Positions 1-64,000 of a stretch of 64,000 nucleotides of DNA are shown piece after piece. The notes under the pieces were generated by a model that saw nothing but the letters and a program-made list of their open reading frames with translations, did not search any database and was not told where the DNA came from. Positions within the stretch are counted from its first letter, which is position 1. Each line of letters begins with the position of its first letter. The translations under genes and the position numbers were made by a program. The stretch spans positions 2,688,001-2,752,000 of the forward strand of contig OZ245046.1 in NCBI GenBank assembly GCA_965224245.1. The letters run 5' to 3'. The stretch comes from Candidatus Eiseniibacteriota bacterium. Its GTDB lineage: Bacteria > Eisenbacteria > RBG-16-71-46 > CAZAMP01.

Positions 1-639
1 CTCGAGGTCCTCGAGAAGCGCTTCGACCTGATCGGCGACGCCGCCAGGAAGCGCGCCGTGGAGTCGCTGGAGATGGTCGGCATCTCCGACCCCGCGTCCC
101 GGATCACGGCCTACCCGCACGAGCTGTCGGGCGGCATGAAGCAGCGCATCATGATCGCGATGGCGCTCATGTGTGAGCCCGATCTCCTCATCGCCGACGA
201 GCCGACCACGGCCCTCGACGTGACCGTCCAGGCCCAGATCCTCCGGCTGATGAAGGACCTCCAGGCCAAGATGGGCACCGCGATCATCCTCATCACCCAC
301 GACATGGGCGTCGTGGCCGAGACGTGCGACGACGTCGTGGTCATGTACGCGGGCAAGGTGGTCGAGCGGGCATCGATCTACGATCTCTTCGAGAGGACGC
401 GGCACCCGTACTCGCGCGGGCTCCTCGACAGCATCCCGCGTCCCGAGGTCACCAAGGAGTCGACGCTGGAGACCATCGAGGGCGTCGTGCCCTCGCTGAT
501 CTCGCCGCCGGTGGGCTGCCGGTTCGCCGATCGGTGCTTCAAGGCGGAGCGGCGCTGCGTCGAGGAGGAGCCCCCCCTGCGCCAGGCGGCGCCCCATCAC
601 GACGTGGCCTGCCACTTCCCGCTGGGAGGCTCGTCATGA
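1..639 (+). CDS. oppD: Oligopeptide/dipeptide ABC transporter ATP-binding subunit (OppD/DppD-like), 5' truncated by window edge
   Basis: [12 protein letters not shown] signature, [12 protein letters not shown] Walker B, C-terminal GCRFADRC...VACH oligopeptide-transporter domain; frame open from base 1. Confidence 0.9.
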
Positions 640-1619
640 CGCGCCTCCTGAACGTTCAGAGCCTGAAGAAGTACTTCCCGCTACGTGGGGGGCTCTTCTC
701 GAAGCACATCGGGGACGTGAAGGCGGTCAACGACGTCACGTTTCACGTGAACGCCGGCGAGACCGTCGGCCTCGTGGGCGAGAGCGGCTGTGGAAAGTCC
801 ACCCTGGGACGCACGATCATGCGTCTCGAGGAGCCCACCGCCGGCCACGTGCAGTTCGAGGACGTCGACATCATGACCGCGGGCAAGAAGAAGCTCTTCA
901 AGCTCCGGCGCGACATCTCGATGATCTTCCAGGACCCGTACTCGTCGTTGAACCCGCGCATGACGGTGGGTGAGATCGTCCGGGAGCCCCTCGACATCCA
1001 CAAGGTCGGGACGCGGGCCGAGCGCGACGCCAAGGTGGAGGAGCTCCTGATCGCCGTGGGTCTCAAGCCCGAGATGGTGGACCGGTATCCGCACGAGTTC
1101 TCCGGGGGACAGCGCCAGCGCATCGGCATCGCGCGCACGATGGCGCTCGGCCCGAAGCTGGTGATCGCCGACGAGCCCGTGTCCGCGCTCGACGTGTCCG
1201 TGCAGGCTCAGGTGATCAACCTGATGGTGGAGCTCCAGCGGCGCCTCAACCTGACGTACATCTTCATCTCGCACGATCTGTCGGTGGTCGAGTACATCTC
1301 CGATCGCATCGCGATCATGTATCTGGGCCGCATCGTGGAGATGGGCGACAAGGCGACGATCTTCGCCAAGCCGGCGCACCCGTACACCCGGGCGCTCATC
1401 TCGGCGGTGCCGAGGCCGGATCCGCGCGCGCGGACCGAGCCGCAGCTCATCAAGGGAGAGATCCCGAGCGCGGTGAACCCGCCGGCGGGTTGCGCATTTC
1501 ACCCCCGATGCCCGTTCGCGATCGAGGAGTGCAAGAAGGCGGTGCCGCCGCTGGAGCGCGTGGGCGGCTCGTCGGACTCGGCCCACGTGGCGGCCTGCAT
1601 CCGCAAGGATGCGATCTAG
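636..1619 (+). CDS. oppF: Oligopeptide/dipeptide ABC transporter ATP-binding subunit (OppF/DppF-like)
   Basis: GESGCGKST Walker [33 protein letters not shown] overlap with upstream stop. Confidence 0.92.
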
Positions 1620-1694
1620 CCGCTGCACGGGATTCTGCCGGCGGACGCATCCGAGCGCACCCCGAGGGCCGGCCGGGCCGCGCGCCGAGCTCCC

Positions 1695-2846
1695 CTACTG
1701 GACCCGGAGCCTGGCCAGTACCGCGTTGGCGATGGCGGCCGCGCCGCCGGACTCGTCGCCGGTCCGGGAGACGCGGTTCGAGAGCACGATGACGCTGACC
1801 TCCTCGAACAGATCCCGAACGTGCTGGGCGCCGGGGGTCGGCGCGTGTGAGGCCAGGGACCCGGTTCGCCACCAGCCCGAGGCGACGGCGACGTAGTCGT
1901 CGTCGTCGCGGACGACGTGGAGTCCCTCGAAGAGCCCGTCGACCACTCGCGCGGGCAGCACGTTGCGCTCGACCAGCTCGCGCTCCCAGCGCACGAGGTC
2001 CGCCAGCGTCGACACGAGCCCCCCATGCGACGGCAGGCCCATCCCCCGGGCTCGCGGCGCGTTCACGAACGCGGTGCCGTTCCAGTGGTAGGTCTGCACG
2101 CGCCCCGGAACGATCCGCTCGGGGTCGCCGACCGTCGTCTCGTGCAGGCGAAGGGGCTCGAGGATCCGCTGGCCGAGCACGTCCGCGAAGGCGCGTCCCG
2201 TCACGCGCTCGATCACGACACCCAGAAGGAGGTAGCCGATCTCGCTGTACACCACCCGCTCGCCGGGCACACCGACCCGAGGCGTTCGGCGGGCCTCCTC
2301 GAGCAGCCGCTCGACCGGCACCGTGCCCGAGCCGGAGACGCCGCTCGTCGTCTCGAGTCGGGCGGCCAGGCCCGAGGTGTGCGACAGGAGGTCGGCGATC
2401 GTGATCCCTCGCCACGCGTCCGGCGGGTCGTCCACGTAGGTCACCAGCTCGTCCGAGAGCCGGAGCGCGCCGTCCTCGACCAGAAGCTGGACGAGAGCGG
2501 CGGTGAAGGTGGTCGTCAGCGAACCGAGATCGAACACGCTGCGCTCGGTCACCGGCGCGTCCAGCTCGAGGCTCGCCAGACCGTACGTGCCGACGTAGCG
2601 CGGGATTCCGCGATGGCAGACGGCGACGGTCGCGCCCGGGACGTGCTCGCGCTGCATGCGCTCGCGCACGACGGCGTCGACCGTCTCGCCGTCGACGTCG
2701 TGGAGCCCCCACAGCACGACGTCCTCGGCGCACGCGCGCGCCGGCACGGATTCGAGGAGAGCTCCGACGGTGATGCCGACCAGGACGACCCGGACCGCCC
2801 GGGGAGCGGCCACGACGGGTCGACGTCGCGCGTCTCGCACGGTCAC
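1695..2846 (-). CDS. Beta-lactamase/serine hydrolase fold protein, catalytic motifs degenerate
   Basis: VPGATVAV, FDLGSLTTTFTA, ITIADLLSHTSG, YSEIGYLLLG..IE, GGLVSTLADL; hydrophobic N-terminus; GTG start 7 nt after the upstream stop (start inferred). Confidence 0.8.
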   Translation of the reverse strand: MTVRDARRRPVVAAPRAVRVVLVGITVGALLESVPARACAEDVVLWGLHDVDGETVDAVVRERMQREHVPGATVAVCHRGIPRYVGTYGLASLELDAPVTERSVFDLGSLTTTFTAALVQLLVEDGALRLSDELVTYVDDPPDAWRGITIADLLSHTSGLAARLETTSGVSGSGTVPVERLLEEARRTPRVGVPGERVVYSEIGYLLLGVVIERVTGRAFADVLGQRILEPLRLHETTVGDPERIVPGRVQTYHWNGTAFVNAPRARGMGLPSHGGLVSTLADLVRWERELVERNVLPARVVDGLFEGLHVVRDDDDYVAVASGWWRTGSLASHAPTPGAQHVRDLFEEVSVIVLSNRVSRTGDESGGAAAIANAVLARLRVQ

Positions 2847-2853
2847 CGCGACG

Positions 2854-4071
2854 TCACCCGGCGTAGATCTGCACGTCGATCCCGAACCGGTCGGCCAGCT
2901 CGTGACAGATCGCGAGATCCGGGTGCCGGAGAACGAGCGACCCGTCCGACAGGAGCGTCTGCTTCCAGTTGCGCCGCGGGGCCCCGATCGGCAGCAGATC
3001 CACCGACACCACGTGCTCGCCGAATCGCTGGAGGTACCCCTCGAGCCCCTCGATGCGCTGGATGCGTCCTTGACCCTGCGCACGCTTGAAGATCACCGCC
3101 GAGTTGTACTTGCGCTCGAGCGACTGCGAGATGCGACCGTGACAGACCGCCTCGGCCCAGCCCACGAAGAGGTCGGCGTCGGACGTGTAGTTCATCACGT
3201 CCACGCTGCGGGCACCCGGCGGCCGGCCGCCGATCTCGCCGAACACGGCCTCGCCGTCCGCGGTCAGGAACCACTCCATGTGCGTGAACCCGGCCTCGAA
3301 CTCGAGCGCCTGCAGGACGCGTCGCCCCATCTCGATCCCCGGCCGGATGGTCGGATCGTCCAGATCCCGGCGGCAGATCGTCTGCGGGCTGATCCACTCG
3401 CACGTGCGGCCGATCAGCGGTGGAGGACGGTAGTTCGACACGTTCTCGTACAGCGGCCGGCCGTTCGCACAGACCGTGTCGTAGGTGTACTCGTCGCCGG
3501 TGATGAACTCCTCGACGTTCAGCTCGGGCACGTGCCGGACGAGCGGGATCACGCGCTCGAGGTCCCCCGCGTTCTCGATCTTGTACGTGTCGGCGGAGCC
3601 CGCGCCGGCGATCGGCTTGACGATCAGCGGATAGCCGATCTCCTCGGCGGCGCTCCGGAGCGCGTCGATCGTTCCCACGCGCGCGTGGCGGGGCGTCCGG
3701 ATGCCGGCGGCGTCGAGCACCTCTTTCATCAGGATCTTGTCCCGGAACGGCAACGCCGCGCGCTCGCTCATGCCCGGCACGCCGAGCGCGTCGCGCAGCG
3801 CTCCCGCGAGCGACACACCGGGCTCCCACAGACACTCGATCCGATCGATGCGCACGCGCCGGGCCAGCCCCCGCACGGTCGCCACCATCTCCGGCTCGTC
3901 CCACAGGGACGGCACGTGCACGTAGTCGGCGAGCACCTCGCCCATCTCCGGGGGCAGCATGGCTCCCGGCGTGTCGCCGATACCGATCACGTTGGCACCG
4001 ACCGCGGCCAGCCCGCGGGTGAAGAAGCGCATCTCGTTCGGATAGGCCGGCGACAGCATCAAGACGTTCAT
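2854..4071 (-). CDS. ATP-grasp domain ligase (paralog 1)
   Basis: RDKILMK, KPIAGAGS, EEFITGDE, THMEWF, GEIGGRPPG motifs; GGAGG RBS. Confidence 0.88.
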   Translation of the reverse strand: MNVLMLSPAYPNEMRFFTRGLAAVGANVIGIGDTPGAMLPPEMGEVLADYVHVPSLWDEPEMVATVRGLARRVRIDRIECLWEPGVSLAGALRDALGVPGMSERAALPFRDKILMKEVLDAAGIRTPRHARVGTIDALRSAAEEIGYPLIVKPIAGAGSADTYKIENAGDLERVIPLVRHVPELNVEEFITGDEYTYDTVCANGRPLYENVSNYRPPPLIGRTCEWISPQTICRRDLDDPTIRPGIEMGRRVLQALEFEAGFTHMEWFLTADGEAVFGEIGGRPPGARSVDVMNYTSDADLFVGWAEAVCHGRISQSLERKYNSAVIFKRAQGQGRIQRIEGLEGYLQRFGEHVVSVDLLPIGAPRRNWKQTLLSDGSLVLRHPDLAICHELADRFGIDVQIYAG

Positions 4072-4120
4072 CGATCCTCCGACCGGCGGCTCGCGTCCGG
4101 GGTCCGCGCATGGTCCCGCA

Positions 4121-5341
4121 TCAGCCGACCTCGACCTGGATGACCTCGAGCACGCGTCTGGCCGCCGCCTCCACGACGGCGGTCTCCGCGTGCCGGAGGA
4201 TCACGTAGCCGTCGCCTTCGTAGTGATCCGAGCGGGCCTGCCCCGGACGCGGCAGCTTCGCCTCGACGACGACGTCTCCCACGTCGCGACCGGCCACGTC
4301 CAGCCCGTGGATGCCGGTCACCCGGCCCCGTCCCTGGCCCCGGAGGAAGACGCACGCGACCGCGAACTCGCGCGCCGGCGGCTCGAAGCGATCGTGCACC
4401 ATGAGCCGCGCCCACGCGCGGTACATGTCGAGGTCGTGCGCATAGGACATCAGCGTCGTGAACTGCGCGCCCGGCGGACGCGCCGCCACCTCGGAGATGG
4501 CCACGCTCCCGTCGCGCCGGCGGAACCACTCCATGTGGGTGAGCCCCGTACCCATGCCGAGCGCCTCCAGCGCCTGCGTTCCCGCGGCGCGGATGCCGTC
4601 GAACTCGGGGCCGGACACGTCACGCGGCAGAACCACGCACCACTGGATCCACGGGTTCTCGAGCACGGCCAGAGGGCTCGGGTAGTACCGACTGATCGAG
4701 TGCCAGACCGCCCGCCCCTGGATCGACACGGAATCGAACGAGTGCTCGTCGCCGACGACGAACTCCTCGAACAGCGTGGGGACGCGCGGCGTCGGCGCGA
4801 AGCGGGCGAGGTAGTCCGCGAACGCGCGCTCGTCCTCCAGCCGATGCGTGCCACGAGCGCCCGATCCCTCGGGCGGCTTCACGACGACCGGATAGCCCAC
4901 CTCTTCCACGAAGTCGACGGCCTCTCGCGCGGTGGCGGCCAGCCGGGACCGCGCGCACGGAAGACCCGACTCGCGGAGCACGCCCTTCATGCGTGATTTG
5001 TCCCGGAAGTTCCGGGCCGCCTCGACGTCCATGCCCGGGATGTCGAAGCGCTCGCGGACCTCGGCCAGCGGAACCTGGAGCTCTTCCAGCGCGCCGAACA
5101 GGCGATGGACGCGACCGAGGTGCTCGCAGATCTCCGAGATCGTCTGGACGAGCGACCGCGGATCGAGCCCGTCATCCACGCGCACGTGGGCCGCGATCGG
5201 GCCGCGCACGTCGGGGGGAAGCTTCTCGATCGGATCCTGACTGACCAGGACGAGCCGGACATCCGGCTCCGTGGCGACCGCCTTCACGAACCGGAGCGTC
5301 GTGGTCATGAAGAAGGGCGCGACGAACACGACGTTGAGCAT
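4121..5341 (-). CDS. ATP-grasp domain ligase (paralog 2)
   Basis: RDKSRMK, KPPEGSGA, EEFVVGDE, THMEWF, SEVAARPPG; GAGGG RBS before ATG at 5341. Confidence 0.88.
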   Translation of the reverse strand: MLNVVFVAPFFMTTTLRFVKAVATEPDVRLVLVSQDPIEKLPPDVRGPIAAHVRVDDGLDPRSLVQTISEICEHLGRVHRLFGALEELQVPLAEVRERFDIPGMDVEAARNFRDKSRMKGVLRESGLPCARSRLAATAREAVDFVEEVGYPVVVKPPEGSGARGTHRLEDERAFADYLARFAPTPRVPTLFEEFVVGDEHSFDSVSIQGRAVWHSISRYYPSPLAVLENPWIQWCVVLPRDVSGPEFDGIRAAGTQALEALGMGTGLTHMEWFRRRDGSVAISEVAARPPGAQFTTLMSYAHDLDMYRAWARLMVHDRFEPPAREFAVACVFLRGQGRGRVTGIHGLDVAGRDVGDVVVEAKLPRPGQARSDHYEGDGYVILRHAETAVVEAAARRVLEVIQVEVG

Positions 5342-5597
5342 GAACACCCTCGGGACGCGGATTCCACGGTGCCGGCGTGCGCGGGGGGCAGCCCGGCGGG
5401 GCGGCGGAAAGCGAGGAGTGTAGCCGCCGTGCCCGGGCGTCGTCTCGGGTATTCTGGGCGGGCCGGCGTGGAGGGCGGGCGCTTGGAGCCCGGGGATCGC
5501 GGTGGTACGCTCCTCGGCCTCGCGGAGTCCGCCGGCGCCGGAAGCTCCGGCCTACCTGGGCGACGCGCGCCATCCAACGACCACCGGGGATCGTCTC

Positions 5598-7067
5598 ATG
5601 ACGCGGCTGAACGTCGCCTTCGCTTCCGCCGAGGTCACGCCGTTCGCCAAGACCGGCGGCCTCGGAGACGTGACCGCGGCCCTCGCGCGTCACCTCACCC
5701 GGGCGGGTCACGACGTCCGCGTGTTCCTTCCCCTGTACCAGACGACCGACACGGGCTCGGTCGAGCTCGTTCCGGTCGACTTCGCCCAGAACGTCACGAT
5801 CCACTTGGGGCCACGGGCGGTCGAGTACTCGCTGTTCACGGCGCCGCTCGGCGACGACGGTCCGGACGCGTACTTCGTTCACTGCCCCGAGCTGTACGCG
5901 CGCGACGGCCTGTACACCAGCGGACCCGACGAGCACCTGCGGTTTCTCCTCCTCAATCGGGCGAGCATCGCCTCGTGCCAGCGCATGGGGTGGTCTCCGC
6001 ACGTGTTCCACTGTCACGACTGGCACGCGGCGCTGATCCCGCTGTATCTCCGGACCATCTACGCCTGGGACCAGCTGTTTCACCGGACGCGCACGCTCCT
6101 GACCATCCACAACCTCGGGTACCAGGGTGTGTTCGGGGCCGAGATCGCCGACCACATCGACCTCCGCGAGTTCACATACCGGCTCCATCAGGACGACCTC
6201 CGGGCGGGGCGCGTCAACTTCCTGAAGACGGGGATCATCTCGGTCGACGCGCTGACCACCGTCAGCCGCACGTACGCCCAGGAGATCCAGACCGAGGCGC
6301 AGGGGTTCGGCCTGCACGAGGAGCTGCGCCACAGGCGGTCCGACCTGATCGGGATCGTCAACGGGATCGACGACGACGTCTGGGATCCGTCGCGAGACCC
6401 GAGGATCCCGTTCCACTACGGCCCCGACGACCTGGGCGGCAAGGCCAGGAACAAGGCCCACCTCCTGTCCGAGCTCGGCCTCGAGCCCACCGAGGAAGCG
6501 CCGCTGTACGGCATCGTCTCGCGGCTTGTGCACCAGAAGGGCATCGATCTTCTCCAGGAGACCCTGCCGTCGTTCGTGGGGCGAAACGACGTGCGTATCG
6601 CCGTGCTCGGAAGCGGCGAGCCCGGATACGAGTCGTTCTTCATGGAGCTGCAGGCCGCGTTTCCCGGACGCGTGTGCTTCTACCGCGGCTTCAGCGCCAA
6701 GCTGGCCGCGATGATCGAGGCCGGGGCCGACATGTTCGTGATGCCGTCGCTGTACGAGCCGTGCGGGCTGAACCAGATGTACAGCCTCCGATACGGCACC
6801 ATCCCCATCGTCAGACGTACGGGCGGCCTCGCCGATACGGTCACCCTGTACCGCTCGCGCACCGGCGAGGGCACCGGCATCGTCTTCGATCACTACACGG
6901 CCGACGGGCTGTCCTGGGCGATGACCACCGGGCTCGACCTCCATCGTACGCCGCACTGGGAGCGGATCGTCCGGAACGCGATGGCAGAGGACTTCTCGTG
7001 GACCCGGCAGGGTCGGATCTACGAAGAGGTCTACGCACATCTCACGGGAATCGCACGCGACGGGTAG
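5598..7067 (+). CDS. glgA: Glycogen/starch synthase (GT5)
   Basis: EVTPFAKTGGLGDV ADP-glucose motif, HCHDWHAAL, TIHNLGYQG, PSLYEPCGLNQMYSLRYGT, TGGLADTV. Confidence 0.95.
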   Translation: MTRLNVAFASAEVTPFAKTGGLGDVTAALARHLTRAGHDVRVFLPLYQTTDTGSVELVPVDFAQNVTIHLGPRAVEYSLFTAPLGDDGPDAYFVHCPELYARDGLYTSGPDEHLRFLLLNRASIASCQRMGWSPHVFHCHDWHAALIPLYLRTIYAWDQLFHRTRTLLTIHNLGYQGVFGAEIADHIDLREFTYRLHQDDLRAGRVNFLKTGIISVDALTTVSRTYAQEIQTEAQGFGLHEELRHRRSDLIGIVNGIDDDVWDPSRDPRIPFHYGPDDLGGKARNKAHLLSELGLEPTEEAPLYGIVSRLVHQKGIDLLQETLPSFVGRNDVRIAVLGSGEPGYESFFMELQAAFPGRVCFYRGFSAKLAAMIEAGADMFVMPSLYEPCGLNQMYSLRYGTIPIVRRTGGLADTVTLYRSRTGEGTGIVFDHYTADGLSWAMTTGLDLHRTPHWERIVRNAMAEDFSWTRQGRIYEEVYAHLTGIARDG

Positions 7068-7108
7068 AGGAGCCCACGTCACGGAGCCCAGGTAAAGGAG
7101 CCACGGTC

Positions 7109-8329
7109 ATGCACGTCGTGTTCATCGAGCCCGCGTTTCCGAACAACCAGCAAGAGTTCGTGCGCGCGCTCCGCGAGGTCGGCGCCCGGGTGACGGGGAT
7201 CGGCGAGCTGCCGCAGGACGCGCTTCCGGACCGCCTCCGACACTGGCTGTACAAGTACTATCAGGTCGGATCGGTGGTCAACACCGGCGCCGTGCTCGAG
7301 ATCGTCCAGCACATCCAGGCTCGCGAGGGAGTGGATCGACTCGAGTCCACCGTGGAGGCGCATCAGATGGCGGCGGCGCACGTGCGCGACGCGTGCGGCA
7401 TTCCGGGCACGACCGTCGAGACGACGTTCCTGTGTCGCGACAAGCCGGCGATGAAGGAGGCGCTTCGCAAGGCGGGCGTCCCCTGTGCGGCGTCACTCGG
7501 ATCCTCGGACGCCGAGGAGATCCGCGACTTCGCCAGGCGGATCGGATACCCCCTGATCCTGAAGCCGCGCGACGCTGCGGGAGCCGCGGGCACGCACAAG
7601 GTCGGGTCCGACACCGAGCTGAACGCCGTTCTGGCCGACTCCGGCCTGGAGCACGGCCACTCGATCGCCGTGGAGGAGTTCATCGAGGGACACGAGGCGT
7701 TCTACGACACGATCACCGTGGACGGCCGCGTGATGCACGAGTTCGTGTCGCACTACTATCCCGGCGTGCTGGAGGCGATGCGCACGCGGTGGATCTCGCC
7801 GCAGTTCGTCACCACCAACCGCGTCGACGCCCCCGGCTACGACGAGGTCAAGGCCATGGGCGCGCGCGTGATCGAGGCGCTCGGCATCACCACGTCGGCC
7901 ACGCACATGGAGTGGTTCTACGGCCCCAAAGGGCTCAAGTTCTCCGAGATCGGCTGTCGTCCGCCGGGCGTCGGCGCCTGGGATCTCTACTGCGCGAGCA
8001 ACGATGCCGACATCTATCGGGAGTGGGCCATGGCCATCGTGCACGGCCGGCCGAGCCAGACGCTGAGCCGCGGGTACGCGGCCGGCATCGTGAACCTCCG
8101 GCCCGACCAGGACGGTCACATCGTCGGCTACGAGGGTCTGGAGGCGGTGCGTCGCGACGCGGGCAAGTGGTTCATCGACGAGCACGTTCCCCCGGTCGGC
8201 TCCCGGACGCAGCCGGTGTCGGCGGGCTACATGGCCAACGCGTGGATCCGCGTCAAGCACCCGGACTATGATCAGCTCCGTGCGATCCTCGATCACATCG
8301 GGCAGACGGTGCAGGTCCGGGCGAGATAG
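7109..8329 (+). CDS. ATP-grasp domain ligase (paralog 3)
   Basis: AAGGAG RBS then MHVVFIEP; RDKPAMK, KPRDAAGAAG, EEFIEGHE, THMEWF, SEIGCRPPG. Confidence 0.88.
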   Translation: MHVVFIEPAFPNNQQEFVRALREVGARVTGIGELPQDALPDRLRHWLYKYYQVGSVVNTGAVLEIVQHIQAREGVDRLESTVEAHQMAAAHVRDACGIPGTTVETTFLCRDKPAMKEALRKAGVPCAASLGSSDAEEIRDFARRIGYPLILKPRDAAGAAGTHKVGSDTELNAVLADSGLEHGHSIAVEEFIEGHEAFYDTITVDGRVMHEFVSHYYPGVLEAMRTRWISPQFVTTNRVDAPGYDEVKAMGARVIEALGITTSATHMEWFYGPKGLKFSEIGCRPPGVGAWDLYCASNDADIYREWAMAIVHGRPSQTLSRGYAAGIVNLRPDQDGHIVGYEGLEAVRRDAGKWFIDEHVPPVGSRTQPVSAGYMANAWIRVKHPDYDQLRAILDHIGQTVQVRAR

Positions 8330-8356
8330 GGTCCCCAGCGTAGCGAGTCGATTCGG

Positions 8357-9301
8357 ATGCAACACATCGTGCTACTGGGTCCCCAGCGCCTCTCGACCAC
8401 CGTCGGTCTGGCCATCACCGACCTCGAGCTCGAGGGGCCGCTGGCCACCGTGACCGCCGGATGGCGGGAGCGAGAGGACGAGGTCGCCGAGCTGGACGAC
8501 GCCCTCGGCGTCCCCACCGTGAACCTGCGTCTCTACCATCGGCTCGAGGACATGGTCCGGCGCGACCCCGAGCTGCTCGAGATCCTGCGCAAGTGGCACG
8601 ACCGCGCGAGAGAGATCCAGAGGATCTACCGGATCCAGCTGGCGGGGGCGCTGGAGAGCGCCCGAACGCTGCTCGGCCGACCGGAGTCCGGTCCACACGC
8701 GGAGGCGGTGCGCGAGTCGGCGATCGACATCATCCGGCGCGTGGACGCCGAGCACGAGGACCGGAAGTCGCTCGATCACGAGGCCGTGCTCAGGGAGTTC
8801 GACATCCTGCAGCGCGACATCGTGGCCGCGGAGCGCGCCGCGGTGGGCGAGGTGCTGGACGGCTGCACGGGGCTGGTCATCCCCGGCGGTCATGTGGGCG
8901 TGCTCCGCAACCGGCTGTGGCTCTTCGACGTCCTCGGTCGGATCTCCGATCGCCCCATCCTGGCCTGGTCGGCCGGCGCGATGGTGCTCTCGGAGCGAGT
9001 GGTGCTGTTCCACGACAGCCCGCCTCAGGGGGCCGGCAATGCCGAGGTGTTCGAGCGCGGGTTCAACCTGTGTCCGAAGATCGTGCCGCTCCCCCATGCC
9101 CGGCGCCGCCTCCGGCTCGGTGACGAGATGCGGGTCTCGCTCTTCGCCCGACGCTTTCGCCCGTCGATGTGCGTCGTCATGGACGACGGCGGCCGCATCG
9201 ACTGGATCGACGACCGATACGTCCCCCACGACGACGTGCACCGGCTCACGGTCGACGGGCACGTGGATCCCCTGACCGAGCCGTTCGGGGGGCTGTCGTG
9301 A
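8357..9301 (+). CDS. Peptidase E/S51-like (class I glutamine amidotransferase-like fold) serine hydrolase with helical insertion
   Basis: IPGGH oxyanion-like motif, AWSAGAM nucleophile elbow, LPH histidine motif. Confidence 0.75.
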   Translation: MQHIVLLGPQRLSTTVGLAITDLELEGPLATVTAGWREREDEVAELDDALGVPTVNLRLYHRLEDMVRRDPELLEILRKWHDRAREIQRIYRIQLAGALESARTLLGRPESGPHAEAVRESAIDIIRRVDAEHEDRKSLDHEAVLREFDILQRDIVAAERAAVGEVLDGCTGLVIPGGHVGVLRNRLWLFDVLGRISDRPILAWSAGAMVLSERVVLFHDSPPQGAGNAEVFERGFNLCPKIVPLPHARRRLRLGDEMRVSLFARRFRPSMCVVMDDGGRIDWIDDRYVPHDDVHRLTVDGHVDPLTEPFGGLS

Positions 9302-10446
9302 ATCCCGTCGGCACCCGGAAGATCCACCGGCTCCTGACCGAGACGCCGCTCGACGACGCGGCGATCGATGCGTTCCTGGCCGAGAATCCACCCCCGATCG
9401 CCGAGGATGCCGGCGTCACGTTCATCTACCGGGGCGCGGCGGACGCGGTGTACCTCCACCACTGGATCTACGGCCTGGAGTCGGCCAAGGCGTTCCACCG
9501 GGCCGGCGAGTCCGACCTGTGGTATCGCTTCGAGGACATCCCGGCCCACTCGCGCGTGGAGTACAAGTTCGAGGTGGTCAACGGTGACGAGCACCGGCTG
9601 ATCCGCGATCCGTTGAACCCGGCGCTCGCACACGATCCGTTCGGGGCCAACTCGGTCTGTCACGGGGCGGGCTACGAGACGCCCGACTGGATCGCCCCCG
9701 ATCCCGAGGCACGAGAGGGCGCCCTCGAGGATCACGCTGTCAGAAGCCCGTCGTTCGGCGGCCGGCGTCGGGTGACGCTGTACTTCCCCGCGCGGTTCCG
9801 CCGGACGCGACGCTACCCGCTCTTGATCGTGCACGACGGGGGTGACTTTCTCCGCTACGCCTCGATGAAGACCGTGCTCGACAACCTGATCCACCGGCTC
9901 GAGATCCCGCCGATGGTGGTGGCGCTGACCCACCCGGTGGCCCGGAACGACGAGTACGTCATCAACGACGCCCATGCGACGTTCATCACCCGCGAGCTCG
10001 GGCCCTGGCTGGAGAAGAGCTACCCCCTGATCCCCGAGCCGTCGTCCCGTGGTCTCATGGGGGCGAGCCTGGGCGGTGTGGCATCGTTCTACACCGCATG
10101 GAAGACGCCCGGGCACTTCGGCCGGCTCCTGATCCAGTCCGGCTCGCTGGCGTTCACCGACATCGGTCCCAACCGGCGCGGGCCGGTGTTCGAGCCGATC
10201 GTCACGTTCATGAACGCGTACCGCGACGAGCCGGTGAAGATCACCAACCGGCTGTTCCAGAGCTGCGGCATCTACGAGTCCTTGATCTACGAGAACCGCT
10301 CGCTGATGCCACTGCTCCAGACGACGGGGATGGAGATCCGCTACGTCGAGGCGCGGGACGGGCACAACTGGGAGAACTGGCGGGATCGGCTCCGGGAGGG
10401 TCTCTCGTGGCTCTTCCCGGGCCCGCTGTGGATGGACTACGAGTAG
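9298..10446 (+). CDS. Alpha/beta-hydrolase esterase (Fes-like) with N-terminal E-set/CBM48-like domain
   Basis: N-terminal VTFIYRG...EYKF...DPLNP; YPLLIVHDG, GASLGG nucleophile, GHNWENWRD; GTGA overlap with upstream stop. Confidence 0.85.
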   Translation: MNPVGTRKIHRLLTETPLDDAAIDAFLAENPPPIAEDAGVTFIYRGAADAVYLHHWIYGLESAKAFHRAGESDLWYRFEDIPAHSRVEYKFEVVNGDEHRLIRDPLNPALAHDPFGANSVCHGAGYETPDWIAPDPEAREGALEDHAVRSPSFGGRRRVTLYFPARFRRTRRYPLLIVHDGGDFLRYASMKTVLDNLIHRLEIPPMVVALTHPVARNDEYVINDAHATFITRELGPWLEKSYPLIPEPSSRGLMGASLGGVASFYTAWKTPGHFGRLLIQSGSLAFTDIGPNRRGPVFEPIVTFMNAYRDEPVKITNRLFQSCGIYESLIYENRSLMPLLQTTGMEIRYVEARDGHNWENWRDRLREGLSWLFPGPLWMDYE

Positions 10447-10460
10447 CTCGCCTCGCGGTC

Positions 10461-10486
10461 GCCGCCGCCGCCGCCGCCGCCGCCGC
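10461..10486. repeat. (GCC)8 trinucleotide microsatellite
   Basis: Eight perfect GCC units plus GC, 14 nt downstream of the esterase stop. Confidence 0.9.
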
Positions 10487-10673
10487 GATGACACCAAATC
10501 GAAACATCAGGACCTGGTGCTCAGATATAGTACAATCCGGTCCGACGACGGCACGTTGCCGGTCCGGGGCATCCTCACCGCGGGCTCGACGTCGCCGGGA
10601 GCCACCGCGCGGCATTGATGGCGCGCCGGACGCGCCGAGACGTGGATGGCCGCGCAGAACCGGGAGGTGCCTC

Positions 10674-11726
10674 GTGCAGGACGTTTCCCCGGCGCGCATG
10701 GGCGCTGCATTCGTCGTGACGGCCTGGCTCTTGGTCCTCGGATGCGCCTCCAACCGATCCACGTTCGTGTATCGCCTGCCGTACGAGACGGGCACTCGCG
10801 TCCTGGTGTGGCAGGACCACGAGACGCACGACAACTGGCTCGATCTGGCCGGCACCGACGGTGAGGCGCCGTACCAGGTCGTCGCGGCCCGACCCGGCAT
10901 CGTCCGCTTCCTCGAAGACGACAACGAGCTCAACTGCCCGACCGGCAAGTGCGAGAACAACTTCGTCTGGATCCAGCACGAGCCCGGCGACGAGTGGACC
11001 ATGTACGTCCACCTCGCCACGGGAACCGTCACCAGCCCGCCTCCGTTCGGGGCGGGCCTTCAGAGCGGCGATCGGGTCTGCGCAGGGCAGTACCTCGGCA
11101 ACGAGGGCAACGTCGGCATGGCGGACGGTGACAACCAGGGCCGGCATCTGCATTTCCACGTGGCCGTGCCCGACGACCCCGCCACGGCGAGCCCATCGCA
11201 CTTTGCCGGTGACATCGAGGCGACGTACAGGATCCCTCGGCTCTGCGGAGTACCCGGCGGGACCGTCGTGAAGGATCGGACGTACACGGCCATCCCGTGC
11301 GCAGGAAGCACCTGCCTGCGATCGGTCGAATCGCCATCCACCGAGGGACGGTGCGAGCGTCGCCCCGGCGGAGAAGTCTGTGTGCAAGAGGTGCATAGCG
11401 GAGCATCGGAAACAATCTACACGCGCGGCGTCGACTTCGACGCCACCTCGCTTCGACTGGACGTCGAGTGGTGTCCGACGGCGGACTGCGATCCCGACGT
11501 GGACGTGGGGAGGGCGATCCGCGTGATCGTGTTCCCCGACTCGCCCGACGCCGAACCGATCTCGTTCGTCGTGAGCTGCGAGCGTCGACGAATCACCGAA
11601 AACGTCGAGAACGTCCGACAGGTCGTCATCCGTCCGTCGCCCGAGCTCAGCGTCGAGAACGTGGCCTGCGACGGCAACGAGTTCCCCGCTGCGTTCGCGA
11701 GGTGGGAGATCTGCGAATGTGAATGA
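10674..11726 (+). CDS. M23 family metallopeptidase, probable lipoprotein, with Cys-rich C-terminal domain
   Basis: VVAARPGIV, NFVWIQH, YVHL, G.VG...HLHFHV M23 motifs; LVLGC lipobox-like; GGAGGT RBS before GTG (alternative ATG 10698). Confidence 0.75.
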   Translation: MQDVSPARMGAAFVVTAWLLVLGCASNRSTFVYRLPYETGTRVLVWQDHETHDNWLDLAGTDGEAPYQVVAARPGIVRFLEDDNELNCPTGKCENNFVWIQHEPGDEWTMYVHLATGTVTSPPPFGAGLQSGDRVCAGQYLGNEGNVGMADGDNQGRHLHFHVAVPDDPATASPSHFAGDIEATYRIPRLCGVPGGTVVKDRTYTAIPCAGSTCLRSVESPSTEGRCERRPGGEVCVQEVHSGASETIYTRGVDFDATSLRLDVEWCPTADCDPDVDVGRAIRVIVFPDSPDAEPISFVVSCERRRITENVENVRQVVIRPSPELSVENVACDGNEFPAAFARWEICECE

Positions 11727-11794
11727 GCCGCCGCGTGATCCGCGCCCGAGCCGATGCATGCGCCGGAAGACGGCTCCGCGACCCCGCGCTGGCT

Positions 11795-13585
11795 CTACAG
11801 CGGCCAGATCCTCGGAATCGCCAGCGTCGCGATCACCCAGAACAGCACGTTGAGCGGGATCCCGGCCCTGAGGAAGTCCGTGTAGCGATACCGGCCCGGA
11901 CCGTAGACCATCAGGTTCGTCTGGTATCCCACCGGGGTGGCGAACGCCGCGGACGCGCCGAACGCGATGGCCATCATGAACGGCCACGGGCTCGCTCCGA
12001 GCTCGGCCGCCGCGCCGATGCCGATCGGGGCCAGGAGCACCGCGGTCGCGTTGTTGGACATCACCGCGGTCAGCAGCGACGCCAGGAGATAGAACAGCGA
12101 GACCAGGAACGTGGGCCCCAGCACGTCCGACAGCGACATCATCGCACCGACGAGGAACCCCGCTGTGCCCGTGGTCTCCATGGCCAGCCCCAGGGGGATC
12201 ATGCCCGCGAGGAGGAAGATCACCATCCAGTCGATGGTCTCGTAGGCCTCCTTGAGCGAGACGCATCCGGTCCCCACCATGGCCAGCGCGCCGAGCACCG
12301 CCGCGACCATGATCGGAAAGACGTGCAGCGCGGCCGCGATCACGACCAGCGCCACGATGCCGATGGCCAAGAGGGACCGCTTGCGCCGGATCCGCGGCAC
12401 GTCGATCTCGCGGAGCACGAGAAAGTCCGGCGTGTCGAACAACGTGTCGATGACCGCTCGGCGACCTTGTAGCAGGAGCGTGTCGCCCGGCTCCAGACGG
12501 ATCTCGGCGATCTTCCGGCGGATCGTGCGGCCGTGCTTTCGCACCGCGAGCGCGAACACGCCGTAGCGCCGCCGAAAGTCGGCCTCCTTCAGCGACGAGC
12601 CCACGAGCGACGAGCTCGGCGAGATGACGCACTCCACGAGCGCGGTCATGTCCGAGGCCAGGTTCTCGTCGGCGAACTTGGCCTCGGCCACCAGCGAGAG
12701 GTTCTCCATGTCGGCCAGGCGCACGATGTCGTCGGCGTCGCCGCGCACCAGGAGCCGGTCTCCGGTCTCCAGCGGCGTGTCGCGCAGACCGAACCAGCGC
12801 ACCTCTTCCCCGCGCGTGATCTGGAGCACGTTCACATCGTAACGCTCGCTGAGGCGCGCCTGCACGAGGGTCCGACCGAGAAGGGTCGAGTTCGGCGTGA
12901 CCATCAGACCCGACAGGTAATCGCTCATCCGGTACTTCCGGGTGAGGGCCGAGATGTGCTCGCGAACGGGCAGGATTCTCGGCGCGACCCAGATGAGGTA
13001 GGCCAGCGCCACCACGAAGAACGGCAGGCCGAGCTTGGCCATCTCGAACATCGGGAACTGACCGATCCCGTGCTCGGCCGAGATCTCGCTCACGATGACG
13101 TTGGTGGACGTCCCGATCAGCGTGCAGGTGCCGCCCACGATGGCGATGAACGAGAGCGGCATCAGGATCTTCGACGCGCCGATGTCGTACTGGCGGGAGA
13201 TGGTCAGCGCGATGGGCAGGAACACGGCGATGGTGGCGGTGTTGTTCACGAACGCCGACAACGCCCCCACCGTGATCAGGAGGATGACCACGACGCTCCG
13301 CTTGTCGTCCTTGGCGGCGCCCACGATCTTGCCACTGATCCAGTTCACCGCGCCGGTCCGGACCAGTCCGCCGGACAGGATGAACATCGACGCCACGGTC
13401 ACGGTCGCGGGGTTGCTGAAGCCGACGAAGACGTCGTTGGCCGGCGGGAAGCGGTCGCGGAAGAGCCCGAGCACCATCAGCGAGGCCAGGACGAGCACGG
13501 ACACGAGATCCGCGCGCACCCGCTCGGTGCCAAACAGCACGATGGACGCCACGATCAACACGTGGATGATCACGATGTCGGCCAC
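11795..13585 (-). CDS. SLC13/DASS-like anion permease with two TrkA-C (RCK_C) domains
   Basis: SAFVNNT, GGTCTLIGTSTN, MSNNAT, FATPVGYQTN.MVYGPG motifs; central soluble RCK_C repeats. Confidence 0.9.
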   Translation of the reverse strand: MADIVIIHVLIVASIVLFGTERVRADLVSVLVLASLMVLGLFRDRFPPANDVFVGFSNPATVTVASMFILSGGLVRTGAVNWISGKIVGAAKDDKRSVVVILLITVGALSAFVNNTATIAVFLPIALTISRQYDIGASKILMPLSFIAIVGGTCTLIGTSTNVIVSEISAEHGIGQFPMFEMAKLGLPFFVVALAYLIWVAPRILPVREHISALTRKYRMSDYLSGLMVTPNSTLLGRTLVQARLSERYDVNVLQITRGEEVRWFGLRDTPLETGDRLLVRGDADDIVRLADMENLSLVAEAKFADENLASDMTALVECVISPSSSLVGSSLKEADFRRRYGVFALAVRKHGRTIRRKIAEIRLEPGDTLLLQGRRAVIDTLFDTPDFLVLREIDVPRIRRKRSLLAIGIVALVVIAAALHVFPIMVAAVLGALAMVGTGCVSLKEAYETIDWMVIFLLAGMIPLGLAMETTGTAGFLVGAMMSLSDVLGPTFLVSLFYLLASLLTAVMSNNATAVLLAPIGIGAAAELGASPWPFMMAIAFGASAAFATPVGYQTNLMVYGPGRYRYTDFLRAGIPLNVLFWVIATLAIPRIWPL

Positions 13586-13770
13586 GAGTCCCTCCGAACG
13601 CCTCGACCGAGATCCGGCTGGCTCGCGGCCGGACGAGCCGGTAGCCTAGCCGGCGAGCGGCCCGCCACCCACGAGTTCGCGATCCAGAATGCTCAACCTT
13701 CTACCACGAAAGAGCTTAGACTGGAACTCGAAGTGACGGCATTCCGACGTGGACCGGACCCGAGGAGCCC

Positions 13771-15801
13771 ATGCCGACCGATCCTCCCGAGATGAGCCCG
13801 GCGCCCCCGAGAGACCCTGCGGTCCCGGCTCCTGCCTCGCGCCGAGCGCCGGGGGGATGCACCGGCACGCGCCACGGGACGCGCCCGCTCCACCGCGGCG
13901 GCGGCGACCCCGGCCCCTCGCGCATTCGCCCGTCGCGGATGAGCCGGCGCCGGACGGCGGTTCTCGTCAGCGTCCACGTGGTGTTCGCGATCCATCTGAC
14001 GCACTGGTGGATGACCGGCACCACGCTCTCGCCGATCGAGCCCTCCGAGTCGATGGAGACGCTGGAGACCGGGCGCGTCAACGCGGGCTTCATCTTCTTC
14101 GCGGCGGCGATCCTGGCCACGCTCGTGTTCGGGCGGATCTTCTGCGGCTGGGGCTGCCACATCGTGGCGCTCCAGGATCTGTGCGGCGCGCTGATGAAGC
14201 GGGCCGGCATCCGGCCGGTCCTGTTCCGCTCGCGACTCCTCGCATGGGTGCCGGTCGGGCTGGCGTTCTACATGTTCGTCTGGCCCACGCTCCGTCGCGA
14301 GGTGATCGCCCCGCTGGTCGCGCGTGCCTGGCCCGGCCAGGCCCGATGGCTGACCGACGTCGCTCCCTTCCCCGGCTTCGAGAACCACCTGGTCAAGTCG
14401 GACTTCTGGGCCACGTTTCCGCCGATCGCGGTGGCGATCCCGTTTCTCCTGATCTGCGGGTTCGCCGTCGTGTACGTGCTCGGCGCCAAGGGCTTCTGTG
14501 CCTACGGGTGCCCCTACGGCGGCGTCTTCGGGCCGGTGGACAAGCTGGCCGCGGGCAAGATCGTCGTCGATCTGGATGCCTGCGAGGGGTGCGGCCACTG
14601 CACCGCGCGCTGCACGTCGAACGTGCGGGTTCACGAGGAGATCCAGACCCACGGAATGGTCGTCGACACCGGGTGCATGAAGTGCATGGACTGCGTCAGC
14701 GTGTGCCCGAACGACGCGCTCTCCTATCGCTTCGCACGGCCGACGCTCTTCGCGGGCTCGCCCCGGCGCCCGCCGAAGCGCCGGCGGTACGACGTGAGCC
14801 TCGGCGCAGACGCCCTGCTCCTGGCGCTGTTCCTGGCGGCCTTCCTCGGCCTGCGCGGAGCCTATGGTCTCGTGCCGATGCTGATGTCGGTCGGGGTGGG
14901 GCTCACGACGGTGTTCCTGGCCTGGAAGCTCGTGCGCGTCGTCCGGGAGCGCCGTGCGCGGCTCCATCGCTTCGAGCTCGCGCGCGACGGTCGGCTCACC
15001 CGTTCGGGTCGCGTGTTCCTCGCGATCGCCGGGGGGTGGCTGCTGCTCGTGGTGCACACCTCGGCCGTCAACGTGCTGCGACTGCGCGGAGAGGCGCTCG
15101 ACCGGAGCATCGCCGTGTCACGCGAGGCGGTGTTCTCGGGTGACCGGTCCGAGGTTCCGTCGGCGATGCGAGAGCGTGCAGCGCGCGCCCGACGGCTGCT
15201 CGGGCTGGCCGCGCCGCTCTGGTCCGGCGGCGCCGGGCTGATCGCGACGCCGGGGCTGGATCTGCGTCTGGCCTGGCTGAGCCTGGTGGCCGGGGACCCC
15301 GAGGATGCGCTGCCTCGACTCGACGCACACCGCCGCCGCCACGGGGAGACGCCCGAGCTCACCGCGGACCTGGCGCGCGTGCGAGCGCTGACGGGCGACA
15401 CGGACGGCGCGATCGCGGCGCTCGAGGCGGCGATCACGGCCGTGCCGAGTTCCGAGGCGCGTGCGGCGCTCGCGCGGCTCTACCTGGACTCGGGGAATCC
15501 GGAGGCGGCGGTGCACGTATACGAGGAGACGACCGAGCCCCTCACCCGCGAGGATCGGCGGCGGCTCGCCGAGCTCTATCTCCGGGTGGGGAGGCCGGAC
15601 TCGGCGATCCAGCTGATGCAGCGGGCGAGCGTCGCCGCGCCGGACGACGTCGAGTCGATCCTGGACCTGGTGCACGTGATGAACGCCGCGGGGCGGACGT
15701 CCCTCGCGATCTCACAGCTCCGCCGGGCGCTCTCGCGCCACCCCGACGACCCGGCGCTGTCGAGGCTGCTCGAGATGCTCGAGCGCGAGTCATCCCGATG
15801 A
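13771..15801 (+). CDS. Membrane 4Fe-4S (NapH/CcoG-like polyferredoxin) protein with C-terminal TPRs
   Basis: GRIFCGWGC, FCAYGCPYG, CEGCGHCTARC, CMKCMDCVSVCP; several TM helices; TPR-like tail; start uncertain. Confidence 0.82.
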   Translation: MPTDPPEMSPAPPRDPAVPAPASRRAPGGCTGTRHGTRPLHRGGGDPGPSRIRPSRMSRRRTAVLVSVHVVFAIHLTHWWMTGTTLSPIEPSESMETLETGRVNAGFIFFAAAILATLVFGRIFCGWGCHIVALQDLCGALMKRAGIRPVLFRSRLLAWVPVGLAFYMFVWPTLRREVIAPLVARAWPGQARWLTDVAPFPGFENHLVKSDFWATFPPIAVAIPFLLICGFAVVYVLGAKGFCAYGCPYGGVFGPVDKLAAGKIVVDLDACEGCGHCTARCTSNVRVHEEIQTHGMVVDTGCMKCMDCVSVCPNDALSYRFARPTLFAGSPRRPPKRRRYDVSLGADALLLALFLAAFLGLRGAYGLVPMLMSVGVGLTTVFLAWKLVRVVRERRARLHRFELARDGRLTRSGRVFLAIAGGWLLLVVHTSAVNVLRLRGEALDRSIAVSREAVFSGDRSEVPSAMRERAARARRLLGLAAPLWSGGAGLIATPGLDLRLAWLSLVAGDPEDALPRLDAHRRRHGETPELTADLARVRALTGDTDGAIAALEAAITAVPSSEARAALARLYLDSGNPEAAVHVYEETTEPLTREDRRRLAELYLRVGRPDSAIQLMQRASVAAPDDVESILDLVHVMNAAGRTSLAISQLRRALSRHPDDPALSRLLEMLERESSR

Positions 15802-15831
15802 GCGGGTCCCTCGATCCGCCGACCCGGAGCG

Positions 15832-16614
15832 TCAGTCGGCGTACACCGACTTGATCCCGCTCCAGCTAACGGTCGAGACCGGCGTGGCCGGCGGAAGCAT
15901 CAGGAGTTGCTCGGTGGCCGCCTGGTACACCGTCCGGGTCGCCGCGTCCTGGACGAACACGACGACGTCCACGTTGGCGAGGTCCCAGCCGTCCTCGGCG
16001 TCTACGGCGATCGGCACGTCCACCACGTCGCCGGCCATCCGGGCCAGCGAGACCGACACACCGTCGGCGCTCGGATGGAAGCGCCGGAACACGTGGTGGT
16101 GCACGTCGATCCCGTTGGGAAACGCCTGGTGGATGTCGCTCTCGGTCAGCGCCAGCATCACGCGGACGTCGCCCTCGATCGGCGTCTCGACACCGATGCG
16201 CACGTTCACCGTGCCCGCGCCGTCGGTTTCGTTCACCGAGCCCGAGAGGGCGAGCGTCACCGGCGCCGGCACCGCGACCTCGCTGGCGTAGACCGAGGGA
16301 TAGCCGGACGTCGACGCCGTGCGGCCCGCGACGCGGATGGACGGCGCCGATCCGACGCCGTAGAACGAGCGGCGCGCGAGGTTCTCGTCCTGGTTCTCCA
16401 GGAAGAACGGATCACCGGCGTATGGAAACGGCACGTGGTACTCGATGGCCACCACGTCGGGGTGATCGAAGATCCAGGACTTGAGGGTCGGATCCACCGA
16501 CCCGCAGATCCCTCAGGCGTAGTTCGTGAAGTGCTCGATCAGCACCGACCGCGGCGCGGACGAAGCGAGGGTCGGGATGGCGAGCAGGGCCGCGAGCGCG
16601 AGTCGGCTGAACAT
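15832..16614 (-). CDS. Predicted selenoprotein: exported Omp28/thioredoxin-like protein with UxxC motif (in-frame TGA at 16513-16515)
   Basis: GGAG RBS, signal peptide MFSRLALAALLAIPTLASSA, then RSVLIEHFTNYA-TGA-GIC in frame with the downstream ORF (IEYHV, ARRSFYGV, ALTES, HHHVFR, LANVDVVVFVQD...VYQA typical of Omp28-related proteins); SECIS-like hairpin follows. Confidence 0.85.
16485..16503 (-). promoter_or_regulatory. Putative bacterial SECIS element
   Basis: Perfect 7-bp stem GGGUCGG/CCGACCC with UGGAU loop; stem starts 9 nt and loop 16 nt after the UGA; G at loop position 2. Confidence 0.75.
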
Positions 16615-16717
16615 GGTGTCTCCAGCGTACGGTCGGTGAGAGCCGGTCCCGGCTGAGCCGGGTGACGTCGAGGGTCTGGATTGACGGTGTTTCGATGCGT
16701 CATCGGCCCGAATCGGT

Positions 16718-17215
16718 TCAGACCTCGGCCGCCAGACAGCACTTCTTGTACTTCTTGCCGCTCCCACACGGACAGGGGTCGTTCCGGCCGACCTTGGGCT
16801 CGTCCCGGTGAATGGGCGATTGCTTCACCATCTCGCCCTCCGAGAAGACCCAGGTCCCGTCCACGCGTTCGAACCTGGCGAGCTCGTGGTGCGTGGCCAC
16901 CTTGTCTCCGACCTTGTACGTGGCCGTGAACTCGACGGACCCCTGATCGTCGTCCTTCCCGCCGGCCTCGGTCGACTTGACCTCGAAGCCGAGCCACGTG
17001 GCGGCCTCGCCCCACTGCTCGGTCTCCTTCGGGTCGTAGTCGGTCCGGGCGCTGGGATGCAGGGTCTCGCCGAGGTAGTCGTACGCCTTCTTCACGTAGG
17101 CCGAGTACCGCGAGCGCATCAGCTCGACGGCGGTCTCGGGCGTCTCGGCGCCCGAGATGAAGCGACCGCAGCACGTCTCGTACGCCGGGCCGGCTCCGCA
17201 GGGACATGCACTCAT
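16718..17215 (-). CDS. ychJ: YchJ family protein with SEC-C motifs
   Basis: [26 protein letters not shown]...[19 protein letters not shown]. Confidence 0.92.
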
Positions 17216-17366
17216 CAGATGGATCCTCCAGGGTTTCCGACCGGATAGTGTGCCTCAAAACCCGGTCCTGACCAATCCCCGAAGAGCCCTGCTCCCCCGC
17301 GGAGCCGCCCGGCGGACGCCGTCCCTCGGGCCCCATCCGCGCTCCGCGCCCGTTGGACCGGGAGCA

Positions 17367-18860
17367 CTAGAAACGAGACTGGAAGGTCTCCAGCTCCCAC
17401 TTGTCCTTCTTCTCGTTGAGCGTGGCGCAGAGGATCTTCTTGCCATCGGTCCGGACGTTCACGAGCCCGTACGTCACCGAGTCGACCACCCGGGTGCCGC
17501 GATGATACGAGCGGGAGACCTTCTCCGGGTTCAGGTCTCCCGAACGCTGTACCTCGTAGCGAAGGGTCGCCTTCTCGGCCGGCGTCAACGTCACACCGGC
17601 CGGCGCCGTTCCCGGGTAGTCGGCGTCCTGGATGGACGTCAGCCGACCGATGTCGATGCTGCGCGAGATCTCGGTGGAGTACACGAGCGGCGTCTTCATC
17701 TCGTCGTTGGCGATCGTCACGTGGCCCACCTGGCCCGCCGTCGCCACGATGGAGGGGCGCGGATGGGAGTGTCCCTCGTTGTCGCCGGACGAGATCACGG
17801 TCGCCGCGGCGCCCATCGCCTGGAGAAATGTATACGAGACGTCCTCGCTGCCGTGGTGGCACCCCTTGGCCACGTCACACGCGAGATCCAGCCGACTGTC
17901 CACATCCTCGAGGAGAGCGGCCATCGATCGCTTGTTCAGGTCGCCGGTGAGAAGGATGCGCGTGTTCTTGTAGTCGAGTCGCAAGAGAAGGCTGTGCCCG
18001 TTGGTGTTCTGGCTGGTCGACGACGTGTAAGCGCGGTACGCGGGTCCTCCCGCGCCGTCGTCGAACTCCACCGGCGCGAGGATCTTCAACGTCGCCCGCG
18101 GCTTCCCCGAACGGGGCTCGAAGCCCGGCACCCAGCCGTCGTGATGGCTCAGGCGCCGGATGTCGCAGCCGTTGGCGATCGCGGCGGTCATGAAGTTCGC
18201 CCACTCTCCCTGGAGCTTAGGGCCGGGCTTCGATGGATCCAGCGCGTCCTTGACCGCGGTGCGATTGCCGAGGAGCTGAACCAGGAACTTCGTGCCACCG
18301 ATCTTCCGGATCGGACCGAGCCATCTCCCGCCGCCGGGCTTCCGCCACCACGACACCCCCGCGTGGTACAGGACGTCGACGTCGACGCCCTTGGCGTCGA
18401 GCTCCGCGGTCGCCTCCGGGGTCGTGCTCAGCAGGTCCCAGAGCCCACCGTAGTGGTCGGAGTCACAGTGCGAGGCAATCATCGCGTCGAGCTTGATTCG
18501 GGTCTTTCGGTAGTCCTTGGCGAACTTCCAGTCCACGAAGTCGGCTGCGTTCTTGCCCGTCGCCTGGCGCTCTCGGATGTACCCGCCGTCGATCAGGATG
18601 TGCCTGCGATCGGGTGTGCAGATCAGAACGCCATCCCCTTGGCCGACGTCGATGAAGTAGACCTCACACAGCGCCTCGCCGCCGAGTGCGCTCGTGTCGA
18701 CCGTTCCCGTACGGCCTCGCGCCTTCACCGTGGTCTTGCCGCCGCTCGCGCTCACGACCTCGACCTGATCGCCCCACAAGAGCTCGATCTTCCGGGTCTT
18801 TCCTCCCGAGACGTACCTGAGCGTTGCCGTGTCGGTGCGGACGTAGTCCTTCGCCATCAT
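17367..18860 (-). CDS. MBL-fold metallo-hydrolase (ComEC/Rec2-like beta-lactamase domain), cytoplasmic
   Basis: FIDVGQGDG, ILIDGG, SHCDSDHYGGL, LLTGDL, HHGS, ISSG...HSHP; GGAGG RBS before MMAKDY. Confidence 0.85.
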   Translation of the reverse strand: MMAKDYVRTDTATLRYVSGGKTRKIELLWGDQVEVVSASGGKTTVKARGRTGTVDTSALGGEALCEVYFIDVGQGDGVLICTPDRRHILIDGGYIRERQATGKNAADFVDWKFAKDYRKTRIKLDAMIASHCDSDHYGGLWDLLSTTPEATAELDAKGVDVDVLYHAGVSWWRKPGGGRWLGPIRKIGGTKFLVQLLGNRTAVKDALDPSKPGPKLQGEWANFMTAAIANGCDIRRLSHHDGWVPGFEPRSGKPRATLKILAPVEFDDGAGGPAYRAYTSSTSQNTNGHSLLLRLDYKNTRILLTGDLNKRSMAALLEDVDSRLDLACDVAKGCHHGSEDVSYTFLQAMGAAATVISSGDNEGHSHPRPSIVATAGQVGHVTIANDEMKTPLVYSTEISRSIDIGRLTSIQDADYPGTAPAGVTLTPAEKATLRYEVQRSGDLNPEKVSRSYHRGTRVVDSVTYGLVNVRTDGKKILCATLNEKKDKWELETFQSRF

Positions 18861-19074
18861 GTGCCTCCATCGGATCGAGCTCTCCACGCGAGAGGAGCGC
18901 GTGGTCGACATGTACCAATTCCAAATGAAGTAGCGCCGATAATTCAACTATGGGAACACGATTCTGCGACGCGCGCAAGCACTTGCGGTCCGGGCGGCTG
19001 CGCGGTGGACGTGACGGCGCCCGATCGCGATACTCCGGAGTTTCCGGATCGGATCCTCCAGGCAGGAGCCACGC

Positions 19075-20670
19075 GTGAGCGTCACCCCGGCCCTCGTGCT
19101 CCGAGGGATCTCGAAGTCGTACTTCGGCAATCAGGTGCTCAGAGACGTCGACCTCGACGTCGCGCCTGGCGAGATTCACGCGCTGGTCGGCGAGAACGGC
19201 GCCGGCAAGTCCACGCTGATGAACATCCTGTTCGGCATGCCGGTCATCCACGAGACCGGCGGATACGAGGGTGAGATCGAGCTCGGCGGCCGACTCGTGC
19301 GCCCCACCGCCCCCGCACACGCGATGGCCCACGGCGTCGGCATGGTGCATCAGGAGTTCATGCTGCTGCCGGGCTTCACGATCACCGAGAACATCAAGCT
19401 CAACCGGGAGCGCACGCGACCCACGATCGCGTCGCGCGTCCTCGCGCCCATCGGCGGCCGTACCCGGAACGCGCTGGAGACGCTCGACTATCCACGGATG
19501 AACGCCGACACGCGCCGGGCGCTGGACCAGATCGGCATGTCGCTCGACGAGGGGCTGCCCATCGGCGCGCTTCCGGTGGGTCACCTGCAGTTCGTGGAGA
19601 TCGCACGCGAGGTGGACAAGGAGAACGCACGGGTGCTCGTGTTCGACGAGCCGACGGCCGTGCTCACCGAGTCCGAGGCCGACGAGCTCCTGGGCGTCAT
19701 GCGACGACTCGCCGAGAGCGGCATCGCCATTCTCTTCATCACGCACCGTCTGGACGAGGTGTGCGCGATCGCCGATCGGATCACGGTGCTCCGGGACGGC
19801 GCGTGTGTGGGGCGACTCGATCGCGGCGAGGCCGCACCGGAGCGCATCGCCGAGCTCATGATCGGACGGGAGCTGAAGCCACGGACGACGTCGACGCGGG
19901 GCGACCAGACGGCCGAGCCGCTCCTGGTCATCGAGGATCTTCACGTGGAGATGCCGGGTGAGGGCGTCCACGGACTCTCGCTGTCGATCGGAGCCGGCGA
20001 GATCCTCGGCATCGCCGGTCTGGCCGGTCAAGGGAAGCTCGGGATCGCGAACGGCGTCATGGGCCTTCAGCCCGCGCGCGGGCGCGTGACGTTCCGGGGA
20101 CGCGACGTACCGCTGGGCAGCCCCATCGACGCGATCGACGCGGGGCTCGCGTTCGTCAGCGAGGACCGGCGGCGCGTGGGGCTTCTCCTCGACGAGTCGA
20201 TCGAGCGGAACATCGCCGCCACCGCGATCACCGCACAGGGGCGCTTCCTCCGGGGCGCCGGACCGCTCGCAATGGTCGACGAGACGTCGGTTCGGGCCCA
20301 TGCCGAGAAGATGGTCGGTGACTTCGACATCCGCTGCCGCGGCCCCCGCGACATCGTGCGGCGACTCTCCGGCGGCAACCAGCAGAAGGTCTGCCTGGCG
20401 CGGGCGATCACGCTGGAGCCCGAGCTCCTGTTCGTCTCCGAGCCCACGCGCGGCGTCGACGTGGGCGCGAAGGAACGCGTGCTGAACCTCCTCGTGGACA
20501 TGAACCGCTCCCGGGGCACGACGATCGTCCTGACCTCGAGCGAGCTCGGCGAGCTCCGGCAGGTGGCCGATCGGATCGCGGTCGTGGACGGCGGTCGCGT
20601 GGTCGGCATCCTGCCCCCCGATGCCCGCGACGTGGAGTTCGGGCTCCTGTTCGGCGGAGGCGGCGCGTGA
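19075..20670 (+). CDS. Sugar/nucleoside-type (CUT2) ABC transporter ATP-binding protein, two NBDs
   Basis: GENGAGKST, DEPTA, LSGGNQQKV, EPTRGVDVGAK. Confidence 0.93.
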   Translation: MSVTPALVLRGISKSYFGNQVLRDVDLDVAPGEIHALVGENGAGKSTLMNILFGMPVIHETGGYEGEIELGGRLVRPTAPAHAMAHGVGMVHQEFMLLPGFTITENIKLNRERTRPTIASRVLAPIGGRTRNALETLDYPRMNADTRRALDQIGMSLDEGLPIGALPVGHLQFVEIAREVDKENARVLVFDEPTAVLTESEADELLGVMRRLAESGIAILFITHRLDEVCAIADRITVLRDGACVGRLDRGEAAPERIAELMIGRELKPRTTSTRGDQTAEPLLVIEDLHVEMPGEGVHGLSLSIGAGEILGIAGLAGQGKLGIANGVMGLQPARGRVTFRGRDVPLGSPIDAIDAGLAFVSEDRRRVGLLLDESIERNIAATAITAQGRFLRGAGPLAMVDETSVRAHAEKMVGDFDIRCRGPRDIVRRLSGGNQQKVCLARAITLEPELLFVSEPTRGVDVGAKERVLNLLVDMNRSRGTTIVLTSSELGELRQVADRIAVVDGGRVVGILPPDARDVEFGLLFGGGGA

Positions 20671-21722
20671 TTCGTCTGCTCGCCCGGATCGGGCTCACGC
20701 GGCTGACGCTCTCGGCGTTTCTGCTCGTCTTGTGGGGCGCGAGCTATCTCGGCACCGATCTCGACTTCGGCATCCTGTTCACCGACTGCCTGGTGCGCGC
20801 GGGCATGAACGGGATCCTCGTGCTAGCGCTGGTGCCCGCCGTGCGCGCCGGCGTCGGGCTCAACTTCGGGATCCCGCTGGGGATCGTGTGCGGTCTCTTC
20901 GGCATGGTCGTCTTGATGGATCGAGACATCCGCGGGCCGGTGGGCCTCTTCGGCTCGATGGCGCTCGGCGCCGCGGTGGGTGCGATCGCGGGGTATCTCT
21001 ACGCGCTCCTCCTCGAGCGCGTGAAGGGCCAGGAGATGATGGTCGGCATCTACGTAGGCTTCGCGTCGGTGGCCGGTGCGTCGATCTTCTGGCTCGTGGT
21101 GCCGGTGGCGAACCCCGAGCTGGTCTGGCCGCTCGGCGGCGTGGGGCTGCGGAACACGCTCGTGCTCGCCGACTACTTCGAGCGCGTGCTCGACGCCTTC
21201 GGCTCGTTTCCGCTGGGCAACGGGACGTTCCCCACGGGGCTTCTCGTGTTCTGGCTGGGGGCGTGCGGGCTCTTCGCCCTGTTTCTGCGCACCCGGATCG
21301 GCGTGGCGCTGTCGTCGGCCGGCGCCAACCCGCGCTTCGCCGAGGCCAGCGGCGTGAACGTCCGGCGGATGCGCGCGCTCGGGATCATCCTGTCGACGTC
21401 GATGGCGGCGGTCGGCATCGTCGTGTTCAGCCAGTCGTACGGGTTCGTGCAGCTCTACAAGGCACCGCTCCTGATGGCGTTCCCGACCGTGGCGGCACTC
21501 CTGATCGGGGGCGCCAGCGTGCAGCGGGCGTCCATCGCGCACGTGATCGTGGGCACGTTCCTGTTCCAGAGCGTTCTGACCACGTCGCTGCCGCTCGTCA
21601 ACGAGCTCGTGGCGACGCGCGGCAGCGGTGGAGCCGAGCTCGGCAACATCCCCGAGATCGCGCGGCTCATCATCTCGAACGGCATCATCCTCTACGCGCT
21701 CACGCGGCGGGAGCGGTCATGA
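20667..21722 (+). CDS. ABC transporter permease
   Basis: Multi-TM; GVGLNFG and G.N.RFAEASGVN motifs; overlaps neighbours. Confidence 0.9.
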   Translation: MIRLLARIGLTRLTLSAFLLVLWGASYLGTDLDFGILFTDCLVRAGMNGILVLALVPAVRAGVGLNFGIPLGIVCGLFGMVVLMDRDIRGPVGLFGSMALGAAVGAIAGYLYALLLERVKGQEMMVGIYVGFASVAGASIFWLVVPVANPELVWPLGGVGLRNTLVLADYFERVLDAFGSFPLGNGTFPTGLLVFWLGACGLFALFLRTRIGVALSSAGANPRFAEASGVNVRRMRALGIILSTSMAAVGIVVFSQSYGFVQLYKAPLLMAFPTVAALLIGGASVQRASIAHVIVGTFLFQSVLTTSLPLVNELVATRGSGGAELGNIPEIARLIISNGIILYALTRRERS

Positions 21723-22798
21723 TCGCGCGCTTCGTCCTGCCGAACCTCGTGCCCCTGCTCTTCGGCGTGCTGTGCGTGTTCGGCGTGGTCGCGGCCGGCA
21801 TTCCCTGGCCGTTCCTGGCCAACGAGATCCTGACCCGGCTGGCGCGGAACCTCTTCCTCGTGCTCTCGCTGATCATCCCGGTGGTCGCCGGAATGGGGCT
21901 CAACTTCGGGATCGTGGTCGGCGCGATGTGCGGTCAGGTGGGGCTCATCGTGGTCGAGAACATGGCCACCCTCGAGCGTGGGGTGACCGGCGGCCTGCAC
22001 GGCCTCGACGCGATGGGGCTGGCGATCCTGGTGGCGTTTCCCCTGAGCCTCGTCTTCGGATGGCTCACGGGCCTGCTCCTGAACAAGGCGAAGGGCCGCG
22101 AGATGATCACCGGGATGATCCTCGGGTTCTTCGCGAACGGCATCTATCAGCTCGCGTTCCTGTTGATGGCGGGGCCGATCATCCCGATCCGGAACGAGCG
22201 GATCCTCCTCCCCACCGGCGTCGGGCTTCGCAACACGATCGATCTGATCGCGACCAAGCAGCAGCTCGACGAGCTTCTCCGACCCTCGATCCCGTTCCTG
22301 GGGTCCCGGCTGTTCCTGCCGCTGGCCACGTTCGGGGTGATCGCGCTCCTGAACGTGGGCCTCAGGTGGTTCCTGCGCACGAAGGCGGGACAGGATCTGC
22401 GCGCCGTGGGACAGGACACGCACGTGGCCGAGATCGCCGGAATCGCGGTGAACGCGAACCGCGTGCGGGCGATCGTGCTGTCCACCGTTCTCGGGTCGAT
22501 CGGTCACATCATCTGGCTCTCCAACATCGGCGCCATGAACACCTACCAGAGCCACGAGCAAGTCGGGCCCTACGCGATCGCGGCGCTCCTCGTCGGCGGC
22601 GCGACCGTCGCGCGCGCGACCATCCGGCACGCGATCGTGGGCACGTTCCTCTTCCACACGCTGTTCATCGTGTCGCCGCTGGCCGGCCAGCGGCTGCTCG
22701 GCAGCGCACAGATCGGCGAGTACTTCCGGGAGTTCATCGCCTACGCGGTGATCGGGGTCACGCTGGCGCTGCATGCGTGGAAGCGGGGACGGTTCTGA
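21719..22798 (+). CDS. ABC transporter permease
   Basis: Multi-TM; GMGLNFG, GQDLRAVGQD..VAEIAGI; ATGA overlap. Confidence 0.9.
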   Translation: MIARFVLPNLVPLLFGVLCVFGVVAAGIPWPFLANEILTRLARNLFLVLSLIIPVVAGMGLNFGIVVGAMCGQVGLIVVENMATLERGVTGGLHGLDAMGLAILVAFPLSLVFGWLTGLLLNKAKGREMITGMILGFFANGIYQLAFLLMAGPIIPIRNERILLPTGVGLRNTIDLIATKQQLDELLRPSIPFLGSRLFLPLATFGVIALLNVGLRWFLRTKAGQDLRAVGQDTHVAEIAGIAVNANRVRAIVLSTVLGSIGHIIWLSNIGAMNTYQSHEQVGPYAIAALLVGGATVARATIRHAIVGTFLFHTLFIVSPLAGQRLLGSAQIGEYFREFIAYAVIGVTLALHAWKRGRF

Positions 22799-22834
22799 GC
22801 CGCACGCACGGCGGGCGATCGCCGCGGTGATGCC

Positions 22835-23281
22835 CTGGCGGTGGAGGCTCTTCACCCGCCCCCAGGACACGCGGCGTACCGGCGTCGCATCCGCGCTGGA
22901 GAACGTACCGGCGATGGTGAAGGGATGAGGACAGTCCGCGACGGGATCCATCGCGTCGACGCGTGCGTACACGCGGAGAATGCCCGACGCATACTCGGAG
23001 ATGAGCCACGAACACGACTCGAAGTCGTCGGCGACGCCTTCGCCGGTCTGGACCATCTCCTCCACCGCGAACGTGAAGATCGCGTCGGGCATCTCGGCGG
23101 CACGCGCGGCGAGGGTCCGGAGAAGGTCGTCGCGTCGCCGAAGAACTCGACGGGCACCGTGTACGGATCACCGGACTCGAACACTTTCCCGGTATCGATG
23201 TCGAACAGATCCAGGGCGCCGGCGAGCGCGGGGGCGCCCGACGATCAGGGAGGTCGTGAGAAGAACCGTGCGCGCCCTCAT
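22835..23281 (-). pseudogene. Degraded gene for a secreted protein with TPVxxxSWGxVK C-terminal tail
   Basis: GAGGAG RBS + MRARTVLLTTSLIVG; coding sense continues only after frame changes near 23235 (APALAGALDLFDIDTGKVFES) and 23112 (EMPDAIFTFAVEE); ends ATPVRRVSWGRVKSLHR followed by CAG where a TAG stop is expected. Confidence 0.65.
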
Positions 23282-23574
23282 GAGCCGACTCCTCGAGTGC
23301 GGGTTCACATCGACGGTCCCGAGGAATGACACCGCGCCCCGCTCGACCACGGCTGCGCACGCCGCCTCGCTGGCATCCGACGCCCCATGCCGACCCCATC
23401 GTCACGCTGCGGACTCGCCATGACGCACGGCACGGCGATCGGCCGACCCGGACCGGGTGCGACACGACGGACCGACACCCTGGTCATCGCGACGGGCCGT
23501 GCTGGACCGCTCTCCAGCGGATTCGCCGTTCTCCACCGGACTCGTCGGCGGGACATCCCGGGCGCGCCGGACGA

Positions 23575-23596
23575 GGGGACCGGAACGCCGGTCCCC
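23575..23596. other. Perfect 9-bp inverted repeat upstream of the substrate-binding protein gene
   Basis: GGGGACCGG-AACG-CCGGTCCCC; no U tract, function unknown. Confidence 0.5.
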
Positions 23597-23694
23597 GCCC
23601 GGGAATTGCATACCGAGCCGTTCCGCCCCCGTGTTGCCAACCCCAGACCCGCAGGCTAGGCTCTCAGCAACACGCTCGAACCCAGGAGGATCGA

Positions 23695-24936
23695 ATGCGC
23701 CCCATCCGAGGGCTTCGCTGGCTGAGTCCCATCGCGCTCACCGTCACGCTCGCGCTCGCCGCCGGCTGCTCCGGAGACGGAAGCGGCGACACGCAGAGGA
23801 CCACTCCCGGCTCCGACGCCGCCGCGACGTCGGGGGCCGGCGACGCCGCCATGGCCGACGGCCACCGCGCCGGCATGACCACCGCCGGTGCGGAGGGCAC
23901 CCACGACCTCGACTTCAAGGTCGGGATCATGACCGGCACCGTCTCCCAGGGCGAGGACGAGTACCGCGGTGCCGAACGCGTGATCCGGAAGTACGGCTCG
24001 GACCAGATCCGCCACGTCACATATCCCGACAACTTCATGACCGAGCAGGAGACGATGATCGCGCAGATCCTGAACCTCGCGGCCGACTCCGAGGTGAAGG
24101 CGATCGTCCTCGCCCAGGGCGTCCCGGGATCGATGGCGGCGATCAAGAAGGTCAAGGAGCTCCGGCCCGACATGCTCTTCCTGATCGACAACCCGCACGA
24201 GGATCCGCATCAGATCAGTCAGTACGCCGACGTGTGCGTGATCCCCGACGACCTGAAGCGCGGCGAGACGATCATGGAGCTCTCGCAGAAGATGGGGGCG
24301 ACCACGTTCATCCACTACTCGTTCCCCCGCCACATGAGCCAGGAGCTCCTGGCGCGCCGCAAGGACATCATGCAGGGCTACGCCGAGACGCACGGAATGG
24401 AGTTCATCTACGTCAACGCTCCCGATCCCACCGGCGATCAGGGGCTACCGGGCGCACAGAAGTTCATCCTGGAGGACGTGCCGCGGCAGATCGCGCAGCA
24501 CGGGAAGAGCACGGCCTTCTTCGCCACGAACTGCGGCATGCAGGAGCCGCTGATCCGCGCCGCGCTCGACGGCGGGGCGATCTTCCCCGAGCAGTGCTGT
24601 CCGTCCCCCACGCACGGATACCCGGGTGCGCTCGGCATCGCGATCTCGGACGAAGACGCCGGCAACATGGCGGCCATCCGGGATGCGATCGAGGAGAAGG
24701 TGACCGCCGCGGATCAGAACGGACGCATGGCCACCTGGCCCGAGTCCGTGGGCATGGTCGGGATCGCCGCGCTGACCGAGCTCGCGATCAAGGGCGTCCG
24801 CGGCGAGGTGAAGGTGAACGATCAGGCGGCGCTGACCGCGGAGTTCGAGACCGCGGCCGGAGTCGACGTGACGATGGTGCCGTTCGAGGACAAGGACAAC
24901 TACTACATGTTCCTCCTCGACAGCGTGATCTTCTAG
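23695..24936 (+). CDS. DUF3798 family ABC substrate-binding lipoprotein
   Basis: AGGAGG RBS; LAAGC lipobox; GIMTGTVSQGEDEYRGA, TYPDNFM.EQET, HYSFPRHMS, APDP...G..GAQ.FILE, TN..MQEPL, CCPSP. Confidence 0.9.
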   Translation: MRPIRGLRWLSPIALTVTLALAAGCSGDGSGDTQRTTPGSDAAATSGAGDAAMADGHRAGMTTAGAEGTHDLDFKVGIMTGTVSQGEDEYRGAERVIRKYGSDQIRHVTYPDNFMTEQETMIAQILNLAADSEVKAIVLAQGVPGSMAAIKKVKELRPDMLFLIDNPHEDPHQISQYADVCVIPDDLKRGETIMELSQKMGATTFIHYSFPRHMSQELLARRKDIMQGYAETHGMEFIYVNAPDPTGDQGLPGAQKFILEDVPRQIAQHGKSTAFFATNCGMQEPLIRAALDGGAIFPEQCCPSPTHGYPGALGIAISDEDAGNMAAIRDAIEEKVTAADQNGRMATWPESVGMVGIAALTELAIKGVRGEVKVNDQAALTAEFETAAGVDVTMVPFEDKDNYYMFLLDSVIF

Positions 24937-25010
24937 CGCCGCCTTCCCGACGCGATCGCCGAACGCCGAGCCGCCTCGGTGTCGCCGATCGCCCGGGCCC
25001 CGGGGGCCGG

Positions 25011-26423
25011 CTACCGCGCGTCGGCCTCCGGTGCATAACGCGCCTTCACGCCCCCCCACGACGACCGTGTGACCGGCGTGTCGAGACACGACTCGTCACC
25101 CGCCCCGATCGTCTGGTCGCAGGTGACGCCCGCGGCGCAGGGTCCTCCTTCGGTGACGCCCACGTCCACGTCGTCGGTGGGCGCGCTCACGCAGGACGGC
25201 CGCGCGCAGAAGCACTCGGCCCCCGCGGCGGTGCCGTTCGTGGCCTCGAACGAGGCGTCGCCGAGAATCACGACCCCACCCTCGTCGATCGAGGAGCAGG
25301 TGGCCGTTCCGCGGGCGCTCTCGCCCGAGAGCCAGCCGTCCACCCCCGCGTCCGCGCAGTTCGCGCCGATCAGGGTGGTCGTCAGGTCGACGGCACCGGT
25401 GCCGGTGACCGCGATCCCGCCCCCGCTCGCCGCCGCGTTCCCGGCGACCGTCGTCGATGCCATGATGACGCTCGAGTCGACCACGTAGACGCCGCCACCG
25501 AGGCCGGACGCGATCCCGTCTCCCTCGGCGCGGTTGCCCACGACGCGCGTGTTCACGAGCGTGATGGCGGACGCGTCGCTGACCGAGATGCCCGCGCCGT
25601 TCGCCAGGGTGACGTTGCCGGCCACCAGGCATCGATCGAGCGTGCCCGTGCAGTCGTAGGTCCAGACGAGCCCACCGGTGAGGTTGCTCGTGATCGTACA
25701 CTCGGTGAGATCCGAGCGTGACACCTCCTGCGTCCACATGCCGCGGAGCCCGTTGTCCGTGATCGTGCACCGGGTCAGCGTCATGTTCGAGTGGAGGTTG
25801 ACCACGCCGTGCCACGTGTTGCCGGAGACGGTGGTCAACGTGATCAGCGTGTTGCCGACGTGTCCTGAGATGCCCACGCCGGTGTTGTCCACGACCTCGC
25901 ACTGGATGACGCGCGATCGGTCGTAGTAGCACATCAGGGCGCCGCCAGACGGGGACGTGTTGCCGGTGATGATGCAGCCCCGGATCGTGGGATCGGAACG
26001 CTTGATGTAGATGCCGGCGCCGATCTGGTTCTGCCAGCCGCCCTCGTTGCGGAGGTATCCGCCCCGGATGGTCAGGAACTCGACCTTCGTGGTGGACGGC
26101 TCCTCGTTCGTGATCAGGATCACGCGCGCCGGGTCCGCATCGCTGCCCATGGCGTCGATGATGCACGCCGTCGGATCCTCGCTCCGCGACCGGAGGACGA
26201 TGTTCTTTCCCCGGAAGCTGATGTTCCGGTTGCCTTCGCCGGAGTAGACGCCGTCCTCGAGCTCGATCACGGACCAGTCGTGCGCGAGATCGATCGCGGC
26301 CTGGATGTTGGGCGCGTCACCGAGCCCGTCGGGTCGCAGGCGAAACGTCTCGGCCGTGGAGGCGCGCGTGAAGACGAGAGCGGTGACGACGAGACACGTG
26401 ACGGCGAGTCGCTGAGCACGCAT
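25011..26423 (-). CDS. Secreted right-handed parallel beta-helix repeat protein with SWGGVK C-terminal tail
   Basis: Signal peptide; DG.GD.P.IQAAID, G.Y.GEGNRNISF.GK, repeated I..N...GG units; ends TPVTRSSWGGVKARY. Confidence 0.85.
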   Translation of the reverse strand: MRAQRLAVTCLVVTALVFTRASTAETFRLRPDGLGDAPNIQAAIDLAHDWSVIELEDGVYSGEGNRNISFRGKNIVLRSRSEDPTACIIDAMGSDADPARVILITNEEPSTTKVEFLTIRGGYLRNEGGWQNQIGAGIYIKRSDPTIRGCIITGNTSPSGGALMCYYDRSRVIQCEVVDNTGVGISGHVGNTLITLTTVSGNTWHGVVNLHSNMTLTRCTITDNGLRGMWTQEVSRSDLTECTITSNLTGGLVWTYDCTGTLDRCLVAGNVTLANGAGISVSDASAITLVNTRVVGNRAEGDGIASGLGGGVYVVDSSVIMASTTVAGNAAASGGGIAVTGTGAVDLTTTLIGANCADAGVDGWLSGESARGTATCSSIDEGGVVILGDASFEATNGTAAGAECFCARPSCVSAPTDDVDVGVTEGGPCAAGVTCDQTIGAGDESCLDTPVTRSSWGGVKARYAPEADAR

Positions 26424-26552
26424 GGCCTCTCCATGGCTCGAGCCGTTCGGGAGAGCACGGGGTCCCAATCTAGCACGGCATGGCAATCGGTTGGTGTATA
26501 CACGCTTACACGTGGTGACGGGCGGGCGGGTGGATCGAGGGGCCTCGGGAGG

Positions 26553-26954
26553 TCAGCGGTTGCGCATCGCGATCCGGTTGTAGACCCACGCGATCAGCCA
26601 GCCCAGGAGCGCACCCACGATCGCGCCGTACAGGAAGCCCAGCACCGACCCCAGCCACGTGACGCTGTAGCCGGGGAAGTAGTTGCCGAGCAGGTTCAGG
26701 TGCTTGCCGACGTTCGTGCCCCCGCGGACGAGAAGCCACACGGTGGCCACGAAGAGCCCGACGCCGCCGGTGAACCCGAACACCACGGCCATGACGCCCG
26801 CGCGCAGACGTGCCACCGCAGCCCCCAGGAGCGCCCACTCGTCTCGGGACAGCTCCGAGGACGGACGCGCCGCGAGCGTCTCGGCCCCACGCGAACCGGC
26901 CCGGGGCGCAGCGTCACCGCGTGGCGTGTCGGCTTCCGACTTCGACACGTCCAT
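26553..26954 (-). CDS. Small membrane protein homologous to the C-terminal domain of the upstream oxidoreductase
   Basis: Hydrophobic segments; ATVWLLVRGG.NVG.HL.LL.NYFPGYSVT; GAGG RBS. Confidence 0.8.
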   Translation of the reverse strand: MDVSKSEADTPRGDAAPRAGSRGAETLAARPSSELSRDEWALLGAAVARLRAGVMAVVFGFTGGVGLFVATVWLLVRGGTNVGKHLNLLGNYFPGYSVTWLGSVLGFLYGAIVGALLGWLIAWVYNRIAMRNR

Positions 26955-26971
26955 GGACCTCGACCTCCTCG

Positions 26972-27034
26972 GACCTCTCAGACCTCTCGGACTTCTCAGA
27001 CCTCTCGGACTTCTCAGACCTCTCGGACCTCTCG
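26972..27034. repeat. Intergenic 9-bp tandem repeat, 7 units of GACYTCTCR
   Basis: GACCTCTCA GACCTCTCG GACTTCTCA GACCTCTCG GACTTCTCA GACCTCTCG GACCTCTCG, with degenerate units on both flanks. Confidence 0.92.
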
Positions 27035-27057
27035 GACTCGACGGACTCCCGCGAGCG

Positions 27058-28866
27058 CTACTCGAACGCGTTCATCAGCTCCAGCTGGCGGCGAAAGGCC
27101 GACTCCTGCCATCCCACGACGACGTTGATCGTCCGGGCCAGCCCGTACCCGAACGCGAAGCCCAGGGCGAGCAGCTCGGCCGCCCCCACGAGGGCACCGG
27201 TAGCCGTGACCGAGTAGCCCACGAGGTAGTGTGACAGGAGCCCGAGCGTCGGACCGACCACGGGCCCTCCCTTCACGACGAGCCACAGTGTCGCCAGAGC
27301 GAGCGTCAGGCTCGAGACGAGGCCGAGCGCGGCGCCGAGCGCCACCGGATCGTATCGTGCGAAGATGCTCCGGACCAGCTCCGCGGTCACGACGTCGGGC
27401 ACGGCGCCCGGCACGAGCCGATCGCCGCCCTCGCGCGACTCGGTCACCGCCTCGTGATAGTCGGCCTCGACGTTCACGTTCCAGATGTCGTGCGCGGCTC
27501 CGTGGACGCGCTCGGCGGCCAGCATGGCCGTCAGCATCGAGTGGTCCTGGTTGTTGTACCGGTGCTGGCCGTTTCGCCCGACGCACTGGAGCGTCGGCAT
27601 CGACCCGAGCCACTCGCGGAGGGTGGCCAGCGAGGCCTTGTACGCCGCGTCGTAGACCGGGTAGGCCTTCGGCATCCGGATCACCGTGCCGTCCAGCACC
27701 TCCGATGCCTCGATCAGCCCTAGCGCCGCGCACTCCCGGCGCCCCAGCGCCACCAGGTCGGCGTCGGCCATCGCCCAGAGATCGTCGTTCTCCTGGACGA
27801 AGTACTCCAGCCCGAGCGACGTCTTCGTCGGATCGGGCACCATCTCGGGGCTCCAGTTCTTGAAGTTCTGGATCCGACCCAGCTGCACCTTGTCCGAGTG
27901 GATGTAGATCCAGTTGTCCGGAAACACGTCCTCACGATCCACGATCAGCACGATGGTCAGGAAGTCGCGGTAGCGAAGCGCGTTCGCCGCCTCGAGGACC
28001 GCCGCCGGGGGCGCCGGGTCGAGCACGTTCATCAGCGTGCGGAGCGGCATCGACGAGAGCACGTGCGATCCCGGCTCGAAACGCTCGCGTCCGTCCCGAT
28101 CCCGCACGGTCACACCGGTCACGCGCCCGTCGGCGTGGTGCACGCGCACCACCGTCGTCTCGAGGTGGGTCTCGACGCCGGCCGCGGCCACGACGTCCCG
28201 GACGCGCTCCCACATCATTCCCGGTCCGAGCCTCGGGTAGTGGAAGCGATCGATCAGCGTGGTGATGACCGTTCCGTCCCGGCTGGATCCGACGAGCGCG
28301 TTCCGCACCGCCGCCTTCAGGTCGAGGTTCTTGATTCGCTGGGCCGCCCAGTCCGCGCCGATCTCCGAGCACGGGATGCCCCACACCTTCTCGGTGTAGG
28401 TCTTGAAGAAGATCTCGTAGAGACGCCGTCCGAACCGGTTGGTGACCCACTGCTCGAAGCTGCGTTCCTCGGGTGAGGGGGCCAGCTGCGCGCGGGCATA
28501 GCTGAGACCGACGCGGAGCGATTCCAGGAGACCCAGTCCGCGGAGGGCGTTCATCGGCTTCAGCGGGTAGTCGAAGAAGCGATCGTTGTAGTAGATGCGC
28601 GAGAGACGGGGTCGCACCAGAAACTCGTCCCCCAGCACCTCGTGCCAGAGCGACTCCACGCGTGGAACCTTCGTGAAGAACCGGTGTCCGCCGACGTCGA
28701 AGCGATAGCCCGCGTACTCGTCGGTGCGGGAGATGCCGCCCACGAGCGCATCCGCCTCGAACACGACCGTCGGCGTGCCCGACCCGGCCAGCTCGTACGC
28801 GGCCGTCAGCCCGGCGGGTCCCGCCCCGATGATGATGCAGCGCTGGTCGAGCGTCACGGCGTCCAA
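27058..28866 (-). CDS. FAD-dependent oxidoreductase (HemY/UDP-galactopyranose mutase-like superfamily) with C-terminal membrane domain
   Basis: IIGAGPAGLTAA, DVGGHRFFTK, FPDNWIYIH, KAYPVYD, GRNGQHRYNNQDHSM; start uncertain (TTG 28866 or GTG 28857). Confidence 0.88.
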   Translation of the reverse strand: MDAVTLDQRCIIIGAGPAGLTAAYELAGSGTPTVVFEADALVGGISRTDEYAGYRFDVGGHRFFTKVPRVESLWHEVLGDEFLVRPRLSRIYYNDRFFDYPLKPMNALRGLGLLESLRVGLSYARAQLAPSPEERSFEQWVTNRFGRRLYEIFFKTYTEKVWGIPCSEIGADWAAQRIKNLDLKAAVRNALVGSSRDGTVITTLIDRFHYPRLGPGMMWERVRDVVAAAGVETHLETTVVRVHHADGRVTGVTVRDRDGRERFEPGSHVLSSMPLRTLMNVLDPAPPAAVLEAANALRYRDFLTIVLIVDREDVFPDNWIYIHSDKVQLGRIQNFKNWSPEMVPDPTKTSLGLEYFVQENDDLWAMADADLVALGRRECAALGLIEASEVLDGTVIRMPKAYPVYDAAYKASLATLREWLGSMPTLQCVGRNGQHRYNNQDHSMLTAMLAAERVHGAAHDIWNVNVEADYHEAVTESREGGDRLVPGAVPDVVTAELVRSIFARYDPVALGAALGLVSSLTLALATLWLVVKGGPVVGPTLGLLSHYLVGYSVTATGALVGAAELLALGFAFGYGLARTINVVVGWQESAFRRQLELMNAFE

Positions 28867-29111
28867 TCGGCCCCCAGGACGTGTCGCGCGGAAGTGCGGC
28901 CGGATGTCGGCCGGATCGCGGCTGGCCCCTCGATGGAACAGGCATTCATGTCTATCTTGCTAAGTGCTTTCGTGACAAGCCCAAACGACACCCGCCGCCC
29001 CGGCCGGACGCGCAACACGCGGGTGGCCATGAAGATGCGCCGCTGCTAGTCTCGCCCGAGCGGCGGCTCGGACTCGCCGCACGTCACTGCCGGACCCGAC
29101 CGGGAGGCTCC

Positions 29112-29531
29112 ATGCGCCAGTCCACCGAGACGTTCACGTTCGAGACGCCCGGCCCCGGGACGACCAACGTCACCGAGCCCGTCCGCCGGTACGTCGCGAG
29201 CGTGGGCATCGTGTCCGGCCTGTTGACGCTGCACGTGGCCCATACGTCGGCCAGCCTGATGATCCAGGAGAACGCCGACCCCGACGTGATGGCGGACTTC
29301 GAGCGCTTCTTCCGGAGGCTCGTGCCCTGGGGCGACCCCGAGTTCCGCCACGACGCCGAGGGACCCGACGACATGCCCGCGCACATCCGCTCCGCGCTCA
29401 CGGCCACGTCGCTCTCGATCCCCATCGTGCAGGGTCGCCTCGCGCTCGGCACCTGGCAGGGCATCTTCCTGTACGAGCACCGCGCCGCGCCGCACCGGCG
29501 ACGCGTGGTCGCGCACGTCATCGGGGAGTGA
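29112..29531 (+). CDS. yjbQ: YjbQ/UPF0047 family (secondary thiamine-phosphate synthase-like) protein
   Basis: HTSASL.IQENADP.V, EGPDDMPAHI, LGTWQGI.L.EHR; GGAGG RBS. Confidence 0.93.
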   Translation: MRQSTETFTFETPGPGTTNVTEPVRRYVASVGIVSGLLTLHVAHTSASLMIQENADPDVMADFERFFRRLVPWGDPEFRHDAEGPDDMPAHIRSALTATSLSIPIVQGRLALGTWQGIFLYEHRAAPHRRRVVAHVIGE

Positions 29532-29563
29532 CCGGATCGGCTCGGCCGGCGCGCCCGACGGTC

Positions 29564-31096
29564 TCACGCCTCGGCGCGATGGAACGCGAGCATGTACACC
29601 GCGGCCTTGCGCCGGCCGATCATCTCGAGGATCCGGCGACCGACCAGCCACTGGAGATGATACTTGGCCCGCGCCTGCCCGCAGCCGAACTCGCGCTGGT
29701 AGCTCGTGTTCTTGAACACGGCCCCGGCGAACAGGAGCAGGAACTCACGCAGCAACGCGGGCGCCGGCGCGTCGAAGAAGCTCATGCCGTCGCCCAGTCG
29801 CCGTTCCAGCGTGTCCTCGAACTCGTTGGGATCGATCGGACCGAGGAGCTGTCCCAGTCGGCGCGTGCCGTCCGGCGAGGCCAGCTTCCGGGGCAGCGTC
29901 ACGGTGGCGGCCTTGCGGGCCGACGGGTCGGCGTACGCCGCGGTGGCCAGCACGAACTCCACCAGCGCCCGACGATCGATGCCGTCCTCGACCGCGGGCA
30001 GGATCTCGCGGCATCGATTGAGAATCGGAGGCACCCGGCGATGCTCGCCTGCGTCGGCCAGGCTGCGGGCGGCCAGGGCCAGCGACGTGAACTCCTGGGC
30101 CGCCGCGGCCCCCTGCCGCGCGAAGTCGCGCGCACGGTCGATGGCGGCCAGGCCGGCTTCGAGGTCGCCCTCGGTGAAGTACAGGATCGCCAGGTTGCGG
30201 GCACTCTCGGTCATCAGACCCGGACGTCCGGCCGCGGCGTGAAAGCGGATGGCCTGCGCGTACGATTCGCGTGCGGCCTCGACGTCCCCGAGGCGGCGAC
30301 AGGTCAGCGCGAGATTGTTGTAGTGGCGCCCGAGCACGGGGATGTCGAGGCGACGCAGGTCCTCGGCGATCAGCTCGTCGTGGATTTTGCGGGCCTTGTC
30401 CAGCTTCGACTCCTCGAACGCGAGATTCGCCACGTTGCCGAGGTACAGGCGCCGGAGCGCCCAGTCCGGCGACTCGTCGATGACCTGACGGGCGGATGCG
30501 TTCGAGCGGCGGGCCTGCGCCGTCTGACCCTGCTCCAGCTGCGCGTTGGCCATCCACAGGAGCGCCACCGCGCGATACTCGAGCACACCGCGTTCGAGCA
30601 CGTCGGCGTACACGCGCTCGGCGGCGGCATGCTCGCCGAGCTGACGATACGTGCGCCCCAGCAGGAGCTCGATCTCGGTGCGGATGCGTCGCTCCTTCTC
30701 CGAGATCCGGTGTCCGTCCAGGAGGATCTCCTTGGCCTCGGTGAGCCGGCCGCAGCGGAAGTGATGCCACATGCCGATTCCGAAGTGGAATCGCGACTGG
30801 AACGGGTAGCCCTCGGTCGCCTTCATGCCGCGCTCGAAGTGCGCGAGCCCCGCCTCGGGATCCCCGGCGATCGCGTGCACGATCGCGGTCCGGTAGAGGA
30901 GCGAGAGACGGGCATCGGTGTCGCGCAGCTCACGCCGCCGGAGCAGTCGATCGGCGTGCGCCAGCAACGCGTCGGTGTCGAACGTGTGGGGAATGGAGGC
31001 CGTCTCCAGGCCGAGCTCGTCGTGGATCTCGAAGATGCGGTCGTGGAGTCGACGGCGGTGAAGATTGACATCGAACGGCGCGAGATTCTCAATCAT
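29564..31096 (-). CDS. TPR-repeat protein with C-terminal winged-helix domain, putative regulator
   Basis: Repeats such as YLGNVANLA, YNNLALT, RNLAILY..GD...A; C-terminal NTSYQREF....AKYHLQWLV...ILEMIG.RK..VY; start uncertain. Confidence 0.7.
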   Translation of the reverse strand: MIENLAPFDVNLHRRRLHDRIFEIHDELGLETASIPHTFDTDALLAHADRLLRRRELRDTDARLSLLYRTAIVHAIAGDPEAGLAHFERGMKATEGYPFQSRFHFGIGMWHHFRCGRLTEAKEILLDGHRISEKERRIRTEIELLLGRTYRQLGEHAAAERVYADVLERGVLEYRAVALLWMANAQLEQGQTAQARRSNASARQVIDESPDWALRRLYLGNVANLAFEESKLDKARKIHDELIAEDLRRLDIPVLGRHYNNLALTCRRLGDVEAARESYAQAIRFHAAAGRPGLMTESARNLAILYFTEGDLEAGLAAIDRARDFARQGAAAAQEFTSLALAARSLADAGEHRRVPPILNRCREILPAVEDGIDRRALVEFVLATAAYADPSARKAATVTLPRKLASPDGTRRLGQLLGPIDPNEFEDTLERRLGDGMSFFDAPAPALLREFLLLFAGAVFKNTSYQREFGCGQARAKYHLQWLVGRRILEMIGRRKAAVYMLAFHRAEA

Positions 31097-31475
31097 GTCG
31101 ATGAATCCTACGTTTCGGCATCGAACGCTGGCAGGTGACCGATCCGAGAGGCGGGTCACTGTAGTCGGAAGCCCGGCGTCGACGCAACGATTCGCCGTGT
31201 GTGACGCGGTGGACGTCGGCGGTCGCCGCGCTGCATCGCGTGCGTCGACGATTCCCACCGCCGGAGATCATGCATTCCGTTCCATCAAGACAATGCTCGT
31301 TCTACTGCGGGTTTGGATGACGCCTCGACGCGTCCGGCGTCGCGAGCCTGCAACGTCGCACCGGTGCCCGGCGTCGCGAGAGCCGGCCTTGGCTTTTGGC
31401 GAGTCCGTGATTACTGTATCCGGTTCGAGATCGATCGTCGCTTCGTGGCGTCCGCGGACTCGAGGGAGGTGTCTG

Positions 31476-32087
31476 ATGCGATCGTGCATCTGGATCGTGG
31501 CGCTCTTGACGTCGGCTCTGGGCTGGGATGGCGCACTCGCGGCGCATCCTCACGAGCGGACCGGGTTTCTGATCGGGTTCGATCTGGGCGGCGGAAGCGC
31601 GCAGGTCGACTGGGAGGTCGACGACGTCACGCTGTCGAGCGATCGGGAGTCGGGGGGCGCCGGCAACTTCCGGATCGGCTACGCGACGCGTCCGGATCTG
31701 GCCATCGCGCTCGAGGCGACCGGCTGGACGCGGACCTACGACGTCGAGGGAACGGCGTTCGAGGTGACGACCTCGTTCAGCGTGGTCGGCCCGTCCCTGA
31801 CCTGGTATCCCGAGGCCGGCGGGTTCTTCGTACGGGGGACGATCGGCTCCGGTCGCGTCCGCGTCGAGTTCTCCGGCGACGGCATCTCGATCGTGGGCGA
31901 GGACCACGGTCTGGGCGCCGCCATCGCCGGGGGCTACGAGTGGCGCCTGACTCGGCGATTCGCGCTGGGCGTACAGGCGGATCTCGGCGCGATCGACGTG
32001 GGCGAGGTCACCTCCGAGGACGGGAGCACGTCGGACCTGAAGGTCGACTTCGCGAACCTGACCGCCGCGTTCAACTGGTACTGGTAG
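31476..32087 (+). CDS. Outer-membrane beta-barrel protein (small, OmpA-like TM/porin type)
   Basis: GGAGGT RBS, signal peptide, amphipathic strands, terminal FNWYW aromatic beta-signal. Confidence 0.8.
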   Translation: MRSCIWIVALLTSALGWDGALAAHPHERTGFLIGFDLGGGSAQVDWEVDDVTLSSDRESGGAGNFRIGYATRPDLAIALEATGWTRTYDVEGTAFEVTTSFSVVGPSLTWYPEAGGFFVRGTIGSGRVRVEFSGDGISIVGEDHGLGAAIAGGYEWRLTRRFALGVQADLGAIDVGEVTSEDGSTSDLKVDFANLTAAFNWYW

Positions 32088-32183
32088 GCCCGCCGCGGAT
32101 GGCCGATCGGCGCCGGCAGCCACGTGGTAGAATCGATCGATCGCGATCCGCCTCTCCGACACACCGCAGGAGGTCGTCGTCCC

Positions 32184-34739
32184 ATGTCGCTCCGATCCCG
32201 CACCTCACGGATACCTCGGGCTCTGGGTCTCATGACCCTCGGCGCCGGCGCGATCGGCGCCGGTGTCCTCATGATCACCCCCGGCCGAGAGGCTCCCGTC
32301 GCCCCGGACGGGGTTCCCGCCCCCACCGAGATCGCCCGCATCGCCGAGGAGCGCCGCGATCATCGGGAGGCACGCGACGCGTGGTACGAGAGCCTCCACC
32401 TCGCCGCGCCCGGGGTCGACTGGCGAGAGATCGAGGCCGAGAATCGCGCTCGCCTCCGTGTCGAGCGCGCGGCGCACGATCGCTCGGACCGTGTCGGGGC
32501 GGGTGCGTGGACCGAGATCGGAAGCCGCAACCAGGCCGGTCGCACACACGCCGCCGCCGTCTCGCCGGCCTCGGGCGCCCTCTACGTGGGCACGTCGCTC
32601 GGCGGCGTGTGGCGCGGCACGATCGACGGCACCGACTGGACGCCGCTCTCGGACGGGCTCGGACTCGGATCGCACGGGCTCGTGGTCTCGTCCGGCTCGC
32701 CGGAGGTCATCACGTCGGTCACCGACGGCGGTACCGTGCACGCGTCGGTGAACGACGGCGTGTCGTGGTTCGTCCCCTCCGGGCTTCCCAACCGGATCAA
32801 CGAGTGCCGGCGCGTGATCGCCGACGCGGCCGTGCCCGGCCGCGTGTATCTGCTGGTCCGAGGCAACGACTACGTCGACGACGTCCTGACCTATGGGAAC
32901 TTCGTCCTCCGCTCCGACGACGGCGGGCAGTCGTACACGCGGATGCACATCGAGGGCTACTGGCCCATCTGCGACGTGTGGATCGATCGCGTCGCCGGGG
33001 GCGATCTGTATCTGATGGCCGGCAGCACGATGTCCGTCTCCACGGACGGGGCCGCGTCCTTCTCGACCGTCGGCACCGCCGCCCTGACCACCGACCGCGT
33101 GATCCTCACGGGCTCCGAGGCGGGTGCGCCCACGTTCTACGCGGCGTTCCTGAACGGCTCACAGTGGGAGCTCTGGCGCTCGACGGACGGCGGGACGAGC
33201 TGGGCCTACGGGTACGACATCCACGACTGGTGGGAGACGCTGGCCGCGTCGATCACGAATCCGAACCTCGTCCTCTTCGCCGGCGTCGAGTGCTGGCGGT
33301 CCACGAACGGCGGCGGCTCGTTCGCCAAGGTCAACAACTGGTGGGACTACTACGGCGATCCGGTCACGAAGCTGCACGCGGACTTTCCCGGCATGGACTG
33401 CGTGATGGTGGACGGCCAGGAGACGTTCTTCCTGAACACCGACGGCGGTACGTTCAAGTCGATCGACGGCGTCGCGTCGGTGACGAACCTCTCGCTCGAC
33501 GGGCTCGGAATCAGCCAGTACTACTCGGTGTTCACCAGCGACTCGAACCCGTATCTCATCGTGGCCGGCGCTCAGGACCAGGGCTATCAGCAGTCCGTAC
33601 CGGGAGCCGCCCCGTTCCTCGACTTCGCGCAGCTCATCTCCGGCGACTACGGGCACCTGACGTCGACCGTGCGCGATCACAACCTCCTGTTCAGCGTCTA
33701 TCCCGGGTTCGTGCTGGTCCAGAACCGGGAAACGGCGCCGCAGGGCCTCATCCAGGTGGACTTCCCGGCCGGCGCCTCGTACAGCTGGATGCCGAACATC
33801 GAGGCCGATCCCACCGATCCGGAGGTGTTCTACTTCTGCGCCGACCATCTGTGGCGCTACGAGCACGTGTCGGGCGCGACCTGGTCACAGACCCAGCTCC
33901 CACAGGACTTCACGGTCGCGGGCGGCGCGTTCCTGACCGCGCTCGGCATCTCGCCCGGCAACCCCGCCTACCGCTACGCGATCACGAACTCGGGCAAGCC
34001 CTGGTACTCGCACGACGGCGGCGCCTCGTGGACCGCGTCGGCCGACGGCGGTCCCGGCGCACACTACTTCTACGGCACCGACATCCTCGTCTCGCCGACC
34101 GACCCCCTGATCGCGTACGCCGGCGGCAGCGGCTACTCCGGTCCGGCGGTGTATCGCACGATCGACGGCGGCGTCACCTGGCAGGCGATGGGTGACGGGC
34201 TGCCGTCGACGCTCGTGTTCGGCCTCGCGTTCGACGACGACGTGGATCAGACACTCTTCGCCGCCACCGAGGCGGGTCCGTACGCGTACCTGTCTGGTGC
34301 CGGGCAGTGGGTCTCGATCCTCGGGACCGCGCCCCTGACCACGTACTGGTGCGTCGAAGGCGTGCCCGCGATCGACGTCGTGCGCTTCGGCACGTACGGC
34401 CGTGGCATCTGGGACTTCGACGCGCTGTCGCCGGTCGCGGTGGCGGACGCGGTGGATCCGTTCGCCGGCCTGGCGGTATCGGTGACGCCGAACCCCGCCT
34501 CGTCGGCGGCCGGCATCGGCTTCTCGCTGGACCGGGAGGCCTCGATCGACGTGGAGGTGTACGACGTCACGGGACGGCGGCTGGCGACCCCGTTCACGGG
34601 TGTTCGACCGGCGGGTGATCACACGATCCGATTCGATCTCGTCACGTCGGCGGGTCGACCGCTGGAGACGGGGGTTTACGTCGTCCGCGTGGCCACCGGT
34701 CGGGCGCAACGTACGGCCAAGCTGCGCGTGATCCGATGA
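32184..34739 (+). CDS. Secreted BNR/Asp-box (VPS10/GH74-like) beta-propeller protein with FlgD-Ig/T9SS-like C-terminal domain
   Basis: Many S/T-x-D-G-G-x-[ST]-W repeats, GAQDQG, GTYGRGIW, terminal PNP...VYDVTGRR...GVYVVR; AGGAGG RBS. Confidence 0.85.
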   Translation: MSLRSRTSRIPRALGLMTLGAGAIGAGVLMITPGREAPVAPDGVPAPTEIARIAEERRDHREARDAWYESLHLAAPGVDWREIEAENRARLRVERAAHDRSDRVGAGAWTEIGSRNQAGRTHAAAVSPASGALYVGTSLGGVWRGTIDGTDWTPLSDGLGLGSHGLVVSSGSPEVITSVTDGGTVHASVNDGVSWFVPSGLPNRINECRRVIADAAVPGRVYLLVRGNDYVDDVLTYGNFVLRSDDGGQSYTRMHIEGYWPICDVWIDRVAGGDLYLMAGSTMSVSTDGAASFSTVGTAALTTDRVILTGSEAGAPTFYAAFLNGSQWELWRSTDGGTSWAYGYDIHDWWETLAASITNPNLVLFAGVECWRSTNGGGSFAKVNNWWDYYGDPVTKLHADFPGMDCVMVDGQETFFLNTDGGTFKSIDGVASVTNLSLDGLGISQYYSVFTSDSNPYLIVAGAQDQGYQQSVPGAAPFLDFAQLISGDYGHLTSTVRDHNLLFSVYPGFVLVQNRETAPQGLIQVDFPAGASYSWMPNIEADPTDPEVFYFCADHLWRYEHVSGATWSQTQLPQDFTVAGGAFLTALGISPGNPAYRYAITNSGKPWYSHDGGASWTASADGGPGAHYFYGTDILVSPTDPLIAYAGGSGYSGPAVYRTIDGGVTWQAMGDGLPSTLVFGLAFDDDVDQTLFAATEAGPYAYLSGAGQWVSILGTAPLTTYWCVEGVPAIDVVRFGTYGRGIWDFDALSPVAVADAVDPFAGLAVSVTPNPASSAAGIGFSLDREASIDVEVYDVTGRRLATPFTGVRPAGDHTIRFDLVTSAGRPLETGVYVVRVATGRAQRTAKLRVIR

Positions 34740-34740
34740 C

Positions 34741-34790
34741 GGGGCGGGCGGGCCCGGCGAGCCAGCGCGGGCACCCGGGCCGCTTGCCCT
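34741..34790 (+). terminator. GC-rich imperfect hairpin after the BNR protein gene
   Basis: GGGCGGGCGG(G)CCCGG pairs with CCGGGCCGCTTGCCC; no U tract. Confidence 0.3.
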
Positions 34791-34821
34791 CGAGGCGACC
34801 GGACGGCTAATCTCCGTCGCC

Positions 34822-35577
34822 ATGAAGCACCTCATCTGCGACATCGACGGCGTCCTCCTCCGGGACAACACGTTGATTCCGGGGGCCGACACGTTCATCC
34901 GACGCGTTCGGGAGCGGGAGATCCCCTATCTGCTCCTGACGAACTACCCGTCGCAGACCGCCCAGGACCTCCACAACCGGGTCGTCTCGGCGGGGCTCGA
35001 CGTCGAGCCCGATCGCTTCTACACGTCGGCCATGGCCACGGGGGCGTTCCTGGCCCGCCAGGAGGGACGCAAGGCGTTCGTCATCGGAGAGGGCGCGTTG
35101 ACGCACGAGCTGTACGCCTCGGGCTTCACGATCACCGACGTCGACCCCGACGTGGTCGTCATCGGCGAGACCCGGGCCTACAACTGGGACATGATCCGAA
35201 AGGCGTCGCAGCTCATCATGCGCGGCGCCCGGTTCATCGCCACGAATCCCGACGTCGCGGGACCCGACGGTCATCCGGCGTGTGGCGCACTCTGTGCCCC
35301 GATCGAGCGGATCACCGGCAAGCAGCCGTACTACATCGGGAAGCCGAACGCATGGATGATGCGCGCGGCGTTGAACCGGCTCGACGCCCACTCCGAGGAC
35401 ACGACGATGGTCGGGGACAACCTCGCCACGGACATCCTGGCCGGCATCCAGGCGGGCATGACGACGATCCTCGTCCTGACCGGGGTGAGCCGGATCGCCG
35501 ATCTCGATCTGTACCCGTACCGCCCGACGCACGTGTTCGAGTCCGCGGGCGACATCGACACGTTCGACACGGCGTGA
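34822..35577 (+). CDS. nagD: HAD-IIA hydrolase, NagD (ribonucleotide monophosphatase)
   Basis: ICDIDGVL, LLTNYPSQT, FYTSAMAT, FIATNPD, PACGALCA, GKP, VGDNL.TDILAG. Confidence 0.92.
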   Translation: MKHLICDIDGVLLRDNTLIPGADTFIRRVREREIPYLLLTNYPSQTAQDLHNRVVSAGLDVEPDRFYTSAMATGAFLARQEGRKAFVIGEGALTHELYASGFTITDVDPDVVVIGETRAYNWDMIRKASQLIMRGARFIATNPDVAGPDGHPACGALCAPIERITGKQPYYIGKPNAWMMRAALNRLDAHSEDTTMVGDNLATDILAGIQAGMTTILVLTGVSRIADLDLYPYRPTHVFESAGDIDTFDTA

Positions 35578-35607
35578 GCGTGCGCGTCGCGGTGGGGAGC
35601 GGCGACG

Positions 35608-36462
35608 CTACCGGGAGCCGCGGCCGAACATCGCCTTGACGAGCTCCACCACCGATTCGCGGATCTCGCTCCCGGTGGGCACGGTCGGATCGGCGGCGGT
35701 GGACACGTCGTCGTCCCGCACGTACGCGGGGCGCGGGCGCTCGCTGCCCGGCACGCCGGCGGCCATGACGAACGCGGCGATGTCGGCCAGCTCGTCGGCG
35801 TCACACCACGTCCCGTGCGCCCGGCAGCGGTCGATGATGATCCCCGATCGCACCCCGAAGTTCCGCCGCTGCATCATCGACCGGCAGACCGGACACCGCC
35901 GGTAGGCCACGTGGCGATCGAACGCCGCGCGACGCGCGGCGTCGCGGAACGGTCCGTCCTCGCCCGCGCGTGAGGGGGTGTCGTCGACGAGCTCACCTGC
36001 GCGGGCGACCAGCCTCGAGAACGTCTCCCGTGCGATCCACAGCCCCTCGCAGCGCGGGCATCGGTGGACGTAGGAGTCACCGGCGGGTACGATCTCGAGT
36101 GCCTCCTCGCAGACGGGGCAGTCGAAGCGGCTGCCGCACTCCAGCGGACGCTCGGGGCGAAACGCCACGCCGCACGCGGTGCAGAAACGATGATGATCGG
36201 CGTTGCGGGCGAAGCACTCGGGGCAGATCAGTCGCAGTCGCGCGTGCTCGCGAACGATCTCCGATCCGCAGTAGGTGCACGCACCCGCATCGGGTGGCAC
36301 GCCGGCACCGCAGCCCCCGCAGCGCGTATTCGGAACGTCCAGGCTGCGCGCGGTGACCTCGGACGTCGGAACGAGCGCCCCGCACGGGCAGCCGACGCGG
36401 TCGCCCCGGATCCCCTCCACGTCGTACTGGCGATGACAGTCGGGACACGCGACCAGCCGCAC
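35608..36462 (-). CDS. Multi-zinc-ribbon protein with zf-TFIIB-like domains
   Basis: About ten CxxC-type pairs (CPDC, CPC, CGGC, CTYC, CPEC, CTAC, CPVC, CPRC.G.W, CPVC, CRAHG.W.D..EL). Confidence 0.8.
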   Translation of the reverse strand: MRLVACPDCHRQYDVEGIRGDRVGCPCGALVPTSEVTARSLDVPNTRCGGCGAGVPPDAGACTYCGSEIVREHARLRLICPECFARNADHHRFCTACGVAFRPERPLECGSRFDCPVCEEALEIVPAGDSYVHRCPRCEGLWIARETFSRLVARAGELVDDTPSRAGEDGPFRDAARRAAFDRHVAYRRCPVCRSMMQRRNFGVRSGIIIDRCRAHGTWCDADELADIAAFVMAAGVPGSERPRPAYVRDDDVSTAADPTVPTGSEIRESVVELVKAMFGRGSR

Positions 36463-36570
36463 GGCACCCTCCGCGAGGACCCGATCGACGCCGGGCCGAT
36501 CCGCGGCGCCGGGCGGGTACCTCTCGAACGTCGGCAGCGCGTGGCCGTGCCTTTAGTCACCGGTTGCCGG

Positions 36571-37545
36571 TCAGTCGGGCGGAAGAACGACGAATCCGAT
36601 GGAGTCGACCGCGGCCGACCCGAAGAGGCCGATCCCGCCGTCCACGTGGAAGATGGGGCGCTCGACCCCGTCGCCCTGCGTCTGGCCGAACCCCGCTCCC
36701 CCGTTGAGCTCGGGCACCGAGCGGATGAGGTCGTACCAGTTGCGATCGAGTGCATTGATCCGGATCAGGTGGCGTCCCGCGTAGAAGATCGCGAACCAGG
36801 GCAGGCGGACCGATCCGCCCAGCCCCTCGAGCGCGGGCGAGCTGCCCTCGCGATCGAAGTCGTCCTCGTCGCCGAACTCGTCGAGCGGCGTGACGAGCTC
36901 GCTGTCGGGGTCGAGGCTCCGGATGCCCACCTGGAACGCCGGGACGTCCGGGCGCTCGAAGCGCGCCTCGAGGAGCCCCTCGCCGTACACGAGCTCGTTC
37001 TCGATGTAGACCTGTCCGTCCGAGAAGCTCGCCAGCTCGTCCTCCACCGTCGATCCGGTGTCGTCGAGAATCAGCCACGAGTCCACGCGAAACGGCGCCG
37101 GTGTCCGGGTCTCCGCCCGCGCGACGCGTCCGTCGGGCGCCTCGACGGTGAGCGTGTACGTGGTCTCGGCGAGGACCCGCGCGGTCCCGTTGCGGTTGCG
37201 GTACACACCCGGCGTCTCGGTGTCGAAGTACGCGATGCGCTCGCCTCCGCCCTCCACGTGCACGGTCGCCCCCACGATCGCCGACGCGTCGGCCGAGTAG
37301 GGCTCGTTCACCGCGGACGTCTCGGTGACCCGGACGATCGGGAACCGGTGGTTCACCAGGAGCACGGCATCGACCACGAGGAGCGGGTCTCCGATCGGGG
37401 CCAGCAGGTCGGCGGGGTCCCGATCGGTTGAGCACGCGGTCGGCAGCGCCAGCATCACCGCCGACACGACGAGCGTCAGGCGTGCCGGGAGGTCGCGCGA
37501 GCGGATGCATGGCGGGTGCGAGTCCCGATGTCGCTGGACGTGCAT
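36571..37545 (-). CDS. DUF4249-like lipoprotein partner of the TonB-dependent receptor
   Basis: LPTAC lipobox, LVVDAVL, YTLTV....G....A.T..P, terminal HVDGGIGLFGSAAVD; directly follows the TBDR. Confidence 0.78.
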   Translation of the reverse strand: MHVQRHRDSHPPCIRSRDLPARLTLVVSAVMLALPTACSTDRDPADLLAPIGDPLLVVDAVLLVNHRFPIVRVTETSAVNEPYSADASAIVGATVHVEGGGERIAYFDTETPGVYRNRNGTARVLAETTYTLTVEAPDGRVARAETRTPAPFRVDSWLILDDTGSTVEDELASFSDGQVYIENELVYGEGLLEARFERPDVPAFQVGIRSLDPDSELVTPLDEFGDEDDFDREGSSPALEGLGGSVRLPWFAIFYAGRHLIRINALDRNWYDLIRSVPELNGGAGFGQTQGDGVERPIFHVDGGIGLFGSAAVDSIGFVVLPPD

Positions 37546-37559
37546 GTCGTGATGCCCTC

Positions 37560-39821
37560 TCAAAACGAGACGTTGATGCCGAACGATGGAATGATGGGGA
37601 GCATCTTCGCGACCACCGGATCGACGGACGTGTCGGTGACGTCGTACTGGACGAACCACTCGTTGCGCCGGCTGTACAGGTTGAACACCTGAACGAACCA
37701 CTCCGCGTCGTACCCGAAGAAGCCGAAGTCGCGGGTCACGCTCACGTCCAGCCGGTGGTACGGCAACAGCCGCTTCGAGTTCCGATCCGCACTGAGGATC
37801 AGGCCCGATTCGACCGGCACCCCGGTGGCGGGATCGGTCAACGAGTAGCGTGCCGCGGCCGGCGTGAAGGCTTGCCCGGTGGCAGCCACGAACGCGCCCC
37901 CGAACGTCCAGCGACCGCGCTCGACGCGGGCGACGACGCTCACGTCGTGACGTCGATCGTACTTCGGAGGAAACGAGCGCCCATCGTTCAGCTCGGTGTA
38001 CCGGCGCCGCGACCATCCGAGCGAGTATCCGATCCAGCCGGTCACCGGACCCACCCGCCGCTCGGCGAACAGCTCCACGCCACGGGTGTACCCCTCCCCT
38101 CCGGTCACGAAGACGTCCGACGTGGCCGTGCTCTCGTCGTCGGCCGGGTTGCGGCTGTCGAGCTCGACGAGGTTCCGGAGATCGGTGTCGTAGGCCTCGA
38201 CGGACACCCGATACCGGCGCGACGGCCGCCACTCGAGTCCGGCCACGAGCTGACGCGACCGTCCGGGCTCGGTGAACTCGTCGATCGGAACGTAGAAATC
38301 GGCCGCGGCGAACCCCTCGGTCGCCACGAGCTGCAGGTACTGGTTGTAGACGCCGGCCGCGAGCTTGCCGGTCCATCTGGCGCCGAGCTCCTGCGTCAGC
38401 GTGGCGCGGGGCTCGATGAACGTCCGGCGGCCGTCGCTGATGTAGCGACTCCTGAGCCCCGCTCGGAGGACCGTACCCGCGCTGGCACGCCAGACGTCTT
38501 CTCCGAAGAGCACGTACGAGATCGGATCGGCCGCGAAGTCGAGCGTCTCGTCCTCGTTGAATCGCTGGCGAAGGCGGAAGTCGTACTGGGTCGCCTCCAC
38601 ACCGACCCGGAGCCGGTGCGCGTGCGAGGCCTCCCAGGACAGCTCGGCCTGGGCGGTGAGGTCGCGGAGTCCGTTCTCGAACCGGGCCCCCGTGGTCGCG
38701 ATGCTGAAAACGCTCACGCTCTCGTACTCGGTGCCCGACAGACGCGCGGTGCCCACGAGGTCGTCGGAGAAGCTGTGCGTGTACTCGCCGCTCATCGCGG
38801 TGTTGCCCCAGCGAAGATCCACGTACGTGGCCTCGTCGAAGTCGAACCGGAGATCGTCGCGCCCGGAGTAGACCGACCACACGAGCCGATCCCCACCGGC
38901 CGGCGTGAAGTTGATCTTGGCGTTGACGTCGTAGAAGTAGTAGGCGGGAACGTCGGTACCGCCGGACCGGATGGCGTCGAGGATCGGATCCAGGTACGTG
39001 CGACGGAGGCCGATGATCCACGAGCCCGATTCGTCGAGCGGCCCCTCCAGCGTCAGCCGACCGGTGACCAGGCTGACGCCGAGGTTGCCCTTGGCGCGGG
39101 TCCGACTGCCTTCCCGACCGCGCACGTCCAGTACCGCGCCGAGCCGGCCGCCGTATGCCGCCGGGTAGCCACCCTTGTAGAGCGTGACGTCGTCGACCGC
39201 GTCACCGTTGAACGTCGAGAAGAACCCGAACGCGTGTGTCGGGTTGTAGATCGGCACCCGGTCGAGGAGGATCAGCGTCTGATCGGGGCCACCGCCGCGA
39301 ACGTACAGCCCGCTGGAGATGTCCGACGCCGCCTGCACGCCTGGAAGGAGCTGAAGCGCGCGGATGGGATCGGCTTCCGCGACGCCGGGCACGCTCGACA
39401 GGAGCTGGCGGTCGACGTTCACGACCCCGGTGAGTCCCAGGTCCTCGCCGAGCCGATTCGCCTCCACCGTGACGCCATCCACCTCGATCGGCTCGGGCCG
39501 GAGTCGCACGTCGACGCGGAGGGCCGCCCGGCCGTCGGTGATCACGAACGGGCGCTCCAGGGTCTCGTAGCCCACGAACGAGACCGACAGCGTGTACCGG
39601 CCCCGGCGGAGCCCCTCGATGGCGTAGGACCCGTCGACATCCGACAGGACACCCTTGCGTGCCAGCTCGCCGTCGACCTTCACCGCCGCGTAGCCCATCG
39701 GCTCGCCGGACTCGGCGTCGAGGATGTGTCCCTCGATGGTGGCCGCGGGGACCGCGGCGGCGGCCAGTGAGACGCCGGCGGCGGCACGCATGGAGGAGGC
39801 GAGAAGGCGGCGAATCGTCAC
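37560..39821 (-). CDS. TonB-dependent receptor with N-terminal carboxypeptidase-like regulatory domain
   Basis: G.I.DAESGEP, LQLLPGVQ, LYVRGG.PDQ, KGGYPA.YGGRL, PYHRLD, FNLYSRRN, terminal F; GGAG RBS before GTG. Confidence 0.92.
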   Translation of the reverse strand: MTIRRLLASSMRAAAGVSLAAAAVPAATIEGHILDAESGEPMGYAAVKVDGELARKGVLSDVDGSYAIEGLRRGRYTLSVSFVGYETLERPFVITDGRAALRVDVRLRPEPIEVDGVTVEANRLGEDLGLTGVVNVDRQLLSSVPGVAEADPIRALQLLPGVQAASDISSGLYVRGGGPDQTLILLDRVPIYNPTHAFGFFSTFNGDAVDDVTLYKGGYPAAYGGRLGAVLDVRGREGSRTRAKGNLGVSLVTGRLTLEGPLDESGSWIIGLRRTYLDPILDAIRSGGTDVPAYYFYDVNAKINFTPAGGDRLVWSVYSGRDDLRFDFDEATYVDLRWGNTAMSGEYTHSFSDDLVGTARLSGTEYESVSVFSIATTGARFENGLRDLTAQAELSWEASHAHRLRVGVEATQYDFRLRQRFNEDETLDFAADPISYVLFGEDVWRASAGTVLRAGLRSRYISDGRRTFIEPRATLTQELGARWTGKLAAGVYNQYLQLVATEGFAAADFYVPIDEFTEPGRSRQLVAGLEWRPSRRYRVSVEAYDTDLRNLVELDSRNPADDESTATSDVFVTGGEGYTRGVELFAERRVGPVTGWIGYSLGWSRRRYTELNDGRSFPPKYDRRHDVSVVARVERGRWTFGGAFVAATGQAFTPAAARYSLTDPATGVPVESGLILSADRNSKRLLPYHRLDVSVTRDFGFFGYDAEWFVQVFNLYSRRNEWFVQYDVTDTSVDPVVAKMLPIIPSFGINVSF

Positions 39822-39909
39822 GGTCGTTCTCCGGGGTCGACGGTGGCATGCGAGGGTGTACCCCATCGGCGGCCGCGAGTTTCCTCGGACCGGGGGCGCT
39901 CCCGCCCCC

Positions 39910-41556
39910 TCACCGCTCGACCGTGCGCGGCGGGGCGACCAGGGACCGGTCCCGCTCGAAGTCGTGGAGCGTGCGGCGCCGGAGATCGCTCAGGGCGAGC
40001 TGATACGAGATGATCGCGTCCAGGTGATCGGTCTCCGCGCGTGTGAGGCGATCCCGGTCGTCGGCCAGGTCCTGGGCGGTGATGTCGCCGTTCTCGAATC
40101 GCGTGGAGCTGATCTCGAACGCCCGCTCGGCGACGGCCTGGCTCCGCGCCAGGAGCTCGATGCGCCGCTTCGATTCGTTCACGCGCGTGACCGCATCCCG
40201 CGCCTCGCGGGCGATCGTCCGGATACGATCCTCACGATCGATCAGGCGCGACTGGAGCTGAGCGTCGGCGATCGCCCGCTCGGCATCGCTGATCCCCGAG
40301 TCCCACAGCGGCACGTTGATCCGGAGCACGAGCCCCTGCTCGGCCGGCCGCCGGCGGAGATCCTCGAAGCTCGAGTCGAGGCGGTCCCAGAGCGAGGAGC
40401 CGGTGTCGAGCGCTCCATCGCTGATTCCCCGGAGCCCGTACGACAGCTGGAGCTCGGCGGAGATCCGGCCGTCGGCACCGCTCTCCTCGGCGCTCAGCTC
40501 GGCGAGGCGCACGTCGGTGTCGAGATCACGGAGCTCGGGTCGATTGGCCAGCGCGCGCGCGACGGCGTCGGTCTCCTCCACGGTGATCGGCCGCACGTCG
40601 AGCTCGACGCGCACGACGACGTCACGCTCGTTCGGAACGCCGATCGTGCTCTTGAACTCGTCGGCGACGCGGCGCTCCTCGGCCTCCCGCGTGAGGACCG
40701 TGTTCTGACTCTGCGCGTGGTCGACGTCGAGCTGGAGCGCCTCCACCTCGGGAATCAGCCCCGCCTCGAACTTCGCGCGGGCCGTGGCCAGCGACGCCTC
40801 CTTGCGCCGGGCATCGCCGCGTGCCAGCTCGAGCTCTCGCCGCGCGCGATAGAGCGCGTAGAACCGATCCGTCACGTCGTGAACCAGATCCAGCTCCGAC
40901 TGGGTGTAGCGCCGCTCGGCGCGCTCGAGCTCCAGCCGGGCGCGCTCGAGCGCCAGGCGGCGGGAGTTGGGCACCAGGAGCGGCTGCACGAGCCGGATGC
41001 CCACGCTGTTGAACGACGTGCGCGTCTTGCTCGTGGTCTCGATGATGTCGTCGAATACCGTGTCGGTGCGGTCGGATGCGGACGCGCTCAGGCTGAGGCG
41101 GCCGCCGGTGGGGAGCGGCTGTGCCAGCTCCAGCATGCTCCGCCAGTCGGTCGCGCCGTACGTCGTGTAGATCGGGAGGCCCAACGAGTCCTCGCTGCTG
41201 CCGACCGAGGAGCTGATGCTGGGCGCGTCCAGGGCCAGCGATGCGTTGAGGCGCTGACGTCCCCGGGCTGCGTCGGCGCCGCGGCGAGCCCGGAGGTATG
41301 CGAGCTCCCGCTGCCGGGCCGCCGGGCTGCGCGCGAGCGCGATCGAGATCGCGTCGGCGAGCGAGAGCTGGAGCGTGGCACCCGGCTCCACGTCGATCTC
41401 GGCCGGCTGGGCCTTCGCCGGCGGCGACATCCCGGTCACCCCGACCGCGACGCCGGCCACGATGGTCAGGCTCACCGTGATCGCCGCGCGGGTCGCTCTC
41501 GCGGCGACGGTGCCGGGGCGGCGCGGGCTCCGGAGTCCGCGAGGTCGCTCACTCAT
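39910..41556 (-). CDS. TolC family outer-membrane efflux protein
   Basis: LSLADAI..AL..SP, coiled-coil repeats, AL.NRPEL, VPLWD.G, RFENG. Confidence 0.88.
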   Translation of the reverse strand: MSERPRGLRSPRRPGTVAARATRAAITVSLTIVAGVAVGVTGMSPPAKAQPAEIDVEPGATLQLSLADAISIALARSPAARQRELAYLRARRGADAARGRQRLNASLALDAPSISSSVGSSEDSLGLPIYTTYGATDWRSMLELAQPLPTGGRLSLSASASDRTDTVFDDIIETTSKTRTSFNSVGIRLVQPLLVPNSRRLALERARLELERAERRYTQSELDLVHDVTDRFYALYRARRELELARGDARRKEASLATARAKFEAGLIPEVEALQLDVDHAQSQNTVLTREAEERRVADEFKSTIGVPNERDVVVRVELDVRPITVEETDAVARALANRPELRDLDTDVRLAELSAEESGADGRISAELQLSYGLRGISDGALDTGSSLWDRLDSSFEDLRRRPAEQGLVLRINVPLWDSGISDAERAIADAQLQSRLIDREDRIRTIAREARDAVTRVNESKRRIELLARSQAVAERAFEISSTRFENGDITAQDLADDRDRLTRAETDHLDAIISYQLALSDLRRRTLHDFERDRSLVAPPRTVER

Positions 41557-42775
41557 ATCGCAAGCACTCGATCGGGTCGAGCGTGGCCGCTCGCCGCGCC
41601 GGATAGAAGCCGAACACGATGCCGACCGTGCCGGCGACCGTGACCGCGAGGATCACCGCACGCATGGACACGACCGTACGCCAGCCGGCGTAGTGGGCGA
41701 TCGCTTCGGTGAGCCCGACGCCGAGGGCGAGGCCCAGTACGCCCCCGAGCACGCTGACCGCGACCGCCTCCACGAGGAACTGCCACATCACGTCGTGACG
41801 CGTCGCGCCCACTGCGCGGCGGATTCCGATCTCGCGCGTTCGCTCCAGGATGCTGGCCAGCATGATGTTCATGATCCCGATGCCTCCGACCAGAAGCGAG
41901 ATCCCCGCGATCGCGCCCATCACCACGTTGAAGATCCGCTGTGTGGCCTGGCGCTGGCGCAGGAGCTCCTCGGGCACGAGGATGTCGAAGTCGTCGACGT
42001 CCCGGTGGCGCCGCTCGAGCGCACGCGTGATCAGGTCGGCGGCCATCCGCACGTCGGCGTGCTCGGGCACGTTGACCACGATCCGATCGATCTCGGGGGC
42101 GTCGGCGTCGCGACCCAGGCGGTGCACGGCGTTGGACACCGGAACGTACACGTTGCGGTTGGCGTCGTTCACGTAGCCCGAGACGTCGTCGGACACCCCG
42201 CCACGTGGTGCGAGGACGCCGATCACGGTGTACCAGTTGCCCGAGATCTTGACGCTCTCTCCGACACCCCCTCCCCACGCGAAGAGGTCGCGCGCGATCG
42301 CGTTGCCCAGGACGCACACGCGACGGGTCTCGAGGATGTCGGCGTGGGCGAAGAAGCGGCCGCGCGCGATCTCGAGGTTCATCACGTCGGCGAGCTCGGG
42401 GGTGGTACCCACGATCGTCGCCGGCACGCGACGGCGTCCGGCCCGCACGTCGGCCCGCACGTCGCGCTCGGGCACCGCCACCTCGACCACGGGGCTCTCC
42501 GCGCTCAGCGACCTCGCGTCGCCCAGCGTCAGCTTGGGGGACAGCCTCGGCTCCTCGTCGGCGTCGGCGGCGGGCTCGACGTGGCGGACGAACAGGTTGC
42601 GGACCCCGAGGAGTGCGAACTGCTCGAGCGCCTCCTCCTTCGCACCTTCGCCGATGGACAGCATCGCGATCACCGACGCCACCCCGAAGATGATCCCGAG
42701 CGTGGTCAGGAGCGTGCGCAGCTTGTGGGCGCCGAGCCCGCCCGCTCCGAGTCGAGCCAGGTCCGATCGTCTCAC
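41549..42775 (-). CDS. MacB/FtsX-family ABC permease (no fused ATPase)
   Basis: HKLRTLLT.LGIIFGVASVIAM, LLVGGIGIMNIM..S..ERTREIGIRRAVGA, FYPA.RAA.LDPI..LRYE; GTGA overlap. Confidence 0.92.
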   Translation of the reverse strand: MRRSDLARLGAGGLGAHKLRTLLTTLGIIFGVASVIAMLSIGEGAKEEALEQFALLGVRNLFVRHVEPAADADEEPRLSPKLTLGDARSLSAESPVVEVAVPERDVRADVRAGRRRVPATIVGTTPELADVMNLEIARGRFFAHADILETRRVCVLGNAIARDLFAWGGGVGESVKISGNWYTVIGVLAPRGGVSDDVSGYVNDANRNVYVPVSNAVHRLGRDADAPEIDRIVVNVPEHADVRMAADLITRALERRHRDVDDFDILVPEELLRQRQATQRIFNVVMGAIAGISLLVGGIGIMNIMLASILERTREIGIRRAVGATRHDVMWQFLVEAVAVSVLGGVLGLALGVGLTEAIAHYAGWRTVVSMRAVILAVTVAGTVGIVFGFYPARRAATLDPIECLRYE

Positions 42776-44019
42776 CGCCTCGACTCCTTCGCGCCCGGCT
42801 CGGATGCGGCCCCGGACGACGATCCCGTCACGAGCGCCACGCGCTCGCCGGCGGAGAGTCCCTCCTCGACCACGACCGACGTCGTGTTCGTGGGGCCGAG
42901 CGTCACTGGTCGCTCGTGCCCGTCGTCGACGAGGACGACGGTGGTGCCGTCCCGATCGATGACCGCGTCGATGGGAACGTGGATCACGTCGTCCAGCGAG
43001 GAGGTCACGATTCGGCACCGTGCGCTCATCCCGGGGCGCAGACCCTCCACCGCCGTGCTGTCGACGAGCACGGTGACCTCGAAGGTCTTGACGTCGGTGT
43101 TCGGCTCACGCGACGCGAGCTTGGCCACGCGGGAGACCGCGCCGGTGAACGCGCGACCCGGCAGCGCGTCCACGGCGATGTCGACGTGCTGTCCCGCCTC
43201 CACGCGATCGACGTCGACTTCGCCCACCTTCGTGAGCACCTGCATCCGCGACAGATCCGGGAGCTGGATGAGGTCCATGCCGGACCAGGGCGCGTCGCCC
43301 ACCCGGATCTTCGTGGGCGACCCTCCGGGCCGCCACATGTTCTTGTAGACGACGAGACCGGCCACCGGCGCCGTCATCGTGTGCAGCTCGCGGTTGTGAC
43401 GCGACTCCTCGAGGTCGGACTCCGCCTGCTCGACGCGACGCTCGGCCCGCGTGATCTCGGCCAGCGCGATCGTGCTGTCGGCGCTGATCTGCTCGCGCGC
43501 CTCGATCAGCGACAGCTCGGATTGCTTCAGCTCCAGCTCCACCATGCGGCGGCGAACCTCGGCCTCGTAGGCCATGCGCTCCAACGCGATCTTCTTGTGC
43601 TCGTGCGCGTAGAGCTGCTTCTGGTACGACGCGACCAGCTCGGTGCGACGCGCCTCGGCATCCGCTCGCTGGCGTTCGAGCTCCATCCGCGCTTCCTGGA
43701 GCGACTGCTCGCGTTCTTCGATCTGGCGATCGATGTCGCTCGTGTCGAACTGGATCAGGAAGTCTCCCGCCTCGACCTCGGTGCCTTCGGGAACGAGCTC
43801 GACGATCTGTCCTCGCGACCCGCGAATCCGGGGACGGGTGACCATTCGTGCGTTGACGGCGTCCAGCTCGCCGATCGTCTCCACGTCGACCACGAACGTC
43901 CCGCGCTCGGTCGTCACCCAGATCCGCTCGGTCGCCGCGCCCGAGAAACCGCTGCGCATCACCAGCACCAGCGTCACCACGAGCACGAGAGCGAGAACGA
44001 GCAGCCGGCGACGCGTCAT
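42772..44019 (-). CDS. Efflux membrane-fusion (periplasmic adaptor) protein
   Basis: EG..V.AGD lipoyl-like motif, long coiled coil, APV.GLV, LRPGMSA. Confidence 0.88.
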   Translation of the reverse strand: MTRRRLLVLALVLVVTLVLVMRSGFSGAATERIWVTTERGTFVVDVETIGELDAVNARMVTRPRIRGSRGQIVELVPEGTEVEAGDFLIQFDTSDIDRQIEEREQSLQEARMELERQRADAEARRTELVASYQKQLYAHEHKKIALERMAYEAEVRRRMVELELKQSELSLIEAREQISADSTIALAEITRAERRVEQAESDLEESRHNRELHTMTAPVAGLVVYKNMWRPGGSPTKIRVGDAPWSGMDLIQLPDLSRMQVLTKVGEVDVDRVEAGQHVDIAVDALPGRAFTGAVSRVAKLASREPNTDVKTFEVTVLVDSTAVEGLRPGMSARCRIVTSSLDDVIHVPIDAVIDRDGTTVVLVDDGHERPVTLGPTNTTSVVVEEGLSAGERVALVTGSSSGAASEPGAKESRR

Positions 44020-45284
44020 CTGGTGCCTCCCGCGAGGAACCGTGCGTATCCGAGCGGCCGGAAGACGTCGTCGGACGGCGTACGGGTCACGAGCGCCGTT
44101 CGCGCGGGCAGCCCGCTCGTGATCTCGATCTCCTGATCCGTCCCGGCGCCCAGCGTCACGGCCGTGGGCTCGGGCCAGGTGTCCTCGGGGAACACGACCG
44201 GCTCACCATCGCGCTCGAACACGGCCCCTCGCGGCGCGGCCACGACGTCGACACGCTCGGACAGCACGACCTCGACGACGGCGGTCATGCCGGGCCGCAG
44301 CCGCGGATCGGTGCCGTCGATCTCGGCGGTGACCTGGAATGCGCGCACGCGCTCGTCGACCAGCGTCGGGAGCGCGAGCCCCGAGATCGCGACGATGCGG
44401 CCCTCGAACCGAGCGCTCGCATCGGCCTCCAGCCGGAGGCGCACCGGCGTGCCCGGTGCGACCTTCGGTCGATCCACCTCCGCCACGCCGAACACGACCT
44501 GCATGCGGGACAGGTCGGGAATCGACAGGAGCACCGACCCCGGGAAGACCGTGTCGCCGGGACGGGGCTCTCGAACCCCGTCCATGATCTGCATCTCCTC
44601 GTACACGACGATTCCGCTCGTGGGCGCGCGGAGCGTCAGTCCCTCGAAGTCGCGCTCCAGCCCGGAGAGCTCGCGTTCGAGCTTGGCGATGTCGAGCTCC
44701 TTGCCGCGAATCTTCAGCGCGTCGGCGACGCCGCCGGACTCCTTCTTGGATTCGGCCTCGGTCACGGCGAGCACGGCCTCGTCCACCTGGAGCCGCGCCT
44801 CTTCTCGCGCCGTCTCCGACTCGAAGCGACGGTTCTCCAGCTCGATCCTCGCCAGCTCGAGCGCCAGCTCCGCCTTCTCGACCGCATTGTCGAGGGTCTG
44901 GGCGTTCGCGGCGACGCGGGCCCGGACGCCGACCAGCTCGGCGCGCGCGTCGCTCAACGCGACGCGGGACCTGGCCAGCTCGTCGGCGAACCAGGCCGCG
45001 TCGAGACGGGCCACGACCTCGCCCGAGTCCACGCGCGTTCCCTCGGGGAGCAGCTCGACGAGCACCAGGTCGTCTCGGAAGTCGCGCGGCGCCTTGACGT
45101 CGGTGGACCGGACGGCCTCGACGTCGCCCGATTCCCGGAGCGTGACGATCAGCGTGGTCCGCCGTGACTCGGCCACCGGCAGCTCCGCGGCGTCGGAGGC
45201 GCAGCCCGCCATCGGGACGAGGCCCAGGCCGGCGGTGGCCAGGCCGGCGAGATCCCGGCGGAGTCTTTGCGGGATGGCAGCCAC
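44016..45284 (-). CDS. Efflux membrane-fusion protein (second paralog), possible lipoprotein
   Basis: MAGC lipobox-like, PEGTRVDSG, LRAPTSGIV, LRPGMTA. Confidence 0.85.
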   Translation of the reverse strand: MAAIPQRLRRDLAGLATAGLGLVPMAGCASDAAELPVAESRRTTLIVTLRESGDVEAVRSTDVKAPRDFRDDLVLVELLPEGTRVDSGEVVARLDAAWFADELARSRVALSDARAELVGVRARVAANAQTLDNAVEKAELALELARIELENRRFESETAREEARLQVDEAVLAVTEAESKKESGGVADALKIRGKELDIAKLERELSGLERDFEGLTLRAPTSGIVVYEEMQIMDGVREPRPGDTVFPGSVLLSIPDLSRMQVVFGVAEVDRPKVAPGTPVRLRLEADASARFEGRIVAISGLALPTLVDERVRAFQVTAEIDGTDPRLRPGMTAVVEVVLSERVDVVAAPRGAVFERDGEPVVFPEDTWPEPTAVTLGAGTDQEIEITSGLPARTALVTRTPSDDVFRPLGYARFLAGGTR

Positions 45285-45454
45285 GGTGCGATCGCCTCAC
45301 GATCGGTTGGGTCGACTCGCGTCACACGATCCGGCAACGAGGACGGCAGGAGTATACGCATCCCCGTCACGTGGGTAACGCGTGGAGTCCCGGCGGGTTT
45401 CGTTCCAATCGCGTCGATCGTGCCGCTCGATCGGCGATCGCGGGCGGAGACGGG

Positions 45455-46771
45455 TCAGAGAACGACGAGACGACGTGACAGCGAGCCGGCCCGAACCCAG
45501 TAGATCCCGGACGACACGCGCGACCCGGCGTCGGTCAGAAGGTCCCACACGACGCGGCGACGCTCGCGCGCCGCGGGTGGAAGGTGTCGGACGAGGCGTC
45601 CGGCCGCGTCGAAGATGCCGATCCTCTCGCCCTCGGCGAGGCCGGAGAACGCGATGCTGGCATACAGGGTGGCCGGGTTCGGGCCCACCGCGAGCATCGG
45701 GCCGGGCTCCACCGAGTCGGGCACGTCGACGGCCGCGCCGACCGGGCGCGCCAGCTGTGCGATCGTGGCCGTTCCGGCTCGCGCGATCTGGGTCCCCAGG
45801 TCCGGCGTCGTCTCCGAGAACCGGTCCCACGACCGGTGATAGGCGGCGTACTCGTCCCAGTCCAGATCGATGCAGAGGATCGCGGGCACGCCGCGATCCT
45901 GGAACGGGACGTGGTCGCTCCCGAACGAATAGTACGAGAACTGGCGCTCAAGCGTCGTGTAGGCGTCGACGGCGTCGGCCATCGCGCTCATCAGATCCGA
46001 CCAGGCCGGCTCGCCCTCGATCAGCACGCCGTAGTTGTCGTTGTAGTACGCGATCATGTCGAACGTGACCGCGGCGCGCAGATCACGTCCCGCCGCCAGC
46101 GCGTCGGCGACGTACGCGGTGCTCCCCCAGAGCCCCTGCTCCTCGCCGGAGAACAGGACGATCTCGATCGTGGACTCGAAGGCGTACTCCGCCAGCGCGG
46201 CGGCCGCGCTCAGGATGGCCGCGCTTCCGCTGCCGTTGTCCTCGGCGCCGGGCGCCAGTGTCGACGGCTGCTCGGAGATGGAATCGATGTGGCCACCGAG
46301 AACGTAGATTCGCCAGGGAGTGAGGGTTCCGGGAAGTGTCGCGACGACGTTCTCGAGCGTGTATCCGCTGCGCGTGTACTCGTGGAACGACACCGTGTAG
46401 CCCATCGCGACCAGCTGCTCGTAGGCCCAGGCCCGGGACGAGTACCCCTGGCTCGACGGTGAGTATCGCGTCTCGAGCGTCAGCGGCAGCCCGTCGACCG
46501 TGATCTCGTCCTCTCCCGAGAGCGCACGGAGCCACGTGGTGAAGCTCTCCTCGGACATCGCCTCGACGATCTCGTCCACGAGCGGGCTGAACGCGACGCG
46601 TGGGTGGACCTCGTCCAGCTCGTCGAAGACGGCCCCGGGCGGAACCTCCGTCGCGAACCGGCACCCCAGTCGTCCTCCGGCGTGATCGTCCTGGGCGGAG
46701 GCCACCGTCCAGCAGCCGATCGTGAGGGTGACGAGGACGAGCAACGGGACCGGGGCGGCGGCTCTGGACAT
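45455..46771 (-). CDS. Secreted M28 family aminopeptidase with FlgD-Ig/T9SS-like C-terminal domain
   Basis: GGHIDS, PGAEDNGSG, FSGEEQGLWGS, DMI, SDH, YH; terminal PNP...IFDAAGRLVR...WD...SGIYWVR; GGAGGT RBS. Confidence 0.9.
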   Translation of the reverse strand: MSRAAAPVPLLVLVTLTIGCWTVASAQDDHAGGRLGCRFATEVPPGAVFDELDEVHPRVAFSPLVDEIVEAMSEESFTTWLRALSGEDEITVDGLPLTLETRYSPSSQGYSSRAWAYEQLVAMGYTVSFHEYTRSGYTLENVVATLPGTLTPWRIYVLGGHIDSISEQPSTLAPGAEDNGSGSAAILSAAAALAEYAFESTIEIVLFSGEEQGLWGSTAYVADALAAGRDLRAAVTFDMIAYYNDNYGVLIEGEPAWSDLMSAMADAVDAYTTLERQFSYYSFGSDHVPFQDRGVPAILCIDLDWDEYAAYHRSWDRFSETTPDLGTQIARAGTATIAQLARPVGAAVDVPDSVEPGPMLAVGPNPATLYASIAFSGLAEGERIGIFDAAGRLVRHLPPAARERRRVVWDLLTDAGSRVSSGIYWVRAGSLSRRLVVL

Positions 46772-47029
46772 GTCGAACCTCCCGTCGCGTGCGCGGGGCC
46801 GGCCGCACGCGGGCATGAATGAAGCGGACGTCCGTGTTTCACAGCAGGTGATTGTACCTGGGATTCCGCGGTCGCGTCACCGCGCGGGCGTTCCGGCCCC
46901 GCGCGGCGTGTCGCGTCAGGGTCGGCGGTGTCCGGACCCGGACGTCCGCGGACGCGGCCCGGGCGACCACCGACGCCATCAACTCGATCTGGTTCAACGT
47001 CTTATGAGGTCCCGTGATCGAACGCCGTT

Positions 47030-47045
47030 TGGCACGTGACGTGCA
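47030..47045 (+). promoter_or_regulatory. Sigma54 (-24/-12) promoter
   Basis: TGGCACGTGACGTGCA: GG-N10-GC with TGGCACG consensus; IHF-like GTTCAACGTCTTA at 46992-47004. Confidence 0.7.
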
Positions 47046-47174
47046 GCACCCGGGTTTCGGCATCGTGGCGACGCAATTGGGTGAACGGCGCGACGCGGTT
47101 CCTCTCCGCCGCCTCTCGCCGGGGTCTCGCCTCGGGGTCCGGCACCCCGGGACGACCACATGGGGAGGCGACCG

Positions 47175-49889
47175 ATGCAGAGGAGCCGACCGACCGTACG
47201 ACCGTCACGCCACCCCCTCCGGAGCCTCGTTCGACTCGCGGGGGTCGCTCTTCCCGTCGGGCTCGCCGCCGCGCCCGCGCACGCGTTCAACGACCGGCCG
47301 CACGCGTTCACGATCGACGATCGCGGCGCGGCCGGGCTGTACGCGCTCTACCCGCCGAACCTGTTCGCGCACACGGTCGGCCTGTTGCAGCTCCAGATCA
47401 CGAACGTCGGCATGATCGGCAACACCGAGATCGACGCCCTCAGCGCCGGGTGGCGGGGCCACGAGTACCTGTACGAGGCCGGTCTCTGGGTCGGCGCCCG
47501 ACGATCGGACGGAACACCCGCGGTGAGCACGACGGTCCACGACTGGGAGTTTCTGCCCCCGCCCGATCCCGTCTGGACCGTGTACCCGTCCTACGAGGGC
47601 GCACGTGGCGGTAACCGGCTCGGGTTCTCCTCCGCGCCCGCCCAGCAGTTCCACGACGGCACGGGCAACGTCGTCACGTCCGGGGCGAACGACGACTGGT
47701 ACGGCGGCGTGGACCATCGCATCGACGAGGACTTCCTGAACGGCTTCGACGACGATGGCGACGGGCTCGTCGACGAGGACTTCGAGGCCATCGGTCAGGA
47801 GATGCTCTCGACGCAGTACTGGGACATGTCGCCCATCGCGCAGAACGAGAGCCCCGATCACGAGCCTCTGGGGCTCCTCGTGCAGCAACGGAGCTTTGCG
47901 TGGTCGACGCCCGGCATCGACGAGTTCATCGGCTTCGACTTCACCGTGCGCAACATCGGACGCGAGACCCTGAACGACGTCTACCTCGCGTTCTACGTAG
48001 ACAGCGACGTCGGCCCGCTCACCGATCCCGGATACTGGGTCGACGACCTCGGCGGCTTCGTCCACATCGACACGACGCTGTCCGACGACGACGCCGTCGG
48101 TGGCTGCGCACGGCGTTCGATGACGCTCGACATCGCATACATGTTCGACAAGCCGGACGCCGAGATCGTGGACGGGGTTCGCGGCGGCGACGCCCCGGGG
48201 TTCTTCGGCGGCATGTTCCTCGGCCACACCACCGACCCGTTCGGAGTCGACGCGCCGCGTACGATCGGCATTCGCCGCGCGGTGTTCTTCAACAGCCGCG
48301 AGCCCTACCCCGATGGAGATCCCGTCAACGACATCGAGCGATACGACCTCATCTCGCAGAGCGGTGTCCCCACCCGCGAGACGCTCGAGGAGGGCGACTA
48401 CCGATACGTGTTCTCGGCGGGCCCGTTTCGCGTGCTCCCGCCGGACACCACGCTCACGTTCCAGACCGCGTTCGTGATCGGTGACGGACGCCGGGGGCTC
48501 GTCCGGAACGCCGTCGAGGCGAAGCGCGTGTTCGAGGGCACGTGGCGCGACGTCGACCAGAACCCCGCAACCGGCGTGGACGGCCGCGAGGTCTGCCTCC
48601 GGCCCGACGGCGACGCGGGCGTCGTGTTCTGGAGCGATCCGTGCGACACGACCTCGGGCGGTCCCCCTCAGCTGATCGACTGGCCCGGCTACTGCGCGCC
48701 CGAGCTCTACGTGGACGCCGACTGCGAGCCCTGTACGCCGACGCCGCTGGCCAGCGAGCCCGGAGCCGAGACCCGGGTCCGCTGGGTCGGCACCGTCGCG
48801 CCGGCCCCGCCGGTGACGAACACCGACGGGCTCACGGTCAGCGTGCTGTCGCCGGGATCCCAGTCCGGGGCCGTGCGTCCACCGCTCGGCGGACGCCCGC
48901 CCGCGGGCGATGGCCGCGTCGTTCTCGAGTGGGACAACCAGTCCGAGCTGCGCGCCGACCCGGTCAAGCGGCGGAACCTCTTCGAGGGCTATCGCGTCTG
49001 GCGGGTCGAGGGATGGCGCCGACCGGTCGGCTCCACCGGTCCCGCGCCCGACGACTGGCAGCTCATCGCGGAGTTTCGCCATCATCCGATCGACGCCCCC
49101 GACACCTGCTGGGTTCCCTCGCCGGTCATGGCCGGCGAGCACGTTCCCGTCGTCTTCGGCGACGCGGTGCTGGGCAACTGGGATCCGGGTCCCTCCGATC
49201 TGCTGCCCGAGGACCCGTGCGCGGCCTGTCCCGACTTCTGCTGGCCGAACCGGCACTTCCGTGTCGACGACACGCTCCTTCCGATCGAGTCCGGGATCGC
49301 GACCGGCGACACCACGGCGGGACACGAGTTCGCCGACCTCTATCCCGTCGGGCGCTACACGTTCGTCGACGACGCCTCGCTGAAGAACGGAATGGTGTAC
49401 TTCTACGACGTCACGGCATTCAGCGCCTGGGACGAGGTGATCATCCGATACACCGGCTCGGTACCCGACACGATCGTCCAGCATTTCGAGCTGGCCGGCC
49501 GACCCTCCGCGCGAGAGACACAGATGGTCGTTCCCACCTGGGGCGCCTCGGAGCGGCAGAGCGGCGTCTTCGTGGTCCCGAACCCGTTCGTCCAGAACGA
49601 CCTCTCGGTCACGCCGTGGGGATGGCAGCTGACGCCCTCCGACGCCGACCCCACCGGCACCCGGATCGCGTTCGCCGGCCTGCCCGAAGGACACAACGTG
49701 ATCACGATCTTCACGCTGGCCGGCGAGCGCGTGCAGACGATCGAGCACACCTCCTGGGGAGAGCACGGTACGGCGTTCTGGAACCTCGTCAGCCGAAACG
49801 GCCAGGACGTCACCGCCGGCGTGTACCTGTTCTCGGTGCGGACCGAGGGGCGCGGCAACCAGGTCGGGCGGTTCACGATCATTCGCTGA
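47175..49889 (+). CDS. Large secreted hypothetical protein with DxDxDG Ca-binding loop, FN3-like segment and T9SS-like C-terminal domain
   Basis: GGAGG RBS; signal peptide ..PAHA; EYLYEAGLWVGA, NGFDDDGDGLVDED, FEGYRVWR, VVPNPF...IFTLAGERV...WNL.SRNGQDV.AGVY. Confidence 0.82.
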   Translation: MQRSRPTVRPSRHPLRSLVRLAGVALPVGLAAAPAHAFNDRPHAFTIDDRGAAGLYALYPPNLFAHTVGLLQLQITNVGMIGNTEIDALSAGWRGHEYLYEAGLWVGARRSDGTPAVSTTVHDWEFLPPPDPVWTVYPSYEGARGGNRLGFSSAPAQQFHDGTGNVVTSGANDDWYGGVDHRIDEDFLNGFDDDGDGLVDEDFEAIGQEMLSTQYWDMSPIAQNESPDHEPLGLLVQQRSFAWSTPGIDEFIGFDFTVRNIGRETLNDVYLAFYVDSDVGPLTDPGYWVDDLGGFVHIDTTLSDDDAVGGCARRSMTLDIAYMFDKPDAEIVDGVRGGDAPGFFGGMFLGHTTDPFGVDAPRTIGIRRAVFFNSREPYPDGDPVNDIERYDLISQSGVPTRETLEEGDYRYVFSAGPFRVLPPDTTLTFQTAFVIGDGRRGLVRNAVEAKRVFEGTWRDVDQNPATGVDGREVCLRPDGDAGVVFWSDPCDTTSGGPPQLIDWPGYCAPELYVDADCEPCTPTPLASEPGAETRVRWVGTVAPAPPVTNTDGLTVSVLSPGSQSGAVRPPLGGRPPAGDGRVVLEWDNQSELRADPVKRRNLFEGYRVWRVEGWRRPVGSTGPAPDDWQLIAEFRHHPIDAPDTCWVPSPVMAGEHVPVVFGDAVLGNWDPGPSDLLPEDPCAACPDFCWPNRHFRVDDTLLPIESGIATGDTTAGHEFADLYPVGRYTFVDDASLKNGMVYFYDVTAFSAWDEVIIRYTGSVPDTIVQHFELAGRPSARETQMVVPTWGASERQSGVFVVPNPFVQNDLSVTPWGWQLTPSDADPTGTRIAFAGLPEGHNVITIFTLAGERVQTIEHTSWGEHGTAFWNLVSRNGQDVTAGVYLFSVRTEGRGNQVGRFTIIR

Positions 49890-50083
49890 CCCGACTCTCG
49901 GTCCCGGGGTCCCGACCGCCGCGGGGGGTCGACCTCGCACGCCGCGTGCGGGCGGAAAGAAAAACGCAACCGGCCCGTGACGGCGTCCTCGACGACGCGC
50001 TACGGTTCGACGCCCGTGTCGCGGACCGGATGGGGCCCCATCCGCGCGCACGGAGCGTGACGTCGACTCATCGGGAGCCTCGA

Positions 50084-51988
50084 ATGACCACTCGGCGCCG
50101 GCGCCGGAGACGACGCGACGCGTCACTAATCGCCCCGGCCCGTTCCCCATGGCGGCGGCTCGCGCCGTTCGTCCTGGTCGCGGCCACGATGCTCGTGTAC
50201 GCGAACAGCCTCCAGGGCGTGTGGCTGCTCGACGACCACGGTGCCATCGTGGACAACCCGCACGTCCGCCAGCTGTGGCCGCCCACTGCTCCCCCGGACT
50301 CGACGCTCGATCGGCGGCCGGTCGCCGCGCTCTCGTTCGCGATCAGCTACGCCCTCGGCGGTCTCGATCCGCGCGGCTACCACGCGCTCAACGTCGCCGT
50401 GCACGTGCTCGCGGCGCTGACGGTGCTCGCGCTCCTCCGCCGAACGTTCCGGGCACCACGGCTCGCCGGCCGGCTCGGCGAGCACGCCGACGCCCTGGCC
50501 TTCGCGGCGGCCGCGGCATGGGCCGTCCATCCGCTCCTGACCCAGGCGGTGACGTACGTCGTCCAGCGCACCGAGTCCCTCGCGTCTCTCTTCGTGCTCC
50601 TGACGATCTACGCCGTGGCTCGCGCGCAGTCGAGCACACGGCCCGGGCGCTGGCACGCCGCCGCCGTCGCGGCGTGTGCGCTCGCGATGGGAACCAAGGA
50701 GATCGCGGTCGCCACCCCGCTCCTGGCCTGGGTGTACGTCCGCGTCTTCTTCCACCGGGCGCGAACGTCCGACGAACGGGTCGCCTCCGACCCGGCGGGG
50801 CGTCGGCTCTGGATCGGACTCGGCCTGACGTGGGTCGTCCCGGCGCTGCTCTTGCTGGGCGATACGCCCCGTCAGTCGATGGGCTTCGGCAGCGACGCCG
50901 CCGACCCGTGGACGTACGCGATGTCGCAGGGCGCGATCCTCGTGCACTACCTCCGGCTCGTCGTGTGGCCCGCGGGCCTCACGTTTGACTACGCGTGGCC
51001 ACCGGCCACCGACGCGGTTGCGGCAGCGCCGGGGCTGGTCGCCGGGGTCGCGCTCGTCGTGGCAACCGGGTGGAGCCTCGCCCGCCGGCCGTCTCTCGGG
51101 TTCGGCGGTGCGTGGTTCCTTCTCCTGCTCGCACCGACGTCGTCGGTCGTCCCGATCCTGGATCTGGCGGTCGAGCACCGCACGTACCTCGCGTCCGCGG
51201 CGCCGATCACGCTGGCGATGGTGGCGCTGTACCTGGGCGCACGGAGGATCGTCGCCTCCCCCGCAGCCGCGGCGCGAGCGTTCACCGTCGTGGCGGCGGT
51301 GATCGCGATCCTCCTGGGTGCGGCCACCGTGCGGCGCAACGCGACGTACCGGAGCGCGGTGGCCATGTGGTCGGACGTGGTCGCCAACGCTCCCCGGAAC
51401 GCGAGAGGATGGAACGAGCTGGGCCTGGCGTTCCTCGATGCCCGCCGCCCGGCCGACGCCGAGCCGGCGTTGCGGACCGCGGTCGGCCTCCGTCCCGACG
51501 ACGCGAAGGCCCAGTGGAACCTCGGGCGACTGTACGCGGAGTCCGGCCGGCCCGACGACGCGCGCCTCGCCTTCGAGGCCGCGATCTCGTCGGTCCCCGG
51601 CTACCTGGACGCACACACGAGCCTGGCCACGCTGCTCCTCGGCCAGGGGGACCTCACCGGCGGCGCCGAACATCTCGAGGCCGCGCTCCGACTCGATCCC
51701 GAGCGTCTGGACGTCCGGTACAACCTGGCCGGCGTGCTCCTCGCGCTCGGCCGGCACGGTCGCGCCCGTCAGGAGTTCGAGGCGGTTCTGGATCGGGAGC
51801 CCGACCACGTGCTCGCGATGGTCGGGAAGGCGGGTGCGCTGGCCGCGATGGGGTCCTTGGACGGGGCGCGCGAGGCGCTGGAACGGGCGCGCGTGCTCGC
51901 CGAGGCGGGGCCCGATCCGTCCCTCCGGGAGCTCGTGCGCGCGCGCCTGCGCGCGCTGCCGAGCCCGGGCACCCCGCCCGGCTCGTGA
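50084..51988 (+). CDS. TMTC-like GT-C membrane glycosyltransferase with C-terminal TPRs
   Basis: YANSL...W.LDD...I.DNP, YH..NV..H, AVHPL.TQAV.Y..QR.E, KE, L.FDY, EHRTYL, TPR tail; start approximate. Confidence 0.85.
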   Translation: MTTRRRRRRRRDASLIAPARSPWRRLAPFVLVAATMLVYANSLQGVWLLDDHGAIVDNPHVRQLWPPTAPPDSTLDRRPVAALSFAISYALGGLDPRGYHALNVAVHVLAALTVLALLRRTFRAPRLAGRLGEHADALAFAAAAAWAVHPLLTQAVTYVVQRTESLASLFVLLTIYAVARAQSSTRPGRWHAAAVAACALAMGTKEIAVATPLLAWVYVRVFFHRARTSDERVASDPAGRRLWIGLGLTWVVPALLLLGDTPRQSMGFGSDAADPWTYAMSQGAILVHYLRLVVWPAGLTFDYAWPPATDAVAAAPGLVAGVALVVATGWSLARRPSLGFGGAWFLLLLAPTSSVVPILDLAVEHRTYLASAAPITLAMVALYLGARRIVASPAAAARAFTVVAAVIAILLGAATVRRNATYRSAVAMWSDVVANAPRNARGWNELGLAFLDARRPADAEPALRTAVGLRPDDAKAQWNLGRLYAESGRPDDARLAFEAAISSVPGYLDAHTSLATLLLGQGDLTGGAEHLEAALRLDPERLDVRYNLAGVLLALGRHGRARQEFEAVLDREPDHVLAMVGKAGALAAMGSLDGAREALERARVLAEAGPDPSLRELVRARLRALPSPGTPPGS

Positions 51989-52000
51989 GCGATCGCCACG

Positions 52001-52219
52001 TCAGCCGGAGCCGCCGCCCGCACCGTCATCGCCATCACCGCCGGGCGCGCCGCGGTCGCGCCCCGAGGGCTCACGCGCGCGACCGGCTTCCCGGAGCGCG
52101 CGCGTGAGGATGAACTCGATCTGTGCGTTGACGCTCCTGAGCTCGTCGTCGGCCCAGGCCCTCACCGCGTCGAAGACCTCCGGATCGATGCGAAGCGCGA
52201 ACGCCTTACGTTTCGACAT
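52001..52219 (-). CDS. Arc/ribbon-helix-helix DNA-binding protein
   Basis: [35 protein letters not shown]; directly follows the SPFH gene. Confidence 0.82.
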
Positions 52220-52228
52220 GGCGAACGC

Positions 52229-53110
52229 TCAATGGTACAGCGACCCCGTGTTCACGACCGGCTGCGTGTGCCGGTCGCTGCAGAGCACGACCAGGAGGTT
52301 GCTGACCATCGCGGCCTTGCGCTCCTCGTCGAGCTCCATGACGTTTCGGGCCGCCAGCTGATCGAGGGCGCTCTCGACCATTCCCACCGCACCCTCCACG
52401 ATCTGCTGGCGGGCGGCCACCACCGCGCTGGCCTGCTGGCGCTGTAGCATCGCGGCGGCAATCTCGGGCGAGTACGCGAGGTGGCTGATGCGGGTCTCGA
52501 GCACGTCCACGCCCGCCTCGTCCAGCCGGTCGCGAACCTCGACGCTGAGCTGCTCGGAGATCTCCGCCGCATGGCTGCTCAGCGCCCGCTCCTCGTCGTG
52601 TGCCACGTACGGGTAGTTCGACGCCAGATTGCGGAGCGCGGACTCGCTCTGCACGTGCACGAAGTCCTCGAAGTCGTTCACGTTGAACAGGGCCTCGGCC
52701 GTGTCCACGACTCGCCACACGACGATCGCCGCGATCTCGATCGGATTGCCGCTCGCGTCATTCACCTTGAGCTTGTCGGTCTCGAAGTTCCGGATACGGA
52801 CCGACACCTTGCGCTTCGAGTTGAACGGGTTGGCCCAGCGGAGCCCCTCGTCCTTAGCCGTGCCCACGTACTTGCCGAAGAGCTGCAGCACCTTGGACTC
52901 GTTGGGGTTCACGACGAACAGACCGGACAGGAACAGGATGAACCCCGCCAGCACGATCAGCGAGACGATGATCCCCAGGGGCGCCCCCCCGACCTCGTCC
53001 TTGGCGAGCCGCACGAAGTTGATGAACGAGACGATCGACGCCACGATGCCCAGGATCCCGATCAGCAGGTGCGGCAAACCGTTCGGGTATCGCTTCGTGT
53101 TCTCCCGCAT
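52229..53110 (-). CDS. SPFH/band 7 domain membrane protein
   Basis: Two N-terminal TMs, [57 protein letters not shown]. Confidence 0.93.
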
Positions 53111-53147
53111 CGGAAGCTCCTTTCCGGCGATAGCGCCATGATGTTGA

Positions 53148-53159
53148 TATGATATCATA
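53148..53159. promoter_or_regulatory. 12-bp perfect palindrome, putative operator of the SPFH-RHH operon
   Basis: TATGATATCATA in an AT-rich patch about 40 nt upstream of the SPFH start. Confidence 0.6.
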
Positions 53160-53225
53160 ACGATTGCACCAGGGGAAAAGTTGCGGTAGATTCGGCCAGA
53201 CCAGAATGCGTTGTACTGTATTGAG

Positions 53226-56200
53226 TTACGGGCGAGCCGGACCCGCCGTCGGGGAGGCCGGCGTCGGACGACCTCCACGGGGTCGCACTCGCGCCCAGAT
53301 CGCCGACGTGTGCTCTCGCACGTCGTCGAAGAACGAGTAGAACACCGGGACCACCAGGAGCGTGAGCAGCGTCGCCGTCGTCATCCCCCCGATCAGCGTC
53401 AGCGCGAACGAGGTGTAGCTCAGACCCGAGTCCATCCGTCCCCAGAGGGCCAGCGGCACCATGCCGCCGATCGTGGTGATGGCGGTCATCATGATCGGGC
53501 GGAACCGCCCTCGCGCGGCCTCCAGGATGGCCGAGCGGCGATCGAGCCCGTCGACCCGGAGGCGGTTCACGAAGTCGATCAGCACGATCCCGTTGTTCAC
53601 CACCACGCCGACCAGGAGGACGCCCCCCACCGCGCCCAGGAAGTCGATGTCCCGCGACGCGATCACGTGGATCCAGACCACGCCCAGCGAGGCCAGCGGA
53701 ATGGTGAAGATGATCGACAGCGGCAGCACGAAGCTCTCGAAGAGCAGCCCCATCAGGAGGTAGATGAACACGATCGACACGTAGAGCGCGAACAGAAGCG
53801 ACGCGAAGTCCTCCCGCGACTCGTTCACCTCGGCCGGATCCCCGAACGTGACGCCCTCGGGGAGGTCGATGCGGGCACAGACCGCGTCCAGGCGATCCCG
53901 CGTCTCCTCCCGCCGGGCGTCCAGGAGATCCAGCGACACCGTGCGTGACGTGCGCTTGTTCCGTCTGACGATCGCCGGCGGGCTGTCGAGCATGCTCACG
54001 TCCGTCAGCGCCGAGACCGGGAGGACGCCTCCGGAGGCCGTCGGCACGTAGAAGGAGGAGAGATCCGCCACGCTCTCTCGGTCCTCCTCCCGATAGCGCA
54101 CGCGGACCGGAATCTCGCGCGACGCATCCCGGTACTTCGGCAGGCTCTGACCGCGGAGGGCGTAGCCGACGACGCCGGCCACGATCGTGGGATCGACGCC
54201 GTACGCCTCGGTGAGCTCGCGGTCGATCACGAGGCCGAGCTCGTTGGGCACCCGATCGGAGTCGCGTCGAGCACCCAGCACGCCCTCCACCTTCGCGAGT
54301 ACGTCCGTGAGCTCCTCGGCGACGTCCTCCAGCACCCGCGGATCCTCGCCGTGAAGCGTGACCCGGTAGACGTCCTCGTCGGCCTCCACCTGGCTCTCGT
54401 CGCCGGTGGTGAACACGATCCCGGGGCGGTGCGGCAGGAGCTCGAGCACGCGCGCGGTCGTCTCCTTCGCCGTGAGGTCGCTGGTGCGCGGCGTCGTGAA
54501 CCAGCCCTGGAGCTCGCCTCGCGTCTTCTGGTGGTAGAGAAACCAGCCTTCGAGACCCAGCTCCCCGGCGTGGTCCTCGACGATCTTCTCGGCCTCCAGG
54601 AACCAGGCCTCGGTCTCCTCCAGAGACGCGTTGTCGGGCATCTCCACGTCGACCGAGAAGCCGGCGTCCTCGTTCTCCTGCACGTCCACGAACCGGATCG
54701 TCTTCGTCGCGACGCCGATCGTGACGCCGAAGACCACCGCCATCGCAAGCACCACGTCGAGTCGCCGGCTCAGCGACACATCGAGAAGCCGAGAGTAGGC
54801 CCGCCCCAGCCGCCCGAACGACACGTCGTAGGCACGCGCCATCGCCGACGACAGGCGGAGGTAGGAGCGTGCGCGGGGCGGGGTGTGTCCACCCCGCGCC
54901 GGCAACGTCGCATGAACTCCCAGCGGGATGCAGACGAGCGCCACCGCCAGCGACGCGATCAGCGACACGCTGATCGGAACCGACAGCCGGAGCAGGAAGA
55001 ACTGGGCCGGCCCCTCCACGAGCGCGATCGGCAGGAAGACGATCACCGTGGTCAGCGTCGACATCGTGATCGCCAGTCCGATCTCACCTGCGCCGCGGAT
55101 GGCGGCCTCCCGGCGCGAGAGCCCCCGCCGGTGCATGCGGTCGATGTTCTCGGACACGACGATCGCATTGTCCACCAGCAGCCCGACGCACACCATCAGC
55201 CCCAGCAGCGACAGGATGTTCAGCGACTGACCGATGAAGAGCATCACGCTGAGCGACACCAGGAGGCTCAGCGGAACGGCCGCGTTCGCGATCAGCGTGA
55301 CCCGGAAGCGGCGCAGGAAGAAGAACAGCACGCAGGCCGCGATCGCACCGCCGATGAGCCCGCTGTTCAGGAGCGTGGACAGCGACTCGTCGATCATCTC
55401 GCCCTGGTCGAACAGCACGATCTGCTCGGCGGCGTCGAGCCGGGGGTTCTCGTCGAACTCCGCACAGACGTCGCGCAGGCGGCCGCACACCTCCCGGGCG
55501 TTCGTCTCGCCCTCCTTCATGACGATGATGGCGTACGCAGGCTTGCTCATCGCGCGCACGCGATACTGCTTCTCGGGCTCGTCGTAGCGGACGGCCGCGA
55601 TGTCGCGCAGCCGCACCGACGGCGTGATTGGCCGGTTCTCGAGATCCTCGAGACGGTGGTAGCGGGCGTCCGATCGCAAGAGGAGCTTGCGCCCGCCGTC
55701 ACGCACGTGGCCCGAGGCGAGGGTGAAGCTGTCCTGGCCCAGCGTCTGGCTCAGCTCGTAGATGTTGATCCCGTGTGCGTCCGCACGGGTGCGGTCGATC
55801 TCGATCAGGATCTCCTTCTCCTCGAGCCCCTGGACGTTGACCGACGCCACACCGGGGACGCGCTCGAGCGGAACCACGATCTGCTTGTGGATGAGGTTGT
55901 AGACGTCGGTCACCGACGGATCGACGGCGACCCCGAGCACCAGCACCGGAATGCCCGAGGCATCGTCCTTGTAGATGAAGACGCGATCCACGTCCTCTGG
56001 GAAGAGCCGCCGCGCGCGCTGGACCCGATCTCGGACCTCTCGATACGCGAGGTCCATGTCCGTGCCCTGCTTGAAGCTCATGAACTGGCGCGCCTGCCCG
56101 GTGATCGAGACGGACGTGATGCGCCGGAGCCCCTTCACGGTGGAGAGCTCCTCTTCCAGCGGCGTCGAGATCTTGTCCAGCACCTCGCGCGGCGGGGCAT

Positions 56201-56381
56201 CGCGCCAGGGGACCCACACGCTCAGGAACGGCGAGTCGAAGCCACGCGGGATCAGCTCGATCGGGATCGTGGCCAGGGCGACCAGCCCCACCACGATCAC
56301 CGTCGCCACGAGGACGATGACCGTGATGGGACGCGAGAGCGCGAAGCTGGCCAGACCACCCCGTCCGGTGCGCGCCCTCAC
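53226..56381 (-). CDS. RND efflux permease (AcrB/MdtC-like), subunit 2
   Basis: GLLVDNAIVVSE, STLTTVIVFLP, GVVVNNGIVL, RFRPIMMT; GTGA overlap. Confidence 0.92.
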   Translation of the reverse strand: MRARTGRGGLASFALSRPITVIVLVATVIVVGLVALATIPIELIPRGFDSPFLSVWVPWRDAPPREVLDKISTPLEEELSTVKGLRRITSVSITGQARQFMSFKQGTDMDLAYREVRDRVQRARRLFPEDVDRVFIYKDDASGIPVLVLGVAVDPSVTDVYNLIHKQIVVPLERVPGVASVNVQGLEEKEILIEIDRTRADAHGINIYELSQTLGQDSFTLASGHVRDGGRKLLLRSDARYHRLEDLENRPITPSVRLRDIAAVRYDEPEKQYRVRAMSKPAYAIIVMKEGETNAREVCGRLRDVCAEFDENPRLDAAEQIVLFDQGEMIDESLSTLLNSGLIGGAIAACVLFFFLRRFRVTLIANAAVPLSLLVSLSVMLFIGQSLNILSLLGLMVCVGLLVDNAIVVSENIDRMHRRGLSRREAAIRGAGEIGLAITMSTLTTVIVFLPIALVEGPAQFFLLRLSVPISVSLIASLAVALVCIPLGVHATLPARGGHTPPRARSYLRLSSAMARAYDVSFGRLGRAYSRLLDVSLSRRLDVVLAMAVVFGVTIGVATKTIRFVDVQENEDAGFSVDVEMPDNASLEETEAWFLEAEKIVEDHAGELGLEGWFLYHQKTRGELQGWFTTPRTSDLTAKETTARVLELLPHRPGIVFTTGDESQVEADEDVYRVTLHGEDPRVLEDVAEELTDVLAKVEGVLGARRDSDRVPNELGLVIDRELTEAYGVDPTIVAGVVGYALRGQSLPKYRDASREIPVRVRYREEDRESVADLSSFYVPTASGGVLPVSALTDVSMLDSPPAIVRRNKRTSRTVSLDLLDARREETRDRLDAVCARIDLPEGVTFGDPAEVNESREDFASLLFALYVSIVFIYLLMGLLFESFVLPLSIIFTIPLASLGVVWIHVIASRDIDFLGAVGGVLLVGVVVNNGIVLIDFVNRLRVDGLDRRSAILEAARGRFRPIMMTAITTIGGMVPLALWGRMDSGLSYTSFALTLIGGMTTATLLTLLVVPVFYSFFDDVREHTSAIWARVRPRGGRPTPASPTAGPARP

Positions 56382-59300
56382 GTCGTCACCTCCGGAACGG
56401 GTCGTCCCTCGCCGTCGACGTCGGCGCCGGCCCTGGATGGCCAGAGTCGCTCGGCCAGACCGTCCACGATCGCGTAGATCCACGGCACGACGACCAGCGT
56501 GAGCACCGTCGACGTCAGGAGTCCGGAGATGACCGCGATCGCCATCGGGGTCCGGATCTCGGCGCCGTCACCGATCCCGATCGCCATGGGCAGGAGCCCG
56601 AGGACGGTGGTGGCCGTCGTCATGAGGATCGGACGCAGCCGGACGCGGCCGGCGGCGAGGATCGCCTCCTCGCGCGAGAGCCCGCGCCGGCGGAGCTGGT
56701 TGACGTAGTCCACGAGCACGATCGCGTTGTTCACGACGATGCCCGCCAGCATGATCATCCCGAGAAACGCCACCACCGACAGCGGAATCCCGAACAGCCA
56801 CAGGCCGGCGAACGTCCCCACGAACGCCATGGGGATCGCGAGCATGATCACGAGCGGATGCAGCAGCGACTCGAACTGCACGGCCATGATCACGTAGACC
56901 AGGAACACCGACAGACCGAGCGCGAGGACGAGGCTGCCGCGACTGCGCTCCCACTCCTCGTTCTGGCCCGAGATGTAGTAGGTCAGCTCGGGCGGCCATT
57001 CGATCGCCCGCCCGAGCATGCGCTCGATCGCCGCCACCGCCGAGCCCAGCGACGCGTCGCCGATGTTCGCGCGGATCAAGGCCACGCGCTGACCGTCCAC
57101 GCGCCGTACCTCGCTCGGACCCTCGCCCACACGAACGTCGGCCACCTGCGAGAGCCGGACCGGCCGATCGGCGCCCGGGTTGACAACGAGCGCCTGGATG
57201 TCGTCGACGGTCTCGCGGAAGCTCCGATCGAGCTGCACCATGATCGGGATCCGTCGATCGAACCGGTTGAGGCGGGTGGCCTCGGCTCCCTGCACCCCGT
57301 CGCGAACCTGACGCGCGACCGCGGAGACGTTGAGGTCGTAGGCCATCAGTCGTTCGCGGTCGTAGACGACCTGAATCTCGGGAGCACCGGGCTGGAGCGT
57401 GGACTGAACGTCGGCCAGCTCGGGAAGCCCGGCCAGCGCCGCCTCGACCCGCTCGGCCTGATCGCGGAGCGCGCCGAGGTCGTCACCGTGAACCTCGACC
57501 TCGATGGGCGTCCGCGACGAGAACAGCACGGGACGAGAGACGTTCAGCTCCAGATCGGGTACGCGCGCGAAGACGTCGCGCATGCGATCGATCACGTGGT
57601 CCTCGATCGCGCCCGCGTCACGGGCATCGCCGCGCCCCGAGAGCCGACCCACCGCGCGCGAGAGCCACGAGCCGCCGTCCGTCACGCCACCGCCCACGAG
57701 GACGCGGAACCGGGCCGTGTGCTCCCCCTCGTCGGACCGATCCGACTGCGCCGGATCGTACCCCAGCGTCAGGAGCAGCGTGCGCACGTTCGCGCCGACG
57801 TCGAGCAGCGCGTCCTCGGCCCGCGACAGCACCTCGTCGGTGGTCTCCAGCGGCGTTCCCACCGGCAGCGAGACCTCGAGCGTGAACTCGCCCTGTCTCA
57901 CCTCGGGCAGAAGCTCGCTGTCCAGACTCCTGACCATCAGAACGCTGACGGTCACGATCGCGGCGGTGATCACGAGCACGATCGCACCGCTGCGGAGGAC
58001 CCAGCCGAGGAGCACCGGATACCCGCGCGTGACGGCCCCGAGGAGCCGGTCGGTGATCCACAGCGGGCCGGCGACCAGGAACCGGAACAGGAAGCGGACG
58101 ACCGGCGAGACCCCGCGGACGAGAAGCCAGCCGAGCCCGACGGCGATCATCGTCACCAGGAGTCCCAGAAGCTCGAGCACCTGCTCGACGACGAAGCGGA
58201 CGAGCCAGAACGCGGGCGTCAACACGAGGAGCTTCGTGCGGCGCCGCGAGCGGACCCACTCGGAACGGAGAGCGCGCCAGGCGCGGAGGCGAAAGAGCGC
58301 ACGCCGCTCCGGCAGGCCGCCGCCGGGCGCCCCGCGGCTTGCGAGCATCGGGATGAAGTACAGCGCCACCGACGCCGACGCCAGAAGCGACACCACGACC
58401 GCTATCCCCAGATCCCCGAACGCCTGACCGGCGACCCCCTCCACGAAGACCATCGGGAAGAACACCGCGATCGACGTGAGCGTCGACGCCCAGACCGCGC
58501 CCCGGACCTCGTTCACGCCGCGCACGGCCGCGCCCACGAGGCCGTCCCCCTCCTCGCGGCACCGGTGGATGGACTCCAGCACCACGATGGAGGAATCCAC
58601 GAGCATGCCAATGCCGAGCGCGAGCCCACCCAGCGACATGATGTTCAGCGAGACACCGGCCAGATTCAGCGGCGCGAACGTCACCAGGAGCGAGATCGGA
58701 ATGCTCACCGCGACGATGGTGGTCGCCCGGACGTCCCGGAGAAACAGGAACAGCATCAGGACGGCCAGGAGCCCTCCGATGATGGCGGTGGATCGCACCT
58801 CGCGGATGCTGCTCTCGATGAACACAGACCGATCGGCGGTCAGCTCCAGGCGAACGCCCTCGTCCTCGTACAGCTGCTGGGCGAGGCCGCGATCGCCGCG
58901 AAGACCGCCGGCCGGGGCCGACATCGCGCCATTGCTCGCCTCGGCATCGCTCGCCTCGGCGCCGCGCTCCTCGGCGCCGGCCGGGATCGTGAGCGTTCCC
59001 AGGGCCTCCTCCACGCGGTCGGCCAGGGCCACGATGTTCGCGTCACCCTCCTTGAAGATCTCGATCTGCACGCTCTCCGCGCCGTCGGTGCGCGTGATGA
59101 TCTGGCGCTCCTTGTGGCCCCACTCGACCCGTCCGAGATCGCGGACGCGCACCGGTCGGTCGCCCATGCGACGAACGATCGTGTCCTCGATCTGGCGGTG
59201 ATCCTCGAACTCGTTGAGCGTCCGGACCAGGTACTCGGTGCGGCCCTCCTGGATCATCCCGCCCGCGACGTTGACGTTCTCCTGCCGGAGCCGGGTCAAC

Positions 59301-59983
59301 ACCTCGCCGATCGAGATGCCGGTTCGTCGCATCTCGCCCTCGTCGAGGAGCACGTGGATCTCCTCTTCCAGGCCACCCATCACACGCACCGCGGCCACTC
59401 CCGAGATCGGCTCCAGGGCGCGCTTGACCTGCCGGTCGGCGATCCGGCGCAGGCGACGGAGCCCTTCCTCACCCTCGAACCGATCGTCGAGACCCGACAG
59501 GCTCAGTGCCAGCACCGGATCCAGCGAGGGGTCGAAGTGCAGGATCAGCGGCCGTGCCGCCTCCTCCGGCAGGAACACCAGGTCCAGGCGCTCCAGCACG
59601 TCCTGCGTGGCGTCGGAGATGTCAACGTCCCACGCGAACTCGAGGACGACGTCCGAGACCTCGGCGCGGCTGATGCTGCTGATGCGGCGGAGGCCGCCGA
59701 TGACGCCGAGAGCTTCCTCGATCGGGCGACTGATGTCGTTCTCGACCTCCTCGGGCGCGGCCCCCTCGTACTCGGTGCGAACGGTCAGCGTCGGGTAGGT
59801 CAGCTCGGGCATCAGGGCCACCGGGAGGCGGCCGTAGGAGAAGTACCCGAACACGACAGCGGCGATGAACAGCATCAGCACCGCGACGGGCCGGCCGGTG
59901 ACGAAGCTCCGAGCGGCGCGCGGCTCTGGGTCGGGGGCGCGCGGATCCCGCGGGTCGAACGACATCGGTGTGGCGTCGCTCAC
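56378..59983 (-). CDS. RND efflux permease (AcrB/MdtB-like), subunit 1
   Basis: GMLVDSSIVVLE, STLTSIAVFFP, GIVVNNAIVL, RLRPILMT. Confidence 0.93.
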   Translation of the reverse strand: MSDATPMSFDPRDPRAPDPEPRAARSFVTGRPVAVLMLFIAAVVFGYFSYGRLPVALMPELTYPTLTVRTEYEGAAPEEVENDISRPIEEALGVIGGLRRISSISRAEVSDVVLEFAWDVDISDATQDVLERLDLVFLPEEAARPLILHFDPSLDPVLALSLSGLDDRFEGEEGLRRLRRIADRQVKRALEPISGVAAVRVMGGLEEEIHVLLDEGEMRRTGISIGEVLTRLRQENVNVAGGMIQEGRTEYLVRTLNEFEDHRQIEDTIVRRMGDRPVRVRDLGRVEWGHKERQIITRTDGAESVQIEIFKEGDANIVALADRVEEALGTLTIPAGAEERGAEASDAEASNGAMSAPAGGLRGDRGLAQQLYEDEGVRLELTADRSVFIESSIREVRSTAIIGGLLAVLMLFLFLRDVRATTIVAVSIPISLLVTFAPLNLAGVSLNIMSLGGLALGIGMLVDSSIVVLESIHRCREEGDGLVGAAVRGVNEVRGAVWASTLTSIAVFFPMVFVEGVAGQAFGDLGIAVVVSLLASASVALYFIPMLASRGAPGGGLPERRALFRLRAWRALRSEWVRSRRRTKLLVLTPAFWLVRFVVEQVLELLGLLVTMIAVGLGWLLVRGVSPVVRFLFRFLVAGPLWITDRLLGAVTRGYPVLLGWVLRSGAIVLVITAAIVTVSVLMVRSLDSELLPEVRQGEFTLEVSLPVGTPLETTDEVLSRAEDALLDVGANVRTLLLTLGYDPAQSDRSDEGEHTARFRVLVGGGVTDGGSWLSRAVGRLSGRGDARDAGAIEDHVIDRMRDVFARVPDLELNVSRPVLFSSRTPIEVEVHGDDLGALRDQAERVEAALAGLPELADVQSTLQPGAPEIQVVYDRERLMAYDLNVSAVARQVRDGVQGAEATRLNRFDRRIPIMVQLDRSFRETVDDIQALVVNPGADRPVRLSQVADVRVGEGPSEVRRVDGQRVALIRANIGDASLGSAVAAIERMLGRAIEWPPELTYYISGQNEEWERSRGSLVLALGLSVFLVYVIMAVQFESLLHPLVIMLAIPMAFVGTFAGLWLFGIPLSVVAFLGMIMLAGIVVNNAIVLVDYVNQLRRRGLSREEAILAAGRVRLRPILMTTATTVLGLLPMAIGIGDGAEIRTPMAIAVISGLLTSTVLTLVVVPWIYAIVDGLAERLWPSRAGADVDGEGRPVPEVTT

Positions 59984-61155
59984 GGCGACGCGCTCTCGGC
60001 CGTGACGCCGGCAGTCGCATCCTCCCGGTCCCCACCGTCGGTCACCGGGGCATCGCCGGTCGTGGCGTCGGCCCCGGGGACCGCATCGAGATCCACGACC
60101 TCCACGCGCGCTCCCTCCTTCAGCCCCGCCTGTCCGGCGACCACGACTCGTTGCCCCGCCTCGAATCCGGCACGCGGCTCCACGTTGTCGGTGTCGGAGA
60201 GAACCGGCTCCACCCGGACGCGCTCGACGGTGTCCTCGCCGGTGAGGCGGTACACGAACGTCAGGTCGTTCTCGTAGACGAGGGCACGCTTGGGAACGAG
60301 GAGCGCCGCGTCGTTCACGGCGGTGACGATGCCCACGTCGACGAACATGCCGGGACGGAGCGCGCCCTGCGCGCCGACCGCCACCGTGATCTTGATCGTT
60401 CCACTGGATGGATCGACGATCGGCGAGATACGGAGCACCGACCCCCTCACCGGCGCGTCGGCGGCCACCCGGGCCCGGACGCGGGCATCGAGGCCTTGCC
60501 GCAGCTCCGGCAGGTGGCGCTCGGGCACGTAGACCCTGGCCACCAGGGATTCGAAGTCGATGATCTCGAACAGCTCCTGGCCCACCTGGACCTGGTCGCC
60601 CAGACGAACGAAGCGCTGGGTGATGGTGCCGCCGATCGGCGCCCGCACCTCGGTGTACGAGAGCGCACGCGCGGCGTCGTCCACGGCGAGCCTCTGCTGC
60701 TCGAACGCGTACCGCGCATCGGTGTAGGCACGATCGCTCGTCAGCCCGTCGGCGTGCAGGCGCTTCTGTCGCTGGTACTCGCTCTCGAGCTTGGCCAGCT
60801 GCGTCTCGGCCTGGGCCAGCGCGCTCTGCTGCTCGTCGTCCTGGAGCCGGAGGAGCAGATCGCCGGCGGCCACGTGATCGCCCTCCTCCACGAGCACGGC
60901 GGTCACGCGCCGCGCGGCCTCGGCGTGGACGCGCACCTGAGCCTCGGCCTCGAGGGTGGCCGACGCTCTCAGCACCTTCTCCAGTGGGCCGCGGGTGATC
61001 ACGGCGACCTCGACCGGCACCGCCTCCACGTCTTCGGCGGTGGTCGAGTCGGCGCCGGCGGCGTCGCCGTCGCTCTCGTCCGCGCCGTCTCCGCGCTCGC
61101 AGCCGACCCAGATGGCCAGCGCCAGGACTCCGAACAGAACGCGACGCGATGACAT
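59980..61155 (-). CDS. RND membrane-fusion lipoprotein
   Basis: WVGC lipobox, VEEGD.V.AGD, VRAPIGG, ISP.VD..SGT, LRPGMF. Confidence 0.9.
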   Translation of the reverse strand: MSSRRVLFGVLALAIWVGCERGDGADESDGDAAGADSTTAEDVEAVPVEVAVITRGPLEKVLRASATLEAEAQVRVHAEAARRVTAVLVEEGDHVAAGDLLLRLQDDEQQSALAQAETQLAKLESEYQRQKRLHADGLTSDRAYTDARYAFEQQRLAVDDAARALSYTEVRAPIGGTITQRFVRLGDQVQVGQELFEIIDFESLVARVYVPERHLPELRQGLDARVRARVAADAPVRGSVLRISPIVDPSSGTIKITVAVGAQGALRPGMFVDVGIVTAVNDAALLVPKRALVYENDLTFVYRLTGEDTVERVRVEPVLSDTDNVEPRAGFEAGQRVVVAGQAGLKEGARVEVVDLDAVPGADATTGDAPVTDGGDREDATAGVTAESASP

Positions 61156-61323
61156 GGCGGCCCTCTCCGCTCGTGTGGCGATCCCGGGTGTTCGTCCCTC
61201 GCCGTCTGCGCGATGACGCACACGCTTCGCACTTCGAACCCGGACAGGATACTCTCTTGGACGTCTCGGACCAACGACGCCGACCGTCGCTGGTCGACCC
61301 ATCGCCGTGACGGGGGACTGACG

Positions 61324-63156
61324 ATGAGACTCATTCCGCTCGACGACTTCTTTCGCAATCCCGAACGCGCGTCGATGCGCCTCTCGCCAGACGGCCGCCA
61401 TCTCGCGTATCTCGCACCGTGGAAGAGCCGCCTGAACGTTCACGTCCGTCCGTTCGAGGGCGGGGACGAGATCCGTCTGTCGTCGGTCACCGATCGCGAC
61501 GTGCCCGGATGCGTGTGGGCGAACGACCGATGCGTCGTGTACACGCGCGACACCGGCGGAGACGAGAACTTCCACGCATACGCCGTGGACGTCAACGAGC
61601 GTGTCGAGCGCCATCTGACGCCGTTCGACGGGGTCAAGGTCTCGATCGTCGACATCCTCGAGGACGACGAGGATCACGTGCTGATCTCGATGAACCGGCG
61701 CGATCCTCAGCACTTCGACGTGTACCGTCTTCACGTCACCACCGGCGAGCTCACACGGGTGGCCGAGAACCCGGGCGGGGTCGTGGACTGGCTGACCGAC
61801 AATGCCGGTCGTGTCCGCGTTGCGATCCAGACGGACGGCGTCTCCACGGCACTGCTGTACCGGTCCGACGAGACCGGTGACTTTCGCGAGATCGTTCGCA
61901 CCGACTTCAAGGACAGCATCACCCCGCTCGCGTTCACGTTCGACGATCGAGCCCTGGTGGTGTCGTCGAACCTCGGCCGCGACCGGAGGACCATCAGCCT
62001 GTTCGATCCGGAGACGGCGACGCCGGGAGAGCTCATCTTCGAGCACGACGAGGTGGACGTCGAGAACATCCTGCGATCGAAGAGGCGGAAGCGGCTGCTG
62101 GGCGTGTGGTTCGTCACCGATCGGCTGCATTACCACTTCTTCGACGACGAACGCGCCGCCCTCCATCGGCGCATCGCGAGCGCGCTGCCCGGCGACGACG
62201 TGCACGTGGTGAGCAAGTCCCGGGACGAGACACGATACGTGCTCCGGTCGGCCGGCGATCGGTCCCTGGGTACGTATTACACGCTCGACGATCGGGACGG
62301 CACGGGAAGCGCGACGCCGGTGAAGCTCGTGGACGTCGCGCCCTGGCTCCGGCGCGACGAGCTGTGCGAGATGACACCGGTCGCGTACGACGCCCGGGAC
62401 GGGCGCCGCATTCACGGCTACCTGACGCTGCCGCGAGACGTCGCGCGCCCCGTGCCCGTGGTCGTGAACCCGCACGGCGGTCCCTGGGCCCGCGACGTCT
62501 GGGGCTTCTCGGCCGACGTGCAGTTCCTGGCCAACCGGGGCTACGCGGTCCTGCAGGTCAACTTCCGGGGCTCGATCGGCTACGGTCGCGACTTCTGGGA
62601 GGCCGGATTCCGGCAGTGGGGGCGCGCGATGCAGGACGACGTGACCGACGGCGTGCGGTGGCTCGTCGACGAGGGAGTCGCCGACCCGACTCGCATCGGG
62701 ATATACGGCGCCTCGTACGGTGGTTACGTCGTCCTGGCCGGCCTCGCGTTCACGCCGGAGCTCTACGCGTGCGGTGTGGACTACGTGGGCGTCTCGAACC
62801 TCTTCACGTTGCTCGCCACGCTGCCCCCGTACTGGGAGCCGCTTCGGGACATGATGTACGAGATGATCGGCCACCCCGAGAAGGACAGCGAGCTCCTGCG
62901 GGCGGTGTCACCGGTGTTCCACGCCGACGCGATCCGATCGCCGCTCCTGGTTGCACAGGGCGCCAACGATCCGCGCGTCAAGCAATCGGAGTCGGATCAG
63001 ATCGTGGCCGCGCTCCGGGCCCGGAACGTCGACGTGACGTACATCGTCAAGGACGACGAGGGGCACGGCTTCCAGAACGAGGAGAACCGGTTCGAGCTGT
63101 ACCGCGAGATCGAGCGCTTCCTCGGCGAGCATCTGGGCGGGCGCGTCACCGACTGA
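61324..63156 (+). CDS. S9 family (prolyl oligopeptidase/acylaminoacyl peptidase-like) serine peptidase
   Basis: NPHGGPW, NFRGS.GYG, GASYGGY nucleophile, QGANDPRV, DEGHGF. Confidence 0.94.
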   Translation: MRLIPLDDFFRNPERASMRLSPDGRHLAYLAPWKSRLNVHVRPFEGGDEIRLSSVTDRDVPGCVWANDRCVVYTRDTGGDENFHAYAVDVNERVERHLTPFDGVKVSIVDILEDDEDHVLISMNRRDPQHFDVYRLHVTTGELTRVAENPGGVVDWLTDNAGRVRVAIQTDGVSTALLYRSDETGDFREIVRTDFKDSITPLAFTFDDRALVVSSNLGRDRRTISLFDPETATPGELIFEHDEVDVENILRSKRRKRLLGVWFVTDRLHYHFFDDERAALHRRIASALPGDDVHVVSKSRDETRYVLRSAGDRSLGTYYTLDDRDGTGSATPVKLVDVAPWLRRDELCEMTPVAYDARDGRRIHGYLTLPRDVARPVPVVVNPHGGPWARDVWGFSADVQFLANRGYAVLQVNFRGSIGYGRDFWEAGFRQWGRAMQDDVTDGVRWLVDEGVADPTRIGIYGASYGGYVVLAGLAFTPELYACGVDYVGVSNLFTLLATLPPYWEPLRDMMYEMIGHPEKDSELLRAVSPVFHADAIRSPLLVAQGANDPRVKQSESDQIVAALRARNVDVTYIVKDDEGHGFQNEENRFELYREIERFLGEHLGGRVTD

Positions 63157-63193
63157 CACCGAGCACGCCGGACCGAGGTCGCGGCGTGCCGGG

Positions 63194-64000
63194 TCAGCGA
63201 ATCACGTCCAGGCGCGTGACCTGGTGTCCGTCCTCGCCGTCCACGCGCAGGAAGTACGGCCCGTTGGCCACGCGATGACCGCGCGCGTCGCGCCCGTCCC
63301 ACCGGAGGGCGTGCGGTCCCCCGTCACCACCGGACACCGATGCGACGTCGAGCACGCGCACCCGCCGACCGCGGACGTCGGTCACGATCGCCCGCGTGAT
63401 CGAGACGCCGGGCGCGATCGGAACCACGACGCTGCCCGAGAGCGGGTTCGGGAACGGCGCGCCCACGATCACCGGCTCACCGCCGGAGGGGACGGACACG
63501 ATCTCCGCCCCTGCGTACAGGTAGACGGCGCCCGCGTTGGTGATCTCGGCGTCGACGTCGCGACCGGGCGCCCCGAGCACGAGATCGAAGCTCGAGTCGA
63601 GGGTCAGGTCGCGAACCGATCCCACCGCGGTCCCCAGCTCGTCGCCGGCGTCGGATCCGATGTACTGCCGCGTGGCCACGGACGTGAGCGTGCCGCTGGG
63701 CGGGAGCGCACCGTTCTGGCCGAGCACGAGATACGCCGAACCCGCGCCGCTGCGTCCCGCCGGATCATCCCCCGGGGCTCCGACCAGCAGGTCGGCGATC
63801 GTGTCGCCGTCGAAGTCGCCGGCGTACCCGACCGCGAAGCCCGCGAAGTCACCGGCGCTGTCACCGGTGAGAATGCTCGCCGCATCGGTGAGCGCGTCGA
63901 GCACGACCGGCATCGTGACCTCGCCTCCGCCGAACACGTAGACGCGACCGGCATAGCCGCCGTCCTCGTCGTTGTACGGCGCACCGACCACGATGTCGCC
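63194..64000 (-). CDS. FG-GAP/integrin-alpha repeat protein with FlgD-Ig C-terminal domain, 5' truncated by window edge
   Basis: GDFDGD...DLLVGAP, GAVYLY repeats; FPNP...DVRGRRVR...WDGRD..G..V.NG.YF. Confidence 0.88.
   Translation of the reverse strand, partial: GDIVVGAPYNDEDGGYAGRVYVFGGGEVTMPVVLDALTDAASILTGDSAGDFAGFAVGYAGDFDGDTIADLLVGAPGDDPAGRSGAGSAYLVLGQNGALPPSGTLTSVATRQYIGSDAGDELGTAVGSVRDLTLDSSFDLVLGAPGRDVDAEITNAGAVYLYAGAEIVSVPSGGEPVIVGAPFPNPLSGSVVVPIAPGVSITRAIVTDVRGRRVRVLDVASVSGGDGGPHALRWDGRDARGHRVANGPYFLRVDGEDGHQVTRLDVIR

Follow-up and report, generated by a model that had tools for sequence, protein, structure and literature searches.

Several described groups come close to the protein examined here. 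The hypothetical protein GOS_C was found in ocean reads as 74 selenocysteine (Sec) and 312 cysteine (Cys) sequences with a thioredoxin-like fold, a UxxC motif and SECIS-like hairpins, and carries no assigned function in the account given of it there (PMC2398784). In Table 1 of PMC13188914, the NCBIfam model NF045500 ('Omp28-related selenoprotein') corresponds to 'Hypothetical protein GOS_C', with the motif UxxC, after Zhang & Gladyshev 2008. The same table gives DsbA-like, thiol:disulfide interchange and Prx-like / TlpA-like proteins as exported selenoproteins with a UxxC motif and a thioredoxin fold. HBP35, the 35-kDa hemin-binding protein of Porphyromonas gingivalis, exhibits thioredoxin activity as a recombinant protein, this activity being lost upon mutation of its two cysteines, and the protein also has a surface form (PMC2907840). 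A literature search returned no papers joining Omp28 or DUF1223 with a selenoprotein, or Eisenbacteria with selenocysteine, and both Omp28 and HBP35 are absent from the text of a 2022 review (PMC9312934).

We analyzed a stretch of 64,000 nucleotides (the window) corresponding to C1:2688001-2752000 of a metagenome-type assembly of 6.9 Mb, which is made up of 27 contigs and is 97% complete. The ORF list for the window contains two minus-strand ORFs, 16513..16767 (84 aa, ending ...RSVLIEHFTNYA) and 15832..16497 (221 aa, with a GTG start and beginning MDPTLK...), that lie in one frame and have as their sole separator a TGA at 16515-16513 (minus strand). The original prediction held that a single gene had been split in two by this TGA, and the split was confirmed. 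Translated through the TGA from the ATG at 16614-16612, the frame specifies 260 residues; residue 34 is U, flanked as RSVLIEHFTNYA-U-GIC-GSVDP (FTNYA-U-GIC-GSVDP). The ribosome-binding site and signal peptide placed upstream in the original prediction were found as well, the former as GGAG at 16623-16620 and the latter as signal-peptide-like residues 1-19, in which inspection shows the n/h/c arrangement typical of such peptides (a single Arg, a hydrophobic core, LAS-S). In the structural model described below, pLDDT is 57-68 across residues 1-20, and the N-termini of orthologs are comparable. In our judgment the locus is very probably a genuine mis-split selenoprotein gene, and the sequence comparisons that follow indicate that the TGA at 16515-16513 is almost certainly a selenocysteine codon. 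The features of the gene are as follows.

15832..16614, minus strand: the predicted selenoprotein gene in full, one frame with read-through at codon 34, comprising 260 codons and the terminal TGA
16620..16623, minus strand: GGAG, the ribosome-binding site identified by inspection, 5 nt upstream of the ATG
16558..16614, minus strand: start codon and signal-peptide-like N-terminus, residues 1-19 (MFSRLALAALLAIPTLASS), from the sequence layout
16513..16515, minus strand: in-frame TGA, predicted selenocysteine codon 34 (U of UxxC), from the sequence and the homolog codon alignment
16504..16506, minus strand: codon of Cys37, the presumed resolving cysteine of UxxC, from the invariant column C37 of a 34-sequence alignment
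15832..15834, minus strand: terminal stop codon, likewise TGA, from the sequence and translation

A search of a collection of 5.8 billion proteins gave 16 matches, one of which was the focal gene's own 221-aa piece, the only portion of the protein held by the database. All 15 of the other homologs were found without the part before the TGA, 14 of them beginning at VDPPLK following UxxCG and one beginning six residues further on. Starts located after the UxxCG are what results when gene callers halt at a conserved TGA, and the expectation that standard annotation would miss the gene was thus borne out. When the underlying DNA of four public Candidatus Eisenbacteria MAGs was inspected, the frame ran upstream through the stop to a signal peptide, with the context ...H[WY]TNF[RQ]-*-xxCG... 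around the stop. Two archaeal relatives contain ...FTS[AV]N-C-TYC-P, with Cys opposite U34. Further material came from ten metagenome contigs and from a scan of 201 of the phylum's genomes, which contributed 30 loci. Alignment of the read-through protein to the fetched loci by tblastn produced 45 alignments, 43 of these covering codon 34 and representing 38 distinct sequences. The codon aligned to position 34 is TGA in 23 of the 38 and a Cys codon in the other 15 (TGC in 13, TGT in 2); neither Trp nor any other residue occurs there, and the flanks are kept across the TGA, with VL.E.FTN before it and xxC after it. The Cys that was predicted to stand opposite the TGA in homologs is therefore present.

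The relationship of the Sec and Cys forms was examined with a tree of 34 read-through or Cys-form sequences. The focal protein fell within an all-Sec clade of 11 rows (support 99/96), of which it is the first-branching and most divergent row, with an end branch of 0.76. At least 3 changes of the Sec/Cys label are required on the tree, indicating repeated switching between Sec and Cys inside one family. The wider domain family is very large: at E up to 0.001 it comprises 24,529 cluster representatives, of which 3,183 remain at E up to 1e-30. Among the best 150 of the 24,529, the majority begin ahead of the motif; in five of these 150, residue 1-2 of the protein falls at profile positions 30-35, a sign that these five are truncated Sec forms. 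The focal genome itself contains four family copies in all. Two are Sec forms, namely the focal one (UGIC) and another at C1:5213938 (UPTC), the latter apparently frame-shifted; the remaining two have CPPC (C1:3405541) and CDGC (C1:3865108). The match at C1:3865108 includes an in-frame TGA that is not at codon 34, and because this copy has CDGC despite its TGA, we dropped the presence of an in-frame TGA within a genome-search match as a means to count Sec forms.

These data can be weighed against the simplest reading of the locus, that the TGA is a true stop and the gene is decayed or split, leaving at most the 221-aa product of the GTG start. This is how the TGA is handled by gene callers and in the protein database, and the frame-shifted appearance of the UPTC paralog suggests that decay does occur in the family. 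However, 23 distinct sequences spread over many genomes share a TGA at this codon and are conserved on either side of it, and a nonsense mutation would not be expected to persist over a well-supported clade of 11 rows. Furthermore, the 221-aa product would be without the signal peptide, the first thioredoxin strand, and the active site. We consider termination at codon 34 very improbable, and favor selenocysteine insertion at this position.

Selenocysteine insertion in bacteria calls for a hairpin following the UGA, and the original prediction placed a SECIS-like hairpin here with its loop 16 nt past the UGA and a G early in the loop. Such a hairpin is present as claimed. The sequence GGGUCGG-UGGAU-CCGACCC at 16503-16485 pairs perfectly, with the hairpin starting 9 nt after the UGA, the loop starting 16 nt after it, and G found at loop positions 2 and 3.

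16485..16503, minus strand: predicted SECIS core, 7-bp stem and 5-nt loop UGGAU, from the fold and ortholog conservation/covariation
16476..16512, minus strand: extended SECIS stem predicted here from the MFE fold, its lower helix being less conserved

The constraints set out for the bacterial SECIS model in PMC13188914 include a loop of 3-9 nt, a stem of 4-16 bp, a G in the first two loop positions, a spacing of 16-37 nt, and an MFE at or below -7.5. The focal hairpin (loop 5 nt, stem 7 bp, spacing 16 nt) agrees with the constraints so described. An Rfam scan of 16380-16640 at E up to 10 identified no SECIS or other relevant family; its sole match, to a snoRNA at E 4.1, was put down to chance. 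The folding energy of the 66-nt stretch was unexceptional (z = -0.42, with 61 of 200 shuffles folding as well), a result in keeping with a true stop, but single-sequence folding energy is uninformative here because the DNA is G+C-rich (69% G+C). What exceeds chance is conservation: relatives retain the TGA and the hairpin as well as the protein sequence around them.

Conservation of the hairpin was analyzed in 14 distinct orthologs, which align without gaps over the 66 nt. The TGA and the loop TGGAT are invariant, so that the prediction that close homologs would keep the TGA holds for 14 of 14. For the lower stem, the test covered a 2-bp extension (UG/CA), which together with the core gives a stem of 9 pairs. 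Pairing was found in 94.4% of the 126 cells of this stem, compared to 39-66% when the 3' partner of the same stem was slid by 1-3 columns; three orthologs have one mismatched stem pair each. Compensatory changes affecting both sides of the stem occur in 4 of the 9 pairs (GC to CG, GC to AU, GC to UA, and UA to CG). The covariation score of 0.258 was reached by 0 of 500 shuffles, a control that overstates the significance since the orthologs are related. In more distant Sec forms the hairpin found at this spacing differs, its loop containing GU or GG, and Cys forms have no consistent hairpin after the aligned codon. Over the 45 nt following codon 34, the median energy was -18.6 kcal/mol for Sec forms (n=23) and -11.8 kcal/mol for Cys forms (n=15) at equal G+C, a difference with a Mann-Whitney p = 3e-4 among sequences that are non-independent.

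The hairpin lies inside a conserved coding sequence, G-[SV]-V-D-P-[TP]-L, and part of its conservation is thus at the level of the protein. Some of the stem changes alter amino acids in step, with Ser/Thr in the focal gene corresponding to Val/Pro in most orthologs, and rare codons are employed as well. The Asp codon of the loop is GAT in all 14 orthologs, GAT making up 24% of the Asp codons in the focal genome. The pairing in most orthologs involves a CCA codon, and CCA accounts for 5% of Pro codons in the focal genome.

The machinery for selenocysteine incorporation, the presence of which had been proposed as a check on the prediction, is encoded in the focal genome, with SelA, SelB and SelD all scoring over curated cut-offs.

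SelA, focal genome: 427.6 bits (cut-off 22.8)
SelD, focal genome: 378.4 bits (cut-off 125), its gene containing one in-frame TGA
SelB, focal genome: 353.4 bits summed (cut-off 242)
tRNA-Sec, focal genome: one, anticodon tca

The Sec pathway also bears on a second alternative, in which the UGA is read without selenium, as Cys or Trp, through near-cognate decoding or a mis-charged tRNA-Sec, to give an ordinary CxxC or WxxC protein. The frequency of Cys forms, which make up 15 of the 38 distinct sequences, is compatible with this possibility, as are the starts ahead of the motif in most of the best 150 representatives. Against it are the completeness of the Sec pathway, including a SelD that itself contains an in-frame TGA, and the conserved, covarying hairpin at the SECIS distance in Sec forms, for which Cys forms have no consistent counterpart. 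Nor does TGA appear to be generally reassigned, since TGA also ends the focal gene. We regard a selenium-free product as no likelier than termination, which is to say scarcely likely at all, and retain selenocysteine as the residue at position 34.

The remaining alternative, a sequencing or assembly error for TGC or TGG, might be entertained for a metagenome-type assembly whose covering runs come from one sample only, but it is exceedingly improbable given that the stretch is present with 0 differences in contigs of two runs (weak support, as that one sample is possibly the source of the assembly) and that the TGA recurs in independent ortholog assemblies, including the four public MAGs and the ten metagenome contigs. 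The TGA is not covered in runs X4 and X5, and no RNA run covering the stretch was listed. One contig joint in X5 skips 16264-16542; with 21 letters on its shorter side and a run word share of 0.05, it was taken as a relative from another organism.

Our preferred interpretation, which we hold with high confidence, is that the locus at 15832-16614 (minus strand) is a single gene whose 260-residue product is an exported thiol-disulfide oxidoreductase belonging to the thioredoxin-fold superfamily HBP35 / Omp28 / DUF1223, with Sec replacing the attacking Cys (U34-G-I-C37). The claim of a 260-aa selenocysteine redox protein is supported by the Sec/Cys pairing, the SECIS, the sel genes, and the fold. 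Based on the standard bacterial mechanism, the mRNA hairpin would act as a SECIS and bind SelB carrying Sec-tRNA(Sec), UGA34 would then be read as selenocysteine, and the terminal UGA at 15834-15832 would act as the stop. The N-terminal signal peptide would carry the protein across the inner membrane. By homology to HBP35 and thioredoxins, U34 and C37 would be expected to cycle between the selenol/thiol and selenenylsulfide states, and in doing so may act on the disulfides of envelope or external substrates by reduction or exchange.

The structural data support an organization of the protein into two domains.

16276..16545, minus strand: thioredoxin-fold domain, residues 24-113, from the AlphaFold2 model and profile alignment to 1fo5, 2axo and 5y1a
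16342..16344, minus strand: codon of Pro91, presumed cis-proline, from the invariant column P91 and its alignment with VPT of thioredoxin 1fo5
15907..16260, minus strand: all-beta (sandwich) domain, residues 119-236, with an Omp28 Pfam match, from Pfam, the model, and a fold search (2r2c, 5y1a)

An AlphaFold2 model built on the 34-sequence alignment had a pLDDT of 93.1 and a pTM of 0.86. The order of elements in the model is beta-(UxxC)-alpha-beta-alpha-beta-beta-alpha followed by a beta-sandwich, the individual elements being a strand at 24-30, a helix at 37-49, a strand at 54-60, helices at 69-85, strands at 92-95 and 98-100, and a helix at 105-113. In the model UxxC opens helix 1, P91 precedes strand 3, and a short helix (251-258) is found near the C-terminus. 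U/C34, C37 and P91 are the only invariant columns in the 34-sequence alignment, and in alignments they correspond to the thioredoxin CxxC and cis-proline; the family profile places U34 opposite the first Cys of the CxxC in 2axo, thioredoxin 1fo5, and HBP35. The Pfam family Omp28 (PF11551) matched residues 85-234 with 49.3 bits, over its gathering score of 34.9, and DUF1223 (PF06764) gave a weak match over the whole length with 17.2 bits, below its gathering score of 30.7. Foldseek analysis of the model identified HBP35 (5y1a; E 3.2e-13, TMq 0.71, 264 columns, 17% identity), DUF1223 (2axo; E 5.2e-9), and Omp28 (2r2c; E 6.2e-5). Pfam, the profile search of solved structures, and the fold search thus all back the Omp28/thioredoxin-like assignment made in the original prediction. 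By analogy with these proteins, we infer that the focal protein is an exported thiol-disulfide oxidoreductase with a selenenylsulfide couple.

Comparison with the GOS_C/NF045500 group revealed extensive likeness, both being predicted selenoproteins with a thioredoxin-like fold, UxxC, Cys homologs, and a hairpin after the UGA, to the extent that these characters are given for GOS_C in the sources cited above. The focal protein aligns to positions 27-271 of the 377 positions in the NF045500 profile, the likeness at UxxC resting on the published description of the motif. Its score was 48 bits, or 38.7 bits in the genome search, where the cut-off is 200, and none of the 201 genomes of the phylum contained a match over the cut-off. 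The two also differ in source, GOS_C having been described from marine reads and the focal clade coming from uncultured Eisenbacteria. By these comparisons the focal protein is a distant, uncatalogued branch of the known GOS_C/NF045500 selenoprotein group, first predicted in 2008.

HBP35 is the best structural match over both domains, and its CxxC aligns with the UxxC of the focal protein. It differs in having Cys in place of Sec and in having, according to the account of it in PMC2907840, a conserved C-terminal surface-attachment domain that is lacking from the focal protein. The top profile match among solved structures was the DUF1223 protein Atu2684 of Agrobacterium (PF06764; 2axo) at E 3.3e-10, which has ELFTSQGCASCP opposite the UxxC region and is a Cys form, differing in this respect from the Sec form found here. 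Omp28 (PF11551; 2r2c) is related through both a Pfam match over threshold and a structural match to the Omp28 domain. The model for the 'Omp28 family outer membrane lipoprotein' (NF033782) gave 36.9 bits against a cut-off of 150. No lipobox Cys was found in the focal signal peptide, there being no Cys before residue 34, and for this reason the focal protein is not a lipoprotein of the NF033782 type. With the exported UxxC selenoproteins listed in PMC13188914, the focal protein shares replacement of the first Cys of CxxC by Sec and a predicted extracytoplasmic location. Its architecture, consisting of a thioredoxin domain, an Omp28-type beta-sandwich, and a short tail, is unlike that of the DsbA-like and TlpA-like UxxC selenoproteins as listed there.

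As a result of the conserved TGA, the focal gene and its orthologs are stored publicly as N-terminally truncated proteins without the signal peptide and active site. Because NF045500 does not reach this clade, automatic pipelines keep missing these genes; a model made from the read-through alignment would allow for them to be called correctly. The finding leaves the known mechanism of selenocysteine decoding unchanged. It would add a branch from a soil phylum to a selenoprotein group defined on marine reads, and ties this group structurally to HBP35, a surface protein for which thioredoxin activity is reported as measured in PMC2907840.

We also examined the genes that flank the locus.

16718-17215, minus strand: YchJ/SEC-C protein, the upstream gene
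13771-15801, plus strand: membrane protein with 4Fe-4S and TPR, downstream of and convergent with the focal gene
17367-18947, minus strand: metallo-beta-lactamase-fold protein

When these three genes were searched for in 45 loci (L013-L058), they matched their own locus (L029) only and were found beside no ortholog. The idea of a conserved redox-partner cassette was dropped, as the flanking genes are not kept beside orthologs and provide no functional clue.

The location of the mature protein was considered in light of its C-terminus, which the original prediction described as an SWxxIK tail.

15835..15873, minus strand: C-terminal tail TVSWSGIKSVYAD, residues 248-260, an uncatalogued tag, from a genome motif count and the helix at 251-258 in the model

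The tail is real and is found at the end of about 90 reading frames in the genome. The stop-to-stop frames of at least 100 aa in the focal genome contain 112 occurrences of the motif [ST]W[GSA]x[ILVM]K, 91 of them no more than 12 residues from the stop; the SWxxIK tail behaves as a C-terminal tag. Among the 15 database homologs, 12 are 303-311 aa in length and have a FlgD-Ig-like C-terminal domain (PF13860). The other three (221-222 aa) and the focal protein are without PF13860 and end in ...SW[SG]x[ILV]K.... A search of the focal protein for a type IX sorting domain (type A or PF13860) gave no Pfam or NCBIfam match at E up to 1.

Export of the focal protein across the inner membrane is likely, and a surface or extracellular location, the one element of the original prediction for which the analysis gave no support, is possible. 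We put forward only tentatively, and as rather doubtful, the more specific proposal that the selenoenzyme is displayed on or released from the surface, addressed there by a ...[ST]W[GSA]x[ILVM]Kxx[YF]... tag that replaces the type IX domain of most of its orthologs. If true, Eisenbacteria would possess a large and so far hidden repertoire of extracytoplasmic thioredoxin-like proteins that switch between Sec and Cys, each genome having several paralogs, often within open frames of ~700 residues, and selenium-based redox chemistry would take place outside the cytoplasm of a common soil phylum. Parts of a type IX secretion system are encoded in the genome, with SprA (540 bits summed) and PorU (469.6 bits) both over their cut-offs, and a sub-threshold PorV-like gene is located beside PorU.

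The genome encoding the selenoprotein (G000) carries a selD gene with one in-frame TGA, so its selenophosphate synthetase is probably a selenoprotein as well.

C1:4218184-4219107, plus strand: selD (locus L002)

A second paralog of the selenoprotein domain with TGA at the U of UxxC was found outside the window, reading ...MEKLTNTA-U-PTC-PGASRA....

C1:5213938-5214598, plus strand: second Sec-form paralog

Approximately 50 residues further on, its reading shifts to another frame, either because the paralog is a pseudogene with a frameshift or because the assembly is wrong at this point. Tandem arrays of domain paralogs are present in other Eisenbacteria genomes, for example at C9:68060-73330 and C10:35409-42883 of genome G110. 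The open frames that hold these array paralogs are each about 700 residues long, and many include one in-frame TGA; when other genomes of the phylum were scored none of them reached the cut-off of NF045500, the NCBIfam model for the Omp28-related selenoprotein.

The selenoprotein ends in a C-terminal tag of the form [ST]W[GSA]x[ILVM]K, of which the window holds a second case.

Window 15835-15873, minus strand: tag in the selenoprotein
ORF ending near window 25013, minus strand: tag, second case

Searches of Pfam and NCBIfam returned nothing matching over the tail of the selenoprotein. Often with TPV ahead of it and xx[YF]R behind, the motif is present 112 times genome-wide within frames of at least 100 aa, in 91 cases no more than 12 residues from the stop. 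Parts of a type IX secretion system were also found in this genome, including SprA and a PorU that scores above its cut-off and is adjoined by a PorV-like gene.

C1:2570249-2575325 and C1:2013027-2017832, both minus strand: listed for PorU with the PorV-like gene, and SprA

About 50 further open frames match the PorU model solely over its final 80-100 positions (roughly 970-1095), a region that we infer to be a C-terminal sorting domain.

The selenoprotein gene is convergent with a gene whose product has NapH-like domains for 4Fe-4S binding (Fer4_5, Fer4_7) as well as TPR repeats at the C-terminus.

Window 13771-15801, plus strand: gene for the 676-aa protein

This gene was not found beside the orthologs of the selenoprotein gene. 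On the upstream side, contigs of all four sequencing runs stack up at window 16737-16799, with summed depths of up to several hundred; this segment corresponds to the SEC-C motif with which the neighbouring YchJ-like gene ends, a motif common to many organisms in the samples.
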